This document shows, piece by piece, positions 1 to 64,000 of a DNA stretch of 64,000 bases; positions within the stretch are counted from its first letter, which is position 1, and each line of letters begins with the position of its first letter. The stretch lies in the sequence record JX128257; one strand, 5' to 3'. The notes under the pieces were generated by a model that did not search any database, was not told where the DNA came from, and saw nothing but the letters and a program-made list of their open reading frames with translations. Position numbers and translations under genes: made by a program. The stretch comes from Escherichia phage ECML-4.

Positions 1-181
1 TTTGGTTGGATTGAATAAAGTGGTGGGATTTATTCATTTATATGATACAATACTCAAGGAAGATATTTATTGGAATTCTGAGTCGTTCTTATTGAAAAAG
101 ACTAATTCTGTGGTTCCGGATGAAAATACAGAATACACGAAAGGAAAACTCCGTGAGCTAATCCTTGCCCACGGAATTTGA

Positions 182-2122
182 TTACCAATCCCAAAGAATA
201 CGACCTGCGTCAGTACGGTTGGACGGCTCCAGTTGTGAACTGTTGAAGTTGTTTGTCGTACTGACTTTCTTCGAGTTATCAACATTTTGTTGTACAGGCA
301 TTACCACACTGGCTGGTGGGTTGGCGTAGGAAGATTTAACTTCCTCAATGTTGTTAGCCGCTCTCCCCTGAACCGGATATGCCCCACCCAGAGTACCTCC
401 CCCGATCCCAGCATATGCATCTTTCAATTGAGAAGTGCGATCTGTTACGTTCACAGCATCCGAAGAAACCCCAGAAGGCATTGGAGTCAGCGTGCTGATA
501 TCTGCATTAGGTTGTGCTGGCGATTGACTGTTCGGTGGTACAGAGGCATTCTCAGGAGCCTTATCGTCTTGGCTTATCAGCATAGACTGTCTTGCTTCCG
601 CCATCTTATTCCTGGCTGCTTCACCACCCAACGCATCGGGGATAATGCTGACAAACTTATCCACGATATCAAACATCGCATTGGTGATAGCATTCAACAT
701 GTTGAAGAAAGGTTTCTTCACATTTTCAGCAAATCCTTTCTTCATGTCTTCAACGACTTTGTTTGCAGCCGCCATGCCGTCATCTATCAGGCCAGTTATT
801 CCACCCGTTACCCAATCAACCAATTTTATCAATTGGCCTTGCAAGTTATCTGCAAGTTTACCAGGTATTTCGGTCAGTGATGTGCTCTTCCCAATACCCG
901 CAAACAAATCGTTGGTGACCCAATCAACAATCGAGTTCAACCAACGCACGGGCGCTTCGGTCATTTTCAGCACTTGTTCACGGAACGCCTTTCCAAACCC
1001 AGCATTGTTCCATCCGAATATTTCAGCAACCCAATCAGCGAGATCCCCGAAACTACCGACCAGCTCTGTTATCCCTGCCTGAACCCGATCAACGATCGAT
1101 ACTTGCGCTTTACCAAGGATTTCTTTAGCATTAAAGAACCCTTTACCGAATTCAAATACAGATGTTATTAACGCCAGAGGTCCAACTCGAAGCATCTTGG
1201 TTGCTGCTTTCAGGGGCGCAAGCAACCCGCCGATCCCAGCACCAAACCCCATGAATAATTTAATGAAGCCACCAACAAGTTTTAATGGGGACATCAGGAG
1301 TTTTAACGCGCCCAGTCCAAGGAGTGCCCCCAGCGCCGCGCCTAACCCAGAAGATTGACCATCTTGTTTAGGCTCAGACGGAGGGATAGAACCAGCCTCT
1401 GGATTGTTCTTGTTTTCTTTACCTTCTTCACCACGACGGAATTTCTCTTCTTCTCTATATTTTTGATCACTTTCATAGATACGTGTCAGAGTATCATTAA
1501 GATCTTCGTTCATGTATCCCAATTTGTCATCAATGCTGTCGAGGCGGGTAACAGTTTCGTTACTGGCATCTTTATTGAAATCCAGCGTGTCCTTATGCGT
1601 TTGAAGCATTATGTCAGTCAGGTTTACGATCTCCCCTCCGACCAACGCCAGCTTATCCTTTAATCCATCAAGGCGTTCAAGACTATCTTCGTTGGCTGCG
1701 CCCAATTGATCTGATATCATGTCAAGATATTCAACTGACATGTCGTCAACCGGACCATTCGCTGCTTCACCAAATTTTTCGATCTTGGTGGCGATACGCA
1801 TCAGTTCTTCATTGCCATCCTTTGTTAGACTGACGGTGTCTTTCATCCAAGTGCTGTAATCCCTTGTGAAAATAGGACTGACGCGGACGAACCCACCAAC
1901 AATATCATTCACCGATGGGAATTTAATTGGCGGGACTTTCTGCTCCTGATTAGACGCCTGTCGTGTCTTCAGAGATTGCAGTTGTTTGTTGACATCGGCG
2001 AGCTGTTTATTCGTCTCGGATTGGGCGCGCAATTGCTTGCGCTCCATCATTTCTTTTTTGATTTTATCCAAAACCTTGACGATGTCTTGCTGCCCTGGTG
2101 TCGGTTGATTGTTATCTGCCAT
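182..2122 (-). CDS. putative tail tape-measure / baseplate-hub-like virion protein (T4 gp29-like)
   Basis: 646 aa; N-terminal coiled-coil-like charged region, central Gly/Ala-rich hydrophobic segment (GLGAALGALLGLGALKLL...GFGAGIGGLL) typical of tape-measure proteins; sits in a co-directional structural cluster. Confidence 0.4.
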   Translation of the reverse strand: MADNNQPTPGQQDIVKVLDKIKKEMMERKQLRAQSETNKQLADVNKQLQSLKTRQASNQEQKVPPIKFPSVNDIVGGFVRVSPIFTRDYSTWMKDTVSLTKDGNEELMRIATKIEKFGEAANGPVDDMSVEYLDMISDQLGAANEDSLERLDGLKDKLALVGGEIVNLTDIMLQTHKDTLDFNKDASNETVTRLDSIDDKLGYMNEDLNDTLTRIYESDQKYREEEKFRRGEEGKENKNNPEAGSIPPSEPKQDGQSSGLGAALGALLGLGALKLLMSPLKLVGGFIKLFMGFGAGIGGLLAPLKAATKMLRVGPLALITSVFEFGKGFFNAKEILGKAQVSIVDRVQAGITELVGSFGDLADWVAEIFGWNNAGFGKAFREQVLKMTEAPVRWLNSIVDWVTNDLFAGIGKSTSLTEIPGKLADNLQGQLIKLVDWVTGGITGLIDDGMAAANKVVEDMKKGFAENVKKPFFNMLNAITNAMFDIVDKFVSIIPDALGGEAARNKMAEARQSMLISQDDKAPENASVPPNSQSPAQPNADISTLTPMPSGVSSDAVNVTDRTSQLKDAYAGIGGGTLGGAYPVQGRAANNIEEVKSSYANPPASVVMPVQQNVDNSKKVSTTNNFNSSQLEPSNRTDAGRILWDW

Positions 2123-2132
2123 TTGTCACCTC

Positions 2133-3521
2133 TCAGACCTTCTGGGCTTGTCCTTTCTCTATTGGCGTCGGAGTTGGTGTAGAAGCCACAGTTTGACCAG
2201 TCTGAGGCGGTAAGACCTTCTGGATCATACTATCTTTGGCAATCTCAGCGACGCATTGATAATCATTTGTCAGGCGTGAAATCTTGTGGCGTATCTTTGT
2301 GACGATATAATGGCCTGTTGATAACTTACTTAACTCGGCAATGTTTTCATTAGATTTCGGGCGGTTCGACAAATCTTCAATATAATAAACCTGCCCAACA
2401 TTCAGACGGTTATCCCCCACGACCAGCAAACGCATAACCGTTGATGCGAGGCTGAATTCTATAACGCGTCGTGCGTAATCTATTTGTTCGGCACCATCCG
2501 GTTGCGCTTCAATGTACCTAACGTTCTCGCGGTCGAATTGATCAGAGAACAAAGGGAACGGATCAAGGTGAGCAGTGCTGTCAAACCATTCTGAATAAAT
2601 GCGTTGGGTCGCTGTCGTGGATTTTGTACTAAAGTCATACACGCGCTCGTTCACTGCCAAGATATCCCGATAATTCGCCATGTACTGATCACGCGCCAGT
2701 TTCTTTTCAGCCTTGATGATCGTCCGCATAAAACGTTCGGAGTTGAAGTTGTTGTCTTGCATCAACGGGGCATCTTGAGGATCACGGAAGAATTTCTTTT
2801 CCGCGCTTGCCTCTTGTTTCTCTTCAGCAGTCATGGACTGATTGCCCTGGTTGAACAATGTCGTCATGCTCTTGAAGTGATAGCCTGTGAAGTCTTCATA
2901 GAAAACAAATGGCATAAACAATTCGTCGTATGCGCGGCTGGCCATATAATCGATGGAACGAAGTACAGGCCAAAGAGGAGTTGCGAATCGTTCTTGCACA
3001 CCATACGACGGATCTATGTCTTCAAATTTGGTTCGAGAATTTAACTGCTCAAAAATCTTGGCCGCCATTTCTGAATAAGAACCGCTCAGACCGATAGACT
3101 TACGCAGCATGCTGTCACGGTACGCATCTGTTGTCACCAAGTGCAGCCAAAATGCTTTTTTAGATGATGAATTGGATTCATCCGCAACTCTGCCCACCCG
3201 ACTCACGCGCAATGAGAGAGTAGTGTAATCAGAAGCCGCTGGTGATTTGAATGACACCACCACTTCTTCACCGCCAAGTATCGGCATTGTGTCCAATATA
3301 TCCCAACCTTCTTTTATCAAGATATTGGCTGTCAGTGAAGGAGAAGCATTACCTTCCAAACCAAGATCTTGGTAGACGTTGAATTCTTGAAATAAAGAAG
3401 ACAGGTCATATGGTCTTGGCGTACCACCTTCTGGAGTATGTGGTAGGATCGCCATATACTTCAAATCAAATGTGGTGGACGGTGTTAAAATACCGTCTTG
3501 AGATTCTTTATTTTCGATCAT
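2133..3521 (-). CDS. putative baseplate hub/structural protein
   Basis: 462 aa ORF, 4-nt overlap with upstream ORF, 10-nt gap to downstream ORF; context only. Confidence 0.35.
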   Translation of the reverse strand: MIENKESQDGILTPSTTFDLKYMAILPHTPEGGTPRPYDLSSLFQEFNVYQDLGLEGNASPSLTANILIKEGWDILDTMPILGGEEVVVSFKSPAASDYTTLSLRVSRVGRVADESNSSSKKAFWLHLVTTDAYRDSMLRKSIGLSGSYSEMAAKIFEQLNSRTKFEDIDPSYGVQERFATPLWPVLRSIDYMASRAYDELFMPFVFYEDFTGYHFKSMTTLFNQGNQSMTAEEKQEASAEKKFFRDPQDAPLMQDNNFNSERFMRTIIKAEKKLARDQYMANYRDILAVNERVYDFSTKSTTATQRIYSEWFDSTAHLDPFPLFSDQFDRENVRYIEAQPDGAEQIDYARRVIEFSLASTVMRLLVVGDNRLNVGQVYYIEDLSNRPKSNENIAELSKLSTGHYIVTKIRHKISRLTNDYQCVAEIAKDSMIQKVLPPQTGQTVASTPTPTPIEKGQAQKV

Positions 3522-4075
3522 TTGGTCAGCTCCTGTTCCAGCTGATTAACAAAGGAAGAAACATAATCTGGATCGAGCACTTGGATGTTACGTTTGGCTT
3601 CGTTTTTGTTTATTGCATCATCGTGATATGTAATGCCAGTCAGTCCGTAATTCGCGATGATTGTCGCGTCGTCCATAGCGCCAAGGCCATATGCCAAACG
3701 GATAGCGCGGGGATCTGTTTCATTCCCAAATTCGTCAACGTAGTATTTTACGTCCCACATCCCATCGAGACCATAACGAGCAGTTAGCTCTTCAATGATT
3801 CTGCGTTCTGGTTTTGGCCAGTCTTCTGTGATATCCATGATACCATTGATAAGACATGGTATCCAGAACAACTCGAAGGAACCATAGACCCGTTCCGCAA
3901 AAGACCTTGGGGTTTCCCCATCGAAAACAGTATAAGGCAGGAGAAGCCCTTCTATGTCCCGAATTTTCTTAACAACCATAACCCGTCGTGTCAAGTTTTG
4001 CAACAGGACTTGGTCATTTTCTTTGACACCAATTAGTTGATGCCATACGAGTGGAAATTTCTCAAAATATTTCAT
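3518..4075 (-). CDS. hypothetical protein (virion morphogenesis cluster)
   Basis: 185 aa ORF in structural operon; no recognisable motif. Confidence 0.4.
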   Translation of the reverse strand: MKYFEKFPLVWHQLIGVKENDQVLLQNLTRRVMVVKKIRDIEGLLLPYTVFDGETPRSFAERVYGSFELFWIPCLINGIMDITEDWPKPERRIIEELTARYGLDGMWDVKYYVDEFGNETDPRAIRLAYGLGAMDDATIIANYGLTGITYHDDAINKNEAKRNIQVLDPDYVSSFVNQLEQELTK

Positions 4076-4087
4076 GGCATCTTCCCC

Positions 4088-5056
4088 TTAGAAGCTGTCG
4101 CCTTCGGTATCAAAGCGGCCTTTGTGCAACGGTTCCAGTTCAATAAATGTCATGTCAATCTGGGTTGACACGATGCTATCATCTTTGTGGACAGCATATG
4201 AAGAATCCGGCGTCTCGTTGACAAACATGTTTGACAAAACACAAGTCGATATTCGATGTAACCATTTATTGCGTTCCCCCTGCACCATGAACGTGATGTC
4301 AAATGTGGAAGGGTGTAGGTAGAATGCACTGGAATTCTTGTTGTATTTGTATTCAGGGTACATATGCATCTTGAACAGACGAATGATCTCCCTCACCATT
4401 TTCGCCTCTTTTTGAGATCGAGGGGTGAATTTAAAGGTGAATGGAATTTCGCGGTTGCGCACCCCTTGGAATATCATTTCTACATATGGGTTTGTCATTG
4501 TGCCCGTGAACAACTCTAATGTATCGTGAGCATTAATTGTTGGTAAGAACGGAATTGCTTCCGAAGCAGATTGAATCGCCTTTGTGGCAGCAAATCGCCC
4601 CATTTCTTTTCCCACGTTTAATGCATCGCCAAGTTTGAATTGGCTCATATCTTGGGCAGCGCGGGATAAGAATTGGGCACCCATACCAGCTAATCCTAAC
4701 TCAGAGCCGTTCCAACCAACGCCATAGTTGGTTGTAATAGATTCAGGCATGCATAACACTATGGACTCGTTAGAGCGGACATGACGCGCCCAAGCATATT
4801 TGCTGATAGAACCTGATTTAGAACCATAAACCACAGGAGTTTTTCCCAGTGGGTTTTGGATAGGGTTCTCAACGGTTTGAGTCGTTGTGTCGCCGTATGA
4901 CGATCCTGATATGCGGTTAATATTGAATAAAACATAATGACCGAGGGTTTTACCCCCCGTTATATCCAACGGATAGACCAATTGCTTCTGAGACTTGGCC
5001 AAGCCTTTTGTGTTCAGAACTTTGATCTTATCGATGGTCGACTTGAAATTCGCCAT
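4088..5056 (-). CDS. hypothetical virion/baseplate-associated protein
   Basis: 322 aa ORF, first gene of the minus-strand structural operon. Confidence 0.4.
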   Translation of the reverse strand: MANFKSTIDKIKVLNTKGLAKSQKQLVYPLDITGGKTLGHYVLFNINRISGSSYGDTTTQTVENPIQNPLGKTPVVYGSKSGSISKYAWARHVRSNESIVLCMPESITTNYGVGWNGSELGLAGMGAQFLSRAAQDMSQFKLGDALNVGKEMGRFAATKAIQSASEAIPFLPTINAHDTLELFTGTMTNPYVEMIFQGVRNREIPFTFKFTPRSQKEAKMVREIIRLFKMHMYPEYKYNKNSSAFYLHPSTFDITFMVQGERNKWLHRISTCVLSNMFVNETPDSSYAVHKDDSIVSTQIDMTFIELEPLHKGRFDTEGDSF

Positions 5057-5108
5057 GGTCTGAAGCCCTTAATTAGAATAGAGTAATGACACTATTTAGG
5101 ACTAGAAT

Positions 5109-5729
5109 ATGGCTATGTATTTGCAGGGGAAGTATGTTCCCGTAAATCCCAAGAAATATAAAGGCGATGTGAACAAAATAGTTTTTCGTTCATCACTAGA
5201 ACTTGTCGCCTTCAAATTCTGTGATATGAATCCTGCTATTGTTTATTGGTCATCCGAAGAAACCGTAATCCCATATATCTCTCCAGTTGATGGTCGCGCC
5301 CACCGCTATTTTATGGATTTGAAAGTATGGACTCGTCGACAAGACTCTGAAGAGTTACAGATAACTCTTATTGAAATAAAACCCAAAGACCAAATTAAAG
5401 AACCCCGAAAAACAAAAACGATGAAGGAATCAACGTTCAATAATTCGATGCGTACATGGCTGGTGAACCAAGCGAAGTGGACCGCCACCAAAGAGCATTG
5501 TGCTAAAGTTGGTTGGAAATTCATTATTTGGACGGAAGAGCATTTGGTACCAGGAGAAGATCCCGAAGTTAAAAAACAATTTGCGCTACGTTCTAAGAAA
5601 AAGCGCGAGGTCGAAATGGAAGATCGACGCCGCGCTCAAAGAATTAATGCGTTGAAAGAGCAGATGAAAAAGGAAACTTCCAACAAACAAACGACAAAAC
5701 CTGAGGATGACGGTTTGTTGTTACCCTGA
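5109..5729 (+). CDS. PD-(D/E)XK-like protein, possibly head completion (T4 gp4-like)
   Basis: 206 aa; E...D...E-x-K arrangement (SSLE, FMDLKVW, IEIKPK) consistent with a TnsA-N-like nuclease fold; Lys/Arg-rich tail; lone plus-strand gene between minus-strand blocks. Confidence 0.4.
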   Translation: MAMYLQGKYVPVNPKKYKGDVNKIVFRSSLELVAFKFCDMNPAIVYWSSEETVIPYISPVDGRAHRYFMDLKVWTRRQDSEELQITLIEIKPKDQIKEPRKTKTMKESTFNNSMRTWLVNQAKWTATKEHCAKVGWKFIIWTEEHLVPGEDPEVKKQFALRSKKKREVEMEDRRRAQRINALKEQMKKETSNKQTTKPEDDGLLLP

Positions 5730-5939
5730 TTTCCTTGGATGTCCAGGGGCAAAACAAGTTTGTTTGTCCCTGCATATCACCCATCCTTCCGAACGGGCTT
5801 GTCTAGCACAATCAGCCCAAGTTTCACCAGCATAAGACTTCATACCGCATCTTGGGTGGTGCTCTTGCCAAGCCCAATCACAAGATTTGCATTCCACGCA
5901 TTCACAATACAAATCTAATGTGTATCCTGCGGTAATCAT
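5721..5939 (-). CDS. small Cys-rich protein (possible zinc-binding)
   Basis: 72 aa with 8 Cys including CECVECKSC; fills the gap between neighbours. Confidence 0.3.
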   Translation of the reverse strand: MITAGYTLDLYCECVECKSCDWAWQEHHPRCGMKSYAGETWADCARQARSEGWVICRDKQTCFAPGHPRKSG

Positions 5940-6347
5940 TTAATCCGCCAGGCGTTCGTAAATTTTTTGACGGAACTCATTCCCTTTTGCACAACCTGTG
6001 GCCAGCAAACGAGTACCGCCTGTCCCGATGACACTGATCGTTGAAAATCTGAGAATACGGCCTGTAATGGACTGATCCACTTTGATGGTCTCAACTTTAC
6101 CCAGGCGAAGTTCATCAGCATCACGGCGGATAAACCCTCGTTTTACGATAACCCGTTTGTTGGTGACTGCGAATTCCGTGGTCATCACATTCAAGATAGT
6201 TGGGATCAGGAATAACAAACTGAAACCAAATGTTGGAATAATCGTTAAAGCGACGAGAACATAAATCCAGAATCCACTCCACCAAGTCGGACGAGTGAAT
6301 GCAACCACATATTCATTTTCGCTCAGCATACGGTCGACGTAACGCAT
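5940..6347 (-). CDS. membrane protein with bacterial PH-like domain
   Basis: 135 aa; two adjacent hydrophobic helices then a beta-rich domain (VTNKRVIVKRGFIRRD...LRLGKVETIKV). Confidence 0.4.
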   Translation of the reverse strand: MRYVDRMLSENEYVVAFTRPTWWSGFWIYVLVALTIIPTFGFSLLFLIPTILNVMTTEFAVTNKRVIVKRGFIRRDADELRLGKVETIKVDQSITGRILRFSTISVIGTGGTRLLATGCAKGNEFRQKIYERLAD

Positions 6348-6348
6348 T

Positions 6349-6870
6349 TTAATTCCTTACTTTGTCAGGATTAGATAAGATTTGTTCGTATCCGACTTCT
6401 CCTTGATAGTCGAAAACATGCTGAAGAATCGCCATATCTTCTACCATCCGATAAACTTCAATTCCAGCGTTCATCAATTTTTTGATTCCATCCATAATAC
6501 GATATGGCTCACGATAATATACTTTATCGATTTTACCGCTATCTATTATCTTTTGAGTGCAATTAGGGCAAGGACTATGTGTCACAAACATAACCAACCC
6601 TGTGAAATCATCTGCATTTTCGGGGATACGCATTAGAGCATTTTCCTCCGCATGAACGACACACGGGTTTGTAACAATTTGCCCGTGTTGTTCCATCTCA
6701 CAAACATTCGGCATGCCAGGAGGCGTTCCGTTCCATCCTATAGCCACAGGCTGATCAGTTTCAGGGTTTACAATAACACAACCGACTTGCAGACGCCGAG
6801 CATAACTGGTTACACCATATGCTGCAGCTGATCGCATATGAGCAAACATCATACGTGGTTTGATAGCCAT
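6349..6870 (-). CDS. cd: dCMP deaminase (cytidine/deoxycytidylate deaminase family)
   Basis: zinc-binding signatures CVVHAEENA (H-x-E) and HSPCPNC (PC-x2-C); 173 aa. Confidence 0.85.
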   Translation of the reverse strand: MAIKPRMMFAHMRSAAAYGVTSYARRLQVGCVIVNPETDQPVAIGWNGTPPGMPNVCEMEQHGQIVTNPCVVHAEENALMRIPENADDFTGLVMFVTHSPCPNCTQKIIDSGKIDKVYYREPYRIMDGIKKLMNAGIEVYRMVEDMAILQHVFDYQGEVGYEQILSNPDKVRN

Positions 6871-7274
6871 TATTCACCTCTCAGAAGACGAGCGAAGCGT
6901 TCAACAATGCGATTGCGCGGCTTCTCGGGAACGATGTCTTCTACCGTAATGGTCAGTGTGTAGTTTGTAGAAAAATCGCAATCGGACTTTGTGATGATTT
7001 TCCGTTCACCAGGCAGCGGATACATCGTTAAAGCCCTATCGACGGAATCTAGAGAAGAACCGACCAAGTCCACCACCCTTTGGTGCCCGAACGATAATGG
7101 ACCTACGACATCCTTTTCAAAAATTTCAATCACGTCGGTGACTAACACACCCAATGCAAGTCTTAGTCCAAGGTTCTGATTTTTATCCCCTAGTGTGTAC
7201 ACAAACTGCCGACGCCACAACTCTTTCCGGTCTTCAGAACGGACGAGAGAATAATTCAAATGGTATTGTTTCAT
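6870..7274 (-). CDS. hypothetical protein
   Basis: 134 aa ORF, 1-nt overlap with downstream gene. Confidence 0.4.
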   Translation of the reverse strand: MKQYHLNYSLVRSEDRKELWRRQFVYTLGDKNQNLGLRLALGVLVTDVIEIFEKDVVGPLSFGHQRVVDLVGSSLDSVDRALTMYPLPGERKIITKSDCDFSTNYTLTITVEDIVPEKPRNRIVERFARLLRGE

Positions 7275-7603
7275 TTCACCAACACCTTTTCCAGGAAGAA
7301 GATCATGTCATCCTGGTCGGCACGGCCAAAGATCTGACCGAGGGACACCATGGAATGAACCTCTTTGACAATCAGGTCTTTGCCTGTTGCACCGCTGTTG
7401 TCCAATTCGAGAATTGTAGACATGCGCTCAACCATATGAGGTGGATGATTGATATAACGTTGAAGATACTTTTCACGCAACGCAATTTTTTCGATAAGAT
7501 CTGACATTTCTGCATTCTCTTCTGAATACAGACGTTCTTTAGATTTCAGTTCTTCGAGGCGTTCGTACATTTCTTTTAATGAAATCATGTTTGTCTCTCC
7601 CAA
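7271..7603 (-). CDS. hypothetical protein
   Basis: 110 aa ORF, 4-nt overlap with next gene. Confidence 0.4.
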   Translation of the reverse strand: MGETNMISLKEMYERLEELKSKERLYSEENAEMSDLIEKIALREKYLQRYINHPPHMVERMSTILELDNSGATGKDLIVKEVHSMVSLGQIFGRADQDDMIFFLEKVLVK

Positions 7604-7650
7604 TAAATTAAGGGGAAGTATACCTTCCCCTTCTTCAATAAAATAAATTA

Positions 7651-8001
7651 TTATTCAGTACAAGCTCGACCAAGTTCAGTCAGGCGGTAGAATGTTACTT
7701 CTGATTTCGGCCAATGCTTATACTCTTCAGAGTCATCATGAACCATAGTGAACGCAGGTTCGATCAGACCTTTAGATAATAATGATTGCCCTGAACGTGT
7801 ATCCCACGGATCACCTTTTACAGAACGAAACCCACCAGCAATCGGAGGGGCATGGAATGTCCATACTGTCTTGCCCTTTTCATTCGTCCAAGACTTCGGA
7901 TTGAAATACCAATGACAAAGGCGTCGATCATCATGGGTTTCAAAATTCAGCATTCCCAGAAGGACACAGAGTTGATGTCCTGTGATTCTTGGCTTTTTCA
8001 T
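7651..8001 (-). CDS. hypothetical protein
   Basis: 116 aa ORF in a chain of 4-nt overlaps. Confidence 0.4.
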   Translation of the reverse strand: MKKPRITGHQLCVLLGMLNFETHDDRRLCHWYFNPKSWTNEKGKTVWTFHAPPIAGGFRSVKGDPWDTRSGQSLLSKGLIEPAFTMVHDDSEEYKHWPKSEVTFYRLTELGRACTE

Positions 8002-8330
8002 AAGATCCCCAAGTCAGTAAGGTAACGATAAGACAGGACTACAGATAGAAATCCAATTAACATCCAAGACGACAGGATAGGCTTGCAATTTAGCGTAGTC
8101 TTTCCATTGGGTATGTTGGGACTTCCAGTAATAACAACCGAATCCGTTTTAGCTCTCAACGTCATGACAGAACCCATGAGAATGATTGGGCGCACATAAT
8201 GTCCGTCGCGATTGCGCTTTACAATACATGGTGAAGAAAATCGCAGGAACGGATCACCGCTTTTATAACCGAACAACTCGACCTTTTCTATTTCTTCGGG
8301 AACCTTTTGTCCAGGAAAGAATATTCTCAT
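7998..8330 (-). CDS. hypothetical protein
   Basis: 110 aa ORF, translationally coupled chain. Confidence 0.4.
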
Positions 8331-8887
8331 AATATGATTCCTAAATTTGTGTATAACAATTCAGCTAGAGTAACAGGTCGTTTGAATTGTTCCCAGCTGC
8401 AGTTCAGATATTCACGTTCTTCGCGGATCTTTTCGTGAAGATGTCCGTGGATATTATACGCCCAACGATCTAATTGATACGGAACGTGTGTAGTCAGAAT
8501 CCGACCGACAGAAGTATCCCGCTCATACATGGCACCAAAGGATGTAATCCAGCCCTCCAGATACAACCGCATTAACATTTTGAAACTGTCGTGGTTGCCC
8601 TGTGCCACCCTGATGATAAAGTTCGGACGCCATTCATCGGGAACGGGGCGGCGCTTGAACTCATCAATGTTCCGCTTGGCTCCTTCGCGCATCAGGCGTA
8701 TGAACCCCTCAGCGCCGATAAAGCAGATGTCCCCCGCCAGTTCAAGGACATCCCGAGATTTCAGCCCTTGGAATATGCTGTCTATAACCGCAGCATCATG
8801 GGATTCTTGAGTATCGAATCCACGAGGTTTAAAGACTTTTTTATGCCCGAGGTGAGTGTCACCAAGGTACTTGACAATTCCTGCCAT
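8327..8887 (-). CDS. calcineurin-like metallophosphoesterase
   Basis: GDTHLG near N-terminus, GNHD and HGHLH motifs. Confidence 0.7.
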
Positions 8888-9229
8888 TTATGGCCTCCTC
8901 ATCCATTCTAATATTGGGATGCCTACAAACCCTTTATGCCAGCGGTGGGGTTTATGGCCTCTGTTGTGATCCAACAAACAAGTATCTGGAGGAACACTGA
9001 AATGGATACCATCGATATCGTAATAATTCCCGTCGATAAGAGTATACACATGCCCTTCAATCTGGCTGTAATGAATCTCCGCTTGCGGATAAACGTGTTT
9101 GAGAACCAGGGCGACTTGATAGCACTTCCCGTTCTTTCCCACATACTCAACATCCACCTGTTGTGGGAAAATGTCCTTGATCAGATTTATCAATATGGTG
9201 ATATCATTCACTACAACAGATGGTTTCAT
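8888..9229 (-). CDS. hypothetical protein
   Basis: 113 aa ORF, His-rich C-terminus. Confidence 0.35.
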   Translation of the reverse strand: MKPSVVVNDITILINLIKDIFPQQVDVEYVGKNGKCYQVALVLKHVYPQAEIHYSQIEGHVYTLIDGNYYDIDGIHFSVPPDTCLLDHNRGHKPHRWHKGFVGIPILEWMRRP

Positions 9230-9242
9230 CTTCTCATCTCAC

Positions 9243-9905
9243 CTATGATAACTCATAGCGATGGCGGGTACATGCAGGGCAATTACAGTCTTTTCTCAAA
9301 ATTGGCATTTCACACCACGTCATCAAACCATGTATTGGAGACATATGATGATAAAACCATGATTTTTTGAGACTAATCAAAGGATATAAAATTTCAATTG
9401 GCCTTTCCCCGTCTCTTGTCATCATATTGTATCCTTCGATGACCTTATTGAAAGCTGGGATCCAGTGGATCGCGTCGTCCCCGTTGACATATGCCAATAT
9501 GTATGTGGGAGGCAAACTCCGGCCTTTAAATTGTGTGTTTAATAACCATATCGGGGCTTGTGCTAAACACGCACGAAACCCGCCGTCCGGCACGTGAATG
9601 CTACTAATCGGTTCTTGGTGATGAGTCCAACGATGCATAAGAAGCGGAGCATTCTTGTTGATCCAATTATAAATTTTATTTCGCGCCCAATTCTCACGTT
9701 TGGATTTGAAATTATTATTTTCAAGATGGCAATACACAGTATGAACCGAATAACCTTTCGATAATAACCAAACCAACATGTATGTGCTATCCACGCCGCC
9801 TGACCAAAACAATGTCACTTCTTGATTATTTTCCGGCAAAGGTGCATCCCCTTGAAGGACACGGTACACAAATTCACAATCAGATACAGAGACAGCGATT
9901 TCCAT
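9243..9905 (-). CDS. PP-loop ATP pyrophosphatase, QueC-like
   Basis: SGGVDST PP-loop; C-terminal C-x8-C-x-C-x2-C cluster resembling the QueC zinc site; 220 aa. Confidence 0.5.
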   Translation of the reverse strand: MEIAVSVSDCEFVYRVLQGDAPLPENNQEVTLFWSGGVDSTYMLVWLLSKGYSVHTVYCHLENNNFKSKRENWARNKIYNWINKNAPLLMHRWTHHQEPISSIHVPDGGFRACLAQAPIWLLNTQFKGRSLPPTYILAYVNGDDAIHWIPAFNKVIEGYNMMTRDGERPIEILYPLISLKKSWFYHHMSPIHGLMTWCEMPILRKDCNCPACTRHRYELS

Positions 9906-10201
9906 TAAATTATTCCCCTCAAAGAGTCATTGATTCTACGCAATTCATTTTCCACCTTTATCTTCATATTTTTGTCGTCGTTCACGAAAATCATTTTATC
10001 TAAATCTTCGCCATTAATCTTTGTATAAAAATAAATGTCATGCTCAAAGAAAATCGTTTTTCCAACAGAACGCATGGCAAAGAATGTCGCAATAGTTCTC
10101 GATAATGGCTTGAACTTAATAGCATTAAAACGCAAAGCCTGATATAGGGGTTTTAATGTTCCCAATCTGATACAGTGCTGAATGATTTCTTGTTCTTTCA
10201 T
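9905..10201 (-). CDS. hypothetical protein
   Basis: 98 aa ORF. Confidence 0.35.
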   Translation of the reverse strand: MKEQEIIQHCIRLGTLKPLYQALRFNAIKFKPLSRTIATFFAMRSVGKTIFFEHDIYFYTKINGEDLDKMIFVNDDKNMKIKVENELRRINDSLRGII

Positions 10202-10283
10202 CCCATTGTCCGAGTGACGGGGTTTCCGATGAATCCCCCTATGTTTGTTGGTTAAACAATGATACTTTAGTCAAGATATAGAA

Positions 10284-10306
10284 AAGCCCCTTTCGGGGCT
10301 TATTCT
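10284..10306. terminator. hairpin terminator (possibly bidirectional)
   Basis: AGCCCC-TTTC-GGGGCT with T-rich flanks. Confidence 0.5.
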
Positions 10307-10590
10307 TCATCAGATTTGAAAAGGTTCCATCGGCCTATTCCATACCATTCTCCAATATTGTTGGAGTAGCGGGTTGTCCTAACTCCACCGATTTCGTACC
10401 CCCATTTGAAGAAACTCCATCTTTCCTTTAGGGTGGGTGGTTTATTTCCGGTTGCCAAGGAGCAAGCTGTAAGCCAACGTGCGATACTAATGGCTTGAAA
10501 AATTGGATGAATAAACGAATAATACACAACACCCAGAGTTATAATGACGAAGACGCATGTCGTAATCAACCCGACAATTTCAAAGAACAT
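10300..10590 (-). CDS. small membrane protein
   Basis: 96 aa; N-terminal hydrophobic helix (LITTCVFVIITLGVVYY); terminator hairpin just downstream. Confidence 0.4.
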   Translation of the reverse strand: MFFEIVGLITTCVFVIITLGVVYYSFIHPIFQAISIARWLTACSLATGNKPPTLKERWSFFKWGYEIGGVRTTRYSNNIGEWYGIGRWNLFKSDEE

Positions 10591-10664
10591 TTATAACCCC
10601 CAATATTGAACACACACTATGATGAACGTTGTGATCGTGAATACCCAGGAGAAGATAGAAAGTT

Positions 10665-11297
10665 TCATTCTTCTACCTTTAGCCCCATCAGGTCTTCCAT
10701 GGTCTTCTGAATACGAAGCCAATCAAGAGCAGCGTCATAACGAGGATCGTGGTATACCATGCCTTCCAGTTCCCAAGCCTTGATACCAGCATAACGATCC
10801 TGTTGCCCAACGCCTTTCAGCCAGCTCACGATGTCGAAGGTGTGATGGTAATCCCAAGGCTCGTTGGAGTCCTGCTTACATGTCACCTCAATGATATGTT
10901 GGGCCTTGCGGAGATCAAACAAGTTTCGGTCACACCAGTCAACCGAGCGCGGGTCTATCCCAAGACGATGACAACCTTTGCGGATTTCATCGGCCAGCTG
11001 GAAGATAGAGGTGTCCTGATCGGTCGGGTACAGGCTGACAGCGCGAGCAGCATCACACGGGTTTCGCTTACCCGTACCTAACCACCATTCAACAGTCCCC
11101 TGATCCTTGACGCGGCCAAGTTTAGTCTGCTCTTTGACATCCAACTTTATGAACGTCGTTCGCTCTTCAACGAGTTGCTGAAGAGTGTAGCGTTTGGTCA
11201 GGTCGGCGATAGTATGCGCCCAGGATAACATAATAGCATCGTCCCAGCGCCCCAGAGTCTCGCTATCGGCGACAGCCAAGAAATTAGATTTATACAT
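10665..11297 (-). CDS. 3'-5' exonuclease, DEDDh (DnaQ-like; DexA-like)
   Basis: Exo I AVADSETLG, Exo II HHTFDIVSWL, Exo III YHDPRYDAALD. Confidence 0.65.
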   Translation of the reverse strand: MYKSNFLAVADSETLGRWDDAIMLSWAHTIADLTKRYTLQQLVEERTTFIKLDVKEQTKLGRVKDQGTVEWWLGTGKRNPCDAARAVSLYPTDQDTSIFQLADEIRKGCHRLGIDPRSVDWCDRNLFDLRKAQHIIEVTCKQDSNEPWDYHHTFDIVSWLKGVGQQDRYAGIKAWELEGMVYHDPRYDAALDWLRIQKTMEDLMGLKVEE

Positions 11298-11634
11298 CGG
11301 TTTCCCCCGCTTTCTCTAAAAGAAGTTTCAAAGGATATGTCCCACAAGCGGTGGCATATTCAACTCTGAAATATGAATTATCGTTCATGGCGAAATTGCG
11401 ATGAGGAAAATATTCACCATCATCAAAACCACCCATCCCTCCACCGACGCGATATTGTTTCAATTCTACTTCGCCACCGTAACGCAGTTGGGCGTAGAGA
11501 CCGATAGGAGCGCGAACATAATGCTCCAACCACACCCAATTACCGTCATGTAGACGGGTGGGTAAAAACGCAAACCGTACCTTGGGATGAAGAACGGCTT
11601 TAGCCAACATTTCTTCCGTCACTTCAGATTTCAT
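11290..11634 (-). CDS. hypothetical protein
   Basis: 114 aa ORF overlapping neighbours by 8 and 4 nt. Confidence 0.35.
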   Translation of the reverse strand: MKSEVTEEMLAKAVLHPKVRFAFLPTRLHDGNWVWLEHYVRAPIGLYAQLRYGGEVELKQYRVGGGMGGFDDGEYFPHRNFAMNDNSYFRVEYATACGTYPLKLLLEKAGETDV

Positions 11635-12236
11635 CCGATGCTTTCCTCTTCGATGACGTCTTCTTCATTAGGAACAACCGAGATCCCAAAGTCGATCATT
11701 TGAGAGAGTTCTTGTAAATCCTTTTCGAATCCATCCCCTTCCCGAATATAGAATACTGGGACCACGCGACGGCGAGTATCTTCAAAGATGGTTTCGGCGA
11801 TTTTGTTAATCTGGCCCACCACATGTGTGAGATTCAAGCCACCAATACCACAACCGATGGCGGGCAAACCGACATAGACAGTTTCATCAGCTTTGGCTTC
11901 AACGATATCATGAATTTGTTCAAACATGATCTGGACTGAGCTAATGATAGATGGCATGCGAGCATTGGGACCTGGGTAAAATTGAGTATACAAATTGAAT
12001 CCCCAGACACCAGTGTCATGATCAAACGCATAGGACATGTTTCCCAAGCGCTGTTCCGGACCACGTTCATCTAATTGGTCGGCGCGGTAAATCTCTGGGA
12101 AATTCAATCGAACGTGATTGGCGATACCCGCGCCCATTACAGACCAACAATTTGCGCCGTGAGCAAAGGCATTGATAAGATTGAAACTCGTGGCGGCTTT
12201 TAATAAATCGCCATTTGTGATAATATAAGTGGTCAT
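11631..12236 (-). CDS. macro domain protein (ADP-ribose binding/hydrolase)
   Basis: INAFAHGANCWSVMGAGIANHV matches the macrodomain N-x6-GGG-V-x2-AI signature; start moved to the ATG at 12236 forming an ATGA overlap with the upstream stop. Confidence 0.6.
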   Translation of the reverse strand: MTTYIITNGDLLKAATSFNLINAFAHGANCWSVMGAGIANHVRLNFPEIYRADQLDERGPEQRLGNMSYAFDHDTGVWGFNLYTQFYPGPNARMPSIISSVQIMFEQIHDIVEAKADETVYVGLPAIGCGIGGLNLTHVVGQINKIAETIFEDTRRRVVPVFYIREGDGFEKDLQELSQMIDFGISVVPNEEDVIEEESIG

Positions 12237-12469
12237 GCGTAACGTCTCCATTGTATAATTTCGTTGTCGACACAACTGACCTGAATGATACACATATTCT
12301 GGCGATGGTCGGTGAGTGTCATAATAAAACTGTCTGGTTGTGACATGACACGATTAACAGATATCCCGCGCGACATCAAACGAAAGCAAATTTCTTGATA
12401 CAAACGTTGCATATATCCTGAAACAGAAGCCGATTCATATGCGCGTTCAAATTCGTATAATTCGTTCAT
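12233..12469 (-). CDS. hypothetical protein
   Basis: 78 aa ORF, 4-nt overlaps on both sides. Confidence 0.35.
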   Translation of the reverse strand: MNELYEFERAYESASVSGYMQRLYQEICFRLMSRGISVNRVMSQPDSFIMTLTDHRQNMCIIQVSCVDNEIIQWRRYA

Positions 12470-12690
12470 TTATTAAGACCATTAATAGCATTTTCAGAGA
12501 TGTATTCGACGAATTGATTGTCAGCCGCCATTTTTAAAAGTTCAAACAATTCAGTTCCAACTGTACTCCCAAACATTCCTTCCAATACTCCTTGGACATC
12601 TTCATCTATTTCTTCGATGATGAGTCCATAAGATTTCAGGCGTCGCGAAATAGCACGGAACTGGGCAATATCTCCAATTTCATTTGCCAT
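12466..12690 (-). CDS. hypothetical protein
   Basis: 74 aa ORF; TATAAT-containing hairpin upstream. Confidence 0.35.
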   Translation of the reverse strand: MANEIGDIAQFRAISRRLKSYGLIIEEIDEDVQGVLEGMFGSTVGTELFELLKMAADNQFVEYISENAINGLNK

Positions 12691-12738
12691 GGTATTATCT
12701 CAATATGGGGTTAGGCGGCAATTATACCGCCATTTTCT

Positions 12739-13152
12739 TCAATAGAGGTCTTCGGAAAAGAGTTCACGGAAAGGAGTGTTCTTCAAACGAACTTGATTGG
12801 TTTGTCCAGCTTCACGGGCTACAATAGCCGCCTCTTCCCTAGACATCCATTGCCCATAGTTATCGATAAACCCTTGTTCACGCGTGCGGGTGTTTTCGAT
12901 AACACCTGCTTCCTTCAATCGTTTCAGTTGCGCATTCATTAATTTGTCGTGGTGACGGGCGCTTACAACGATGACATCACCATATCTGTTGGCAGCGGCC
13001 ACTACGCGGCGGTCAAATTTAGTTGGGTCTGGTATATCCCGAGCATATAGGGCGATATGGGTGTCGTCAACATCCCCTTTGACTTCAGAATATAACTGGC
13101 CACCATTAGGAGATCCAGTGGGTAAAGAACGAAAATAACCGAGTAATTTCAT
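12739..13152 (-). CDS. hypothetical protein
   Basis: 137 aa ORF. Confidence 0.4.
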   Translation of the reverse strand: MKLLGYFRSLPTGSPNGGQLYSEVKGDVDDTHIALYARDIPDPTKFDRRVVAAANRYGDVIVVSARHHDKLMNAQLKRLKEAGVIENTRTREQGFIDNYGQWMSREEAAIVAREAGQTNQVRLKNTPFRELFSEDLY

Positions 13153-13207
13153 AATCTAGTCTATCCATATTTCAGGTTCGGGGATATCAACCATCTCCAT
13201 TGACATA

Positions 13208-13519
13208 TTACGCCTCCACTTCTTCATCAGGAAAATAAGGGCGTAAATCCCCAATTAATTTAGGGAAGAGGGCAAACCCGAACAGATTAAAAGAACGCAT
13301 GGTCCCAACCATACCAACATCATCCAATTCGGTAACGTCAGAAAGGGCACACAACGGTATCCACACGTCTTCTTGTCCTTCGTAATTTACGAAGGCAACT
13401 TCCTCTTTGATGAATCGAGGACACAGAATATCAAACAGCCAATAGACGTATGCCAGTAATGAGAGACTGCGGAAATATACAAACATGGTGAACCCCTCAC
13501 AGGTTTGGAGGGAATTCAC
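13208..13519 (-). CDS. hypothetical protein
   Basis: 103 aa ORF. Confidence 0.35.
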   Translation of the reverse strand: MNSLQTCEGFTMFVYFRSLSLLAYVYWLFDILCPRFIKEEVAFVNYEGQEDVWIPLCALSDVTELDDVGMVGTMRSFNLFGFALFPKLIGDLRPYFPDEEVEA

Positions 13520-13528
13520 CCTCCAGAT

Positions 13529-14860
13529 TTATAGGCTTAATGCCTTTTCAAGATCATCTAAATCATCATTGTAGAGATCAATGTCTTGTTTGTTATTTAA
13601 TTCTTCTCTTTGTTCTTCCAGATTCTTTATCTGATTCAACAATCGTTCACGTGCGTCTAACGTGATTGATGATAAAGACATCTTGAATAATTCATCAAGA
13701 TCACCATCAAAATCTGGATAATCCGTTTGAAACAACGCTTTCAGTTCTGTAATGCTGCGACGCATATCCGTAACCACAGCCCAACTGATGAATAATGCAC
13801 GGTTGTTCAGGCGATGAATTTTATCAGTCATCTCCTTTAACAGGTATTGACGACGGTCTTCATAACGGATCAAACGATAGTTGAAGAAGGAAAGCAGCAT
13901 CTCCTTCCACCCAGAATAACGTCGGATGACACCATCTTCATCCCATGCCGTCCAGACGGGTTTGTTCGCAGAGTATAGTTTGAACATCTGCTCGATTTGT
14001 GCATCATCCAGCTTAGACAATTCACCACGTTTGAACACGACAGTAATGTCCCAGCCGTCTTCGGTCGTGTCATTGGCGTATTCAGTGAGCAAACCCGCCT
14101 TATACAACGGCAACAGAACTTTGGTCTCATACGATTTAGCGAACCAACCAATTGGGACCTCGGTGATGTGAAGGGTTGTAGCATTGATGCGTTTGAAGAT
14201 GCCGCGACTGTATGCTCTTCCTTCCTCAGTATAGCCTGTCTCTCCTTTATATCCATTCCAGTACGGTTTTAAGTCCGTAGGGTCTTCGCCACGGAGAAGT
14301 GCTCTCAGAGCGCCGAGGACTGATTTAACGCAATGGCATGGGGTGTCCGTTGAGTACCCAGATCCGATACCATTAATTCCGTTCACCAAGAACATGGGAA
14401 TAACAGGCAAAAAGAACTTTGGTTCCAATTGTTCTTCACCCAAGTAGTTGTAATCCAAAATCCCCTCATCTTCCTTACGGAATATTTTACGGATAACATC
14501 GGATACAGAAACAGAAATGTAACGAGCAGACGATGCATCACGTCCCATGATAGAACCAAATTGACCATCACGGTCAAAGTATGGAATATTGTTCGTACCA
14601 GGAAACGCCTGAGCCATGTTCACAATCGTATTGCCCATGTTCTCACCACCGGACTTGTAGTTGGTACGAGCGGCGGCGAACATACCCAGACGATCAACAA
14701 TCTCTTCCTTGCCATATTCCAATGCAGTGAAAAGAATTTTGCGCTGACTTGGTTTCAAACTGTCAATCAACTGAGGTATTTGACGGATGCTGTTGAACAC
14801 AGAAAATGCCTTGTGATCATTATTGACATAATCCGTGACATTGATACTTTGAGCGACCAT
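13529..14860 (-). CDS. DNA topoisomerase II medium subunit (GyrA-like cleavage domain; T4 gp52-like)
   Basis: DGQFGSIMGRDASSARY matches the GyrA active-site tyrosine region; LKPSQRKILF matches the GyrA N-terminal box; start set to ATG 14860 (GAGGGAGAA SD, abuts upstream stop). Confidence 0.8.
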   Translation of the reverse strand: MVAQSINVTDYVNNDHKAFSVFNSIRQIPQLIDSLKPSQRKILFTALEYGKEEIVDRLGMFAAARTNYKSGGENMGNTIVNMAQAFPGTNNIPYFDRDGQFGSIMGRDASSARYISVSVSDVIRKIFRKEDEGILDYNYLGEEQLEPKFFLPVIPMFLVNGINGIGSGYSTDTPCHCVKSVLGALRALLRGEDPTDLKPYWNGYKGETGYTEEGRAYSRGIFKRINATTLHITEVPIGWFAKSYETKVLLPLYKAGLLTEYANDTTEDGWDITVVFKRGELSKLDDAQIEQMFKLYSANKPVWTAWDEDGVIRRYSGWKEMLLSFFNYRLIRYEDRRQYLLKEMTDKIHRLNNRALFISWAVVTDMRRSITELKALFQTDYPDFDGDLDELFKMSLSSITLDARERLLNQIKNLEEQREELNNKQDIDLYNDDLDDLEKALSL

Positions 14861-14861
14861 C

Positions 14862-16772
14862 TTATTCTCCCTCTGTTTCAAACAAACAAACATCACTAAA
14901 CCAGGTTTTGCGGTAATCGGCGGCCTCATCACCGAAGCCGTTCTTCAGTGATTCTTTGTAGTTGTCATCCAACGTGACCGTCGTAGTATACGCATCCAGA
15001 TTGTTTAGAATACGTTTGAAGTCTTCAGTGCTGTTACCACCAAGACCTTTCAGATATTTCTTCTTCGTAATCTTCTTGGCGTCAGGGGTTTTTAAAAATT
15101 CTTCATATTCCGTATTGCTCATAAACTCATACATCGTTTTACCACACCAAATACGCATGTATGGTGTGCGCAGGAGTTTCAGCCTACCCTGACGGACGTA
15201 CTCCGGCCAATATGTGCAATACAGAGTAATCAACAAACCACGGATGTGAATGCCATCATCGTCCGCATCGGTGGCTACAACAGTCTGTGGGTAGCGGGTG
15301 ATATCAATCGGCTGACCTGGGACTGCGCCTCCATGAATCGTGCAAAGATTCTTGAACTCCTCATTATTCATTACCTTTGATCGCGGATTGTTTAAACAAT
15401 TGATGAATTTACCACGCAAAGGGAATAATCCAATCTTTTTAGTATCACGGGCGTTCAGGATAGGATTGGACGCGCTGTCACCTTCAGTCAATAACAGAGA
15501 GCACCCACTGCGATCACCACGGGCGGTCGCCGGATAATACTTCTCTATCTCACGATAATCCCGTTTGCTAATATCCTTCTTGGCCTTTTCAAATTCAGCA
15601 TCATCTTGGTCGTTACGCAAGGCGGCCAATTCTTTGCTCAGGCCAGCTGTGACAAACTCCAGAGCCTTCCGGATTAGTTTATCGCTGGGTTTATAGGTCG
15701 TACCAAACTGGCTAACAGGAGTCGTCATACGCTCCTTGGTTTGGCTATCAAAACGAGGGTTGTTGATATCAGCCGAGATGAAAAGCATCATATGGTTTTT
15801 AATCATAGAAGGCTTCAGATCAGTCTTAAACTTTTTCACCAATTGTGGGCGAATCGCATTCACGATCTGGTCAGCAACGTAATCCACATGAGGACCACCG
15901 ATATGGGTGGCAATGCTGTTCACATATGATGCATGAATAAACGTCCCTTGTGAAGGAGCAACAGCAACAGACCACTCCTCTGTTTCATCAACAGAAGAAC
16001 CTTGGCAAAAGTAATCCACAAAATGGCCAAATCGGTCGATACGGATTTGTTTCCCGTTCAGAATGACTTTCAGGCGCGGGTTACAAGCAGCCACTTCAAA
16101 TGCGCGGCGATAGATCATCAACAAGTTATTTTGATCAAGACCTTTGACACCCAGACGCGCATAATCAGGTATCCATGCGATAGACGTCCCAGGGGCATTC
16201 AAATTACTGATCACCGGATTAGAACGTTTGCTCAAATTGTCTTCAAATGTTTGAGTGTAAGACTTCTTCCCGTCATTTGTCGTGACACGGAACCATTTTG
16301 AAAATACGTTGACCAGTGAAGCCCCTTCACCGTTCTGACCACCTGATTTTTTGTTATTGTATTCTTCATCGTCGTCGTTGAAGTTGCTACCCGCATAGAG
16401 GGAGCCAAATAACATTTCAGGGAGCCATTCCTTTGTCTCCCCGTGTTTAACAACCGGAATACCCCCATTGTCAGCCACGATGATCTGACCATTCATAGGA
16501 GAAACGGTAATGGTGATTTCTGTGAGGCTTTTACCTTCTGGCGTTTTGCTATGATCTACAGAGTTGGTGATAATTTCATCAAACTGTTTAATCAATGCAG
16601 GAGAATATTCAAAATTATCCTTGAATATAACTTGATCTTTTATTGGATCATATATCCAAGTTGTTCCAACGGCTGAACGGATACTACCCAGATGACGCTC
16701 TGGGCGAAGAAGGATATGCTCTATGTGAGTGAGCTTTTTGTATTTTCGTTCAATATCAATCATATTAGACAT
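14862..16772 (-). CDS. DNA topoisomerase II large subunit (GyrB-like GHKL ATPase + toprim; T4 gp39/gp60-like)
   Basis: LRPERHLGS, GHKL N-box EIITNSVDH, G1 box DNGGIPV; 636 aa. Confidence 0.85.
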   Translation of the reverse strand: MSNMIDIERKYKKLTHIEHILLRPERHLGSIRSAVGTTWIYDPIKDQVIFKDNFEYSPALIKQFDEIITNSVDHSKTPEGKSLTEITITVSPMNGQIIVADNGGIPVVKHGETKEWLPEMLFGSLYAGSNFNDDDEEYNNKKSGGQNGEGASLVNVFSKWFRVTTNDGKKSYTQTFEDNLSKRSNPVISNLNAPGTSIAWIPDYARLGVKGLDQNNLLMIYRRAFEVAACNPRLKVILNGKQIRIDRFGHFVDYFCQGSSVDETEEWSVAVAPSQGTFIHASYVNSIATHIGGPHVDYVADQIVNAIRPQLVKKFKTDLKPSMIKNHMMLFISADINNPRFDSQTKERMTTPVSQFGTTYKPSDKLIRKALEFVTAGLSKELAALRNDQDDAEFEKAKKDISKRDYREIEKYYPATARGDRSGCSLLLTEGDSASNPILNARDTKKIGLFPLRGKFINCLNNPRSKVMNNEEFKNLCTIHGGAVPGQPIDITRYPQTVVATDADDDGIHIRGLLITLYCTYWPEYVRQGRLKLLRTPYMRIWCGKTMYEFMSNTEYEEFLKTPDAKKITKKKYLKGLGGNSTEDFKRILNNLDAYTTTVTLDDNYKESLKNGFGDEAADYRKTWFSDVCLFETEGE

Positions 16773-16819
16773 CGGCCTATCCCGTCAATGGTAAACACAA
16801 GATTATGTATGGGGTCGGC

Positions 16820-17398
16820 TTATAGACCAAATTTACCGCGCCATTTCTGTACTTTGTGTTCAACAGCGCGTTCTACGTCAGGGATCGTACTCTTGAGATT
16901 GCAATGGCAGTCACAAGCCAGTTTAGCCGTGTGGCGAATAACACCGTTGATCAGATCAAAGATTTGGTCATTTGAACGCTGCGGCTGGTTCAGAAGTCGG
17001 GTGATGCGGCCTTTGTAATGATTGATCCTAGCCAACTGCCTATCCACCGGATCTACACCACCACAGAACCAGTAATCTTCCAAGGTATGCTCTGATAAGT
17101 TTGTTGTGTGGTTGGCCTGAGCCAACGCATAAATGACAGAATCGAATATTTCTTCTTTTGTCATGGAACCATGTTGTTGGATATGCTGATATTCACAAAC
17201 ATACAACAAATCCAGAGCCGAGATGATAACATCCGCCACTTCCCCATTCAAAGGTTCCGACGCAGCAATCCCGTAGAACACGTCCGATAGTTCACATGTT
17301 TCTTCTACAAGTTTACAGAACACAAATACAGATGGACGATCCGGTTCGTTCTGGCTGAGTTCATAAGATGTTTCTAAGATGCGACGAATAAATTTCAT
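16820..17398 (-). CDS. MazG-like nucleoside triphosphate pyrophosphohydrolase (T4 gp56 dCTPase-like)
   Basis: EETCELSD ... EVADVIISALDL resembles the MazG E-x2-E ... E-x2-D metal-binding helices. Confidence 0.55.
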   Translation of the reverse strand: MKFIRRILETSYELSQNEPDRPSVFVFCKLVEETCELSDVFYGIAASEPLNGEVADVIISALDLLYVCEYQHIQQHGSMTKEEIFDSVIYALAQANHTTNLSEHTLEDYWFCGGVDPVDRQLARINHYKGRITRLLNQPQRSNDQIFDLINGVIRHTAKLACDCHCNLKSTIPDVERAVEHKVQKWRGKFGL

Positions 17399-17895
17399 TT
17401 CAAATATCCTTCTAAGCGAAAGCGGTTGATATGTTGTATGATAAAGTCCATAGAGTTTTGAAAACTATATTTCCCCTGATGCTCATATGCATGAATAAGG
17501 GGAAGTCGGCTGTGAGCCAATTGGAATCGCAGTCTTGGTGGCATAGACAACAACTTGGCTGATGTCGCCGCGATAATACGAGAACGCAATATGGGGGAAT
17601 CTGAATCAACGAGAGGGATTTGTATTTTACCCAAATCCAATCCATACTTCTTGGCTTCATAACCACTCAGATGCCGAAGAGCATCATCGCGATATTTTAT
17701 CCAGTACCAATAACCCTCGATAGAATCGAAGTGCCCGTCCAGGGTTTCAATCGGATGATGGGTAAAATGCGATAGGAATTTTCCCAGATCAGTCCGGCTT
17801 TGGCTGTATATGTTGTAATGATTGACACCCTCAGTTATAGGCGTCATCGCTTTCTTTGAAACATTCAGTAATATAAGCATGATATAGAGTCTCAA
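17395..17895 (-). CDS. NADAR (YbiA-like) domain protein
   Basis: VNHYNIYS ... GKFLSHF ... PIETLDGHFDSIEGYWYWIKY ... ATSAKL aligns by eye to YbiA INFYS ... GDFSNFA ... PIKVDG ... TSEHYFQAQKF ... ATAPAKL; true start may be the internal Met (MTPITEG). Confidence 0.5.
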   Translation of the reverse strand: MRLYIMLILLNVSKKAMTPITEGVNHYNIYSQSRTDLGKFLSHFTHHPIETLDGHFDSIEGYWYWIKYRDDALRHLSGYEAKKYGLDLGKIQIPLVDSDSPILRSRIIAATSAKLLSMPPRLRFQLAHSRLPLIHAYEHQGKYSFQNSMDFIIQHINRFRLEGYLK

Positions 17896-18159
17896 ATCAA
17901 AATTGCTGTGTGTAATCAGGTCAAATCTTTTTATATGCTTTCAGGGTACAGATAATAGAGACGCCGCCAAATAGAACGAGCAATATGAATCGTTCCATCC
18001 TAAAATCAGGAAGGGAAAGCAGTCCCACAAGGCTGTCTAAAGCAATCATGAACGTTACTCCAGTCAGCATGCCCAACTTAAAGGAGTTGGAACCTCTTTT
18101 GCAACGTAGCATAAATCACCTCCGATTCAAATGGGGAGTTTCCTCCCCATACAAATTAT

Positions 18160-18663
18160 CTAGCCCAGAAACACTACTAAAGTCAAATTTGTAAAGCAGC
18201 TGCGATTATCTTTTAACATTTGATGGGCAGCGGAAAGGCGCTTAGCATCATGCAGAGTATCTGAAAACACGATGATATTGGCCTTGTCGATTTTGGTCCC
18301 CATAAAATTGGCCATGGTCGACGTTTTCTCTTTTCGATCAAATTTTTCATACTGCTCCCCTGTGGTTACATTTTTCGATTGAGTGAAAAACGTATCACGT
18401 TCACGAGCAGTGTGAAATACACCGAATACGTCGATTTCATTTTCAATTTGGAATTTTTCAGAAAGGAGTTTCTTTAACGCCGCAGTGTGACCAGTCTGGC
18501 GAAGCATTCGATAGTAGAGCATGCTCCCACTGCCTGCGGGATCAAGGTCGTAACGAATCCGGCGGTCTTTTTGAATTTCATACGCATCTAGAACCAATTG
18601 TTGTAGCATTTCAATATGCGCATTAAGGGATACTTCTACTTTTCGTTTAACTAAAGATTTCAT
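18160..18663 (-). CDS. hypothetical protein
   Basis: 167 aa ORF. Confidence 0.4.
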   Translation of the reverse strand: MKSLVKRKVEVSLNAHIEMLQQLVLDAYEIQKDRRIRYDLDPAGSGSMLYYRMLRQTGHTAALKKLLSEKFQIENEIDVFGVFHTARERDTFFTQSKNVTTGEQYEKFDRKEKTSTMANFMGTKIDKANIIVFSDTLHDAKRLSAAHQMLKDNRSCFTNLTLVVFLG

Positions 18664-18729
18664 TGTTGGAGCCTCGAATTTACGTTCCGCTCATGGGGAA
18701 CATAAAAATTATACCCTTAGACACAACAA

Positions 18730-18751
18730 TGAAAAAGAGGCCGAAGCCTCT
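18730..18751 (-). terminator. rho-independent terminator
   Basis: minus strand AGAGGC-TTCG-GCCTCT followed by TTTTT. Confidence 0.6.
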
Positions 18752-18973
18752 TTAATCGTCATATTTGCCTGTCCTGAAATTCCATTTCCTGGCCTTGGAT
18801 AGGTCAAGATCTTTGAATATATTACCGAAGATCTTTTTAAACCCTGACTCTTCTTCAAGATCTTTCGGTCTCTTGACAGGTTCTTGAACCATACCGCCTT
18901 CGGGTTTCCCCACATCAGCGGTAGTGGTGGCCGGAGCAGAAGAGTCTTCGAGGTAATCCTGGAAGCTCTTCAT
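18752..18973 (-). CDS. hypothetical small protein
   Basis: 73 aa ORF followed by a strong terminator hairpin. Confidence 0.35.
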   Translation of the reverse strand: MKSFQDYLEDSSAPATTTADVGKPEGGMVQEPVKRPKDLEEESGFKKIFGNIFKDLDLSKARKWNFRTGKYDD

Positions 18974-18976
18974 AGA

Positions 18977-19798
18977 TTACACCACAGCCAGTTCACAACG
19001 GGCGGAAGTTACAGAATGGCCGTCCGCGTCTTCTACAACACACCAGTACTCACCCTCAGAAGCAGCGGTGACAGCGTGGTTGACCAGAGACGCAGTCGCT
19101 GCTGTTGGGTTAACACCAGCATCAATCACCACACCTTCGCCGCCAGGGGTGTCAGAGTAATACCACGCATAAGAGTACGGCGTGGTGCCGCCAGCAGCAA
19201 CGATAGTGAATGTCGCATCAGCGCCGTCGGCCACGTCCTGAGAAGCAGCCAGATCGGTTGTCAACGACAACAGTCCTGCGATGGTAATGACGGTAGAATC
19301 GGTGTGATTTCCTTCTACAGTAACACCATAAACTGTAACAGAACCAGACTGAAGCAGTTTGAATTTACCACCGCCGATATGGATCGCCTTCGTCAGGTCG
19401 CCAGAATACCAGTTCACTCCTTGATATGTTGCGTTCACAGGAGCAACAGTGGCCAGCAATTCAACGATTTGGCCTATTTCCCCGCTGGCCGTAGCCGGAG
19501 TAATGGTCAGACCTGTGGTAAGAACAGCAGTCGGATCATGGATTTCATAAGAAACCTGGAAACCTACTGGCTTGGTCGGATCAACTTTGGTGACACCGTC
19601 CGCTTGCAGATTACTTTTGGTCAGCAACGCATCAAGACCTTTACATTCGGTCAGGATCTCATCAGGATCTTGATTTAGGCTGGTTTTTTGCCAACCCTTT
19701 GCAACACCCGTCACGACATGATTGCGTTCGGTTTCCGGTTTGTTGCGGACAACTTCCGGCGCGACTAATACTGTGATTGTTGGCATGGTTTCCTCCAC
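18977..19798 (-). CDS. Ig-like domain protein
   Basis: Thr/Val/Gly-rich beta-strand repeats and C-terminal YWCVVEDADGHSVTSARCELAV resembling Ig-like/Big_2 domains. Confidence 0.4.
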   Translation of the reverse strand: MEETMPTITVLVAPEVVRNKPETERNHVVTGVAKGWQKTSLNQDPDEILTECKGLDALLTKSNLQADGVTKVDPTKPVGFQVSYEIHDPTAVLTTGLTITPATASGEIGQIVELLATVAPVNATYQGVNWYSGDLTKAIHIGGGKFKLLQSGSVTVYGVTVEGNHTDSTVITIAGLLSLTTDLAASQDVADGADATFTIVAAGGTTPYSYAWYYSDTPGGEGVVIDAGVNPTAATASLVNHAVTAASEGEYWCVVEDADGHSVTSARCELAVV

Positions 19799-20157
19799 TC
19801 ATCCAAATCGTTGTTCAGAGCCATCATCAGCTCGTTATCTGGTTCGTATGAACCGGAACATAAATCATCTCTCCAAACTCCTAACGTCAACAGCGCTGCC
19901 TTTAGACGAGGATGTTGGTTCTTATCCGTTTTCAACACCAGCATTCGACACACAGCTTCAGTTTCGAAAGTATTGAAAAGAATAATCAATTGATTGATAA
20001 GCACACGAGGACTTTTCCCTGGCACAAATCTCTTCAATGATTGATTAATTAGCGAAATTCGCTGAATGTCTACCATCAAATCATCCCGTGAGACACCAGC
20101 AGTGATATAGTGTCTCAGGGCATATTCCATCAAATTGCTTTCGTCAACGATAGCCAT
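19765..20157 (-). CDS. hypothetical protein
   Basis: 130 aa ORF. Confidence 0.35.
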   Translation of the reverse strand: MAIVDESNLMEYALRHYITAGVSRDDLMVDIQRISLINQSLKRFVPGKSPRVLINQLIILFNTFETEAVCRMLVLKTDKNQHPRLKAALLTLGVWRDDLCSGSYEPDNELMMALNNDLDEWRKPCQQSQY

Positions 20158-20189
20158 ATTGAATTATAATCAGCAGTTATACACTGGGA

Positions 20190-20603
20190 TTATTTAATCT
20201 GGAGTTTTTCAGTCAATTGAGCAATAATTTCATTCCGGTCGGTAGAAACAATTCCCAAAGGTTCGGCCAATGTTTTAAGATCATTGATGTCAAGCAAGAG
20301 AAGGACTTCAACCGTAATATCGGTGGATACCACAGTGCCTGGTTTCATAGGCTTACCGAACTTGTCTAACCCATATCGACGTAAAGTACCCGCCAGCCCC
20401 GTAAGTTCCGCGAGAAGCTCCTTCGTGCCGTCTTTGTATTCACAGACCCAACCGTAGTCACCAGCATAAACGACGCCACCGTCGCCCCCCTGAGGGATGT
20501 TATCCACCACACGCTGGAGATAACTTGGGAGTTTGTTTTCTTCCTGGGCGGTGATTTCCTGGGAAGTTTGGGTATTTTCAATTTTCTTTGGTGTCTTCGC
20601 CAT
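20190..20603 (-). CDS. hypothetical protein
   Basis: start moved to the internal Met (MAKTPKK) to remove overlap with the upstream gene. Confidence 0.35.
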   Translation of the reverse strand: MAKTPKKIENTQTSQEITAQEENKLPSYLQRVVDNIPQGGDGGVVYAGDYGWVCEYKDGTKELLAELTGLAGTLRRYGLDKFGKPMKPGTVVSTDITVEVLLLLDINDLKTLAEPLGIVSTDRNEIIAQLTEKLQIK

Positions 20604-20877
20604 GATCAGTTCTCCTATAGACTGTAATGTATTTACCACAGCAATTGCAGCAATAAACGTGCATGGAATATCCGTCGTCATTGAAATCACACCCACCACA
20701 ACGACAGAACAATTTCACAAACTGGTCACCACTGACTTCTCTTGGAGGAAAATTCTTAAACGAGTATTCTCTGAGTTCACCCTCAAATTGGAATGAATCA
20801 ACAAGGAACTTTGTTTTTCGGCGCAGTGATCCAAATGCCTGTTGCTCATACACGAAGTAAACATCTCTGGTTTCCAT
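20578..20877 (-). CDS. Cys-rich zinc-ribbon-like protein
   Basis: 99 aa; CRCGGC ... CCNCCGKY cluster. Confidence 0.35.
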   Translation of the reverse strand: METRDVYFVYEQQAFGSLRRKTKFLVDSFQFEGELREYSFKNFPPREVSGDQFVKLFCRCGGCDFNDDGYSMHVYCCNCCGKYITVYRRTDHGEDTKEN

Positions 20878-20889
20878 ATTAACCTCAAA

Positions 20890-20912
20890 GAAAAGGAGGC
20901 CGAAGCCCCCTC
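20890..20912 (-). terminator. rho-independent terminator after rIIB candidate
   Basis: minus strand GGGGGC-TTCG-GCCTCC (one G-U pair) followed by TTTTCTTT. Confidence 0.5.
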
Positions 20913-20930
20913 TTTTATGTCAGTTCGCGG

Positions 20931-22514
20931 TTACTTGTACAGACCGTCAACGTCAATAGATTTATGTTGGCGGTTGTATTCCGTGGTATAGTCATCCAAC
21001 ACGAGATATTCACAGCAGCGGATTTTACTAGAACCGTAATCATCAGTGATAGACACGATGTCTTTCGGGTTCAGTTTACAACGCACAACCCGCTGGCCCA
21101 GGCTACCGAAACATTGTTTCAGATACGCCAGAGAACAAACGTGAAGACCATAGGAGCACAGGTCTTTGTTGTTATCGTTCACGAATGAGCGAGCCATCCG
21201 GACGATAGTGCCAGGTGCGTTGCTGACTTTACCTGTGCGCTTATCCATATAATTTCCGCGAACGGATTTGTATAGAATAATGTCGCCGTCTTCATGAATC
21301 TCAATGTCTGAGTATGCCATGAATTCATAGATCCGACCAGACTGAACCAGAGCAGCGCTCGGGTTTTGGAACATCTTGTCAAGGAAACGGCCCAAGCGTT
21401 CCAAGTTCGGATAATCGCCTTTTAATGCCAAAGCCAAAATGCGTTTGGCAACGGAAGTTCCGGTGATATCATATCCACCCCAGCGAACACGGTTGTCTGA
21501 AAGATCAACCATGCCTGTAGTGAATTGTTTGATGGCTTCACGCGGTTTCATCAGAGTGTAAGCTGTTTTGACGTCACGATTTTTAATCGCTTCAACAATA
21601 CGGTCATACGCCTGGTGGCTCGTTGTGATCGTTTCCGGTTTACCATCGACCACAATCACGATACTTTCCGGCAAAATCATGATCTGGTGTTCGTTCAGGA
21701 ACACAGACAGTTCTTTTTCATTAAATGAATTCTGAGTTTGCTTGTCGCCTGTTTCTTCAACAACTGCAACCGTCTTGACCACGAATAATACGGATGACAA
21801 TGCCAGACGAAGTGTACGGCCTAAAATTGCATCAAAGTAACCCACGCGCCGACGGGCATCAAGGGAACCGCGCATCGGATATGTTTCACCGTCATGCTGT
21901 ACGCTGATTTTCACACCATCATTGACTTTAACCACACCATCAACCAATGCAGTAGCCAGTTCTGCTAACGGCGAAATATTTTCTTCATTGAAGCGGCTTG
22001 ACCGAGTTTCTAACGGTTTCAGTTCTTCGCTTCTGAAAAGTTTGGCCTGAATAGCAGCAGAGCTATCATAACGCATACAGATAAACACTGTTTGGTTTTC
22101 CAGGAAACGGCCAACATACCATTCTTCGTCTTCAGAATCGACAGACACCGAACCTTCCAGAACTTCATAGGTGTCGGGGATTTTCCCTTCTTCAGTCAAT
22201 TCTTTAATTGGCGAAATCACGACCACGTTATTAGATTCTTTGATGATACGAACCATCAGGGCGCGGGCAATTGTTTTGGCACTGACACCATAAACTGATG
22301 CCAGAGAAGAATTGCTTTCACCTTTGCTGCTCTTGGTTTGTATTTCTTGAATCTGTTCAGTGGTCAGAGACTTAATCGAAGCCGGATCCACTCCCAGTTC
22401 TTTATCCGACACGCGTTGTATCATTGAGCGCGGTACGCCCAATTCACTGGCTATTGAACTTTGACTTCTGTTCTCATTCAACAGCTTGAGAATACGTTTT
22501 TCTATAGCATTCAT
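20931..22514 (-). CDS. rIIB: putative rIIB-like protein
   Basis: immediately downstream of the rIIA-like gene (T4-like synteny); N-terminal HTH-like segment (SIASELGVPRSMIQRV); 527 aa. Confidence 0.45.
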   Translation of the reverse strand: MNAIEKRILKLLNENRSQSSIASELGVPRSMIQRVSDKELGVDPASIKSLTTEQIQEIQTKSSKGESNSSLASVYGVSAKTIARALMVRIIKESNNVVVISPIKELTEEGKIPDTYEVLEGSVSVDSEDEEWYVGRFLENQTVFICMRYDSSAAIQAKLFRSEELKPLETRSSRFNEENISPLAELATALVDGVVKVNDGVKISVQHDGETYPMRGSLDARRRVGYFDAILGRTLRLALSSVLFVVKTVAVVEETGDKQTQNSFNEKELSVFLNEHQIMILPESIVIVVDGKPETITTSHQAYDRIVEAIKNRDVKTAYTLMKPREAIKQFTTGMVDLSDNRVRWGGYDITGTSVAKRILALALKGDYPNLERLGRFLDKMFQNPSAALVQSGRIYEFMAYSDIEIHEDGDIILYKSVRGNYMDKRTGKVSNAPGTIVRMARSFVNDNNKDLCSYGLHVCSLAYLKQCFGSLGQRVVRCKLNPKDIVSITDDYGSSKIRCCEYLVLDDYTTEYNRQHKSIDVDGLYK

Positions 22515-22546
22515 CTTGTAGTTCTCACTGTGGGGTAATGGGGCTA

Positions 22547-25288
22547 TTATGCCCCGAGAATACGTTTTGAAATAGCCTTCACAAATCTAGTGGCATCTTC
22601 AATCGCATTATGCGCCGTTGGCTGATATTTTGACATCATGAATTTCACCAAACGATGACATTCAACTCGGTATCGGTTTTTGGCCTTTTGCTTTTGAGAT
22701 ATAGTGCTAGTGACCTTTATCTCATCAAATCCTTCAGCAGTTAATTTTTCATTCAATAAATCAACAACTTGAGTTAACTGGTTACAGGCGCGGAAAAATC
22801 TCGTAGTTGAGAAAGGCATTTCTATACGATAATGTAATTCCTCAACAGCCTTGCGGAAATAACCGTACCCCGATCCAGACGGGTTTCGTTTGGCCAGCAT
22901 ACGAACAACCTTCCATTCTTCTTCAGTGATTTGTTGTTTCGCATAACCGATGATTGCTTTTGCCCTGTGTTGATGATGAGCATAGCCATCCGTAACTTCT
23001 CCATGGGAATCAATCAACAGCTTGGCACCATAATCAATGCGATGAGACATGATGTTTATGCCCTTGCGAAGTTTCAGGAGTTTCTTAGATTCAAGCGCCT
23101 GAAATTCATCTTTATAATGCTCAAGCAACATATCAAACACTGCGTCAATGGGGATGAATACTTCTGGGAATTTCTTCATCATCGGAACAGATTTACGACG
23201 CGCAAGAACGATTGTTGGATGCGCTCCCAGCAAATCAAACATGTTTTCGTTTCCATTCTCGCCGAACTTCGTTCTTTCCATCGCTTCACGCAAATGTCCA
23301 GCCGTGGATTGTCGTAAGGTATTACCATGAATTTTATGGATACCTTCTCGGCCAGATACTTCGATATATACGATCTTTTTGCCTGAATCAATAATATCTG
23401 AAACGGTTTTTCCATCCAATTCATAAACGCTGTCGAAGTTAAATGAATTGTAATGGAAACTAAACATCCCAGGATCTTTTTCAACGGTCGGGCGAACATA
23501 TTCCATTTCATGCATGAAATAAACTTCATCCGGATTGAATAAATCGCCAAAAACCTCGATCAGTTTATCGGCAAAGACCAGGTAGTCCGGTGTTGTTTCT
23601 TGTACACCGATCCATGATTCAAAATAAGACTTCAATTCCTCATGGTTGGTGAATGATTCTTTATGTGCCGCCAGCTGATTCCGATTACTGAAATAATTTT
23701 CATTCGGTTTGACGACGATAACGACATTGAAGTTATTACGTGCTGTTTGTATCTTCAGGTTTCGAGCACGATTCGAGTTATCAATAATAACAGCAATTTT
23801 TGATTTAGATTTCAACCAATTTCCGACAGAGTTCACATAAATGCTGTCGTGTACTACACCGTCGTCGTGTACTTCAATTTCGTAAGGACTACCAATAGAC
23901 CGGAAAGGTGCATCCACAGAGTAATCGCGCACGACGTCCGGCGCTCCGATATAACGGAACGTGCCTTTGTAGAAACGGTTATCTGCAGGAAATTCTCGCT
24001 CCACTAATTTACGGAAACCGCTACCGAACATATCGGTCAATTGAGCCTTCTTCATATAAAGCATAAGAGGACCCATAGATTCGGCCTGGCGAAGTTCATA
24101 CATCTTCGCCTGCATAATATTGTCAGCCACATATTTGAACACTCGGTTCAGGCTTTCACGGGTGAACTCGTCATATGACAAGTCTTCACGTGATGGAGGA
24201 ACATTCAATTCTCCAAGTTCAAAGAATGTATAGGAACTCGGGAATTTCTCCAGCACCGAACGTATTTCAGAATCCAATTGCTCAAGATCTATCGGATAAG
24301 AAACCCCGCCCATAACAGCATAGTGGGTATTATCAGAATCAGACTTCGGCTGAATATACGTGTTGCCCACACGGTTTTCAAAATTGATGTCCTGCCAGCG
24401 GAAAGAATAACTGGCATTTTCAACCTTCGGGCGCATTGATGGGCGCATAACTCGACCCAGACGGACCAGTTCTTGTTCAAATGCAGTAAATCGCTGATTC
24501 TTTACAGGCACTTTAACAGTCAGACCATTGAACTCATCAGTGTCTTCTGGTTTCGGATCACGGGTGTCCAAATCCTTGGTGATCAGGTCCACAGTAGGAA
24601 TCCTGTCCGCATTCAGATACATAAGGAAGCGATACAGTTTACCTTCATAACGACTTTCTACAGTAAATGAGTCCGACACTGCAAATGGGGATTTAGAACC
24701 CAGCCCGAACGCGCCGATCTGCCCGTCGTCGTCCTCTTTGGTGCTATGGAAGAGTGTTGTGTACAAACCAGGTCCACGGATGATCTCGCCGTCCTCAGCG
24801 CGGAATACCAACACCCCATTGTAATAACCAGGCGTCCCAATAACAGCAGTGCTGTCAGGGATTTCATCTTCCTTCACAACAATGTTGCCTTCGACAAGCA
24901 CTTCATCTTCCCGCGCTGCGATAGGTTCACCGATAATCATTTCTAACGGAAGGCCAATCCCATAATCCTTGATTTCCAGCCATGGTTCCATAACATCAGG
25001 TAAATGGACCACAACGGGCGTCCCTTTGGGAGCAAGATGCTTGCTGTATCTTTGGGGCATAGGGGTAAGAGGGGCATAATGGGACGGCAACCAACGCTGT
25101 TGGCGATCACGCATATTATGCGAGTCTATACCGTTACATAACGTCTCACGCAAAGATGCGGCCTCTTTATATTTGTAGAGACTTGAGAACAATGTTTCAA
25201 ATAATTTATCCGTCATCTTGACATTAAATGTCTGTCCGACGATAGTGGAAGAAGAGCGCACGAAATGCTCAGACTTGCGCATTTTCAT
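22547..25288 (-). CDS. rIIA: rIIA-like protein with N-terminal GHKL ATPase domain
   Basis: GHKL N-box ETLCNGIDSH, G1 box KDYGIGL, G2 box GAFGLGSKS; 913 aa; adjacent rIIB candidate. Confidence 0.6.
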   Translation of the reverse strand: MKMRKSEHFVRSSSTIVGQTFNVKMTDKLFETLFSSLYKYKEAASLRETLCNGIDSHNMRDRQQRWLPSHYAPLTPMPQRYSKHLAPKGTPVVVHLPDVMEPWLEIKDYGIGLPLEMIIGEPIAAREDEVLVEGNIVVKEDEIPDSTAVIGTPGYYNGVLVFRAEDGEIIRGPGLYTTLFHSTKEDDDGQIGAFGLGSKSPFAVSDSFTVESRYEGKLYRFLMYLNADRIPTVDLITKDLDTRDPKPEDTDEFNGLTVKVPVKNQRFTAFEQELVRLGRVMRPSMRPKVENASYSFRWQDINFENRVGNTYIQPKSDSDNTHYAVMGGVSYPIDLEQLDSEIRSVLEKFPSSYTFFELGELNVPPSREDLSYDEFTRESLNRVFKYVADNIMQAKMYELRQAESMGPLMLYMKKAQLTDMFGSGFRKLVEREFPADNRFYKGTFRYIGAPDVVRDYSVDAPFRSIGSPYEIEVHDDGVVHDSIYVNSVGNWLKSKSKIAVIIDNSNRARNLKIQTARNNFNVVIVVKPNENYFSNRNQLAAHKESFTNHEELKSYFESWIGVQETTPDYLVFADKLIEVFGDLFNPDEVYFMHEMEYVRPTVEKDPGMFSFHYNSFNFDSVYELDGKTVSDIIDSGKKIVYIEVSGREGIHKIHGNTLRQSTAGHLREAMERTKFGENGNENMFDLLGAHPTIVLARRKSVPMMKKFPEVFIPIDAVFDMLLEHYKDEFQALESKKLLKLRKGINIMSHRIDYGAKLLIDSHGEVTDGYAHHQHRAKAIIGYAKQQITEEEWKVVRMLAKRNPSGSGYGYFRKAVEELHYRIEMPFSTTRFFRACNQLTQVVDLLNEKLTAEGFDEIKVTSTISQKQKAKNRYRVECHRLVKFMMSKYQPTAHNAIEDATRFVKAISKRILGA

Positions 25289-25364
25289 AGTATAGAATTC
25301 CTATTCAGTTTCAAAGGGAACACATTATTGGGGTATGGGTATGATACTAGCGGGGGACTCAATA

Positions 25365-25388
25365 GAAAAAAGCCTCCAAAAGGAGGCT
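25365..25388 (-). terminator. rho-independent terminator upstream of rIIA
   Basis: minus strand AGCCTCC-TTTT-GGAGGCT followed by TTTTTT. Confidence 0.6.
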
Positions 25389-25397
25389 TAATCAGGT

Positions 25398-25751
25398 TTA
25401 ACTCTGGTCTACATTTACAACGGCAGCGTTAAAGTTGAATGTCGGATGGGTAGCGCCTGGCTCTAACGTTTCTTCCAGATAACCCGCGATATTCCGCACC
25501 ACGGTTTTAGGCTCAGAACGTGAAGGCTTCGTTGCTCCAAGTTCAATGATACTGGAAGTAACTTGTTCGACTTGGGTGTGAGCCACAACAAAATGGTAAC
25601 GACTACCAAACGCCGCCACTTCAACTTCTGTAATTTCCAAACCACTCAATTCAGAGCTGCTCAACTGCTTCACATTCAGTTGTGAACGAAGGTGTTCCAC
25701 AATGTTGCTATAAACATATTGTGGCGTGATCAGCTGTTCAATAGAACTCAT
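25398..25751 (-). CDS. hypothetical protein
   Basis: 117 aa ORF; terminator hairpin downstream. Confidence 0.4.
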   Translation of the reverse strand: MSSIEQLITPQYVYSNIVEHLRSQLNVKQLSSSELSGLEITEVEVAAFGSRYHFVVAHTQVEQVTSSIIELGATKPSRSEPKTVVRNIAGYLEETLEPGATHPTFNFNAAVVNVDQS

Positions 25752-26038
25752 GACATATCCTCATTTCTTTGGGGGTTATTGTTACTTAACCGGACGACCT
25801 CTGCTCGAAGGAAAAGGATTTCATCGGCCATTATCTTTCCCTCTTCAAACATCACATGGCAACGTGATAATCTGGGTTCGCCTTCAGATAATGCGTGAAG
25901 ACGATATTCAGGGATGACATCATTTACGACGTTTCTTTTTGTTCTTTCCATGGATCTTGGCCTTTTTAGGACGACTAACGGAAGGACGGGCATGCCCAGG
26001 CTCCCCAGGGGTACAACCTTGGGCATAACGTTGGTCAT
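25748..26038 (-). CDS. hypothetical protein (frame and start uncertain)
   Basis: 96 aa ORF; a second frame (25920-26126) competes. Confidence 0.25.
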   Translation of the reverse strand: MTNVMPKVVPLGSLGMPVLPLVVLKRPRSMERTKRNVVNDVIPEYRLHALSEGEPRLSRCHVMFEEGKIMADEILFLRAEVVRLSNNNPQRNEDMS

Positions 26039-26118
26039 CCCAGAGGCGTCCTTTGTGAGACATATCTTCAGCCATCGCGGACAAGGCGAGGGTTGCTACA
26101 GCCGCAGCAGATAATGGT

Positions 26119-26565
26119 TTAGACATCTGTTTCTCCTTTTGCTGCATATGCCAGTGCTTTTACAATCATCACGGCCAATCCGATTGGGTCGCACGTACCT
26201 TCGAATTCTTGTTCTAAAATCTCACGTATTTCATCAGAAGATTGTACTTCGGAGCAGTTCTTGCTCTGTCGACGTTGTTCTTGCTCAACGAGGTCTTTGA
26301 ACAGAAGGTCTTTGAAAGAATACTCATCGAAGTTTTCCAGATACTGCTGGATACTTGGTTGTTTCGCATCCATCGTTCTACGCAGATTGCTGATAGTTGT
26401 ACTCGCCTGTTCGCGGTGTTTGTTCATAACGGAAAAGTTCACGGGTTTTCCCCAAGCGTTCGTCACTGTGTTGGAACATACTTGTCCGAAGAGATCTTGG
26501 AAGGCGTCATCCAGATGAATCAGCGCGGCGGCCAGTTCATCATAAGTTGGTTTTTGAGCAGTCAT
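26119..26565 (-). CDS. hypothetical protein
   Basis: 148 aa ORF. Confidence 0.4.
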   Translation of the reverse strand: MTAQKPTYDELAAALIHLDDAFQDLFGQVCSNTVTNAWGKPVNFSVMNKHREQASTTISNLRRTMDAKQPSIQQYLENFDEYSFKDLLFKDLVEQEQRRQSKNCSEVQSSDEIREILEQEFEGTCDPIGLAVMIVKALAYAAKGETDV

Positions 26566-26945
26566 TTTCGTTTATTCCTATTTTTAGATTTCTTGGCTTG
26601 ACGTTTATGCTGAGCGGCTCCATACAAGCGCGGAGGCTTTTGATAACGCTGTGAGGCAATTATATCCCTGTAGTCGGCTTCGGCTTCACAGCAAGAAACA
26701 TCCGTTCTTCGTAATTGCGCGACCGCTTGTGACACCAGCATTTTACGTTCGCTTTCTACCAGGTCATCACAAATTATCATGCGCTCGCCTGGTTCACAAC
26801 GACGTTTGGGAATGTCGTCAACACTGATGCATTCCACCTCAACGCCTTTCAATTTTTCTTGAAGGATGATGGCCATAGTACGAGCGCCCACCCCTCCTCC
26901 AATAATTGCAATCTTTCTTGGCTTGTCAGACATAATACATTCCAT
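26562..26945 (-). CDS. small protein with Rossmann-like dinucleotide-binding motif
   Basis: KIAIIGGGVGARTMAII (G-x-G-x2-G/A) near N-terminus; 127 aa with Lys/Arg-rich tail. Confidence 0.3.
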   Translation of the reverse strand: MECIMSDKPRKIAIIGGGVGARTMAIILQEKLKGVEVECISVDDIPKRRCEPGERMIICDDLVESERKMLVSQAVAQLRRTDVSCCEAEADYRDIIASQRYQKPPRLYGAAQHKRQAKKSKNRNKRK

Positions 26946-26953
26946 AAAAAAGA

Positions 26954-26994
26954 GGATAGAGCAATAATACCCTATCCCCCTTTATTGAAGAACG
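26954..26994 (-). terminator. terminator hairpin within a repeated intergenic element
   Basis: GGATAG...CTATCC hairpin plus shared 14-mer TTTATTGAAGAACG (plus-strand reading), also present at 29792-29805. Confidence 0.45.
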
Positions 26995-26995
26995 A

Positions 26996-27421
26996 TTAGT
27001 CTTTGGATTCTACTTTATCACCACGCAGATCCTGGACGGGTTTGCCATCCGGCGACATGATGTAGATGGTGTTAATTGTTTCAAACCAAGACAGTTCATC
27101 AACTCCTTCAGTGTATGGAGTTACCGGAACTGAAGTTTTGATATGATCACCAACGTTATTTGGGGCACCATCAGACTTCAGCACTGGCTCCAGGAAGGCG
27201 AAACGACCATTTGGATAAATCACCCCGCCTTTGAACATGCGAATCTTCTTGCGAGGGTTGTTAGCCTCACCAAGACACACCACCAGATGATGAATCATCT
27301 CAGGGCGGGTGAGCAACGTGTCGTCACGGATGATCCCCTGTTTGATAGCAGAGATCACCACTTCATCCAACAAAGCCTGTTGCTGTTCCAGAGTCAAAGA
27401 TTCAGTAAGTTTCACGCTCAT
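26996..27421 (-). CDS. hypothetical protein
   Basis: 141 aa ORF. Confidence 0.4.
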   Translation of the reverse strand: MSVKLTESLTLEQQQALLDEVVISAIKQGIIRDDTLLTRPEMIHHLVVCLGEANNPRKKIRMFKGGVIYPNGRFAFLEPVLKSDGAPNNVGDHIKTSVPVTPYTEGVDELSWFETINTIYIMSPDGKPVQDLRGDKVESKD

Positions 27422-27424
27422 GGT

Positions 27425-27994
27425 CTAACCTTTGAAATTAATTGGGTTCTGAACCCCAGAGTCAAACGCGGCCTGGGTACGGGTATCGCTCACCACCTGA
27501 CAGGTCTTTTCGAGATCGATGCGAGGGTATCCAAAGATGCCAGCAATGACAGATCCAGGGAACTGGCCGAGTTTGGTTTCATAGATAGCACACGCATCTA
27601 ATTTCTTTGTCTGGCTGATACGGAATTCATCACGTCCTGAACTGATGACCACCTGAATTTCTTTGTACAGGCTTGAATCAAACTGGATGTTCTGTTCCTG
27701 GATCCATTGCATAACCGCCTTTGAACCATCAGCACCATAACGACCCTGGAAAGTATCTTTGATCACTTCTTTCAGACCGTCTTTGTACAGGCCAGGTATC
27801 TGAGCCGTCTCTTGTACTTTGTTTGTATAGTTGCTCAGATGGTTTTCAGAATCTTTATTGAACTTTTTGACTTGCTGTTCAATACGATTGAAATCATTGA
27901 AATAACTGACGAAACTACCAACACCGATTACAACAAAAGCCAGAATCGCCAAACCGATGATCCAACCAATTGAAATACCTTTACGCTGCGACAT
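27425..27994 (-). CDS. LemA family membrane protein
   Basis: N-terminal TM helix; C-terminal YETKLGQFPGSVIAGIFGY matches the LemA Y-N-x-FPGS-x2-A-x2-FGF signature. Confidence 0.6.
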   Translation of the reverse strand: MSQRKGISIGWIIGLAILAFVVIGVGSFVSYFNDFNRIEQQVKKFNKDSENHLSNYTNKVQETAQIPGLYKDGLKEVIKDTFQGRYGADGSKAVMQWIQEQNIQFDSSLYKEIQVVISSGRDEFRISQTKKLDACAIYETKLGQFPGSVIAGIFGYPRIDLEKTCQVVSDTRTQAAFDSGVQNPINFKG

Positions 27995-28009
27995 CTTTAC
28001 TTCCTCTTG

Positions 28010-29119
28010 TTAAAACAAACGTTTGTAAGTGCGACCATTGTACTGCATATGGCCTAATATGAAAATTGCGGTAAACGGAACACAACCTAATAAAACGACG
28101 ATAATCACTTCCCATGTCTTGAGGTCACGCCATTTCAGATACTCCATTTCCTTCATTTCAACACGGTTATAGCCTTTGCTGATATTGACTGCAACTTCTT
28201 GGAATACTGATATCCCCATGGGTTTGCCAGTCAATGAAAGACCGTTTCGGGAATGAAGTTCCATGTTATTCATCCCATCAGCAAATGACGTGGATTTACC
28301 CCAATTGATTTTCATATCCTTCGATATGTCAGTAACCACAATGACATCGTTCTTTTTACCACCAGACCATGCATATAGCAGCCCCTGAAAATATTCCACA
28401 GGCTGGCCAGAAGTCACTACCCACACGATATTGACCTGACGTGATGCCCCCAATGTTTTCAAAGTGTTGTTCAGATAATCATTCCAATAATCAACGGGAA
28501 TATCCATCCCTGACATATTCAGAACACGAGTCACCCGATAATAATCATACACCCTTGGATATGACGGGATATGGTCTTTGAACTTCTCAGCGAATTGTTG
28601 GTCAGATTTGGAGAATAAAGAATCCTTGTTCCCTAGAACATAGTTCATATATGCATGTTCACGCGCTGCAGGTTCTCCGATTTTAACTTGCGCCCAACGC
28701 GGGGGCTCTGTAGTACCCTGACGATCAATACGGTCAATGCTCAGATCACCGACGGATGTTAATACGTCCCAATCAACGTCATAAGAGTGCTCATAGCACG
28801 TGCTGCAATGACGCGTTTGTGTACAAGATCGGTTATTTCCTGAACCAGAGCAAGAAGTTGTGTAATAGCACATACATTCATAAGAATGGCTACAACCCAC
28901 CTTATTTCGTTGCTTGTCAGTAACGTATCCATTCAAAATTTCAACATCTCCCGAACTACCCAGGGAAAATGCAGCGTATGCTCCCGCCTGGATAAGACAG
29001 GATAATACAACCACTATCGCAGTAGCAATTAGCGTTTCTTTTGGTTCATGGGTTTTGCGATGGTAAACCACGAACAATATGGCTAAAATAATAGGGACCA
29101 CAAACAGAAGGTAAATCAT
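28010..29119 (-). CDS. membrane protein (two N-terminal TM helices, Cys-rich ectodomain, C-terminal TM)
   Basis: 369 aa; hydrophobic helices at both termini; Cys cluster (CSHSYECMCYYTTSCSG...CTQTRHCSTC). Confidence 0.45.
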   Translation of the reverse strand: MIYLLFVVPIILAILFVVYHRKTHEPKETLIATAIVVVLSCLIQAGAYAAFSLGSSGDVEILNGYVTDKQRNKVGCSHSYECMCYYTTSCSGSGNNRSCTQTRHCSTCYEHSYDVDWDVLTSVGDLSIDRIDRQGTTEPPRWAQVKIGEPAAREHAYMNYVLGNKDSLFSKSDQQFAEKFKDHIPSYPRVYDYYRVTRVLNMSGMDIPVDYWNDYLNNTLKTLGASRQVNIVWVVTSGQPVEYFQGLLYAWSGGKKNDVIVVTDISKDMKINWGKSTSFADGMNNMELHSRNGLSLTGKPMGISVFQEVAVNISKGYNRVEMKEMEYLKWRDLKTWEVIIVVLLGCVPFTAIFILGHMQYNGRTYKRLF

Positions 29120-29502
29120 AACACACCATCCACGAGTTGTTCCTTCGTCATACCAAGAAGTTGATTTTTATGACCTGATTCAGCTCCATTTTTCAACAAC
29201 AGATCCCAACGTTCTTCATGATACTGTGGAGTCATTGCATCGTCAAAAGAAACATGGTGGCGATGCATAATTGTTGCAACGGTATGAAGAACGATTGCTG
29301 TCGCTCTTTTTAAAGCACGTGTATCAGTGATATGGTCTTCATATTCAATACCCATCAAATCGAGTTCTTTCCGAATATATGCAATAGACAAATCACCTTC
29401 AGAATGCAATTTAACAATAGTCGCTTTCTTAGGATGTAACACGCCGTCTGTTTCTTTCATGAACAGATCGTACAAATATTGTTTGTATTCGGGGCGCATC
29501 AT
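29116..29502 (-). CDS. hypothetical protein
   Basis: 128 aa ORF, 4-nt overlaps. Confidence 0.4.
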   Translation of the reverse strand: MMRPEYKQYLYDLFMKETDGVLHPKKATIVKLHSEGDLSIAYIRKELDLMGIEYEDHITDTRALKRATAIVLHTVATIMHRHHVSFDDAMTPQYHEERWDLLLKNGAESGHKNQLLGMTKEQLVDGVL

Positions 29503-29738
29503 CTCGTAATCCCTCCGGCACAGATAATATTCAGTTCACCGCGACGGAAACCGCCTTGCCCATCGTCCAACTTAGTCAGAGGTGTATGTGCATCTCGAAC
29601 TTTCTGAGCGAACTCTTCCGACACCACCAGATGACCCATCAGAGGAGTCTTTTCTTGTTTTGGGGTGGATTCAAAATAGTCACCGAACGTCGCTTCCATA
29701 TCCAGCACAGACATATCTTCAATTCGTTGCATTGCCAT
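29499..29738 (-). CDS. hypothetical protein
   Basis: 79 aa; ATG at 29738 preceded by AAGGAAATACATC, the same initiation context as gene 38210. Confidence 0.4.
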   Translation of the reverse strand: MAMQRIEDMSVLDMEATFGDYFESTPKQEKTPLMGHLVVSEEFAQKVRDAHTPLTKLDDGQGGFRRGELNIICAGGITR

Positions 29739-29819
29739 GATGTATTTCCTTGTAAAAGAAAGGGGAACGGGCTAATAATAACCCATTCCCCTTTATTGAA
29801 GAACGCAATCGCAGTCAGA

Positions 29820-29996
29820 TTACTTTTTCTTCAGCTCTTCCAGCTTGGCTTCAATTTGGTCCAGAATCTCTTTACCTTTCTGGACGATGGCTTCACCGTC
29901 TTGCGCGTGTTTACGAAAAACCAGAGCGCCAGCAATGAAACCAACAACCACGCCTGGGAGCGCATACACCAACAGATCTTGTAACATGATTTATAT
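29820..29996 (-). CDS. small single-pass membrane protein (58 aa; not in ORF track)
   Basis: hand translation MLQDLLVYALPGVVVGFIAGALVFRKHAQDGEAIVQKGKEILDQIEAKLEELKKK; GAGGA SD 8 nt upstream of ATG; terminator downstream. Confidence 0.4.
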
Positions 29997-30025
29997 CCTC
30001 ACTTTTATAAGCAAGGATATTTATA

Positions 30026-31261
30026 TCATCGTTTCAACAAAGACATGAGGTTTACACTGGTCGACTTCGGATTGTCATCTATCTTCCGGACGGGCATTTT
30101 CAGATTAGTGTAAACCTCAGATGGTTCCCAACGCGTACCCTGCTGCAGGTGCCAAATATGAAGAGGAACACCCGTCTCAAAGAACACAGGCATCTTCCAC
30201 TTCTGGACGCCAGGAACGTGCCCTGCAGGAGCTTTTTCGCATAACAAGGTATCTGGTAGCCAGAGGGAACGGGCTTCCCATAATGCCTTACAGGAGTACT
30301 CAGGCCAGATGCGTTCCATGTAGTCGATCTCATCCCAAGTACGCTCAGCATCCCACCCGATGTAACGAGTGTTTTTCAGACGGAAGAATTTCTTAAGCCA
30401 ACAAGCACCGGAAGTCTCAAAGTTCAAACGATTGATGAACGTGATGTGACCAAACTCGGCGACACAATCTTTGAATGCCTGTTCAAGATCAGCCTCAAGG
30501 ATGTCGCATTCTTCATCGGTGATAGGACAGCCGTTGATCTTTTTCTTTCCGTGCTTGGTCACCCAGTCGTCACGGTTTGACAAGAATGCCGCGCCGTTGC
30601 GGTTGGACTCACTACCATCACGGTCACGCAACATGAACCCAGGGACGTCGATCTGATACATGTTGCCGAATACCATGTTCAGGGCTTCCAGGAAGTTCCA
30701 GGCGCTCAGGCGACCGAAGTATTTCCATCCCATAGCCGTGTCCCATAGCTTAACGAATTGATCACTTTGCAGTTTAGTCTCCAACAACGGACGGAAAGCA
30801 TCCATCTGAGTACGACCAGCTAGCCAATCAATGTAGGACTGAACACACGGGATCATCTTCGATTTGCGATAGCGGCAATCAGTATCGAATCGCATACGCT
30901 CGAAGTTCAGGTTATACCAATCACAGAATCGCTTGAACTCTTGTGGTGACTGAGGCGGTACAGGAAACTCACTATAAATCGTCCATGGGCCAATCCCATT
31001 ATAACAACAGCCCCAAAGGAACGCCATCCAGATCTTGCGCTCGATCTTCTCAAGCTGTGTAATGCCTTCAGTGACTTCAATCGCATAATCCATCAGACGA
31101 ACTTGTTGGTTGTGTTCTTCCGTATACGACAGCGCCTCCACCCATGCTTTGAGCAGATACATCCGATTCTCTGGCTTACGATAATCGATTGACAAATCAA
31201 TTGGGTACTTCCATTCAGCCGGAGGCGTATAACCTGTCGGCATTTTAGATAGATGCGTCAT
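30026..31261 (-). CDS. hypothetical enzyme-sized protein (candidate DNA-modification enzyme)
   Basis: 411 aa, Trp/Cys-rich, no motif recognised; lies beside the P-loop kinase and HAD genes. Confidence 0.3.
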   Translation of the reverse strand: MTHLSKMPTGYTPPAEWKYPIDLSIDYRKPENRMYLLKAWVEALSYTEEHNQQVRLMDYAIEVTEGITQLEKIERKIWMAFLWGCCYNGIGPWTIYSEFPVPPQSPQEFKRFCDWYNLNFERMRFDTDCRYRKSKMIPCVQSYIDWLAGRTQMDAFRPLLETKLQSDQFVKLWDTAMGWKYFGRLSAWNFLEALNMVFGNMYQIDVPGFMLRDRDGSESNRNGAAFLSNRDDWVTKHGKKKINGCPITDEECDILEADLEQAFKDCVAEFGHITFINRLNFETSGACWLKKFFRLKNTRYIGWDAERTWDEIDYMERIWPEYSCKALWEARSLWLPDTLLCEKAPAGHVPGVQKWKMPVFFETGVPLHIWHLQQGTRWEPSEVYTNLKMPVRKIDDNPKSTSVNLMSLLKR

Positions 31262-31595
31262 CCTTCACCTCGGCTTCGAGTTGGATATCTTCAGGGTTTA
31301 AAACGGGCTGGCCCAAAGACCAAATTGGAAGGAACCGACGGTCATTGGATACTACCCAGATTTGCTTGGCGGTTTTCGTTTTTTCAGAAATATAATGCTG
31401 GGCATTAACCTGAGTCCGTGCCAGCCCAATTTGCCGCCATGCACCGAAATCTTTAGAAGATGGATTGGTGTTCAGCTGGAATTGGGGAATGATTTTATTC
31501 TGTTCCGGATAATATCGGACAGCGTTAATCATATTGGCATCGCCACGATAGTCAACAGCAATAGCAATGGCATTGCGTGGAATAAGAATTTTCAT
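31245..31595 (-). CDS. hypothetical protein
   Basis: start moved to the internal Met to abut the upstream stop. Confidence 0.35.
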   Translation of the reverse strand: MKILIPRNAIAIAVDYRGDANMINAVRYYPEQNKIIPQFQLNTNPSSKDFGAWRQIGLARTQVNAQHYISEKTKTAKQIWVVSNDRRFLPIWSLGQPVLNPEDIQLEAEVKDDASI

Positions 31596-31596
31596 T

Positions 31597-31800
31597 TTAA
31601 TTCCTTTTGAAACTTTCAATTATGTTGTAAACGAACGGCGTTAATAAAGCAACACCGCCCGAATAATATAACGCGTAAACATTCAATATTTCGGTTGAGT
31701 CTAATTCAACGATGCCCAAATATTTCATAACACCGACAAGCATAGCTGAAAAGCACATCACCAGACCGACGAACACAAAATATTTAGACATCTTTTTCAT
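31597..31800 (-). CDS. small membrane protein
   Basis: 67 aa, two hydrophobic helices. Confidence 0.35.
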   Translation of the reverse strand: MKKMSKYFVFVGLVMCFSAMLVGVMKYLGIVELDSTEILNVYALYYSGGVALLTPFVYNIIESFKRN

Positions 31801-31803
31801 TAT

Positions 31804-32718
31804 CTACGCCTTACGCATTAGCCCCAGAAGGGACACGGATGAGGTCTTTGGTTCTTCCTTGGCGACGGCCTTGTTTTTAGTTTTGGATGCCTTCTGCGGC
31901 TTCTCAGGCACTCTGTGAGCCAAAGGATCCTGACCGCCGACTTCACGCGTCATCGGATTGGTTTCGCAATAGCCGTAGAAGTCTTTCGACATCAGATTGT
32001 TAGCGCGGCAAACTGTGCCAAGCTGATGATAGATAGCATTACCCACCACCCACAACGGGGCGTCGAACGGCAACATAGCCAATTCGCTATCATTCCCAGT
32101 CTTGAATTCTTGGGTGTTCGTAGCCGTTTGGTGGTACAAAACGTCTTGCCCACTGTAATCATCCACGGCAACATTCCAGCCAAGCGCCAGCATTTCAGCC
32201 TTGGACTTCTCGAACTCCTTGGAGTAAGATTCGTTGCGCGACCAGCCGGAATCCCCCGCTTCTTTACCAGAGCGTCCACGGATGCGGGCATCGTACTGAT
32301 AGCGGTCTGGATATGCAAAGTACAGCAGCGCCAAAGAATCAATCGGATAGTTCTTGAACATCCATTCAGGACGCCACTTGTCCGACAGCATCAGGGGTTC
32401 GCCCTCACACACCAGGGTATATCCCTGAGCCAGCCAACCCTTGACGAGGTCGCGAGCAATATCCCCAGAGCCTGTGGCAGCATGAATGGCGTCCATAGAG
32501 GTCCAAGACGCCAGGCCGGATTTATTGGACACTGTGTATTGGCCGACGAAGATTAACTTCAGCTCTTCAAATTTCAGGCCGAAGGGGCGCGTCTTATCCC
32601 CAACAGTGTACGACAATTCAGTCGGCTTCAGCTTAGTGCGGAGCCACTCGATGAACTGTACGACACGAGTGCCTTTACCCGTGCCGCTGGTTCCTTTGAT
32701 TACGATGATCTTTGCCAT
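31804..32718 (-). CDS. P-loop nucleotide kinase-like protein
   Basis: N-terminal IVIKGTSGTGKGT, an NMP-kinase-style G-x-G-K-G-T P-loop; 304 aa. Confidence 0.5.
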   Translation of the reverse strand: MAKIIVIKGTSGTGKGTRVVQFIEWLRTKLKPTELSYTVGDKTRPFGLKFEELKLIFVGQYTVSNKSGLASWTSMDAIHAATGSGDIARDLVKGWLAQGYTLVCEGEPLMLSDKWRPEWMFKNYPIDSLALLYFAYPDRYQYDARIRGRSGKEAGDSGWSRNESYSKEFEKSKAEMLALGWNVAVDDYSGQDVLYHQTATNTQEFKTGNDSELAMLPFDAPLWVVGNAIYHQLGTVCRANNLMSKDFYGYCETNPMTREVGGQDPLAHRVPEKPQKASKTKNKAVAKEEPKTSSVSLLGLMRKA

Positions 32719-33023
32719 TATGCAGCATCCTCAATGCGCCAACTCACTCCACCCAACCAAGGTGCCCAAAACACGGCAACTTGCGGATGACCATTCTCAA
32801 CAAACTTCACTTTATACTGGTCATCAAAGTTATAGAAAATTTCGTCGTCATCAGGTGCCATACCGTTTTCAATCAGAACTCGTTTTAATTCCAACGCTGC
32901 GCCAACGGAAGTTGGTGGATTCTGATTACGGATGAAGTTGTTTACATGGATAATGATACCATCCATATCACTGTCACCGGAACGCTTGTCAGGGCTTTCT
33001 ACAACTTTATTTTGTTCTTGCAC
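32718..33023 (-). CDS. hypothetical protein
   Basis: 101 aa ORF, 1-nt overlap. Confidence 0.35.
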   Translation of the reverse strand: MQEQNKVVESPDKRSGDSDMDGIIIHVNNFIRNQNPPTSVGAALELKRVLIENGMAPDDDEIFYNFDDQYKVKFVENGHPQVAVFWAPWLGGVSWRIEDAA

Positions 33024-33032
33024 GATGTGCTC

Positions 33033-33875
33033 CTATCGGACATATTGATAATGAGAAACCAGGCGATTCACCACTTCATCGAGGTTACGATTTAAGAAGT
33101 CAAAGTGGTTTTGGCCTTCTACATGCTTAATATAAAGCATATCCTCGCAATTCGAAAGATCCAGTTTTTCATAATTGCCCTGAGGGACGAAGATGACGAA
33201 GATGTTATTCAGGGCACACGGCTCAACATACTTCGGATTGTCGTCGATCAGGACATCGCCAGCAAGCAGATGCTTTTCATCCGTGCTCACGAACCCATTA
33301 ATCAACGATTCAAAGTGATGGTATATGAACTGACGCTTGCTGCGTTCGTGTTCCGGTTCGCATTTTGTAACTGCCACCATTTCCACTTGCTCAAACTTCT
33401 GAAGGAGAGCGGCCTTTAAATTCGTAAGGAATTCAACAGCCCCTGGCAGTGGTGACATTCTGGAATACAGATCAGGCATACGCCACCAATCCATCGGATC
33501 ACGTCCTGTTGGCGAATCCATCCACTGACCAGCAACGAATACACGGCGCGTTAACCAGGCCGGATGCGCGCGTTCACGCATGAGGATCGCCAGATCACCA
33601 GCGTGTGACATATAACACTCTTTGGTGATTGGTTGAAATTCAGATGGGTAGTCGTGACATCCCATATTTTCCGCAGCGGCTTTAGAATTAGAAATATTGA
33701 ACCATTCAACCCACGGCGATAGGGAATCAACCAGAGTCAAATCCACATCCACCAGAACGCGATATAACCCGCCAATTTTAGAACATGCGTCATACAGACC
33801 AACGTGATTATTCATCAGATTTCTCCACATTGTCATAACCCGTTGCGGTGCATTGTTCTTCAGTGCAATCGGCAT
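33033..33875 (-). CDS. HAD-superfamily hydrolase (5'(3')-deoxyribonucleotidase-like)
   Basis: HAD motif I in LVDVDLTLVDS (DxDxT), late DVLIDD; start probably an internal Met because the ORF 5' end overlaps the upstream gene. Confidence 0.5.
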   Translation of the reverse strand: MPIALKNNAPQRVMTMWRNLMNNHVGLYDACSKIGGLYRVLVDVDLTLVDSLSPWVEWFNISNSKAAAENMGCHDYPSEFQPITKECYMSHAGDLAILMRERAHPAWLTRRVFVAGQWMDSPTGRDPMDWWRMPDLYSRMSPLPGAVEFLTNLKAALLQKFEQVEMVAVTKCEPEHERSKRQFIYHHFESLINGFVSTDEKHLLAGDVLIDDNPKYVEPCALNNIFVIFVPQGNYEKLDLSNCEDMLYIKHVEGQNHFDFLNRNLDEVVNRLVSHYQYVR

Positions 33876-34170
33876 ACAGAACCACAGAAGATTCCTTCAC
33901 GTAAGTGGTACAGTGATAGGTTTCATCTTCCTGGATGGAATCATCATAATTGCAAACAGTTTGCAACGGACCAGGAGTGGTGTTGTCCAAAGCTGCATGT
34001 GCCTTGATGGTGTCTTCCATCTTATTCACCGCTTGCTGATTGGTGAACGTCGGCGCATCGAGGTCAACAGTAGACGCAACGTCCAGAAGGGTAGAGCATG
34101 CAGTGGTAGAGAAAGCCAGAGCACACACCAGAAGAATCTTATTGAGTTTCATAACAATACCTGTTGTCAA
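33808..34170 (-). CDS. putative secreted/lipoprotein
   Basis: signal-peptide-like MKLNKILLVCALAFSTTACSTLL with Cys after the hydrophobic core; several further Cys. Confidence 0.4.
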   Translation of the reverse strand: MTTGIVMKLNKILLVCALAFSTTACSTLLDVASTVDLDAPTFTNQQAVNKMEDTIKAHAALDNTTPGPLQTVCNYDDSIQEDETYHCTTYVKESSVVLYADCTEEQCTATGYDNVEKSDE

Positions 34171-34212
34171 AGGGATAACAGGGGGAATTATATCCCCCTT
34201 TGTTTTATTGAA

Positions 34213-37209
34213 TCAACCTTTCTTGCCCATCATGGACAACAGATTAACTCGACGTTTGTGAGACCAACCAACCACGTCTAGAATAGACTGAATCGGCTCT
34301 ATGAAGGTCTTTTCAAACGTGGTGTGGTAATCTACCCACTTATCCAGCCCCAACTCCGGAGGGAGGAAGTCAGGGAAGGCTATGCGGTCGTTCCCCACAG
34401 GGTTCCCAGGTTTCAGGTTAATGATTTTAACCTTATCGCCAGATTCTATCGGCGGGAGACCGAGGTCTTCATGCTTGTCTATCAGCTTGTTGTACATAAT
34501 ACAAGCCTTGGCAGCAAAGTGTGTGCCACTGATATAATTTCCGTTGCCGTCTAACCACTTCTCAATATCACTAACGCCAGAGGCTTGAGCAATATCATCC
34601 ACGGTTAATTCCATATATTCCTTCTTATAACCCGCGATCAATTCCTGAACTTCAGCCTCCGTCCCCAGCAGAACTTTCTCATAGCATTTAACCAGACGCT
34701 CACGACACCATTCCGGCGTTGTAGATTTACGCGCTTCCAGACCTTTGAATTTTATCTTTGGCTTCTCATACTTGATGCCTTCGCTATCGTATACTGCCAT
34801 GCAATACATCTTCTTGGCTCGCCATACAGCAGACGATGCGATGACCTCACGTTCCCAGACCATGCGCTGCTCAAACCCGTTCATGGTATTACACAACAAC
34901 TGCGCCCATTCACTGGTTTTTGGCTGGTAATTCTCTTTGATCCATTGGTCAATGTTATCAACGAGTTTGTGATGATCCTTTTCTTCAGGCCACAATTGCT
35001 TGACCAGACGTTCAATGCAAATGTAGTTGGAGTCAGTATCACCCGCGATAACAAAATCCTGACCAGTAGTGCCGCAAAGTTTGTTCAGATAATCATCGGT
35101 GTGGCGTTTGTTCCATTTGTTGATCAGCTGGCCGGAAGTGGTGATTGCTTCAGCGATGTTGATGTTGAAGTATTCTTTAAACCAGACGTTGGAGATTGCG
35201 CCATAACCTGCGTTCATCAAGATCTTCAGACCTTGTTGTAACGTGTCTTGAGCAACCCCCAGATCTTCCCACTTGTGCATGACTTCAGTCAGGTGATCAA
35301 GATCGATGTGCTTGTGTTCTTCATACCATTCAGGATCGTAGAAACGAGACTTCATGGCGGATTCAAGGTGGAAATCACCTTTAGACATTTCCTTACACCA
35401 ACCAGCCCATTGCTCATACTTCAGGCCAGTTGCTTTCTCTCCTTTACGGTCAGCGTATATGCCTCGCATAATTTCGGAAAGGAAGGACATCTTCTCATTA
35501 CTGAAGAACTGAACGTTCGGGGTAAACGAAACGTTATATCGGCGTAGTGTTTCAAAATGGAATTCGCCCAGCGCGACCAATTCATCAACAACTTGTATGC
35601 GTTCATCAATAGCACGCTGCAACTTGTCGTGAAGATTTTTGAGATGACGACGTTTATTCATCGGCGTTGTCATATCATTCATCGCTTTGGTCAATTCCTC
35701 ACACATGGCCTCAATAATATCACGGCGGGTGTGCTTATCAGAAACGATAGTCTCTGGACCAAGGTTGTATTGCTGTATGATGTGGGGATACAGGGAGTTT
35801 AAGTCCTCAGAGAAGACCCAGAAATATATCCCTGGTGCAACCTCCATGACATATGCGCCTTCAAAATCTGTTGGCCCATCATAGACGCGCTGGATTTTCG
35901 GGACAATCCCCTTCTCATAAAGACGATAATAACACATCGCCAGCCACGGCGCTACAGTGCCGAGACCGTCTTCATAGTTGGATTTAGTGCGATAAGCCAA
36001 TACAAACATCAGCTGTATCAAACGCAGTTTTTGTTCTAAGCGCCACACCAGCTTGACGTCTTTGATACCATATCGCGTATGCTTGCAATAATCATTGAAA
36101 TAAAGGTCATACAATGATTTGCTTTCACTATAATCCAACTTCTTCTCACCGAGTTCACAATAAGCGATCCAGTCCAGTGAGTATTTTTCACGGGTGGTGT
36201 AAGTGTGTTTCTTGTACACTTGCATGTAGTCCATCATTGGACAACCCACAAACTGATAAGACGTGACGTCGCCTTTACGGTCTTTGATGAAACGTTTCTT
36301 CAGTTTACCCCAAGGACTGAGACGTTGGGCTTCAGATTCACCAAGAACCTGCGTAATTCGTTCAACCAAATAGGGGCTATCGAACGTTTCAATGTTCCAC
36401 CCAGTCCAACCGTCAAATTGACGCTGCGACCAGTAATCCAAGAAGGCGCGAAGCAGATCTTGTTCCGTCGTATATTCTTTATATTCAACCTCAAGACCGC
36501 CGACTTCTTCATCATTGGGGTCATATTTGAATTTATGGCGATCCTTGGAACACGGCATGCCCCAGACATAGAATTTATTGGTATTCATATCTTGGAGCTG
36601 TATCAGCGTAATAGGGAACGCCGCATTCATGTTCTGTGTGATTTTACCGTTACTGTCAATTATAGGGAATTGGTCAGTCACGTTGTTGGAAATAAAGGAA
36701 CCAGGGAAATGCTCCCGAACGAAATCATGGTTGGCCAGTACTTGCTTATGGAAACGACGAACCCGCGCCTCGCTGCCTTTAAACGTGTGAGATTCAATCG
36801 TTGCGTGTGGGAATGGACCTTTAGTCATTTCTCCGTCACGCCAACCAGCCGAGAACACTTCGATATCCACGTTGGCGATGTGGATATTTGAATAATCAGG
36901 TGTGATCATCCCAGGAAAACTATGGGCGATGAATTGATATGCATAATCCGTTTGTCCATACACCGCAGCCCCTTCGACCTCCTTGTACTCCTCAAGATAG
37001 TTGTCAGCGTCGCGCATTGATGCAAACTTTTTAGACACCAACGGTTCGTTGAGGAGGCCAATCTTTTCAACTTTGGAATAATCAGCTGTGGGTAAATACA
37101 AGGTGGGTTCGAATTTCTTACGCAACATGCGGCGATTGCCGTTGTCGTCTGCGATACGAATCAGAAGGTCGTTACCCTGTCGGGCAACGTTCGTATAGAA
37201 AACAGTCAT
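34213..37209 (-). CDS. family B DNA polymerase (T4 gp43-like)
   Basis: Exo I NVDIEVF, motif A DLNSLYPHI, motif C AGDTDS; start set to ATG 37209 (MTVFYTN) preceded by GGAGA SD. Confidence 0.9.
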   Translation of the reverse strand: MTVFYTNVARQGNDLLIRIADDNGNRRMLRKKFEPTLYLPTADYSKVEKIGLLNEPLVSKKFASMRDADNYLEEYKEVEGAAVYGQTDYAYQFIAHSFPGMITPDYSNIHIANVDIEVFSAGWRDGEMTKGPFPHATIESHTFKGSEARVRRFHKQVLANHDFVREHFPGSFISNNVTDQFPIIDSNGKITQNMNAAFPITLIQLQDMNTNKFYVWGMPCSKDRHKFKYDPNDEEVGGLEVEYKEYTTEQDLLRAFLDYWSQRQFDGWTGWNIETFDSPYLVERITQVLGESEAQRLSPWGKLKKRFIKDRKGDVTSYQFVGCPMMDYMQVYKKHTYTTREKYSLDWIAYCELGEKKLDYSESKSLYDLYFNDYCKHTRYGIKDVKLVWRLEQKLRLIQLMFVLAYRTKSNYEDGLGTVAPWLAMCYYRLYEKGIVPKIQRVYDGPTDFEGAYVMEVAPGIYFWVFSEDLNSLYPHIIQQYNLGPETIVSDKHTRRDIIEAMCEELTKAMNDMTTPMNKRRHLKNLHDKLQRAIDERIQVVDELVALGEFHFETLRRYNVSFTPNVQFFSNEKMSFLSEIMRGIYADRKGEKATGLKYEQWAGWCKEMSKGDFHLESAMKSRFYDPEWYEEHKHIDLDHLTEVMHKWEDLGVAQDTLQQGLKILMNAGYGAISNVWFKEYFNINIAEAITTSGQLINKWNKRHTDDYLNKLCGTTGQDFVIAGDTDSNYICIERLVKQLWPEEKDHHKLVDNIDQWIKENYQPKTSEWAQLLCNTMNGFEQRMVWEREVIASSAVWRAKKMYCMAVYDSEGIKYEKPKIKFKGLEARKSTTPEWCRERLVKCYEKVLLGTEAEVQELIAGYKKEYMELTVDDIAQASGVSDIEKWLDGNGNYISGTHFAAKACIMYNKLIDKHEDLGLPPIESGDKVKIINLKPGNPVGNDRIAFPDFLPPELGLDKWVDYHTTFEKTFIEPIQSILDVVGWSHKRRVNLLSMMGKKG

Positions 37210-37270
37210 TGTTTGTCTCCGGTTAACCGTGCCGTCAGCACGTCCCCGTAATTTAACCGAGGAACGTTCA

Positions 37271-37861
37271 ATGACCAAGGAGTTTAAAATGGCAATCCCC
37301 TTTGTGAGCATGATTCCAGGGGCGCTAAAGCAACTCTGGAATCTTGGGACTGATTTGGTGCAATATAAGCGGGAAATTGTTCAGGCTAAACACGATGTTA
37401 AACTGGAGGCAATAAAGTCTTCTTCAGAATGGGAACTTTCTAAGATTACCGAAGTCGGCGGATCTTGGAAAGATGAATTCTGGACAATCGTTTTGGCTGT
37501 TCCCGCTATCCTTGTTATGATCGCTCCGGTTGTGGAACTTCTAATGTTCCCCACCGAGTATCATAAAGGGGATTTCATCAAAGCAGTAATTGATGGTATG
37601 CAAGCCCTTGAAACAGCGCCTGATTGGTATACTGCTTCGCTATTGACAGCAATTAGTGCATCATTCGGTATCAAGGGGTACAACCATTACAAAAGCAATA
37701 GCCGGAAGGCGCAAGCTGTGGATGCTCTCAAACAGTTTGGGGTCAAAGTGGTTAACAAAGATCCCACTGTTGTTACTCAGTCGGGTTCTCCCGATCTTGA
37801 GTCTGCTCCCCCAGCTGGGTCTACTGCGACCTCTGGTGCGTGGCCTGATCTGAAGAAATAA
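37271..37861 (+). CDS. membrane protein
   Basis: start at ATG 37271 (GAGGA SD); TM helix FWTIVLAVPAILVMIAPVVELLMF; terminator at 37868. Confidence 0.45.
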   Translation: MTKEFKMAIPFVSMIPGALKQLWNLGTDLVQYKREIVQAKHDVKLEAIKSSSEWELSKITEVGGSWKDEFWTIVLAVPAILVMIAPVVELLMFPTEYHKGDFIKAVIDGMQALETAPDWYTASLLTAISASFGIKGYNHYKSNSRKAQAVDALKQFGVKVVNKDPTVVTQSGSPDLESAPPAGSTATSGAWPDLKK

Positions 37862-37867
37862 GTTCAA

Positions 37868-37890
37868 GGGGAGGAAACTCCCCTTCTTTT
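37868..37890 (+). terminator. rho-independent terminator
   Basis: GGGGAGGAAACTCCCC hairpin followed by TTCTTTT. Confidence 0.6.
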
Positions 37891-37901
37891 GGTGTTAGGG
37901 A

Positions 37902-38114
37902 ATGAAAGTGGTAAACAAGAGATTGCTCGTCACCCAAGGCGGGGCGACGATAGTACGTGGACGGATATATGAACAAACCAAGCTGGGTGATCATAAGACT
38001 CGTCTGACGGTTAAAGCCCCCGACGGCGGTTGGCCAACAAAGGTGATTGTCCCAGACGGCCTCATAGAACGAGGGACGGCGACGTATAAGGGTGCAGAGT
38101 TCAAAATTTATTAA
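37902..38114 (+). CDS. hypothetical small protein
   Basis: 70 aa ORF. Confidence 0.35.
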   Translation: MKVVNKRLLVTQGGATIVRGRIYEQTKLGDHKTRLTVKAPDGGWPTKVIVPDGLIERGTATYKGAEFKIY

Positions 38115-38131
38115 AATATTTATTGAATAAA

Positions 38132-38160
38132 GTTTACTTCTTCAATAACTGGCGTATACT
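38132..38160 (+). promoter_or_regulatory. candidate sigma70-type early promoter
   Basis: GTTTAC (38132-38137), 17-bp spacer, TATACT (38155-38160); about 50 nt upstream of ATG 38210. Confidence 0.3.
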
Positions 38161-38209
38161 TCTAATTGTAGTACGAACAAACAACAATCTGAAGAGAAGG
38201 AAATACATC

Positions 38210-38767
38210 ATGGCAATCGAAATTATCGCTCAATCAAAATCAGGCAAGACTGTAATGTACGGCACTGAAGAAGGCCGCTGTATCATCAACTACGGCACTA
38301 TCACTGGCGAGTCTCCAGAGAAAGGTGGTCGCTATCTGGTTGAGTACGGTTCACGCCTGCTAATGGTAAGCAAAGTCGATGGTCGTGAAATCATGATTCC
38401 TCGTAAAGAATACTTTGACTCACGCTCTGCCGCGATGACTTTCTTCCTCTTCCAGAAACGCCACGAACTCTTCGTTGAAGCGAAAGACGCAGGTCTGGAC
38501 GACGCGACGGCTGAGCTGATTGCCGAAGGTAAAATGACTCTCGAAGCTGCTCTCGGAGACATGGATTGCGAAGCCGAAGCACATTATATTGAATATTCCG
38601 CATATCAGAACGAATGTGAAGATGATCCGGAAGACGACGGATTCGACCCTGACCTCCACGGCGGCGAAGACGATAACACCCCTTCCTTAGAAGTTCTGAT
38701 GGCTGGCGGCCAGGCCGCTTGGGAATGGCAGAACGAGAAGAACGCCTGGCTGGATTCCCGTATCTAA
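38210..38767 (+). CDS. hypothetical protein with acidic C-terminus
   Basis: start at ATG 38210 preceded by AAGGAAATACATC; C-terminal ECEDDPEDDGFDPDLHGGEDD. Confidence 0.45.
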   Translation: MAIEIIAQSKSGKTVMYGTEEGRCIINYGTITGESPEKGGRYLVEYGSRLLMVSKVDGREIMIPRKEYFDSRSAAMTFFLFQKRHELFVEAKDAGLDDATAELIAEGKMTLEAALGDMDCEAEAHYIEYSAYQNECEDDPEDDGFDPDLHGGEDDNTPSLEVLMAGGQAAWEWQNEKNAWLDSRI

Positions 38768-38815
38768 TTGACTGAAGCCCCTTCGGGGGCTTACTTTGAA
38801 CTGAAGGACTATATC

Positions 38816-38968
38816 ATGATTTTAATCTTATGGTTTGTATTCACATTTCTGGCCATGGCCGACATCGGCAAGTATCACGTTCTCCCAAGCGACCTGACCG
38901 TCCTACTATACGGCATAGTTTCGTTTGTGCTGGGTTCCTTGCGCGCCCATATGAGGACTATATCATGA
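38816..38968 (+). CDS. small membrane protein (50 aa)
   Basis: MILILWFVFTFLAMADIGKYHVLPSDLTVLLYGIVSFVLGSL; initiation context AGGACTATATCATGA. Confidence 0.35.
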   Translation: MILILWFVFTFLAMADIGKYHVLPSDLTVLLYGIVSFVLGSLRAHMRTIS

Positions 38969-39510
38969 GCACCCCAAAAACTCCTGTCCGTATCGCTGTT
39001 GAGCCTCTGCTGGTTGATGCTGAGAATGCTGCTGAGCAGTACGCGAACAAAGTCATCAAGAACATAATGGACGATCTGGCCTCCAACGACTGGGACGTCG
39101 AGAAGTGCGCTCCGTGGCCGTCTTCGGTTGGCGTCAAGTTTGGTGATCCAGATTACCAACGAATGAAATCAAAACACGCACTCTACCGTTCTTTGACCCA
39201 GGCAGTGAATCCTTCTTACACACCTGGGAAGCCGGATATTGTCAAAGCTGATCCTGAGCGCCATGCTCTGTTTGTCAAGGAAGCACGTCGAAACGCCGCG
39301 ATGCAGTATGAGTCTTTCATTTGTAAACTGGAAAACAAAATTGGTGGTCACAGCGCGGCTGTACTGAATGGTTCCCATGTATGGGGTTATTCAATCCTGA
39401 CCGTGACTACACCAGAGGGGATCGAGCGCTGGAAGACTCAGACGATTATCAATGTGTCCAAGCTGGGCAAACTCTTTAACCAATATCCAACGAGGAAGGT
39501 GAAGGAGTAA
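38965..39510 (+). CDS. hypothetical protein
   Basis: start at ATG 38965 with the same AGGACTATATCATGA context; ATGA overlap with upstream stop. Confidence 0.45.
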   Translation: MSTPKTPVRIAVEPLLVDAENAAEQYANKVIKNIMDDLASNDWDVEKCAPWPSSVGVKFGDPDYQRMKSKHALYRSLTQAVNPSYTPGKPDIVKADPERHALFVKEARRNAAMQYESFICKLENKIGGHSAAVLNGSHVWGYSILTVTTPEGIERWKTQTIINVSKLGKLFNQYPTRKVKE

Positions 39511-39521
39511 AATTAGAACAA

Positions 39522-39544
39522 CAAAGGGGCTTAATGCCCCTTTG
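39522..39544. terminator. bidirectional terminator between convergent genes
   Basis: CAAAGGGG-CTTAATG-CCCCTTTG hairpin with T-rich flanks on both strands. Confidence 0.5.
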
Positions 39545-39545
39545 T

Positions 39546-40004
39546 TTATTTCCCATCCCAAAAGTCGTCTTCATCGTCTACTTCATCAAACGCAGAATCC
39601 AATTCTGCGTCAGAGTACTCTGGTAGACGACCATTCTGTTTCAGATATTCAATTTCGTCATCTTCCAATTGAAGATCCGTTGCTATAAACAGCGCTCCGG
39701 TCTCTTCATCATGTTCAATGCTATAAGACGTATATTCAGAACCCTGAACTGTAATGATGATAGATGTTGGATCTTCTGGATCCACGTGAGCTTCAAACGG
39801 GATACCGTCAATTGGGGCGTCTTCTAAGAATGTTGCAAGGGCTACGGCAGCGCGGACAACATCCGTACCCTGTACCGATGCATAAATTTCTTCTGCGCCC
39901 GTTTCCCCGCGCTCAAAGAATTCAATCGTAGTTCCGTCTTGAACCCCAGTCCAGATAGGCATATCTGCTGGTGTATCGGCTTCAAATAATTTTGAAATTG
40001 GCAT
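39546..40004 (-). CDS. highly acidic protein
   Basis: 152 aa, very Asp/Glu-rich with few Lys/Arg. Confidence 0.45.
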   Translation of the reverse strand: MPISKLFEADTPADMPIWTGVQDGTTIEFFERGETGAEEIYASVQGTDVVRAAVALATFLEDAPIDGIPFEAHVDPEDPTSIIITVQGSEYTSYSIEHDEETGALFIATDLQLEDDEIEYLKQNGRLPEYSDAELDSAFDEVDDEDDFWDGK

Positions 40005-40039
40005 GTTCGTTTCCTCTATGGATAAACCTTATGGGATAT

Positions 40040-40489
40040 TTAGGCTTCTCTCTTCGCCAGCCCTGGTTTGAATACCACCATTTCTTCTACGTTATTGGCA
40101 CTCATAGAGGCTATGGAATCGAATCCTTTATTGATAAGTTCCTTCACATTATCGTGAATCTTACCAGGTTCTATCCCCAACTCACGCATTTTGTTTTCCC
40201 AAACAGAAACGTTATTAGAATCTATTACCAGAGTCTTCTTGGCCTTAACACGAAATGCCATGACAACAGGTTCACCAGATTGACGATAGCGAACGGCGTT
40301 TTCCGCGTAGATCTGCGCTTTTTCTGGATCCCCTGTCAGGTAAAATCCAGCACCCATCGTACCAGAGTCAGTCTGGCCAAATTTTTCAAAATCAAAGACG
40401 TCGAATTCAACATTCGACCCATGATATAAAACAATATCCGTAAAATCGGGCAATGTTGATTCACGATAGAATTCTAGGAAGGTTTTCAT
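40040..40489 (-). CDS. ADP-ribosyltransferase-fold protein (PARP-like H-Y-E class candidate)
   Basis: LYHGSN (H-G-S), GAGFYLTGD (G-x-G-x-Y-F/L), IYAEN, later NNVEEMVVF resembling the PARP catalytic-Glu strand; 149 aa. Confidence 0.4.
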   Translation of the reverse strand: MKTFLEFYRESTLPDFTDIVLYHGSNVEFDVFDFEKFGQTDSGTMGAGFYLTGDPEKAQIYAENAVRYRQSGEPVVMAFRVKAKKTLVIDSNNVSVWENKMRELGIEPGKIHDNVKELINKGFDSIASMSANNVEEMVVFKPGLAKREA

Positions 40490-40528
40490 GGATACCCCAC
40501 ACTTGCTGTATGGGGTATTTAGGAGGGA

Positions 40529-41722
40529 TCAATCAGGGGTAAACTCGTTCACAGGAACTTGTTCCGGCATAGACAATTCGGGGCATGCTGCCTTCATTGG
40601 CTCAATATACGGCTTGCTACCAACAATCCAGAACAGAGCGTTTTCGTTGAGCAGTTCTGGCTTATGCTGTTGGATCCAGGTCATGACCTTGCCTTCATAG
40701 CGAGGATGCAGCTCAATATCACCCCACTGATAATCCATCAGGTCATTATAGCGAACCCAATTCGTTGTATGCAAATCCCAATGGTGTACTGCAAAGCGTG
40801 GGAGCGTTATCTCCGGCTCTCCCTTCTCGCGGATACCCATCAGGAGGCCAGCCAGCGAAACGCTCTTAGAGGCATGCTGAAGATCCTTCTTACCATACAC
40901 ATAATCTGGGTTGTCGTGATAGCAACGAGTGAAATCCGTTATGTGCGGAAGATTAGCTTGTTTTCCAATAATACGCAAACGGCTTTCAATAAAGTCCAGA
41001 CGGTTGGGACCAATCCCGATCAGATATACATTTTTCAGATTTGGTTTCGGGTGCATTGCCAGCCCTGTCAAAATGCTGGTACAAGAATTACATGAACCAG
41101 CAGGAATGATCAGATCTGTGATATGGTCCGGAATGTTAGCAACCTGCTCGCCGCCCAGCATATGAAATCCTGCAATCCTCTCCGGAGAATGCAACGTATG
41201 ATCCAGAGTGATCCCATACTCTAGATAATATGCTTTTGGATTCTGCTGCTCAATCAATTTCTTGCAGCGCGGCTGGATAGTGCTGTTGTAACCCGAACCG
41301 ACAAAGTTGAATTCGCTGCCGAACCAGGCGCTCATCTTCACCATGTCATGGTTCATACACGTGGTGGGTTTGGTAGCGCCCAGGACTGTAGTTGTCTTGC
41401 CGCCGAAATGCCGTGAGACTGCCGTCGCCATAGGGGACTGCGGACTACCAACGACTGTACCATGGATAAGGTCTGGGGAGCCTCCGGCCTTTAAATGCTC
41501 AACCATCAGCCAGATGGCCTGACGAAGTTTACTGCCGTTGATGCCCTGCTTGCCATCTGTATAGTTGGACAGCGGCGCGAAGTAATCTTCACGCTTGAAC
41601 CAGACCTGTTGATTGGTTTCAGGGTTGGCAACGAGTTCACACGGGGTGTGCTTGTAGAGGTAGTCTTCCCAGTGGACCAGGTTGCGGTCGAGGGAAAGTG
41701 TATCGAAGATGGACTTGTTCAT
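40529..41722 (-). CDS. PLP-dependent enzyme, fold type II (ACC-deaminase/D-cysteine-desulfhydrase-like)
   Basis: GINGSKLRQAIWL resembles the G-N-K-x-R-K-L PLP-lysine motif; Gly-rich loop VGSGYNST; 397 aa. Confidence 0.5.
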   Translation of the reverse strand: MNKSIFDTLSLDRNLVHWEDYLYKHTPCELVANPETNQQVWFKREDYFAPLSNYTDGKQGINGSKLRQAIWLMVEHLKAGGSPDLIHGTVVGSPQSPMATAVSRHFGGKTTTVLGATKPTTCMNHDMVKMSAWFGSEFNFVGSGYNSTIQPRCKKLIEQQNPKAYYLEYGITLDHTLHSPERIAGFHMLGGEQVANIPDHITDLIIPAGSCNSCTSILTGLAMHPKPNLKNVYLIGIGPNRLDFIESRLRIIGKQANLPHITDFTRCYHDNPDYVYGKKDLQHASKSVSLAGLLMGIREKGEPEITLPRFAVHHWDLHTTNWVRYNDLMDYQWGDIELHPRYEGKVMTWIQQHKPELLNENALFWIVGSKPYIEPMKAACPELSMPEQVPVNEFTPD

Positions 41723-41791
41723 TCTATTTCTCCTGTAGACATTGGCTTATCATAGCGTATCTACAGGAGTATAGAAAAGGAGAATCTCGGG

Positions 41792-42475
41792 TTACTTGGT
41801 CAGAAAATCCATCAGGCGGCGGAAAAACGATTTGCGTGAGTCACTCACCTTCGGAGGATACTGAAGGATGGGTGGAAGTTCAGGATCCACACCAACAGGC
41901 GCTCCCTGATCGTTCAGAACACGACTGGCTGGTGGAGTCGGTGGAGTCGGCTTCAAAGATTTGATCGCCTGATTCAGATCGGAATTGTCCACAACACTCG
42001 CTTCTTCAGCCACAGAAACACACGGCTTGATTAAAACAGATTTCTTGGACTGCTCATACTGATGAGCGATATCTAGATATTTCTTGCGCTCAGCGTAGAA
42101 ATCTACGTTCTTAACTTTACGGCGGCGAGCAGTAGAACTCTCTTCACCATAAAAGTCATATCCATTTTTGAACATCCAATTCACTGCTTGCTCAAATGAA
42201 TTGAATACCATATACAGGCCGCGCCGCCCGTTGACCATATCGTCTTCGCTGGAATAACCGATGAACACCGCTTGGCCTTTCTTGTTCAGATCAAATGGGG
42301 TGCAGACGCCCGTATCATCTAGGGAACGCGGTGCTAGGTGCCCGTCTCTGTAAATGTAAGCCGGATACAAGAACTCATTCAGAGTGCGCTTGTTGCCTTT
42401 ATATGTGTACAGACGAGCAAATGGAGGCAGATCACAAACAACATCATTGTAATCCCAAATTGTTACATTGCGCAT
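41792..42475 (-). CDS. hypothetical protein
   Basis: 227 aa ORF; Pro-rich C-terminal segment. Confidence 0.4.
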   Translation of the reverse strand: MRNVTIWDYNDVVCDLPPFARLYTYKGNKRTLNEFLYPAYIYRDGHLAPRSLDDTGVCTPFDLNKKGQAVFIGYSSEDDMVNGRRGLYMVFNSFEQAVNWMFKNGYDFYGEESSTARRRKVKNVDFYAERKKYLDIAHQYEQSKKSVLIKPCVSVAEEASVVDNSDLNQAIKSLKPTPPTPPASRVLNDQGAPVGVDPELPPILQYPPKVSDSRKSFFRRLMDFLTK

Positions 42476-42546
42476 GGTGTTTCCTCAAATCAATGAAGGG
42501 GTTTATAAACGGTTAAATTTTAAACCCCTTATTGTCATTGAACAAA

Positions 42547-43065
42547 TCAAATACTGGTCATATAGAGTGGGACAACCTGCTCGGCAATCAACACGACCTC
42601 AGTAATAGTGAAGTCACCGCCATAAGAGTACAGTTTGATTTGCGCCCCGTTTGTCGCCAGATTCCCATCCTTGTCAACACTGAAGAACGTAATGAAAGAC
42701 AGGGTGTCCGGCGGCGGTACGCTAGCATCACGACTTCTTGATAACTGGTTCCCAAGAGAGCCAACAAAGTCAACAATCATGGTTCTGTTTGAAGTGGATC
42801 CAGACCATGAACCGACGATATTGACCTTCACCGGAAGAATAGAATCATAAGGAAACGCGTGAAATTTGTGATCTGATAATTTAAAGAACGGAGCCAAACC
42901 AGTAGGAGAAGAAGGGTTCGGAGTCTTCCCATCCAACACAGTTAACAAATCTATTCCAGTTGCCCCAGAAGTTAGAAGTTGTGACAAACCGGAAAATCTG
43001 ACTTCTGTTTTGATGCGATGGGTCTGAAGCATATTCCCCAAATAGGGAGATATCAAAATGGCCAT
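42547..43065 (-). CDS. hypothetical protein
   Basis: 172 aa ORF. Confidence 0.4.
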   Translation of the reverse strand: MAILISPYLGNMLQTHRIKTEVRFSGLSQLLTSGATGIDLLTVLDGKTPNPSSPTGLAPFFKLSDHKFHAFPYDSILPVKVNIVGSWSGSTSNRTMIVDFVGSLGNQLSRSRDASVPPPDTLSFITFFSVDKDGNLATNGAQIKLYSYGGDFTITEVVLIAEQVVPLYMTSI

Positions 43066-43074
43066 ACTCCCTCC

Positions 43075-43308
43075 TTAAGAAACGATAACCGTCGCATCAG
43101 AATTAATTGCCTTAACCCATCCCACCGTCGGCGGGGTTAAAACGACCATATTTCCTTGATATATGATATGCGCGTTGTTGCCCGTTGGAGCGCTGGGGCT
43201 ATCACACAGATACACAGAACCGTGAGTCACTTGAAGAGTTTTCAAAGATGTGCCGTCTGAGACTTGCGTCCATGTACTTGCGTTTGGTGTGATCTTAGCA
43301 GTTGCCAT
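43075..43308 (-). CDS. hypothetical small protein
   Basis: 77 aa ORF just downstream of the tRNA-cluster terminator. Confidence 0.35.
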   Translation of the reverse strand: MATAKITPNASTWTQVSDGTSLKTLQVTHGSVYLCDSPSAPTGNNAHIIYQGNMVVLTPPTVGWVKAINSDATVIVS

Positions 43309-43355
43309 AATAGACCTCCTTTACAAGTCAGATCTATTTATTACAGACAAAAAGA

Positions 43356-43378
43356 AGCCCGATCGTCCTGATCGGGCT
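43356..43378 (-). terminator. terminator downstream of tRNA cluster
   Basis: AGCCCGATC-GTCCT-GATCGGGCT hairpin; minus strand followed by TTCTTTTT. Confidence 0.5.
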
Positions 43379-43599
43379 ATATTAAACCATCGTGGGGATG
43401 GAAAGACTACTCACAGCAATTTCTGATAATGGGCGTTGGGAGAGTGCGTCGGGAATCGAACCCGAAACCGTCAGGACAATGAAAAGCTATTGCATTTCAC
43501 TTTGCATATCCTCCGGCTTTCTTAACTTCCTTAACCCCAGATTGTTATGAAGTCGGCATGCACACCTTCTTCATCTTCAGGAAGTCACACTCATTGTTC

Positions 43600-43675
43600 T
43601 GGTTGCTTCAACTGGATTCGAACCAGTGACCTCTCCCTTATCAGGGGAACGCTCTACCTACTGAGCTATGAAGCA
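43600..43675 (-). tRNA. tRNA-Ile (anticodon GAT)
   Basis: hand-folded cloverleaf: acceptor TGCTTCA/TGAAGCA, D stem GCTC/GAGC, anticodon stem TTCCC/GGGAG with loop CTGATAA, T arm ACTGG-TTCGAAT-CCAGT, CCA encoded. Confidence 0.8.
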
Positions 43676-43678
43676 ATT

Positions 43679-43767
43679 TGGCGGAAGGTGAAGGATTCGA
43701 ACCTTCGGGGGCTAAAAGCCCCACTCGATTAGCAGTCGAGTCCCTTAAACCTCTCGGGCAACCTTCC
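43679..43767 (-). tRNA. tRNA-Ser (anticodon GCT), type II
   Basis: acceptor GGAAGGT/ACCTTCC, anticodon stem CTCGA/TCGAG with loop CTGCTAA, long variable arm, T arm GAAGG-TTCGAAT-CCTTC, CCA encoded. Confidence 0.8.
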
Positions 43768-44052
43768 GTATACTGCGCCTCGGTCAAGAATTTTCCAAGC
43801 CATGACCTAAATCTGGGTTCTTGACCTGACCGAGCGTAATTTGGACGGGCTTCACACCCGATTGTGCATTTGATCTGCCGTAGCCCAACTCCCCGCGCCG
43901 AAGCGCCGATTGGTTAACTGGCACCAGTGCCTTCTGGTTCGATCTCCTGTAACTTTACAGGCTTTGCGCCCGACCATTTCTGGAAGTTGAGGCATCGTTC
44001 CCGATGTGGAGTCCCCTCATTTTACACAGCTGGCTGCAACGCTTACTGTGTT

Positions 44053-44136
44053 TGGTGTGAGTGGATGGATTCGAACCACCGCGCTGTTACGGGGAGATTT
44101 ACAGTCTCCTGCATTCGACCGCTCTGCCACACTCAC
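44053..44136 (-). tRNA. tRNA-Tyr (anticodon GTA), type II
   Basis: acceptor GTGAGTG/CACTCAC, anticodon stem GGAGA/TCTCC with loop CTGTAAA, 12-nt variable region, T arm GGTGG-TTCGAAT-CCATC, CCA encoded. Confidence 0.75.
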
Positions 44137-44392
44137 ATTTGGTCTACCACCACGTGCTGGGCCACGCTCGAGGACATCGGCCATCCTTCCTCAGCTAATC
44201 CACGCGGCGGTAGATTTAGATCAGAGTGTACGGTGTAGCATTCCGCAGGGGTGCACCTACTGTAGCCCTTTCACTCTGAAATTGTATGAAGTAGGTCTCA
44301 CTCCCCTGGGTATCTGTATCCTGCAGCCTTACATTGGCAGCTATCGCGCGATTCGCACTTCCGAAGGCGCTTCGAGATACTCTACTTCAATT

Positions 44393-44468
44393 TGGCGACG
44401 ATGGCAGGACTTGAACCTGCGACATATGGATTAACAGTCCACCGTTCTACCGACTGAACTACATCGTC
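44393..44468 (-). tRNA. tRNA-Asn (anticodon GTT)
   Basis: acceptor GACGATG/CATCGTC, D stem GTTC/GAAC, anticodon stem GTGGA/TCCAT with loop CTGTTAA, T arm GCAGG-TTCAAGT-CCTGC, CCA encoded. Confidence 0.8.
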
Positions 44469-44469
44469 A

Positions 44470-44670
44470 TTATCCGTGCTTGTTTGCTTCAATTGCCCTT
44501 AATTGAGCATCAGCGTCAGCTTTGGTGTCATGTGTCCCAAGAACCTTCGTCTTGGTGTGGTCAAGGACAACCCACTTGTCGCCTCGCTTTTCAACAAACT
44601 CAACAATCTCTTTGTTGTCGGTAGCGAGGCCATCCCACTCAGCAAGAAACTCACCGAACGTTTTCATCAT
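44470..44670 (-). CDS. small hypothetical protein embedded in tRNA cluster (66 aa)
   Basis: track ORF begins with TTG; more likely start is the ATG-ATG pair at 44670 preceded by GGTGAG. Confidence 0.35.
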   Translation of the reverse strand: MMKTFGEFLAEWDGLATDNKEIVEFVEKRGDKWVVLDHTKTKVLGTHDTKADADAQLRAIEANKHG

Positions 44671-44787
44671 ACTCACCAATTGTTTATTGAACAACTGGTT
44701 TATTTAGGTGCTCCCGAGGCGGTATTTTAATCCCGCGATCCCATCTCGCCTGCCGTAGACCAGAGCATGCTGACAGTCCAACATATT

Positions 44788-44863
44788 TGGTGACCCTGGC
44801 TGGACTTGAACCAGCGACCAATCGATTATGAGTCGACTGCTCTAACCACTGAGCTACGGGGCC
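44788..44863 (-). tRNA. tRNA-Met (anticodon CAT)
   Basis: acceptor GGCCCCG/CAGGGTC (one C-A mismatch), D stem GCTC/GAGC, anticodon stem GTCGA/TCGAT with loop CTCATAA, T arm GCTGG-TTCAAGT-CCAGC, CCA encoded. Confidence 0.7.
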
Positions 44864-44971
44864 AAAATTGGCGGGGTCTGAGGCTTTTCACCTCACCTGC
44901 TGGATTGGCCTCCAGCTGTTCTCTCTGGGGACTCGCTGTCCGGACAGCTATCCCTTAAACTATCGCCCCTT

Positions 44972-45086
44972 AATTCATATTGCTGTGGGTAATACCAAAG
45001 CGGAGGTTTGGAATCTCTCGCCCTATAGCGACCTTTAAACCGTTTGATCAGTCCGATCCAAAGGACTACCCACAGCAATATGAATT
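44972..45086. repeat. 20-bp perfect inverted repeat flanking a 75-nt loop
   Basis: AATTCATATTGCTGTGGGTA (44972-44991) and its exact reverse complement (45067-45086); a 14-bp palindrome GCTGTCCGGACAGC lies just upstream (44935-44948). Confidence 0.8.
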
Positions 45087-45293
45087 TGTTGTGTCCAATC
45101 AAGGACTGTCAACCTTTTATCCCGTTTGTGCATGATCAGTTCATGCAGGCCTCTTTGTGCGCCTCACGGCAACGCGCTTCTGTAGGTCATTGACTTGCAC
45201 CGTAGTCTCACCACAGGCGTTTATTTTTCCAGGGCTTTCCACTTACAAGTCTTAACCAGATCGGGATACGGGCTTGTAAGATCAGATTGGACA

Positions 45294-45371
45294 CAACTTT
45301 GATGGCTCTAGGACTAAAGATCCCGCGTCACCCATAGACTTGGTTTATAAAATCTAGAGCCATCAAAGTTG
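45294..45371. repeat. 18-bp perfect inverted repeat flanking a 42-nt loop
   Basis: CAACTTTGATGGCTCTAG (45294-45311) and CTAGAGCCATCAAAGTTG (45354-45371); an 8-bp hairpin CTTACAAG/CTTGTAAG lies upstream (45242-45280). Confidence 0.8.
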
Positions 45372-45750
45372 CAACCAATGTCGCAACTCGCACTTCAGCG
45401 TCTTCGTCTCGCTTCAGCACTTGTCCTCTACGCTCGGACCAAACGAGGCTGGCCGACAGAAACATGACACCACTCATCACTAGAGCGAGGATGTGGTTGA
45501 TAGCCACGATGCTATATCTCTGTCGCAGAGTGATCACACTTGTCAGGATGATCACTGTTTTGCGAACTTGAAAATACTGCGCCTGTCTCGGGTTTCCCCT
45601 TAGTTCGGCCTCTCATTGTTCGTCTAGTCAGGGAGCTACCCTTGATGACCAGCTTATTTTGAGATCTTCGCCAGCACCCACTAGTGTCTAGAATATGTAG
45701 GTGTCGAGGTCTGCAAGGCATTGCCCTATTTCATACAACGCTCTCTCAAG

Positions 45751-45888
45751 TACGCAAATCGAAGTTCTCTGGGCTTAACAGGTTCGACCCAACATGTTGT
45801 ATATCGCCTAACTTGCTCATGGGACGGACACATCTGTGTACAGACCTTGAGGGTTAAAAGATATACCCAGAGAACTTCGATTTGCGTA
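45751..45888. repeat. 23-bp perfect inverted repeat flanking a 92-nt loop
   Basis: TACGCAAATCGAAGTTCTCTGGG (45751-45773) and CCCAGAGAACTTCGATTTGCGTA (45866-45888); loop contains a T-loop-like GGTTCGACC. Confidence 0.8.
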
Positions 45889-46477
45889 GCCCTTCACTTG
45901 CCAAAGATCAGGGCTAATAACAAGACTTCGCTCACATCTTTGAGGGCACTCAGTGTACAACAGGCTCCGATATTTCATAGGGCATTACTGCCTCGGATTT
46001 AAGTTGCCTTTCTCCTGAAACTCCATGCAGTCTCGCGTCTGACGCGGAATGCCCTCAAAGATGTGGAGCCGTTTTAGGGAGTCGAACCCAAATGCTTGGC
46101 CAGCGCTGACCTTACATCCCATCTGACTTAGGCAACCCACCTCTGCTTACTCAGGAGCTTATCCCCTTTGGACAGTCAGATATAACGGCTTTGGGATTGG
46201 AGGAAGGACTCGAACCTTCTCATGTACGCTCCTGATTTCTCAGAAGTAGCCTGCTCCCATCGACCTATTAAGTACACGCTCCGCTCATTGTTCGGCGGGA
46301 GCTTATTAATCACACCCTCCCGCCTATTGTTAGTGCGCCGAATTTTGTTATGAGGAATCGGAAGACCTCACTGGTGTATGGCTATTAAGCTACTGCCAGG
46401 AACGTGTTATCATTAGCGATTATTTTTGTGGTCAGTTTCTAAAAACCCGCAAAGTCACGCACAACGAAAACGAAAAC

Positions 46478-46542
46478 CTGTTTGAGTCCTAAACCTACCT
46501 GTCTTGGTCTCACATCGCTATGAGTGGCCAGGACTCAAACAG
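46478..46542. repeat. 13-bp perfect inverted repeat flanking a 39-nt loop
   Basis: CTGTTTGAGTCCT (46478-46490) and AGGACTCAAACAG (46530-46542). Confidence 0.7.
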
Positions 46543-46617
46543 CTTGCCGTTCAGTGAGTTAACTATACTTTGTAACCCGTTATTGATAAAACCTTTTATT
46601 TTTGTTGACGAGGGTGT

Positions 46618-46718
46618 GGAATCGAACCACACTTCTGAGCGCTGCCCCGTGTCACCAATGCACCACCTCACCATCGATTTGCCGGAACTTACGCATCCGG
46701 CCTCGTCCTGTCGGTGTT
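46618..46718 (-). ncRNA. tRNA-like element (perfect 7-bp acceptor stem plus canonical T-arm, non-canonical 101-nt body)
   Basis: GACGAGG (46618-46624) pairs perfectly with CCTCGTC (46712-46718); T-arm-like GTGTGG-AATCGAA-CCACAC at 46625-46643; no standard anticodon arm could be folded. Confidence 0.3.
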
Positions 46719-47332
46719 CTTCTGAATCCGGGAAGATCAGCAGGAACTATGAATCAAGTTAATTCAACCAACAGGAATCCTCGTGTTGCCCTTTGACGCA
46801 ACATTATGAACCCTCTATGAAGACTCATAATGTTGTCGGCGTGATGGAGATTAGCGCCCCCGACCTCCCCTTATATGTTGGTGTCGACTTGCCAACAGGG
46901 TGCTCTCTGATTCTGAGCTAATCACGCTACAACAGGGAGTTTCGTTCTCCGACGGTCAAGTGCGTCCACTGACACCAGCGAGGTGGATATTATGCCTCTA
47001 TTCACACAAGCCCCAGAGACTAGGGGTTCACTGTTTTCGGTTTCAAGCCTACTCACACTGTGCTGTTTCCCTCATGTTTGATACTTTACTGCAAGCCAGC
47101 CAATTTGAAAAATCCTCTCCCCTTTGAATTACACTGCCCACAGCAGTGCGGACGAACCTTCATTCAAAACCGGATGCGCCGAAATGGGCGACTGTGTACC
47201 GGACTGATCAGGTCGACCCAGGAGAGAGCAGGTAATCCCGATCAGGAGGATGAGGAGTAACATCATGTAAAACATAGTGTTCCCTCCCTTCCATGCAACT
47301 AACTTTACCGCATTTATTTATTGAATAAAGCG

Positions 47333-47902
47333 TTATTTTATCAATTCTAACTTCACAACGCGGCGCAGAAGGTAAACATATTCGCCAGCAGCTTCATGCG
47401 TCATATAATGGGTAGAAGGTGTGGAATGATTGTTCTGGGTTTCTTTTAATCCAACACGTTCTGCCCAACCATTAATCGAATTCCCATAGAATCCGATGAT
47501 CGCGCCGAAATAAATGCGCTGGCTCTCTGGTTCTAAAATATAGTTGACAGTGAAGCAGATGTCAGAACGAATAGATTCCAACTTTATACCGACCCGACCT
47601 TCAGAGAATTCGTTGCGAACATACAAATGACGAAAACGATCGCGTCGCGCTTGTGATGACTCTTCCAATTCTTGGCGAAGTGAGGATGTTGCATCGATAT
47701 TAAATGAAAATGTCGGGTTTTGCAAATCGGTACGGGCTAACTCTAATGCTGATTCAACAACACGGCGGAAATTGATACTTTTACCTGTCAGACGTTTCAC
47801 TTCATCTGTGATTGTTCCAAAAGGGATTTTCGTGGCGCGTTCTCCTTCGTATTTCGCCAATAAAGGAATAATGTGTTTCATGATTGCTGTGTTAATGTGC
47901 AT
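47333..47902 (-). CDS. hypothetical protein
   Basis: 189 aa ORF; first minus-strand gene next to the divergent switch region. Confidence 0.45.
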   Translation of the reverse strand: MHINTAIMKHIIPLLAKYEGERATKIPFGTITDEVKRLTGKSINFRRVVESALELARTDLQNPTFSFNIDATSSLRQELEESSQARRDRFRHLYVRNEFSEGRVGIKLESIRSDICFTVNYILEPESQRIYFGAIIGFYGNSINGWAERVGLKETQNNHSTPSTHYMTHEAAGEYVYLLRRVVKLELIK

Positions 47903-48265
47903 TTCCTGAGCCTCGTCAAATTAATTAAATGTCCCCACTATTATATTGGGAATATGTTTATTGAATATAACCCCAAGAAAGGCCAATAAAATAATGACAG
48001 CGATTATTAATAGGTAAAAACTACTTTTCTACAACATCAAGAAACTGTATCTTAACGCGGTGCCCTTCGAGTTGTGAGTGTTAACGAACAACGAGAAGCA
48101 GCCTCCATGGCTGCGGAATGGGACTGCCTGTCAAGGCGGTGTTACGAGCGAGGGCGTCAGCCCCCTCGCGAGTATATTCGAATAAATTAACGCGCGAGAG
48201 CGTTTTGATTCCCTTTGGCTAAATATCTTCAACACCATATTCAAACTCAGGTGATGGAGATTATC

Positions 48266-50047
48266 ATGGCCACGCAAACAGTTCCTTCACTCGACGTCAG
48301 AGCCTTTGAGTACATTATCAAACAGCGAATGAAAGCTGATCCCACCTTTAAAGATTATGACTTTGAAGGTTCCGGTCTTAGTGCTATTATTCGTTTGTTG
48401 GCATCTGATGCGAACGCCATAGCCTTTATGCAGAACATGCTTAATGGTGAAGGCCATTTAAAAACAGCAAATCAACGTTCTAATGTTGGTTTGTCTGCTG
48501 CTTTTCTTTCTTACACCCCCGACAACTATCGGGCGGCATACATGTATGCCAACATCAAAGTAACGCCGTATGACGCTAGCACAGCTCCTAATGAGATCAT
48601 TATGGACCGCCGTGTGATGTTCGTTGGTGCAAAAGATGGTAGTTCCTACAACTTTACTGTTGAGAACCCCGTGTCCGCCACGTTGACTGCAGACGGTTAT
48701 TACATGTTCAACAATGTAAAGCTGATTCAGGGTAACTGGTTGTACAAGACTTATGATGTTGAAGGAAGCGCGATTTCGACTTATACGATACCTTCGGAAA
48801 ATGTTGATATCAATCATCTGGTCGTACAGGTACAGGAATCAGAGTCCTCTGATGTTTCAACGACATACCAGAGATACAACAGTCCATTTGACCTGAGCCA
48901 ATATGCCTACCTGTATTTCGTAGAATTAGGCATTGACGGTCTGTATGTGTTTGAATTCGGAGATGGTTATCTTTCGCGTCGAGTAGAAGATGGCAACGTC
49001 ATATTCCTTCAATACTTGGAAACTTCTGGTGCTGATGGAAATGACATCACAAGCCTGTCGTCAGCGTCTTCCATAGGCGGGTTTAACCAAGTTGATGTAG
49101 AATTAGTTTCCGAACGTAGCGCGGGCGGGGACAATCCGGAATCCATTGAAGACACCAAACGGTTGGCTCCTTTAGCTTATCAGGCTGATGGTGCTGCGGT
49201 TACAGAAACCGATTATGGCGTATTGACCGAAAGGTTATTCTCCAACGTCGCCCGTGCTAAATCATATGGCGGTGATACGCTTTCCCCTCCGGATTCTGGT
49301 TACGTTTATATCGCTGTGATACCATCTGTTGGGGAGACTCTTTCAGACGCAGAGAAGGCTGATATCGTTGCCGCGTTGGACAAATACAACGTTGGGTCCA
49401 TCACCCCCAAAGTAGTAGATTCTGAGATCACATATATCCAAGTCGCCACGACTATATTTTGGGATCCGACTTCAACGGTTTATGTTGAAGAACAAATGAA
49501 AGTGGTGGTGGGTAATAGTATCACCAAATGGGGTGAAAACAATCTCGGCGGTTTTGATCAGTTATTCGACAAAGAGATATTGCAGGAAGCAATTACGAAA
49601 ATGGAACGTTCCATTAACTCAAATATCACGTCTGTCGGTTATAAACGTCATTTCAAACCTGATTATGGTGTGTTGGATAGCTTTACTTTCAGTTATGGGA
49701 GAAGCATTAAACCTGGTTCTGTGAAAATAACAGGGTTTAAACCGCTTCCGGCCGAAGTTGATTTCACATATTATATGCGCGATGACAATGGCGATTTGAA
49801 CATGTATAAAGTGAACAACAACGACACCACTAAAGAATTTTTGGTTCAAAAGACTGGTGTTGTGGATTACGCCAACGGCGTCGTAGATCTTCAGCAGATT
49901 ACGGTTTCAAACTATAATACTGAAGGAGTAACGATCGTTGTGCTACCAGATGGCCTGAATCAGAATATACAGGCTTCACAAAACCAGGTATTCAAAATCG
50001 GTGATGTGGTTGTTACGCCAGAGGTGCGCTATGTCCAAAGATCTTAA
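48266..50047 (+). CDS. putative baseplate wedge protein (gp6/J-like)
   Basis: start at ATG 48266 (GGAG SD); about 594 aa; first gene of the plus-strand late module, upstream of fiber and tailspike genes. Confidence 0.4.
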   Translation: MATQTVPSLDVRAFEYIIKQRMKADPTFKDYDFEGSGLSAIIRLLASDANAIAFMQNMLNGEGHLKTANQRSNVGLSAAFLSYTPDNYRAAYMYANIKVTPYDASTAPNEIIMDRRVMFVGAKDGSSYNFTVENPVSATLTADGYYMFNNVKLIQGNWLYKTYDVEGSAISTYTIPSENVDINHLVVQVQESESSDVSTTYQRYNSPFDLSQYAYLYFVELGIDGLYVFEFGDGYLSRRVEDGNVIFLQYLETSGADGNDITSLSSASSIGGFNQVDVELVSERSAGGDNPESIEDTKRLAPLAYQADGAAVTETDYGVLTERLFSNVARAKSYGGDTLSPPDSGYVYIAVIPSVGETLSDAEKADIVAALDKYNVGSITPKVVDSEITYIQVATTIFWDPTSTVYVEEQMKVVVGNSITKWGENNLGGFDQLFDKEILQEAITKMERSINSNITSVGYKRHFKPDYGVLDSFTFSYGRSIKPGSVKITGFKPLPAEVDFTYYMRDDNGDLNMYKVNNNDTTKEFLVQKTGVVDYANGVVDLQQITVSNYNTEGVTIVVLPDGLNQNIQASQNQVFKIGDVVVTPEVRYVQRS

Positions 50048-50885
50048 TAATGGTCACAATGGGGTTAAGTATGAAACCCCGTTGTTTTACCAAAACGATT
50101 TTCCTCTGTTCATCGAGTTCATGGACACGTTCTTTAATTGGCTGTATCGGCAGCAGGGCTTCACTCAAGAAGAAATTTTGGCATATCTGGCAGACACTTC
50201 GAGTTGGATGAATCCTGAGAGTGAAGATTCACCTGTTAAACAACTCATAGATTTAAAGGCCGACAAAACGCCAGGTTCTGAAGCCAAAGATTATTTGTCA
50301 GATAAATTTTTGGTCAGAACATTTGAGAACATGATGGCTCTTGATGCCGAGATGCTGCTAGACGCTGATGGAAGGCCGTTGCTTTCTATTGAAGACAAGA
50401 ACAAGCAGATAGACGACTGGTATAATGATTTTGGGTTTCAACGAACTGTCGATAAATCATTTCAAGAATTTGGACATTTTATTCCAGTCGGTTCGGATTC
50501 TTTATTGACGGCCACGGGCGATACGTTCTCTGTTTATATTGAAGGAACTAAACGAAGAACTCTGGATCATCCGCGTTGGCTGAAATTGTTGAAACACATC
50601 TATAAAATACGTGGAACAAAGAAAGCGATTGAATTGTTCTTTTGGATATATTTCGGTTGTCCAGTCAGCGTCTATTTTACGAAAGAAGACATAGGCGGAC
50701 TGGACGGAAATTTTGAATGTGACGGCACGACAGGGATGCGTGATGATTACTATTATGATGAATACACTTATGTTATAGGAGTCCCAGGCGACGTATCTGA
50801 TTTTGAAGGTGTGTTTGAGCGCGTCTTCCGTCAGCATTTCCATCCTGCTGGATTTACTGTATTCCTAGAAAGCACAAGGAGCTAA
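50030..50885 (+). CDS. hypothetical virion protein
   Basis: start taken as ATG 50030 (MSKDLNN), overlapping the upstream gene end by 18 nt. Confidence 0.35.
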
Positions 50886-50887
50886 AA

Positions 50888-52078
50888 ATGGCCGATTTCC
50901 TGAGTCAATATACAGGTCAGCAGATAGATCAGATATTGGGTTCTGTTGATGACAAAGTAAGTAAAAATGACGTTATTAACGATTTTGAAGTTAACGACCC
51001 GTTGTTTCCACCATCTGCTCGCCTGACTTATGAGTTGAAAAGGTCTGTGGATACGATTAATGATACCCTGACCAACAAAGTTATAAGAACGGATAGTGGC
51101 GAACAGACAATCAACGGTAAGAAGACATTTAATGCGCTGTTGGTTACTAACGGGGGAATCCAAGTCCCCACTGGGAAATCTGTTTCAATCGCGGACGAAC
51201 CAACCAACTCAACAGACGGTGTCAACCTGAGTATGTTGAGGAAACATGGTGTCAGTGAAGACACCGCGCCAGATGGGTCTGGTTTGGCTGGGGAATTATT
51301 GACTTCCGGATATTACAAATTCAAACTGGATTTTAACAGATTGGCTGCGTATACGGAATTAACTCTCCCAACATCAGTTCCCGTGCAAACAGATTCTGGA
51401 GTTCGCACATGGTCAATGACTGCATTTTTTAATGCGTTATTTGCCGACGACCGTTTTAACGGTTATGTAACGACGACCACGTATGATGCCGACATGTTGA
51501 GTCTGGAGTCTCAGCTTAACAATATCAACACGACGTTGAACGGCAAAGTCAACACGTCAACTTACAACACAAAAATGGCTTCGTTGGATTTGAGTATATC
51601 CAACATTAACACATCTTTGAGCAACAAGGTTGAGGTCAGCACATATAATACGAAGATGACTTCCTTGGACGGCAGTATCAGTTCTCTCACGACTGGTAAG
51701 GTCGATGTATCAACGTATAATGCCAAAATGACCACAATTGATAACAGTTTGGGGAACGCTGTTTATCGCACCAAAACAAACTTGTCATCACTGACAGTAT
51801 CGGCTTCTGGAACAACAGCTCTGCCAGACTTTGATTTGGTGAAACTTTGCCAGATATTGGTAACAGCACAATGGGGTACAGGAGATGTCGTAGACACATA
51901 TCGTGTCACCATAACTCGAGACGGGACGATTAAGTCTGAGCTGCTGATCCAGAAAAGTACGAGCGGAACTGTGACGTTTACGGGTTCTGTAGTTGGTGGG
52001 AAACTGAGGATTTCTGTTGTCAATGCCAATACGACAACACCTTGCTCAGTCGATTATTCTATTACAGCATCTTTCTAA
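50888..52078 (+). CDS. tail fiber-like protein with tandem peptide repeats
   Basis: AGGAG SD; repeated units VNTSTYNTKMASLD / VEVSTYNTKMTSLD / VDVSTYNAKMTTID; Ser/Thr/Asn-rich. Confidence 0.5.
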   Translation: MADFLSQYTGQQIDQILGSVDDKVSKNDVINDFEVNDPLFPPSARLTYELKRSVDTINDTLTNKVIRTDSGEQTINGKKTFNALLVTNGGIQVPTGKSVSIADEPTNSTDGVNLSMLRKHGVSEDTAPDGSGLAGELLTSGYYKFKLDFNRLAAYTELTLPTSVPVQTDSGVRTWSMTAFFNALFADDRFNGYVTTTTYDADMLSLESQLNNINTTLNGKVNTSTYNTKMASLDLSISNINTSLSNKVEVSTYNTKMTSLDGSISSLTTGKVDVSTYNAKMTTIDNSLGNAVYRTKTNLSSLTVSASGTTALPDFDLVKLCQILVTAQWGTGDVVDTYRVTITRDGTIKSELLIQKSTSGTVTFTGSVVGGKLRISVVNANTTTPCSVDYSITASF

Positions 52079-52082
52079 AACT

Positions 52083-52120
52083 AAATACCCCTAGATGACA
52101 TGAATACATTTAGGGGTATT
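52083..52120 (+). promoter_or_regulatory. conserved ATACCCC/GGGGTAT hairpin immediately upstream of a tailspike start codon
   Basis: AATACCCCTA (52083-52092) pairs with TAGGGGTATT (52111-52120), 4 nt before ATG 52125. Confidence 0.5.
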
Positions 52121-52124
52121 ACAA

Positions 52125-55100
52125 ATGGCCAACAAACCAACACAGCCTCTTTTCCCTTTGGGTTTAGAAACTTCGGAGTCTTCGAACATAAAAGGCTTCA
52201 ACAACTCCGGCACCATAGAGCATTCCCCTGGTGCAATATTGACGTTCCCTGAAGATACTGATGTTGCGGGTCTCCCATCTTCTGTGCGTTACAATCCTGA
52301 TAGTGATGAATTCGAAGGTTATTACGAAAATGGCGGGTGGTTGTCTTTGGGCGGCGGTGGAATACGCTGGGAAACGCTCCCATACGCTCCCTCCAGCAAT
52401 CTGTTAGAAGGGCGCGGCTATCTCATTAATAACTCCACTGGGACTTCTACGGTGGTTCTTCCTTCCCCTACGCGCGTTGGTGACTCGGTTACAATTTGTG
52501 ATGCCTATGGTAAATTCGCGACGTATCCATTGACCGTATCTCCAGCGGGAAATAACCTGTACGGCTCCACCGAAGATATGACGATATCCACCGATAACGT
52601 GTCGGCGACTTTCACTTGGTCTGGTGCTGAGCAGGGTTGGGTTGTTACATCTGGTGTTGGCCTCGGTCAAGGTCGTGTGTACAGTCGAGAGATTTTCACT
52701 CAAATTTTAGCATCTGATACAAATGAAGTGACTCTCAACATCCCTCCGACAATTGTGGACGTGTACACTGATGGGAAACGCCTTACAGAATCCAAATATT
52801 CTTTAAATGGAAACGTAATCACTTTCGACCCTTCTTTACCTGCTGGCACTGAATTGCAGGTAATAGAATATACTCCGATTCAGTTAGGTACTGGCGGCGG
52901 GGGTTCGGGCGCTTCTGCAATCACCTGGATTTACAATGGCGGATCCGCTATCGGCGGCGAAACCGAAATAACGCTAGACATCGTTGTAGATGATGTTCCG
53001 GCTATTGATATAAACGGGTCTCGTCAGTACAAAAATCTTGGATTCACGTTCGACCCATTGACGAGTAAAATCACTCTGACGCAAGAACTGGAACCAGAAG
53101 ATGAAGTTGTTGTGGTTATAAATGGGACACCAAACATCTATAACCAGATCGATCGTTCTTTACAGGAAGTTGCTCGCGCCTACAATTTTACAAATGCTCA
53201 AGTTATTTTGAGCAACGATTATACTTCTGTGCTGGATAATAAAGTCGTTATTTATGATACGACATCCCAACGTTCTTGGGGGATTCCATCTGGAATTCCA
53301 GCAGGTTCTACAGTGGTTTCCGTCAATGGGGATCAACTGAAATACAAAAATGGATCAACTGAAACCACTGTTACATTGGTGAGCGTACCAGGTAGTGCAG
53401 AGAAGTTGAAGAACGATCTGGCGTCGAACTCTGGCGCGGGTATGTTGAAAACTTCTAGAGGTGATACCGTAGAAGAAGAATTGACTTTTATTAATCAGAA
53501 TATGGTCGTTCAAATTTCAGATTTCGCGAGCCTTAGAACTTTAGTGCCAGCCACAGCGGGCATCCGAGTCAAATTGAAAGGTTATTATTCTGGTTCTGAA
53601 ATTGGTGGCGGAGAATTCATTTCCGTCGCTGGTGATGCTGTTGATGATGCTGGGATGATTGCTCGAGTGTCAAGCAGCTTCTATTGGAAGAGAATTATCG
53701 ACAAACATATTACTCCTGGTATGTATGGCATCAAAGGGAATCTTCCAGAAGATCCGGCAGTGAAACTGAACGCTATGTTTGCGGCTGCGGCTGCGGCTAA
53801 CGCTTATGTCTTACTGAACGATGTCGATACTCTGGTCTGTAAAAGCCCTGTCGTGATCCCAGCACATTCATTAGTGTACGGCAACAAGCGGACCATATTG
53901 AAACGTGATGCATCGTTGTCATATGCTAATGATTTCTTGACAATTATGAATGATTCATATGTCAAGGGGATCTATGTTGATGGTAGCCGTTTAGATTCTC
54001 AGACTCCGCTAGAAGCAGTTTTGGTGCGCATCGCTGGGAATGTGACTATCCATAAGAGCGAGATCCGAAACAATGCTGGCTATGGCGTTGTTGGTAACGC
54101 AGTCCCTGGCATTCGTATCACCAAGAACATTTTTTCCAACTTCGCCAAAGGTTGTGTGGCTATGTTTGGTGACGGAACGGCGACGAGTGATGATCTGCAA
54201 ATTAATGATAACAGATTCTTTAACCTGGGCGCGGGAACCATTTATGTTGGCGGTTACTCAAACTTCCTTGTCGACAAAAACGTCGGAAGAGGCACTTACG
54301 TGGGTTCTCCAGGAAACCGTCTGTATGTTGTGACCAATACCAACGGGACTATCACCCAAAGCGCTGGGCCAGATTTTGGGGCGCTGAAAACGGGTATGTT
54401 CTTTGTATTGCCTGGTGGTTCTGAACATATGATAACGGCAGTCAACAGCCTTACAAGTGTGACAGTAACCCCAGCACCTCCGTCGAATGCAACGGTTCGT
54501 GCAATTGCTGGGACAGGGGATCTTCTGGGCATCCAATCATGCTCCTACGGCACCATCAGCCGTAACAACCTGACCGATTGTGTGACTTACGGAACTGGTG
54601 GAGGCACGATGGAGGGGAGCACTCTGGGGTGCAATTATGTCACATGGGAAGACAACTTCATCCGCAACACAGGTAAGAACGGAATCAACGTCGGGCAATC
54701 AGGCGCTGGGGTCGCCACGTGTTCAATCCTGAGGAACACTCTGATACAGGTTGGTAACGGCGGTCAGGGTGTTGGCCCAGCGTATCTTCTGCCTTGGTTC
54801 GATACGGTAGGTATTGCTCTGTATCAGGGAAACCCAGGTTATATGGCGAATATGGACGTCAGTGATAACAACGTCTCTACATGGTCTGGCGATCTGAATG
54901 ACGGCGCTGCTTGGTTTGGTATGAGCGGTTGTACGGAAGCCACTGTGACTTGTACAGGCAACAAATCTTCTGGTTATTCCGACGGCTATGTTCGTGGAGA
55001 TATATTAGAAGTCACGTTGACAGGTTATGGTACAGGGGCGGCTGCGACTTCATTCGTTAGTGATGGTGAGTCTATACAGATAACTGTTCAAACAGGTACT

Positions 55101-55298
55101 TCACCAACAGCTTCTCCTTATTTTTCAGTGCGGAAGGCGATCCGCACCCGCCATCAACCGATGATAACGGCGCAGATCGTCACCACAACTGGGAACATGT
55201 CTCATTGTTGGGGTATGCAATCTAGTACAGCAGGAAATTGGATGGTGGGTCAGAATACAACTCCTTCAGGGGTCACGACGTATTACGCAAAAGGGTAA
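52125..55298 (+). CDS. tailspike protein (1057 aa) with beta-helix region
   Basis: internal module IDRSLQEVARAYNFTNAQVILS...VVIYDTTSQRSWGIP homologous to the other three tailspikes; C-terminal Gly/Asn/Thr-rich repeats typical of right-handed beta-helix. Confidence 0.75.
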   Translation: MANKPTQPLFPLGLETSESSNIKGFNNSGTIEHSPGAILTFPEDTDVAGLPSSVRYNPDSDEFEGYYENGGWLSLGGGGIRWETLPYAPSSNLLEGRGYLINNSTGTSTVVLPSPTRVGDSVTICDAYGKFATYPLTVSPAGNNLYGSTEDMTISTDNVSATFTWSGAEQGWVVTSGVGLGQGRVYSREIFTQILASDTNEVTLNIPPTIVDVYTDGKRLTESKYSLNGNVITFDPSLPAGTELQVIEYTPIQLGTGGGGSGASAITWIYNGGSAIGGETEITLDIVVDDVPAIDINGSRQYKNLGFTFDPLTSKITLTQELEPEDEVVVVINGTPNIYNQIDRSLQEVARAYNFTNAQVILSNDYTSVLDNKVVIYDTTSQRSWGIPSGIPAGSTVVSVNGDQLKYKNGSTETTVTLVSVPGSAEKLKNDLASNSGAGMLKTSRGDTVEEELTFINQNMVVQISDFASLRTLVPATAGIRVKLKGYYSGSEIGGGEFISVAGDAVDDAGMIARVSSSFYWKRIIDKHITPGMYGIKGNLPEDPAVKLNAMFAAAAAANAYVLLNDVDTLVCKSPVVIPAHSLVYGNKRTILKRDASLSYANDFLTIMNDSYVKGIYVDGSRLDSQTPLEAVLVRIAGNVTIHKSEIRNNAGYGVVGNAVPGIRITKNIFSNFAKGCVAMFGDGTATSDDLQINDNRFFNLGAGTIYVGGYSNFLVDKNVGRGTYVGSPGNRLYVVTNTNGTITQSAGPDFGALKTGMFFVLPGGSEHMITAVNSLTSVTVTPAPPSNATVRAIAGTGDLLGIQSCSYGTISRNNLTDCVTYGTGGGTMEGSTLGCNYVTWEDNFIRNTGKNGINVGQSGAGVATCSILRNTLIQVGNGGQGVGPAYLLPWFDTVGIALYQGNPGYMANMDVSDNNVSTWSGDLNDGAAWFGMSGCTEATVTCTGNKSSGYSDGYVRGDILEVTLTGYGTGAAATSFVSDGESIQITVQTGTSPTASPYFSVRKAIRTRHQPMITAQIVTTTGNMSHCWGMQSSTAGNWMVGQNTTPSGVTTYYAKG

Positions 55299-55310
55299 TA
55301 TTGAATGCCT

Positions 55311-55345
55311 AAATACCCCATATTGGTCATCCTTTATGGGGTATT
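55311..55345 (+). promoter_or_regulatory. conserved ATACCCC/GGGGTAT hairpin upstream of a tailspike start codon
   Basis: AATACCCCATA pairs with TATGGGGTATT, ending 4 nt before ATG 55349; near-identical copy at 57847-57881. Confidence 0.5.
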
Positions 55346-55348
55346 ATC

Positions 55349-57232
55349 ATGATTTCTCAATTCAATCAACCACGCGGCTCCACTTCCATAGAAGTTAACA
55401 AACAATCTATCGCTCGAAATTTCGGTGTCAAAGAAGACGAAGTCATTTATTTCACTGCTGGTATTGATCTCAGTGGATTTAAAGTAATTTATGATGAGTC
55501 TACCCAACGGGCTTATTCTCTCCCTTTCGGTATTGTTTCAGGGACAACTGCAATTAGTCTGGATGAAAGAGCTATCCTCACTCATTCCGCTGGCTCTGTT
55601 GACCTTGGGGAATTAGCAGTAAGCCGCGAAGAATATGTGACTTTACCTGGTTCTTTTAATTTCGGCCATACCATTAATGTGAAAAATGAACTTCTTGTTC
55701 ACGATGATAAAAAATATCGATGGGATGGCACATTACCTAAAGTTGTTCCTGTTGGATCAACTCCTACAACAACTGGGGGAATTGGGGTTGGTGCATGGTT
55801 GAGTGTTGGTGATGCATCGCTACGTGGTGAATTATTTTCAGAATACATCTTATACAAAACACCTCAGGCATTTGGTGCTATTGGTGATGGAGTTGCTGAT
55901 GACACTTTATCACTGCAAGATGCAATGGATTACTGTCAGGTTCACAACGAGAAACTTGTTATCCCATCAGGACGCTATCGAATCACCAAGCCACTGCTAT
56001 ATCGCAACCAGGGTTTTTATAACTATGAGATTGAAGGGCAGGGAGGTGCTGCTGTAATCATCATGGATTCTCTGGAAAAAACTGGAATTACTGCTCCTGA
56101 TGCCTTTGGCGATGATTTTAACGTTAACGCAGCGATGGTAGTTCTGAATGACACTAACCAGAGTAAGTATTGCCGCATTAGTGGATTGCGTTTCGAATCA
56201 CCAGTTGGTGCTGAATATGCTATTTATGTTGGTCAGGCAGAAAATACGTATATCCATGACTGCTTCTGGACTGGTTTCACCTTTGGGTGGTATGACCTTG
56301 GATCATGGGTTACACGCGTAGAACGCTGTATTGCCAGGGATATTGTAGATACTGGGTTCTTTAAGAAAAATGGCACCAGTACCTACATAGCTGAGTGTTA
56401 TGCAGACAGGATGATGCGAGGGTATTACCTCGGGGGTGGGTATTCGGCTATCATAAATTGTGCTTGCGATTTAACCACTCGCTGGGGGTTCTATCTATAT
56501 GGTGGTAGGACTGGTTCTGATTTAGCAACATTCTCTATTAAAGGTTGTGGTTCAGAGCAGTCTGGAACTGATTCTGTATTTTATGTTGACGGGCTAGTTG
56601 CGCTGTCTATAGAGGACCACAACGCAGGTAATGACCCAACTGTTCAACCAGCACCTGCTGCGTTGCTTAGCATGGCTTCGAATACATCATATTCACAAGT
56701 GGTGCTGAAAAATATTAGGACAGTAAATGTGGATACATTAATTTTGGATTCTGCTGACCATAATTATTTTGATTTAACAAATGTCACATGCCGCAGCGAG
56801 ATGTCGAAAGAATTTTATCTCGGTACGAATTCAAGAGTTTTAAAAAGGTCATATGATGGTGAAAGATTCATTACTAGCAACGACCAAGTTGGCATTGGCT
56901 TTGCGGAGTCTGATATTGTTGATGGATGGACAGATCTCACTTTGTCTGGACTAAGAAATGGACAATTTATAATTAGGAGGACTGTAAGCATACCCAGAAC
57001 TTCAGGGGATGCTGGGGCGGTAACTATCACGATGCCATTAAATATGGATACGAATTATACCGTAGCTGCCACTCTGGAGGGTGAATTTAGTCAACTGCAA
57101 TCCATTTGCCCTGTGTTCAGTGTTACAGATAAAACATCATCTAGTTTTTCTTTGTGTGCATCGTCTGCAAAGAATAATACAACATGGTCAGCTATAGATG
57201 TTGAGGTGATTATATATGGGCTGAAATCGTAA
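55349..57232 (+). CDS. tailspike protein (627 aa), pectate-lyase-like beta-helix
   Basis: N-terminal anchor shared with the 60707 gene (KVIYDESTQRAYSLP...HSAGSVDLGELA...LPGSF); FGAIGDGVADDTLSLQDA resembles the Pectate_lyase_3 signature. Confidence 0.8.
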   Translation: MISQFNQPRGSTSIEVNKQSIARNFGVKEDEVIYFTAGIDLSGFKVIYDESTQRAYSLPFGIVSGTTAISLDERAILTHSAGSVDLGELAVSREEYVTLPGSFNFGHTINVKNELLVHDDKKYRWDGTLPKVVPVGSTPTTTGGIGVGAWLSVGDASLRGELFSEYILYKTPQAFGAIGDGVADDTLSLQDAMDYCQVHNEKLVIPSGRYRITKPLLYRNQGFYNYEIEGQGGAAVIIMDSLEKTGITAPDAFGDDFNVNAAMVVLNDTNQSKYCRISGLRFESPVGAEYAIYVGQAENTYIHDCFWTGFTFGWYDLGSWVTRVERCIARDIVDTGFFKKNGTSTYIAECYADRMMRGYYLGGGYSAIINCACDLTTRWGFYLYGGRTGSDLATFSIKGCGSEQSGTDSVFYVDGLVALSIEDHNAGNDPTVQPAPAALLSMASNTSYSQVVLKNIRTVNVDTLILDSADHNYFDLTNVTCRSEMSKEFYLGTNSRVLKRSYDGERFITSNDQVGIGFAESDIVDGWTDLTLSGLRNGQFIIRRTVSIPRTSGDAGAVTITMPLNMDTNYTVAATLEGEFSQLQSICPVFSVTDKTSSSFSLCASSAKNNTTWSAIDVEVIIYGLKS

Positions 57233-57269
57233 TTATTGTATTAAATAAATAACTTATCTTTTATTAAAA

Positions 57270-57296
57270 AACCCCGCTTCGGTGGGGTTAGTTTTT
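57270..57296 (+). terminator. rho-independent terminator
   Basis: AACCCCGCTTCGGTGGGGTT hairpin followed by GTTTTT. Confidence 0.6.
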
Positions 57297-57846
57297 AGAA
57301 GTTGTTGATGGTAATCGGCGATGATTGCTCATTTTGTTTTGGGTAATTCTTCGATCTTCAGTCGTTAAACGCCATCATTGCTGCTTCCCATCCCAGCGCC
57401 ACACACACACACACTATGCATCCGGCATTTAAAGATGCGGAAAGGTAATCAATCTGGCCTTCCTCCCAATCGCTAATTGTGTGGTCTTTCCTCTTGCTTC
57501 TGGTGTTTCTTTGTCCGGCGCTGGGAATTATATGGTAATTTCGGGAAACACGTTGATGGCTAATAACCCATCTGCGCCTGAAAATATAACTTTGTATCAG
57601 GTCACAGGTGCGCAGAGTTGGGTGGCCCATTATGAAACTATCAGATGTGTTCGAAATGATTTCAAATCTGCGCTGTTGGCGATTAATGCAACAGGGACAG
57701 CACAATCTGGTTTGAGTACTACCAATAAATTCTGGTTCGGGGATAACGCGACGATCAATACCACGGTTGTTTGTACTTATCCTGCTGGCAACAAAGCCAA
57801 CACCGATATCACTCAGACAGTTTCAGTTTAAATTGAATTGAGCCTA

Positions 57847-57881
57847 AATACCCCATATTGGCAAATCCTTTATGGGGTATT
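57847..57881 (+). promoter_or_regulatory. conserved ATACCCC/GGGGTAT hairpin upstream of a tailspike start codon
   Basis: AATACCCCATA ... TATGGGGTATT, about 35/40 identical to the 55311 copy; track ORF starts at an ATG inside the 3' arm. Confidence 0.5.
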
Positions 57882-57886
57882 TTCAA

Positions 57887-60652
57887 ATGACCAGAAATGT
57901 AGAAGAATTATTCGGCGGCGTAGTCACAGCTCCCCACCAGATTCCTTTCACTTATAAATCAAGTGTCGGTGGAGAAACTTTCTTTTCTCTACCTTTCTAT
58001 CCTGTCACTGGTGTTGTCACAATCAACGGTGGTATGCAAGTTCCGTTAGAGAACTTCGAGATAGACGGGAATACGTTGAATCTCGGGCGCGCATTGTCCA
58101 AAGGCGATGTTGTGTATTGCTTATTCGATAAAATTCTTTCACCAGAAGACACTGCCAAAGGCATCCGCATATACAAATTTCAAGCCGTGGGTGGAGAAAC
58201 CGAATTCACGCCTGACTTTACTTCTTATGGTGTACAGTCTCTTTATATCGGTGGCGAATACAAAACTCCTGATATAGAATATTCATACAACAGTACGACT
58301 GGGAAAGTGTCTTTGCAAACTGCATTGACTGCAGGCGTTTGGGTAGTCGCTGAAATCTCTGTTAAACAACCGAATATCAGTCCGGCGTTTGACCGCAGTA
58401 TTCAAGAAATTGCCCGTTCTGCTAATGTGAAAGACTCTGAAGTCATCGTTAGTACGGACACCATATCTTTGTTGGATGGGAAGAAAGTTGTTTATGACAT
58501 AGCGGCACAAACCAGTTATGGTTTACCAACCATTCCTGATGGTTCTGTCATTTCTACGATCTCAGACGGGAAATTGAATTACAACCCAGGTGATGTGCAG
58601 GTTGATTTGTTGCCTTTAGAAGATTCATTTATTAATGTGATAAACACTCTGGGGCGCAATGATGGTGCCAAGTATATCGGAGAATGCCATTCTGTTGCTG
58701 ATCTCAGGAATACTGAACCCACTATGGATGGACAACGCATTATTCTTAAGCAACACACTGCGGGTACTCTTCTTGGTGGAGGGGTATTCCGTGCGTTAAT
58801 TGATGGTACAGGAAAGACTGATGATAACGGTACTGTGATCAAAACTGTTGGCGGCGCAGCCTGGTTACGTGTTAATGCTGATAGAGTTAACCCATTCATG
58901 TTTGGTGCTTTGGGTGGTTCTAATGATGATACTATTCCAGTACAATCTTGTGTGGACAGTGGTAAGGCCACACAATTAACTGGTATACATTACGTTAGCA
59001 ATATCCAGTTAAAATATAATACGTCGTCTATTTATGGGTCTGGATTACATTACTCCAGGTTGCATCAGTTGCCTTCTGCTACTGGGAATTGTATTACCAT
59101 AAAAGATACATGCTCCCTTATTGTATTAGACTCCTTTGGGGTATATGGCACAGGTGCACAACAAGGCACATCATTTACTGCGGGTACAACAGGTATCTAT
59201 ATAGAAACTCCTTCAGGTCTCTCAGCCGATTATCCGTTCCACACTACCGCAGACCCAAGACGCGACTTGTGTATTTCTAAGGTCCATATAGCAGGTTTTG
59301 ATGAATATGGGTTAAATATTGATAGTGGTAACTTTAGTGTTACTACAGATTCTCTTTTAGTCAACCACATCAATCAGGTGGGCGTCCGTTGTGCTACTAC
59401 TGATTGGACTTGGACAAATATCCAGGTTAATACCTGCGGTAAACAATGTCTGGTTCTTGATGGTTGTGGTAATGGTCGTATTATTGGTGGTAAATTCATT
59501 TGGGCTAACTGGCAACCTTATGGTACAGTAGGACAGTTCCCAGGCATTACTATTAATAATAGCCAGAATATGGTTATTAATGGTATTGAGGTACAAGATT
59601 GTGGCGGGAATGGCATTGAGATTAGCGATTCATATTCAATTTCCATGAACGGATTGAACACCAATCGTAACGGCATCAACGCTAACAACACTTTCTACAA
59701 CATCGTATTTAACAAAAGTGATGCAGTTATCAACGGATTCGTAGGACTCAATTATGCCGCGAATAGTGGTTCAGGTGCTAACTCTAGTGCGGGCAATTTT
59801 CAGTTCCTGTCTAATGATTGCAGCGTCACCATTAATGGTGTGGTTGAGACTGGTTATATGGGCATTAACTTTATTGGTGATAACAATATTATCAACCCCA
59901 CAAATTCCGACCTGAGCATTAACGGATTGGTTAATTATTCCAAGACTGGTTTGCAAACCATGAACGAGACCCCTACATTTGATGGTGTTAGCACTACACC
60001 TGTTTATGTAAGTGTCCCATCTTCTGTAGGGCAAGTAAATGGTCTGAGACTATCACAAGCCAACAAAGATAAATTACTGTACTCAAGAACAGCAGGTCCA
60101 GAAGGTATTACCATGGCTGCTGTTGTAGTACCTACCATATCTGGAGCTGAAGTATTTAACTTCATGGCCATTGGTTCAGGGTTTAGTGATACATCCAACA
60201 GTCTTCATCTTCAATTAGTTATAGACGCTTCCGGAAAACAAACAATTGCTTTGCTATTGGGGGGCGATGGTACAACCCAAATTTTATCTGGGGATTTACC
60301 TAACGACCTTAAACTACAAAGTGGTGTGCCATATCATATAGCTATTGGTGCTAAACCTGGATATTTCTGGTGGAGTATTCTTAATATTCAGACGGGTAAG
60401 AGAATCAGACGGTCATTCCGAGGCGCTTATTTAGCTGTACCATTTAATTCTATATTCGGATTAACTTCTTCATTAACATTCTTCTCGGATAGCAATGCTG
60501 GTGGGGATGCCTGTTCTGGTGTAGGTGCTAAAGTGTATGTTGGTATGTTCTCTTCTGAGAATGATTATGTAGCTTCACGGTACTACAACCTGATTAATCC
60601 TGTAGACCCTAATAAGTTAATTAGTTACCGTATATTGGATTCTTCTATTTAA
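57887..60652 (+). CDS. tailspike protein (about 921 aa) with beta-helix region
   Basis: start set to ATG 57887 by analogy with the other tailspikes; module FDRSIQEIARSANVKDSEVIVS...VVYDIAAQTSYGLP homologous to the 52125 gene; Gly/Asn-rich repeats. Confidence 0.75.
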   Translation: MTRNVEELFGGVVTAPHQIPFTYKSSVGGETFFSLPFYPVTGVVTINGGMQVPLENFEIDGNTLNLGRALSKGDVVYCLFDKILSPEDTAKGIRIYKFQAVGGETEFTPDFTSYGVQSLYIGGEYKTPDIEYSYNSTTGKVSLQTALTAGVWVVAEISVKQPNISPAFDRSIQEIARSANVKDSEVIVSTDTISLLDGKKVVYDIAAQTSYGLPTIPDGSVISTISDGKLNYNPGDVQVDLLPLEDSFINVINTLGRNDGAKYIGECHSVADLRNTEPTMDGQRIILKQHTAGTLLGGGVFRALIDGTGKTDDNGTVIKTVGGAAWLRVNADRVNPFMFGALGGSNDDTIPVQSCVDSGKATQLTGIHYVSNIQLKYNTSSIYGSGLHYSRLHQLPSATGNCITIKDTCSLIVLDSFGVYGTGAQQGTSFTAGTTGIYIETPSGLSADYPFHTTADPRRDLCISKVHIAGFDEYGLNIDSGNFSVTTDSLLVNHINQVGVRCATTDWTWTNIQVNTCGKQCLVLDGCGNGRIIGGKFIWANWQPYGTVGQFPGITINNSQNMVINGIEVQDCGGNGIEISDSYSISMNGLNTNRNGINANNTFYNIVFNKSDAVINGFVGLNYAANSGSGANSSAGNFQFLSNDCSVTINGVVETGYMGINFIGDNNIINPTNSDLSINGLVNYSKTGLQTMNETPTFDGVSTTPVYVSVPSSVGQVNGLRLSQANKDKLLYSRTAGPEGITMAAVVVPTISGAEVFNFMAIGSGFSDTSNSLHLQLVIDASGKQTIALLLGGDGTTQILSGDLPNDLKLQSGVPYHIAIGAKPGYFWWSILNIQTGKRIRRSFRGAYLAVPFNSIFGLTSSLTFFSDSNAGGDACSGVGAKVYVGMFSSENDYVASRYYNLINPVDPNKLISYRILDSSI

Positions 60653-60653
60653 A

Positions 60654-60677
60654 AATATACCCCTCTTCGGAGGGTAT
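60654..60677 (+). promoter_or_regulatory. ATACCC hairpin with TTCG tetraloop upstream of fourth tailspike
   Basis: ATACCCTC-TTCG-GAGGGTAT followed by T-run; AGGAGA SD then ATG 60707. Confidence 0.5.
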
Positions 60678-60706
60678 TTACTAGAGAAAAACAGGAGATT
60701 CTTATT

Positions 60707-62941
60707 ATGAATCCGCAATTTGCTCAACCAAAAGGTTCTACTTCAAAAGAATCGAACAAAGACAGTATTGCTCGTAAATTTGGGTGTAAAAAGTCGGAAG
60801 TCGTTTATGCGAAATCAGGACAGTCCTTGTCTGGATATAAGGTTATTTATGACAAGGAAACACAGAGAGCGTATTCCTTGCCTGTAGATATTCCAGCAGG
60901 AACCACGGCTATTAGCCTTAGCGCCAGTGCTCTGCTTGTACACTCTGGGGGTTCTGTAGACCTGGGCGAACTAGCTTCCCAACGCAATGAATATAATGTA
61001 TTACCTGGTTCTTTTACTACTGGTGCAATAGTATCCACAAAGAATGATGTACTTACCCACAATGGTATCCAGTATCGTTGGAATGGTTCATTACCTAAAG
61101 TTGTACCTCAGAACTCTTTACCATCCAGTGATGATAATTGGATTGGCTTGGGTGCTTCTTATCTGAAGGAACAGCTTAACAGTACCAGTGGTGCATCCAT
61201 GGTAGTACTGGCTAATGGCAAAACCATTGAAGAAGAATTTGCCGAAGAAGCTGCATGGCAGAACCAAGAGAATATGGTGAGAACCGTTATTCCTAATGTT
61301 TATCACCATATCCGTGGCGTTCAGCGTCACTCTGGTAAAAACTTAGCATGGTCTGCTCCAGACGTTGCTATTGATAAACTTAACCCTACGGATACCGTCT
61401 TCTACCGTATGCCCCAGATTGTTAAAACTGGTGATGGTACTCTGATGATTTTCTGTAATGAGTTGCATGGTAACAATACAGATATTGGTGCTACTCCAGA
61501 TCAGCAATGTAATATCGTTATGAAATACTCCATTGATAATGGGTGGTCTTGGTCGGCTAAGGTAGTGGTAGCTAACTTTGGGGCTACGTATCAGAACGGT
61601 GAGATTGCTGCTGTGTATAACCCAGTAGATGGTCGGGTATACTGTTACTTTACTTCCTGCAAAGGCCAGTTGGGTTGGGGATACTCACAGCCAGGCAATG
61701 ACCCTAATACATCATCCCAGATATATGTTACCTACTGTGATGCGGAAGCTCCTACTATATGGCGTACACCAGCTAACATTACTGCTACCCTTAAGCCAGC
61801 AACGGCAGATTTTATCTGGACTTCACCAACTAAACCAGTTGTTTTACCGGATGGTAAGATGGCAATGATTGTGTCTACCGTCACTGGTTCACGGGTTGAT
61901 TCTTTCCTTACCATCATGAAGTATGACATTAAGTACAGCATGGACTACGTACTTAGTTCCGAAGAATCTGGTGGGGAAGTCGGACTGAACCTTTTGCCGG
62001 ATGGTCGTATGGTGATGAACTCTCGTGCTTACCACACCACAGACCTTAAAGGGCTTCAGAAATTCTATATCAGTGATCATCAGTTTAAGAACTGGCAGCA
62101 CTTATCTGATTTAGTTACATCGGATAGTAAGGGTGACCTGGTTCCTATTTTTGATGGGGTTAATGGTGTTCTTACTTGGGCGTTTACTTGTGCTAATGGT
62201 GTAGGTGATAATTCTATTGGTCGTACTAACTACCGAGTATGGATTAGTCGTGACCTAGTTACTTGGGGGTTAGCTCCTACTGGGGATATCAACACAAGTG
62301 ATTCTGTTGGGTACATCGCATCAATGCCTGGTGGTGATGATGGTTATGTAATCTCTACATCTGAATCAGGTGGTTTTGGTGGTATTTGGTTTACTCAATG
62401 GAATGCTAAGTATATCCAGAACAGAAACTACAACCGCTATCACAAAGAGTTGCGAGAATTAGAGTCAGTAGATGAAACAGCAATGCTCGCATCCGGCGCT
62501 ATTCCTAACTACTCTTTTTACGTAAACAAAGACTCCAACCTAATTAACTTCAACCGCAACGGTACTCCAGTTAAGATTCAGCAATTGGGGGTTAGTCAGA
62601 ATGCTGTTGATAAGTACACTACAACTCAGACCCTAGCATCTATTCCTGTAGATGGTGTTGATATTGTATTAGTCACTGGTTCCGGTATTACTCTTACCCT
62701 TAGTGGGTTTAGCGGTGGATATATGGGCCAGCGTGTGACAGTTATCTCTGATTCATCTGGTGGTGGGGTAGTGCTTAAACGTGCTGATACAACATTGCCT
62801 ACTGTAACGGACAGATTCCACTTTAATGTGGCAGGAGCCTTTACTGCTTTGAGGGTAGACTATGCAACTAAGATGATGGTTACTTTAGTTAAGACTCCAT
62901 CTGGTTGGTTCACGGAAAGTATTGCTAACGTAACAATCTAA
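60707..62941 (+). CDS. tailspike protein (744 aa) with Asp-box (BNR) beta-propeller-like domain
   Basis: N-terminal anchor KVIYDKETQRAYSLP...HSGGSVDLGELA...LPGSF; Asp-box-like SIDNGWSWS and SRDLVTWG in the C-terminal half. Confidence 0.75.
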   Translation: MNPQFAQPKGSTSKESNKDSIARKFGCKKSEVVYAKSGQSLSGYKVIYDKETQRAYSLPVDIPAGTTAISLSASALLVHSGGSVDLGELASQRNEYNVLPGSFTTGAIVSTKNDVLTHNGIQYRWNGSLPKVVPQNSLPSSDDNWIGLGASYLKEQLNSTSGASMVVLANGKTIEEEFAEEAAWQNQENMVRTVIPNVYHHIRGVQRHSGKNLAWSAPDVAIDKLNPTDTVFYRMPQIVKTGDGTLMIFCNELHGNNTDIGATPDQQCNIVMKYSIDNGWSWSAKVVVANFGATYQNGEIAAVYNPVDGRVYCYFTSCKGQLGWGYSQPGNDPNTSSQIYVTYCDAEAPTIWRTPANITATLKPATADFIWTSPTKPVVLPDGKMAMIVSTVTGSRVDSFLTIMKYDIKYSMDYVLSSEESGGEVGLNLLPDGRMVMNSRAYHTTDLKGLQKFYISDHQFKNWQHLSDLVTSDSKGDLVPIFDGVNGVLTWAFTCANGVGDNSIGRTNYRVWISRDLVTWGLAPTGDINTSDSVGYIASMPGGDDGYVISTSESGGFGGIWFTQWNAKYIQNRNYNRYHKELRELESVDETAMLASGAIPNYSFYVNKDSNLINFNRNGTPVKIQQLGVSQNAVDKYTTTQTLASIPVDGVDIVLVTGSGITLTLSGFSGGYMGQRVTVISDSSGGGVVLKRADTTLPTVTDRFHFNVAGAFTALRVDYATKMMVTLVKTPSGWFTESIANVTI

Positions 62942-62948
62942 AATACAA

Positions 62949-62974
62949 GCCCCCAATAAGGGGGCTTTCTTTTG
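62949..62974 (+). terminator. rho-independent terminator
   Basis: AGCCCCCAATAAGGGGGCT hairpin followed by TTCTTTT. Confidence 0.6.
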
Positions 62975-63105
62975 CTATGTCTCGTTAACCTGACAGGAAC
63001 TGGAAGTTCAAAACTATCAGGTGGAGGAACTGGGTTTTTATTTCTATCTGTTTGTTGGCTGTATACTAAATATCTCTATAAAATGGCACTAGATGGAGCA
63101 TCAAA

Positions 63106-64000
63106 ATGCAATCTACAAATTTAAACCGTCGCCCGTATTGGGATGACTGGAATCCTGGGAAACGTTTTTCACGGATTCTTTTTCGTCCGATGCCTATCAA
63201 GGTTCAGACTCGCGAACTGAACCAGATGCAGACTATTCTTCAGGATCAAATTGAAAAACTGGGCAACCATCTGTTCAAAGATGGTTCTATGGTTATCCCT
63301 GGCGGTCTGACGATCACCAATGCCGCAGTCTCTTTGAAATTCACTTTGGCGGGTGGTACTGAATTCACCGATCTGGAAGGTATTTCTGAACTCTACGTTT
63401 TGGGGAAAGACAATAACGCCAAAGCGCGTGTGTTGTCTCTTGAACGTGATCTGTCTGCTCCTGATACGATGTTGGCCATCCTTGAGATGACTGAAGCGGG
63501 TAATGCTGACGGATTCCATGTTAACGATAATCTGTATTTCCAGACTTACGACGTGAATGATAATTTCATTCGTATTGGTTATGGGATCGCGGCTGCTGTA
63601 ACTGGTTCTATCGTTGCTCGTATGACGAAAGGCGTTTACTTCATTCGTGGGATGTTCCTTGATGTTGATGACGCGACTCTCATCGTCGATAAAACTTCAA
63701 ACACTTCTTCCCATCGCGTCGGGTTTAAAGTCACCGAAACCATCGTGACTGAATCTGAAGACGAATCCCTTTATTCAAACGCTCAGGGAACGATTAACTC
63801 CAAAGCCCCAGGCGCTCATCGTCTTCGAATAGATCTGGTCTTATCTCGATTTGATTATGATGCTGTGGTTGAAGACTTTGTTGAACTGGCCAAAGTTCGT
63901 GATGGTAAAATCCAGTCTATGGTGACTCAGTCCACCTATAATATTCTGGAAGACACGTTGGCTCAACGGACGTATGAAACCAACGGCGATTACAACGTTT
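63106..64000 (+). CDS. virion structural protein, 5' partial (runs off window end)
   Basis: open frame from ATG 63106 (GATGGAG SD) to the window end with no stop; part of late module. Confidence 0.5.
   Translation, partial: MQSTNLNRRPYWDDWNPGKRFSRILFRPMPIKVQTRELNQMQTILQDQIEKLGNHLFKDGSMVIPGGLTITNAAVSLKFTLAGGTEFTDLEGISELYVLGKDNNAKARVLSLERDLSAPDTMLAILEMTEAGNADGFHVNDNLYFQTYDVNDNFIRIGYGIAAAVTGSIVARMTKGVYFIRGMFLDVDDATLIVDKTSNTSSHRVGFKVTETIVTESEDESLYSNAQGTINSKAPGAHRLRIDLVLSRFDYDAVVEDFVELAKVRDGKIQSMVTQSTYNILEDTLAQRTYETNGDYNV

Follow-up and report, generated by a model that had tools for sequence, protein, structure and literature searches.

The window analysed here is the entire 64,000-nucleotide stretch of Escherichia phage ECML-4 DNA (JX128257). 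The gene located at 60707-62941 of the window is the last one in a TSP4-TSP3-TSP2-TSP1 cluster, as judged from the order of the open reading frames, and its product is TSP1 of the Kuttervirus (Ackermannviridae) four-tailspike cluster. In the syntenic AR2819 annotation, vriC is located directly downstream of the TSP1 position. The strong terminator-like hairpin that follows the gene occupies 62947-62967, has an 8-bp stem with six GC pairs, and is followed by a T-tract. The features of the gene and its product are listed in Table 1.

Table 1. Features of the TSP1-position gene and its product, in the numbering of the window. Functional names of residues are putative and based on alignment.
Feature	Position	Strand	Remark
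Ribosome-binding site AGGAG	60694..60698	+	8 nt 5' of ATG; sequence read directly
TSP1-position tailspike gene	60707..62941	+	ORF, ATG start, 744 aa plus stop
N-terminal TSP1/TSP3-type head, TD1-TD2, aa 1-150	60707..61156	+	PDB and Pfam matches
Linker/neck, aa ~151-204, predicted helix 174-192	61157..61318	+	AF2 secondary structure
Six-bladed GH33-type sialidase propeller, aa ~205-570	61319..62416	+	AF2, Foldseek, profile, hhalign
R234, putative first triad Arg	61406..61408	+	YRMP ~ F/YRIP motif; aligned with RIP arginine
D259, putative general acid/base	61481..61483	+	Aligned with P. gingivalis PG_0352 D219
Asp-box 1, SIDNGWSWS, aa 275-283	61529..61555	+	Strict consensus; strands 3/4 hairpin, blade 1
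E424, putative Glu partner of nucleophile Tyr	61976..61978	+	GGEVG aligned with conserved sialidase Glu
R440, putative second triad Arg	62024..62026	+	NSR aligned with N-M-R of canonical sialidases
R506, putative third triad Arg	62222..62224	+	RTNYRVWIS aligned with RTNMTVKIS
Asp-box 5, SRDLVTWG, aa 514-521	62246..62269	+	Degenerate; strands 3/4 hairpin, blade 5
Y536, putative catalytic nucleophile	62312..62314	+	VGYIAS aligned with SAYSC motif
E553	62363..62365	+	Aligned with 'LYE' glutamate of canonical sialidases
C-terminal beta-sandwich domain, aa ~580-744	62444..62938	+	
Intrinsic-terminator-like hairpin and T-tract	62947..62975	+	6 nt past stop codon

The protein represents the subtype named TSP1-20 in the Sorensen scheme (ECML-4 gp189 type; PMC10892097, Table 10). 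Its gene is present with 100% nucleotide identity in 13 phage records and with at least 99.3% identity in 14 Kuttervirus records, and no fewer than 14 sequenced phages carry it. Several of the carriers were isolated on E. coli O157:H7, and others are Salmonella isolates. PHROG 35653 matches the protein from end to end, and "putative exo-alpha-sialidase" is the product name in several GenBank records of the gene. Both the sequence and the sialidase label are already known, and nothing is new here as sequence. The fold of the spike is not discussed in the Ackermannviridae tailspike papers examined, and no report on its biochemistry, activity, receptor or host was found in the literature searched. 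TSP1-20 is incorporated in virions, according to mass spectrometry by others, in which Sajous1 gp139, encoded by a gene 100% identical to that of TSP1-20 at the nucleotide level, was represented by 113 spectra in purified virions (PMC10892097). Gil et al. raise the possibility that TSP1 and TSP4 of Kuttervirus SPTD1 are passengers (PMC9965104). Applied to TSP1-20, this explanation says that the head alone completes the tailspike complex and that the C-terminal part is non-functional. It would agree with the fact that no host is known for TSP1-20, but is highly improbable, because the open reading frame is intact and nearly invariant among the 14 records, the protein is abundant in virions, and the catalytic residues described below are conserved across a family that spans several phage types. 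[quoted passage not shown]

Three modules make up TSP1-20: a docking head of the standard Kuttervirus TSP1 type comes first, a GH33-type propeller follows, and a small beta-sandwich ends the protein. The head matches, over approximately aa 1-150, Gp48 (9d84, E 7.9e-54), CBA120 TSP3 (5w6f, 1.3e-48), G7C gp63.1 (4qnl, 3.1e-48) and CBA120 TSP1 (4oj5, 4.7e-47) in the PDB, and is matched by Pfam PF18668 at aa 91-141. It contains a GTTAISL recombination motif at aa 65-71, and the nucleotide similarity with other Kuttervirus TSP1 genes ends after approximately nt 151. CBA120 TSP1 and TSP1-20 share not only the TD1-TD2 head but also the gene position ahead of vriC. Heads of the TSP1/TSP3 type anchor their spike on the branched complex of tailspikes, and the docking site of the TSP1-type head in CBA120 is the XD3 domain of TSP4 (PMC8432352, PMC11721090). 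The head of TSP1-20 would likewise attach the spike to this complex. The linker that follows is modelled with a pLDDT of <50 across much of its length. The C-terminal part (aa ~580-744) gives no Pfam domain and no Peptidase_S74 chaperone in a Pfam search; this beta-sandwich is possibly involved in trimer assembly and/or glycan binding, and the spike presumably assembles as a trimer.

The initial annotation had set this spike apart from beta-helix-type neighbours, and the neighbours are of this type. TSP2 is essentially CBA120 TSP2 (PDB 6w4q, 2046 bits), TSP4 matches Pfam Beta_helix, and TSP3 matches a pectate-lyase-like Pfam family. The CBA120 spikes with a solved structure fold as right-handed beta-helices (PMC11721090), whereas the receptor-binding module of TSP1-20 is a propeller, which does not correspond to the trimeric right-handed beta-helix module of the solved Ackermannviridae spikes. 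In the AF2 model, aa ~205-570 form 24 strands, four to each of six blades, and the pLDDT lies mostly between 80 and 95. When this model is compared with the PDB by Foldseek, every one of the 50 matches listed is a GH33 sialidase, a KDNase or a sialidase-derived protein. The best of them is 8gn6 (E 4.5e-18), and the target-normalised TM ranges from 0.44 to 0.76 among the sialidases listed, with an identity to solved sialidases of only 12-19% among these matches. A single-sequence search of the PDB detects P. gingivalis sialidase at E 1e-9, a family profile detects 4fj6 at E 7e-20 and then approximately 50 sialidase entries, and hhalign against a canonical sialidase gives a probability of 98.8%. 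These results establish the propeller fold of TSP1-20 and its homology to GH33, and support the prediction of a sialidase-like beta-propeller.

The structural relatives of this propeller are bacterial GH33 exo-alpha-sialidases, such as PG_0352 (8gn6/8t1y), BDI_2946 of Parabacteroides (4fj6), Sialidase26 (6mrv) and T. forsythia NanH (7qy9). TSP1-20 shares with them the six-bladed propeller, the F/YRIP motif, the positions of the Asp-boxes and, as far as can be judged from the alignment, the arginine triad, the Asp and the Tyr/Glu pair. However, three of its four aligned Asp-boxes are degenerate, and its propeller is fused to a tailspike head and a beta-sandwich, whereas the bacterial enzymes carry a CBM or a signal peptide. 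Unlike the bacterial enzymes, TSP1-20 also falls below the curated Pfam and NCBIfam cut-offs: Pfam BNR_2 (PF13088) gives no match on the protein at E up to 0.1, and the NCBIfam neuraminidase model NF052328 reaches 38 bits where its cut-off is 900. Precomputed PF13088 matches exist on some homologues, part of them faint.

The initial annotation had suggested a comparison with the GH33, GH58 and GH93 folds, and only GH33 stands. The GH93 exo-arabinanase 3a71 is the sole propeller match that is not a sialidase, at E 0.67 and without a significant stretch, and a GH93 identity is rejected. The tailspikes of the GH58 type (K1F endoNF, phi92 gp143), endosialidases degrading the polysialic acid of K1/K92 capsules, resemble TSP1-20 in overall role and in having a sialidase-like propeller as the receptor-destroying domain. 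In GH58 spikes, a lectin barrel is inserted, the stalk is a triple beta-helix and the C-terminus carries an S74 chaperone; their mechanism is inverting, and they are not known to have a Tyr nucleophile or a full arginine triad. Pfam detects none of these three domains in TSP1-20 and no other entry in its C-terminus, whereas a Tyr nucleophile and a full triad are apparently present. Neither the PDB sequence search (E up to 1) nor the 50 Foldseek matches listed contain an endosialidase chain, and for lack of a significant match in these searches a GH58 identity is rejected as well. A K1/K92 endosialidase activity of TSP1-20 is extremely improbable.

SIDNGWSWS and SRDLVTWG had been proposed as Asp-box-like motifs, and both of them lie in canonical Asp-box hairpins. 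When TSP1-20 is aligned with canonical GH33 sialidases by MAFFT, the two motifs fall in the columns of Asp-boxes 1 and 5, and in the AF2 model they are flanked by strands 267-275/286-289 and 506-514/520-526, respectively. A beta-helix prediction that placed both motifs away from propeller blades would have spoken against the initial annotation, and the model gives the opposite. The two motifs differ in quality. The strict consensus used, S-x-D-x-G-x-x-W, is matched only within SIDNGWSWS, at aa 275-282; a strict match turns up in 0.8% of the shuffles of TSP1-20, and the other three tailspikes of the cluster have none. SRDLVTWG is degenerate, with the Gly deleted, and would lack significance alone. 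Two more degenerate boxes, YCDAEAPTIW (aa 343-352) and SDHQFKNW (aa 456-463), are located at canonical positions of the MAFFT alignment, so that the protein has one strict box and three degenerate ones (aa 343-352, 456-463 and 514-520) where GH33 sialidases have repeated S-x-D-x-G-x-T-W boxes. Asp-boxes are structural elements, and their number varies among true sialidases. The Asp-box-bearing region is assigned to the GH33 fold because the AF2 propeller, the Foldseek matches, the profile matches and the location of the motifs in blade hairpins all agree.

Judged by alignment, the GH33 catalytic set of TSP1-20 appears to be complete. The seven canonical positions are aligned and conserved down to approximately 20-35% identity. 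D259, E424, R440 and Y536 are invariant in 21 diverse relatives, and R506, which lies eight residues ahead of the Asp-box Ser as its counterpart does in a canonical sialidase, is kept in 20 of them. R234 and E553 are conserved in the close family; the 'LYE' glutamate stabilises the first Arg in GH33 structures. The residue aligned with D259, D219 of P. gingivalis PG_0352, is the one replaced by Ala in PDB 8t26. Two other positions differ. In the MAFFT alignment, the 'DAR' Arg of canonical sialidases, presumably R56 of S. typhimurium NanH, which binds O4 of sialic acid, is replaced by L253, and the 'GDP' Asp, presumably D100 of the same enzyme, is replaced by E299. At least one canonical substrate contact is thus altered, suggesting that something other than plain terminal Neu5Ac may be the substrate.

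These altered contacts, together with the single canonical Asp-box, would also fit a lectin-like propeller that holds the phage on a glycan by a sialidase fold without cleaving it. A related subgroup in which the first arginine is lost indicates that the scaffold tolerates changes at the active site. However, the arginine triad, the Asp, the Tyr/Glu pair and the stabilising Glu are retained in relatives that are only 30-48% identical, which is unexpected if binding alone mattered, and a purely binding role is quite unlikely. It is likewise unlikely that the propeller is an active enzyme of another chemistry, acting on a non-ulosonic glycan or working as a lyase, an intramolecular trans-sialidase or a transglycosylase on a sialidase scaffold. 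The low identity to solved sialidases, the presence of the anhydrosialidase 4x47 among the profile matches, and the motifs FTSCKG and CNELHG, which are invariant in the TSP1-20 propeller family and absent from canonical GH33, would fit such an enzyme. In contrast, the arginine triad serves to bind the C1 carboxylate, next to the anomeric carbon, and no non-sialidase propeller other than the 3a71 arabinanase is matched. To our knowledge, all activities described for CAZy family GH33 act on ulosonic acids.

TSP1-20 is therefore probably a docking head joined to a GH33-type retaining glycosidase that cleaves an ulosonic-acid surface polysaccharide, with the propeller serving as both the receptor-binding and the receptor-destroying module. 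From the comparisons above, we infer its catalytic activity and its ulosonic-acid substrate; the mode of cleavage may be endo or exo. R234, R440 and R506 would hold an ulosonic (2-keto-3-deoxy) sugar by its C1 carboxylate, and candidates for this sugar are Neu5Ac, a legionaminic or pseudaminic-type acid, Kdn and Kdo. E424 would activate Y536 for an attack on C2 that gives a covalent intermediate, and D259 would serve as the acid/base, in a retaining double displacement like that of exo-sialidases. The substrate may be the O-antigen, or possibly the capsule, of some Enterobacteriaceae host, and its cleavage or trimming would give the phage access to the outer membrane. Plausible substrates exist: O-antigens with in-chain Neu5Ac are made by Salmonella O48, E. 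coli O24/O56/O104/O171, C. braakii O37 and H. alvei (PMC9631793). A receptor chemistry different from that of the neighbouring spikes, as proposed initially, seems reasonable because the arginine triad and the Tyr/Glu pair are conserved in the alignment, and the propeller spike would add a host specificity independent of the three beta-helix spikes.

The n-bladed beta-propeller is the second commonest fold of phage depolymerases, accounting for 12% (PMC11326577) or 18% (PMC12491483) of the folds detected, and these DepoScope and Klebsiella prophage surveys call the properties of propellers in phages unclear. The surveys are without an enzyme family or mechanism, whereas a GH33-like family and an apparently full catalytic set are identified for TSP1-20. 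Among spikes that modify their receptor without depolymerising it, G7C gp63.1 has the head in common with TSP1-20, but both gp63.1 and the Vi-antigen acetyl esterase of Vi01 are esterases that differ in fold and chemistry from TSP1-20, which has a glycosidase fold. If TSP1-20 acts in an exo mode, removing a terminal or side-chain residue, it would nevertheless resemble the gp63.1 and Vi01 spikes in modifying the receptor without cutting the backbone.

GH33 enzymes are normally monomeric and exo-acting. An endo mode, in which an in-chain residue is attacked and the polymer is depolymerised, is a tentative alternative that has less than an even chance of being correct. As a retaining 'endo-sialidase', TSP1-20 would then break down heteropolymeric O-antigens at in-chain sialic or other nonulosonic acid. 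The residue attacked would carry the next sugar on O4 or O7, as in the type of residue found in Salmonella O48 and E. coli O104, O24 and O56, and the loss of the O4-binding Arg (Leu253) may open the pocket into a cleft. An endo-acting TSP1-20 would represent a new activity on the GH33 scaffold, with a depolymerase mechanism unlike those of exo-sialidases and GH58, and would point to the receptor class of all the related prophage spikes in Enterobacter, E. coli and Salmonella. Ackermannviridae phages are under development for biocontrol and diagnostics, and the prediction of host range from tailspike subtypes is an active field. The putative GH33-type catalytic set narrows the search for the receptor to a few strains with sialic acid, nonulosonic acid or Kdo in their surface polysaccharides, several of these strains being pathogens in which such sugars serve molecular mimicry. 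TSP1-20 would also be a ready-made enzyme, stable in the virion, with which these sugars could be detected or removed.

The family extends beyond Kuttervirus. A second homologue search seeded with a profile adds only three proteins, and an exhaustive profile search reveals a wider family. Related spikes are found in Enterobacter, E. coli and Salmonella prophages, with homologues in Enterobacter hormaechei and S. diarizonae assemblies. The relatives carry other phage anchor domains (a T7-tail N-terminus, TSP1/Gp66 heads), and some lie within prophage tail modules that adjoin lysis genes. Neither the module from the window nor the Enterobacter prophage gene gives a match by blastn in 'distant' mode in 5,426 complete E. 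coli genomes, and no relative was found in the GTDB species-representative genomes. No host of a related prophage was linked to a sialic-acid O-antigen by these searches. Of the four loci examined from temperate phages or prophages, three have a membrane Acyl_transf_3 gene adjoining the spike gene. An acyltransferase beside the spike is the usual arrangement of receptor-modifying seroconversion genes, and a polysaccharide receptor is favoured because of this arrangement. The initial annotation had mentioned a sialic-acid-type capsule or another glycan; a capsule is no likelier as the receptor than an O-antigen. Two of the three Acyl_transf_3 genes are orthologues of each other, and the remaining one is unrelated to this pair.

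In the AlphaFold2 model of the tailspike at the TSP1 position (subtype TSP1-20, hereafter TSP1-20), residues ~205-570 form a propeller of 24 strands in six blades, with a pLDDT of mostly 80-95 in this region and a mean of 69.7 for the whole protein. The 50 Foldseek matches listed from the PDB are all GH33 (bacterial exo-sialidase family) sialidases, KDNases or sialidase-derived proteins, with a best E of 4.5e-18, target-normalised TM values of 0.44-0.76 among these matches and alignments of ~365-400 columns for propeller-only targets. A single-sequence search detects P. gingivalis sialidase (E 1e-9) and about 25 further sialidase entries, and a profile of 12 family members detects Parabacteroides BDI_2946 (4fj6) as the top match (E 7e-20), below which come some 50 entries for sialidases, KDNases, anhydrosialidases and trans-sialidases. 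The hhalign probability against a canonical metagenomic sialidase is 98.8%. These results agree with the initial annotation, which predicted a sialidase-like propeller and proposed comparison of a predicted structure with the GH33, GH58 and GH93 folds. GH58 (phage endosialidases) is represented neither in the PDB profile search nor among the 50 Foldseek matches listed, and GH93 (exo-arabinanases) appears in the profile search only at E 0.67. TSP1-20 falls below both the curated Pfam and NCBIfam thresholds, indicating that it is a divergent GH33 member, not a textbook one.

The propeller had been suspected from two Asp-box-like motifs, SIDNGWSWS and SRDLVTWG, of which only the former fits the strict Asp-box consensus. 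A strict Asp-box arises in 0.8% of shuffles of the protein, and none is found in the three neighbouring spikes. SRDLVTWG is without the Gly and is not significant alone; its position is the informative part. In the alignment with canonical sialidases, the two motifs coincide with Asp-boxes 1 and 5, and both are located in the strand 3-strand 4 hairpin of a blade in the predicted model, in support of their reading as a sign of a sialidase propeller. Degenerate boxes align with canonical boxes 2 and 4.

When the propeller and those of four family members are aligned by MAFFT with seven canonical sialidases, a counterpart is found for each catalytic residue listed in the table. The assignment of D259 is independently supported by its alignment with the residue that differs between the P. 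gingivalis wild type and its D219A mutant (8t26). The position of E553 presumably serves to stabilise the first Arg. Across 21 relatives, the most distant at 18-22% identity, D259, E424, R440 and Y536 do not vary, and R506 is kept in 20 of them. The best-supported reading is that TSP1-20 is a virion-borne GH33-type enzyme, predicted to be catalytically competent, which would recognise an ulosonic-acid glycoside of a surface polysaccharide and cleave it by a retaining mechanism with a Tyr nucleophile. Binding by the propeller without cleavage, action on a substrate other than an ulosonic acid or by another reaction, a GH58-like endosialidase acting on polysialic acid, and a non-functional passenger are all disfavoured, mainly because the full catalytic set is conserved and the matches listed are exclusively GH33.

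TSP1-20 differs from the canonical enzymes at two presumed substrate-contact positions. The 'DAR' Arg, located 19 residues past the first triad Arg, is Leu253, and the 'GDP' Asp is Glu299. Their counterparts in S. typhimurium NanH are taken to be R56 and D100, two residues in contact with O4 of sialic acid. Enterobacterial O-antigens with in-chain Neu5Ac are known (Salmonella O48, E. coli O24/O56/O104/O171, C. braakii O37 and H. alvei 2), and in these the next sugar sits on C4 or C7 of the sialic acid (PMC9631793). It may be speculated that the changed O4-contact position would fit such a substituted in-chain substrate and endo action. The data agree equally well with exo removal of a terminal or side-chain residue.

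TSP1-20 is a real feature, but neither its sequence nor its database label is new. The gene is 100% identical at the nucleotide level in FEC14, 3HA11, FSL SP-029/063, Sajous1, Guerrero, FrontPhageNews and other phages, the identical protein is also on record for ECML-4, and three GenBank records carry the annotation 'putative exo-alpha-sialidase'. The terms 'sialidase' and 'propeller' are absent from the Sorensen 2021 subtype paper, the 2024 Ackermannviridae review and the E. coli tailspike-serogroup study, as is 'sialidase', the sole term checked, from Gil et al.; none of the four assigns a receptor to this subtype. Beta-propellers are a recognised minority fold, accounting for 12-18% of phage depolymerases, and their properties in phages are called unclear (PMC11326577, PMC12491483). 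BFVD contains scattered viral proteins with sialidase-domain annotation. The present analysis contributes the residue-level case for a GH33 active site that is apparently intact, the change at the O4-contact position, the distribution and modular spread of the family, and its link to acyltransferase genes.

A word-indexed search of 5.8 billion proteins detects only about a dozen relatives. When 1.84 billion representatives are searched exhaustively with a profile, 27 clusters are detected at E < 1e-30; at weaker scores the family merges without a break into the GH33 superfamily, with 1,691 proteins within E 0.001. The close relatives are proteins of 580-930 aa with other phage anchor domains (T7-tail N-terminus, TSP1/Gp66 head), and include E. 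coli proteins and Enterobacter hormaechei prophage tailspikes from a podovirus-like tail module adjoining the lysis cassette. Many relatives are already named 'exo-alpha-sialidase' or 'sialidase family protein' by NCBI. The Salmonella diarizonae relative, whose cluster members are named 'exo-alpha-sialidase' or 'glycoside hydrolase', is an IS-truncated fragment beginning within the propeller, and is a decayed prophage spike. This fragment lies immediately 3' of the transposase gene (rve family) of an IS element, near thrS-infC-pheST. Of four temperate-phage or prophage loci examined, three have an Acyl_transf_3 membrane acyltransferase gene directly adjoining the spike. One pair of these genes shares 64% identity, and the remaining gene is unrelated to them. 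The three genes may act in seroconversion, by acetylating the receptor of the spike. Such a pairing fits a common arrangement in which a receptor-modifying seroconversion gene accompanies a spike specific for a polysaccharide, and lends support to a polysaccharide receptor. In a more distant subgroup, F or Y (Q in one member) takes the place of the first Arg, the E553 equivalent has become N, D or H, and position 253 has gained a Lys. Its members RPN242 gp163 (Aglimvirinae, TSP4 position) and nithesis CDS0004 (Gamaleyavirus branching tail protein) have Phe for the first triad Arg and Asn for its partner Glu, and retain D259, E424, R440, R506 and Y536. Substrate binding of this subgroup is probably different.

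Features of TSP1-20, its relatives and its neighbours (window positions unless a locus or residue is named)
Feature	Position	Strand	Size or role
TSP4-type gene	52125-55298	+	1057 aa
TSP3-type gene	55349-57232	+	627 aa
TSP3 receptor-binding part	55817-57232		C-terminal two-thirds
TSP3-TSP2 spacer	57233-57871		640 nt
ORF in spacer	57481-57831	+	116 aa
TSP2-type gene	57872-60652	+	926 aa
Hairpin after TSP2 stop	60661-60674		GC-rich
TSP1-20 gene	60707-62941	+	744 aa
Hairpin after TSP1-20 stop	62947-62967		GC-rich, 8 bp, with T-tract
SIDNGWSWS	aa 275-283		Asp-box
Degenerate box 2	aa 343-352
Degenerate box 4	aa 456-463
SRDLVTWG	aa 514-521		Asp-box-like
YRMP (canonical YRIP)	R234		first triad Arg
NNTDIG (D-L-P)	D259		acid/base
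GGEVG (Glu of E-x(15)-R)	E424		partner of nucleophile
NSR (N-M-R)	R440		second triad Arg
R-T-N-Y-R-V-W-I-S (R-T-N-M-T-V-K-I-S)	R506		third triad Arg
VGYIAS (S-A-Y-S-C)	Y536		nucleophile
STSE (L-Y-E)	E553
Acyl_transf_3, Enterobacter prophage	L001 12475-13503
Acyl_transf_3, S. diarizonae remnant	L002 11433-12461
Acyl_transf_3, IMG/VR contig	L003 7662-8714
S. diarizonae spike remnant	L002 8419-11134		377-aa fragment
RPN242 gp163	L006 5369-8530
nithesis CDS0004	L007 2444-5530

Residues 1-150 of TSP1-20 match the head domains of branched-complex spikes of solved structure, namely 9d84 Gp48 (E 7.9e-54), CBA120 TSP3 (E 1.3e-48), G7C gp63.1 (E 3.1e-48) and CBA120 TSP1 (E 4.7e-47), and are likewise matched by Pfam PF18668. 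GTTAISL at aa 65-71 is the counterpart of GTTAVSL, the recombination site proposed by Sorensen et al. The DNA likeness to other Kuttervirus TSP1 genes stops at ~nt 151, a pattern consistent with module swapping. Residues ~151-204 form a linker with one predicted helix and low model confidence.

The gene has exactly the coordinates initially annotated, is preceded by the ribosome-binding site AGGAG 8 nt upstream, and is the last of a four-tailspike cluster typical of Kuttervirus (Ackermannviridae) at the end of the window; vriC starts next, by synteny with phage AR2819. GC-rich hairpins directly follow the stop codons on both sides of it, and the region contains 10 terminator-like sites, as compared with 1.8 expected from shuffles. 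The contrast drawn initially with beta-helix-type neighbours is correct, because TSP2 is nearly the same protein as CBA120 TSP2, the O157-specific beta-helix spike (PDB 6w4q, 2046 bits), the C-terminal part of TSP4 matches Pfam Beta_helix, and that of TSP3 matches a pectate-lyase-like Pfam family. The TSP4 N-terminus matches CBA120 TSP4-N (7rej).

No Kuttervirus record is present among the megablast matches listed for the receptor-binding part of TSP3, the best of which are tailspikes of ~45-kb E. coli phages (M01, CR01, UTEC10) at about 81% nucleotide identity; the flanking DNA shares 95-98% identity with phage AR2819. This module looks like a recent import from an unrelated phage type. The ORF in the TSP3-TSP2 spacer shares 96.6% identity with the C-terminus of phage Vi01 'tail spike 3', and appears to be the remaining 3' end of the former TSP3 gene, left behind by the module swap. 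The GC skew is negative across almost all of 1-48 kb, flips near 48 kb (~47000-49000) and is positive to the end, which may mark a coding-strand switch upstream of the baseplate and tailspike genes.
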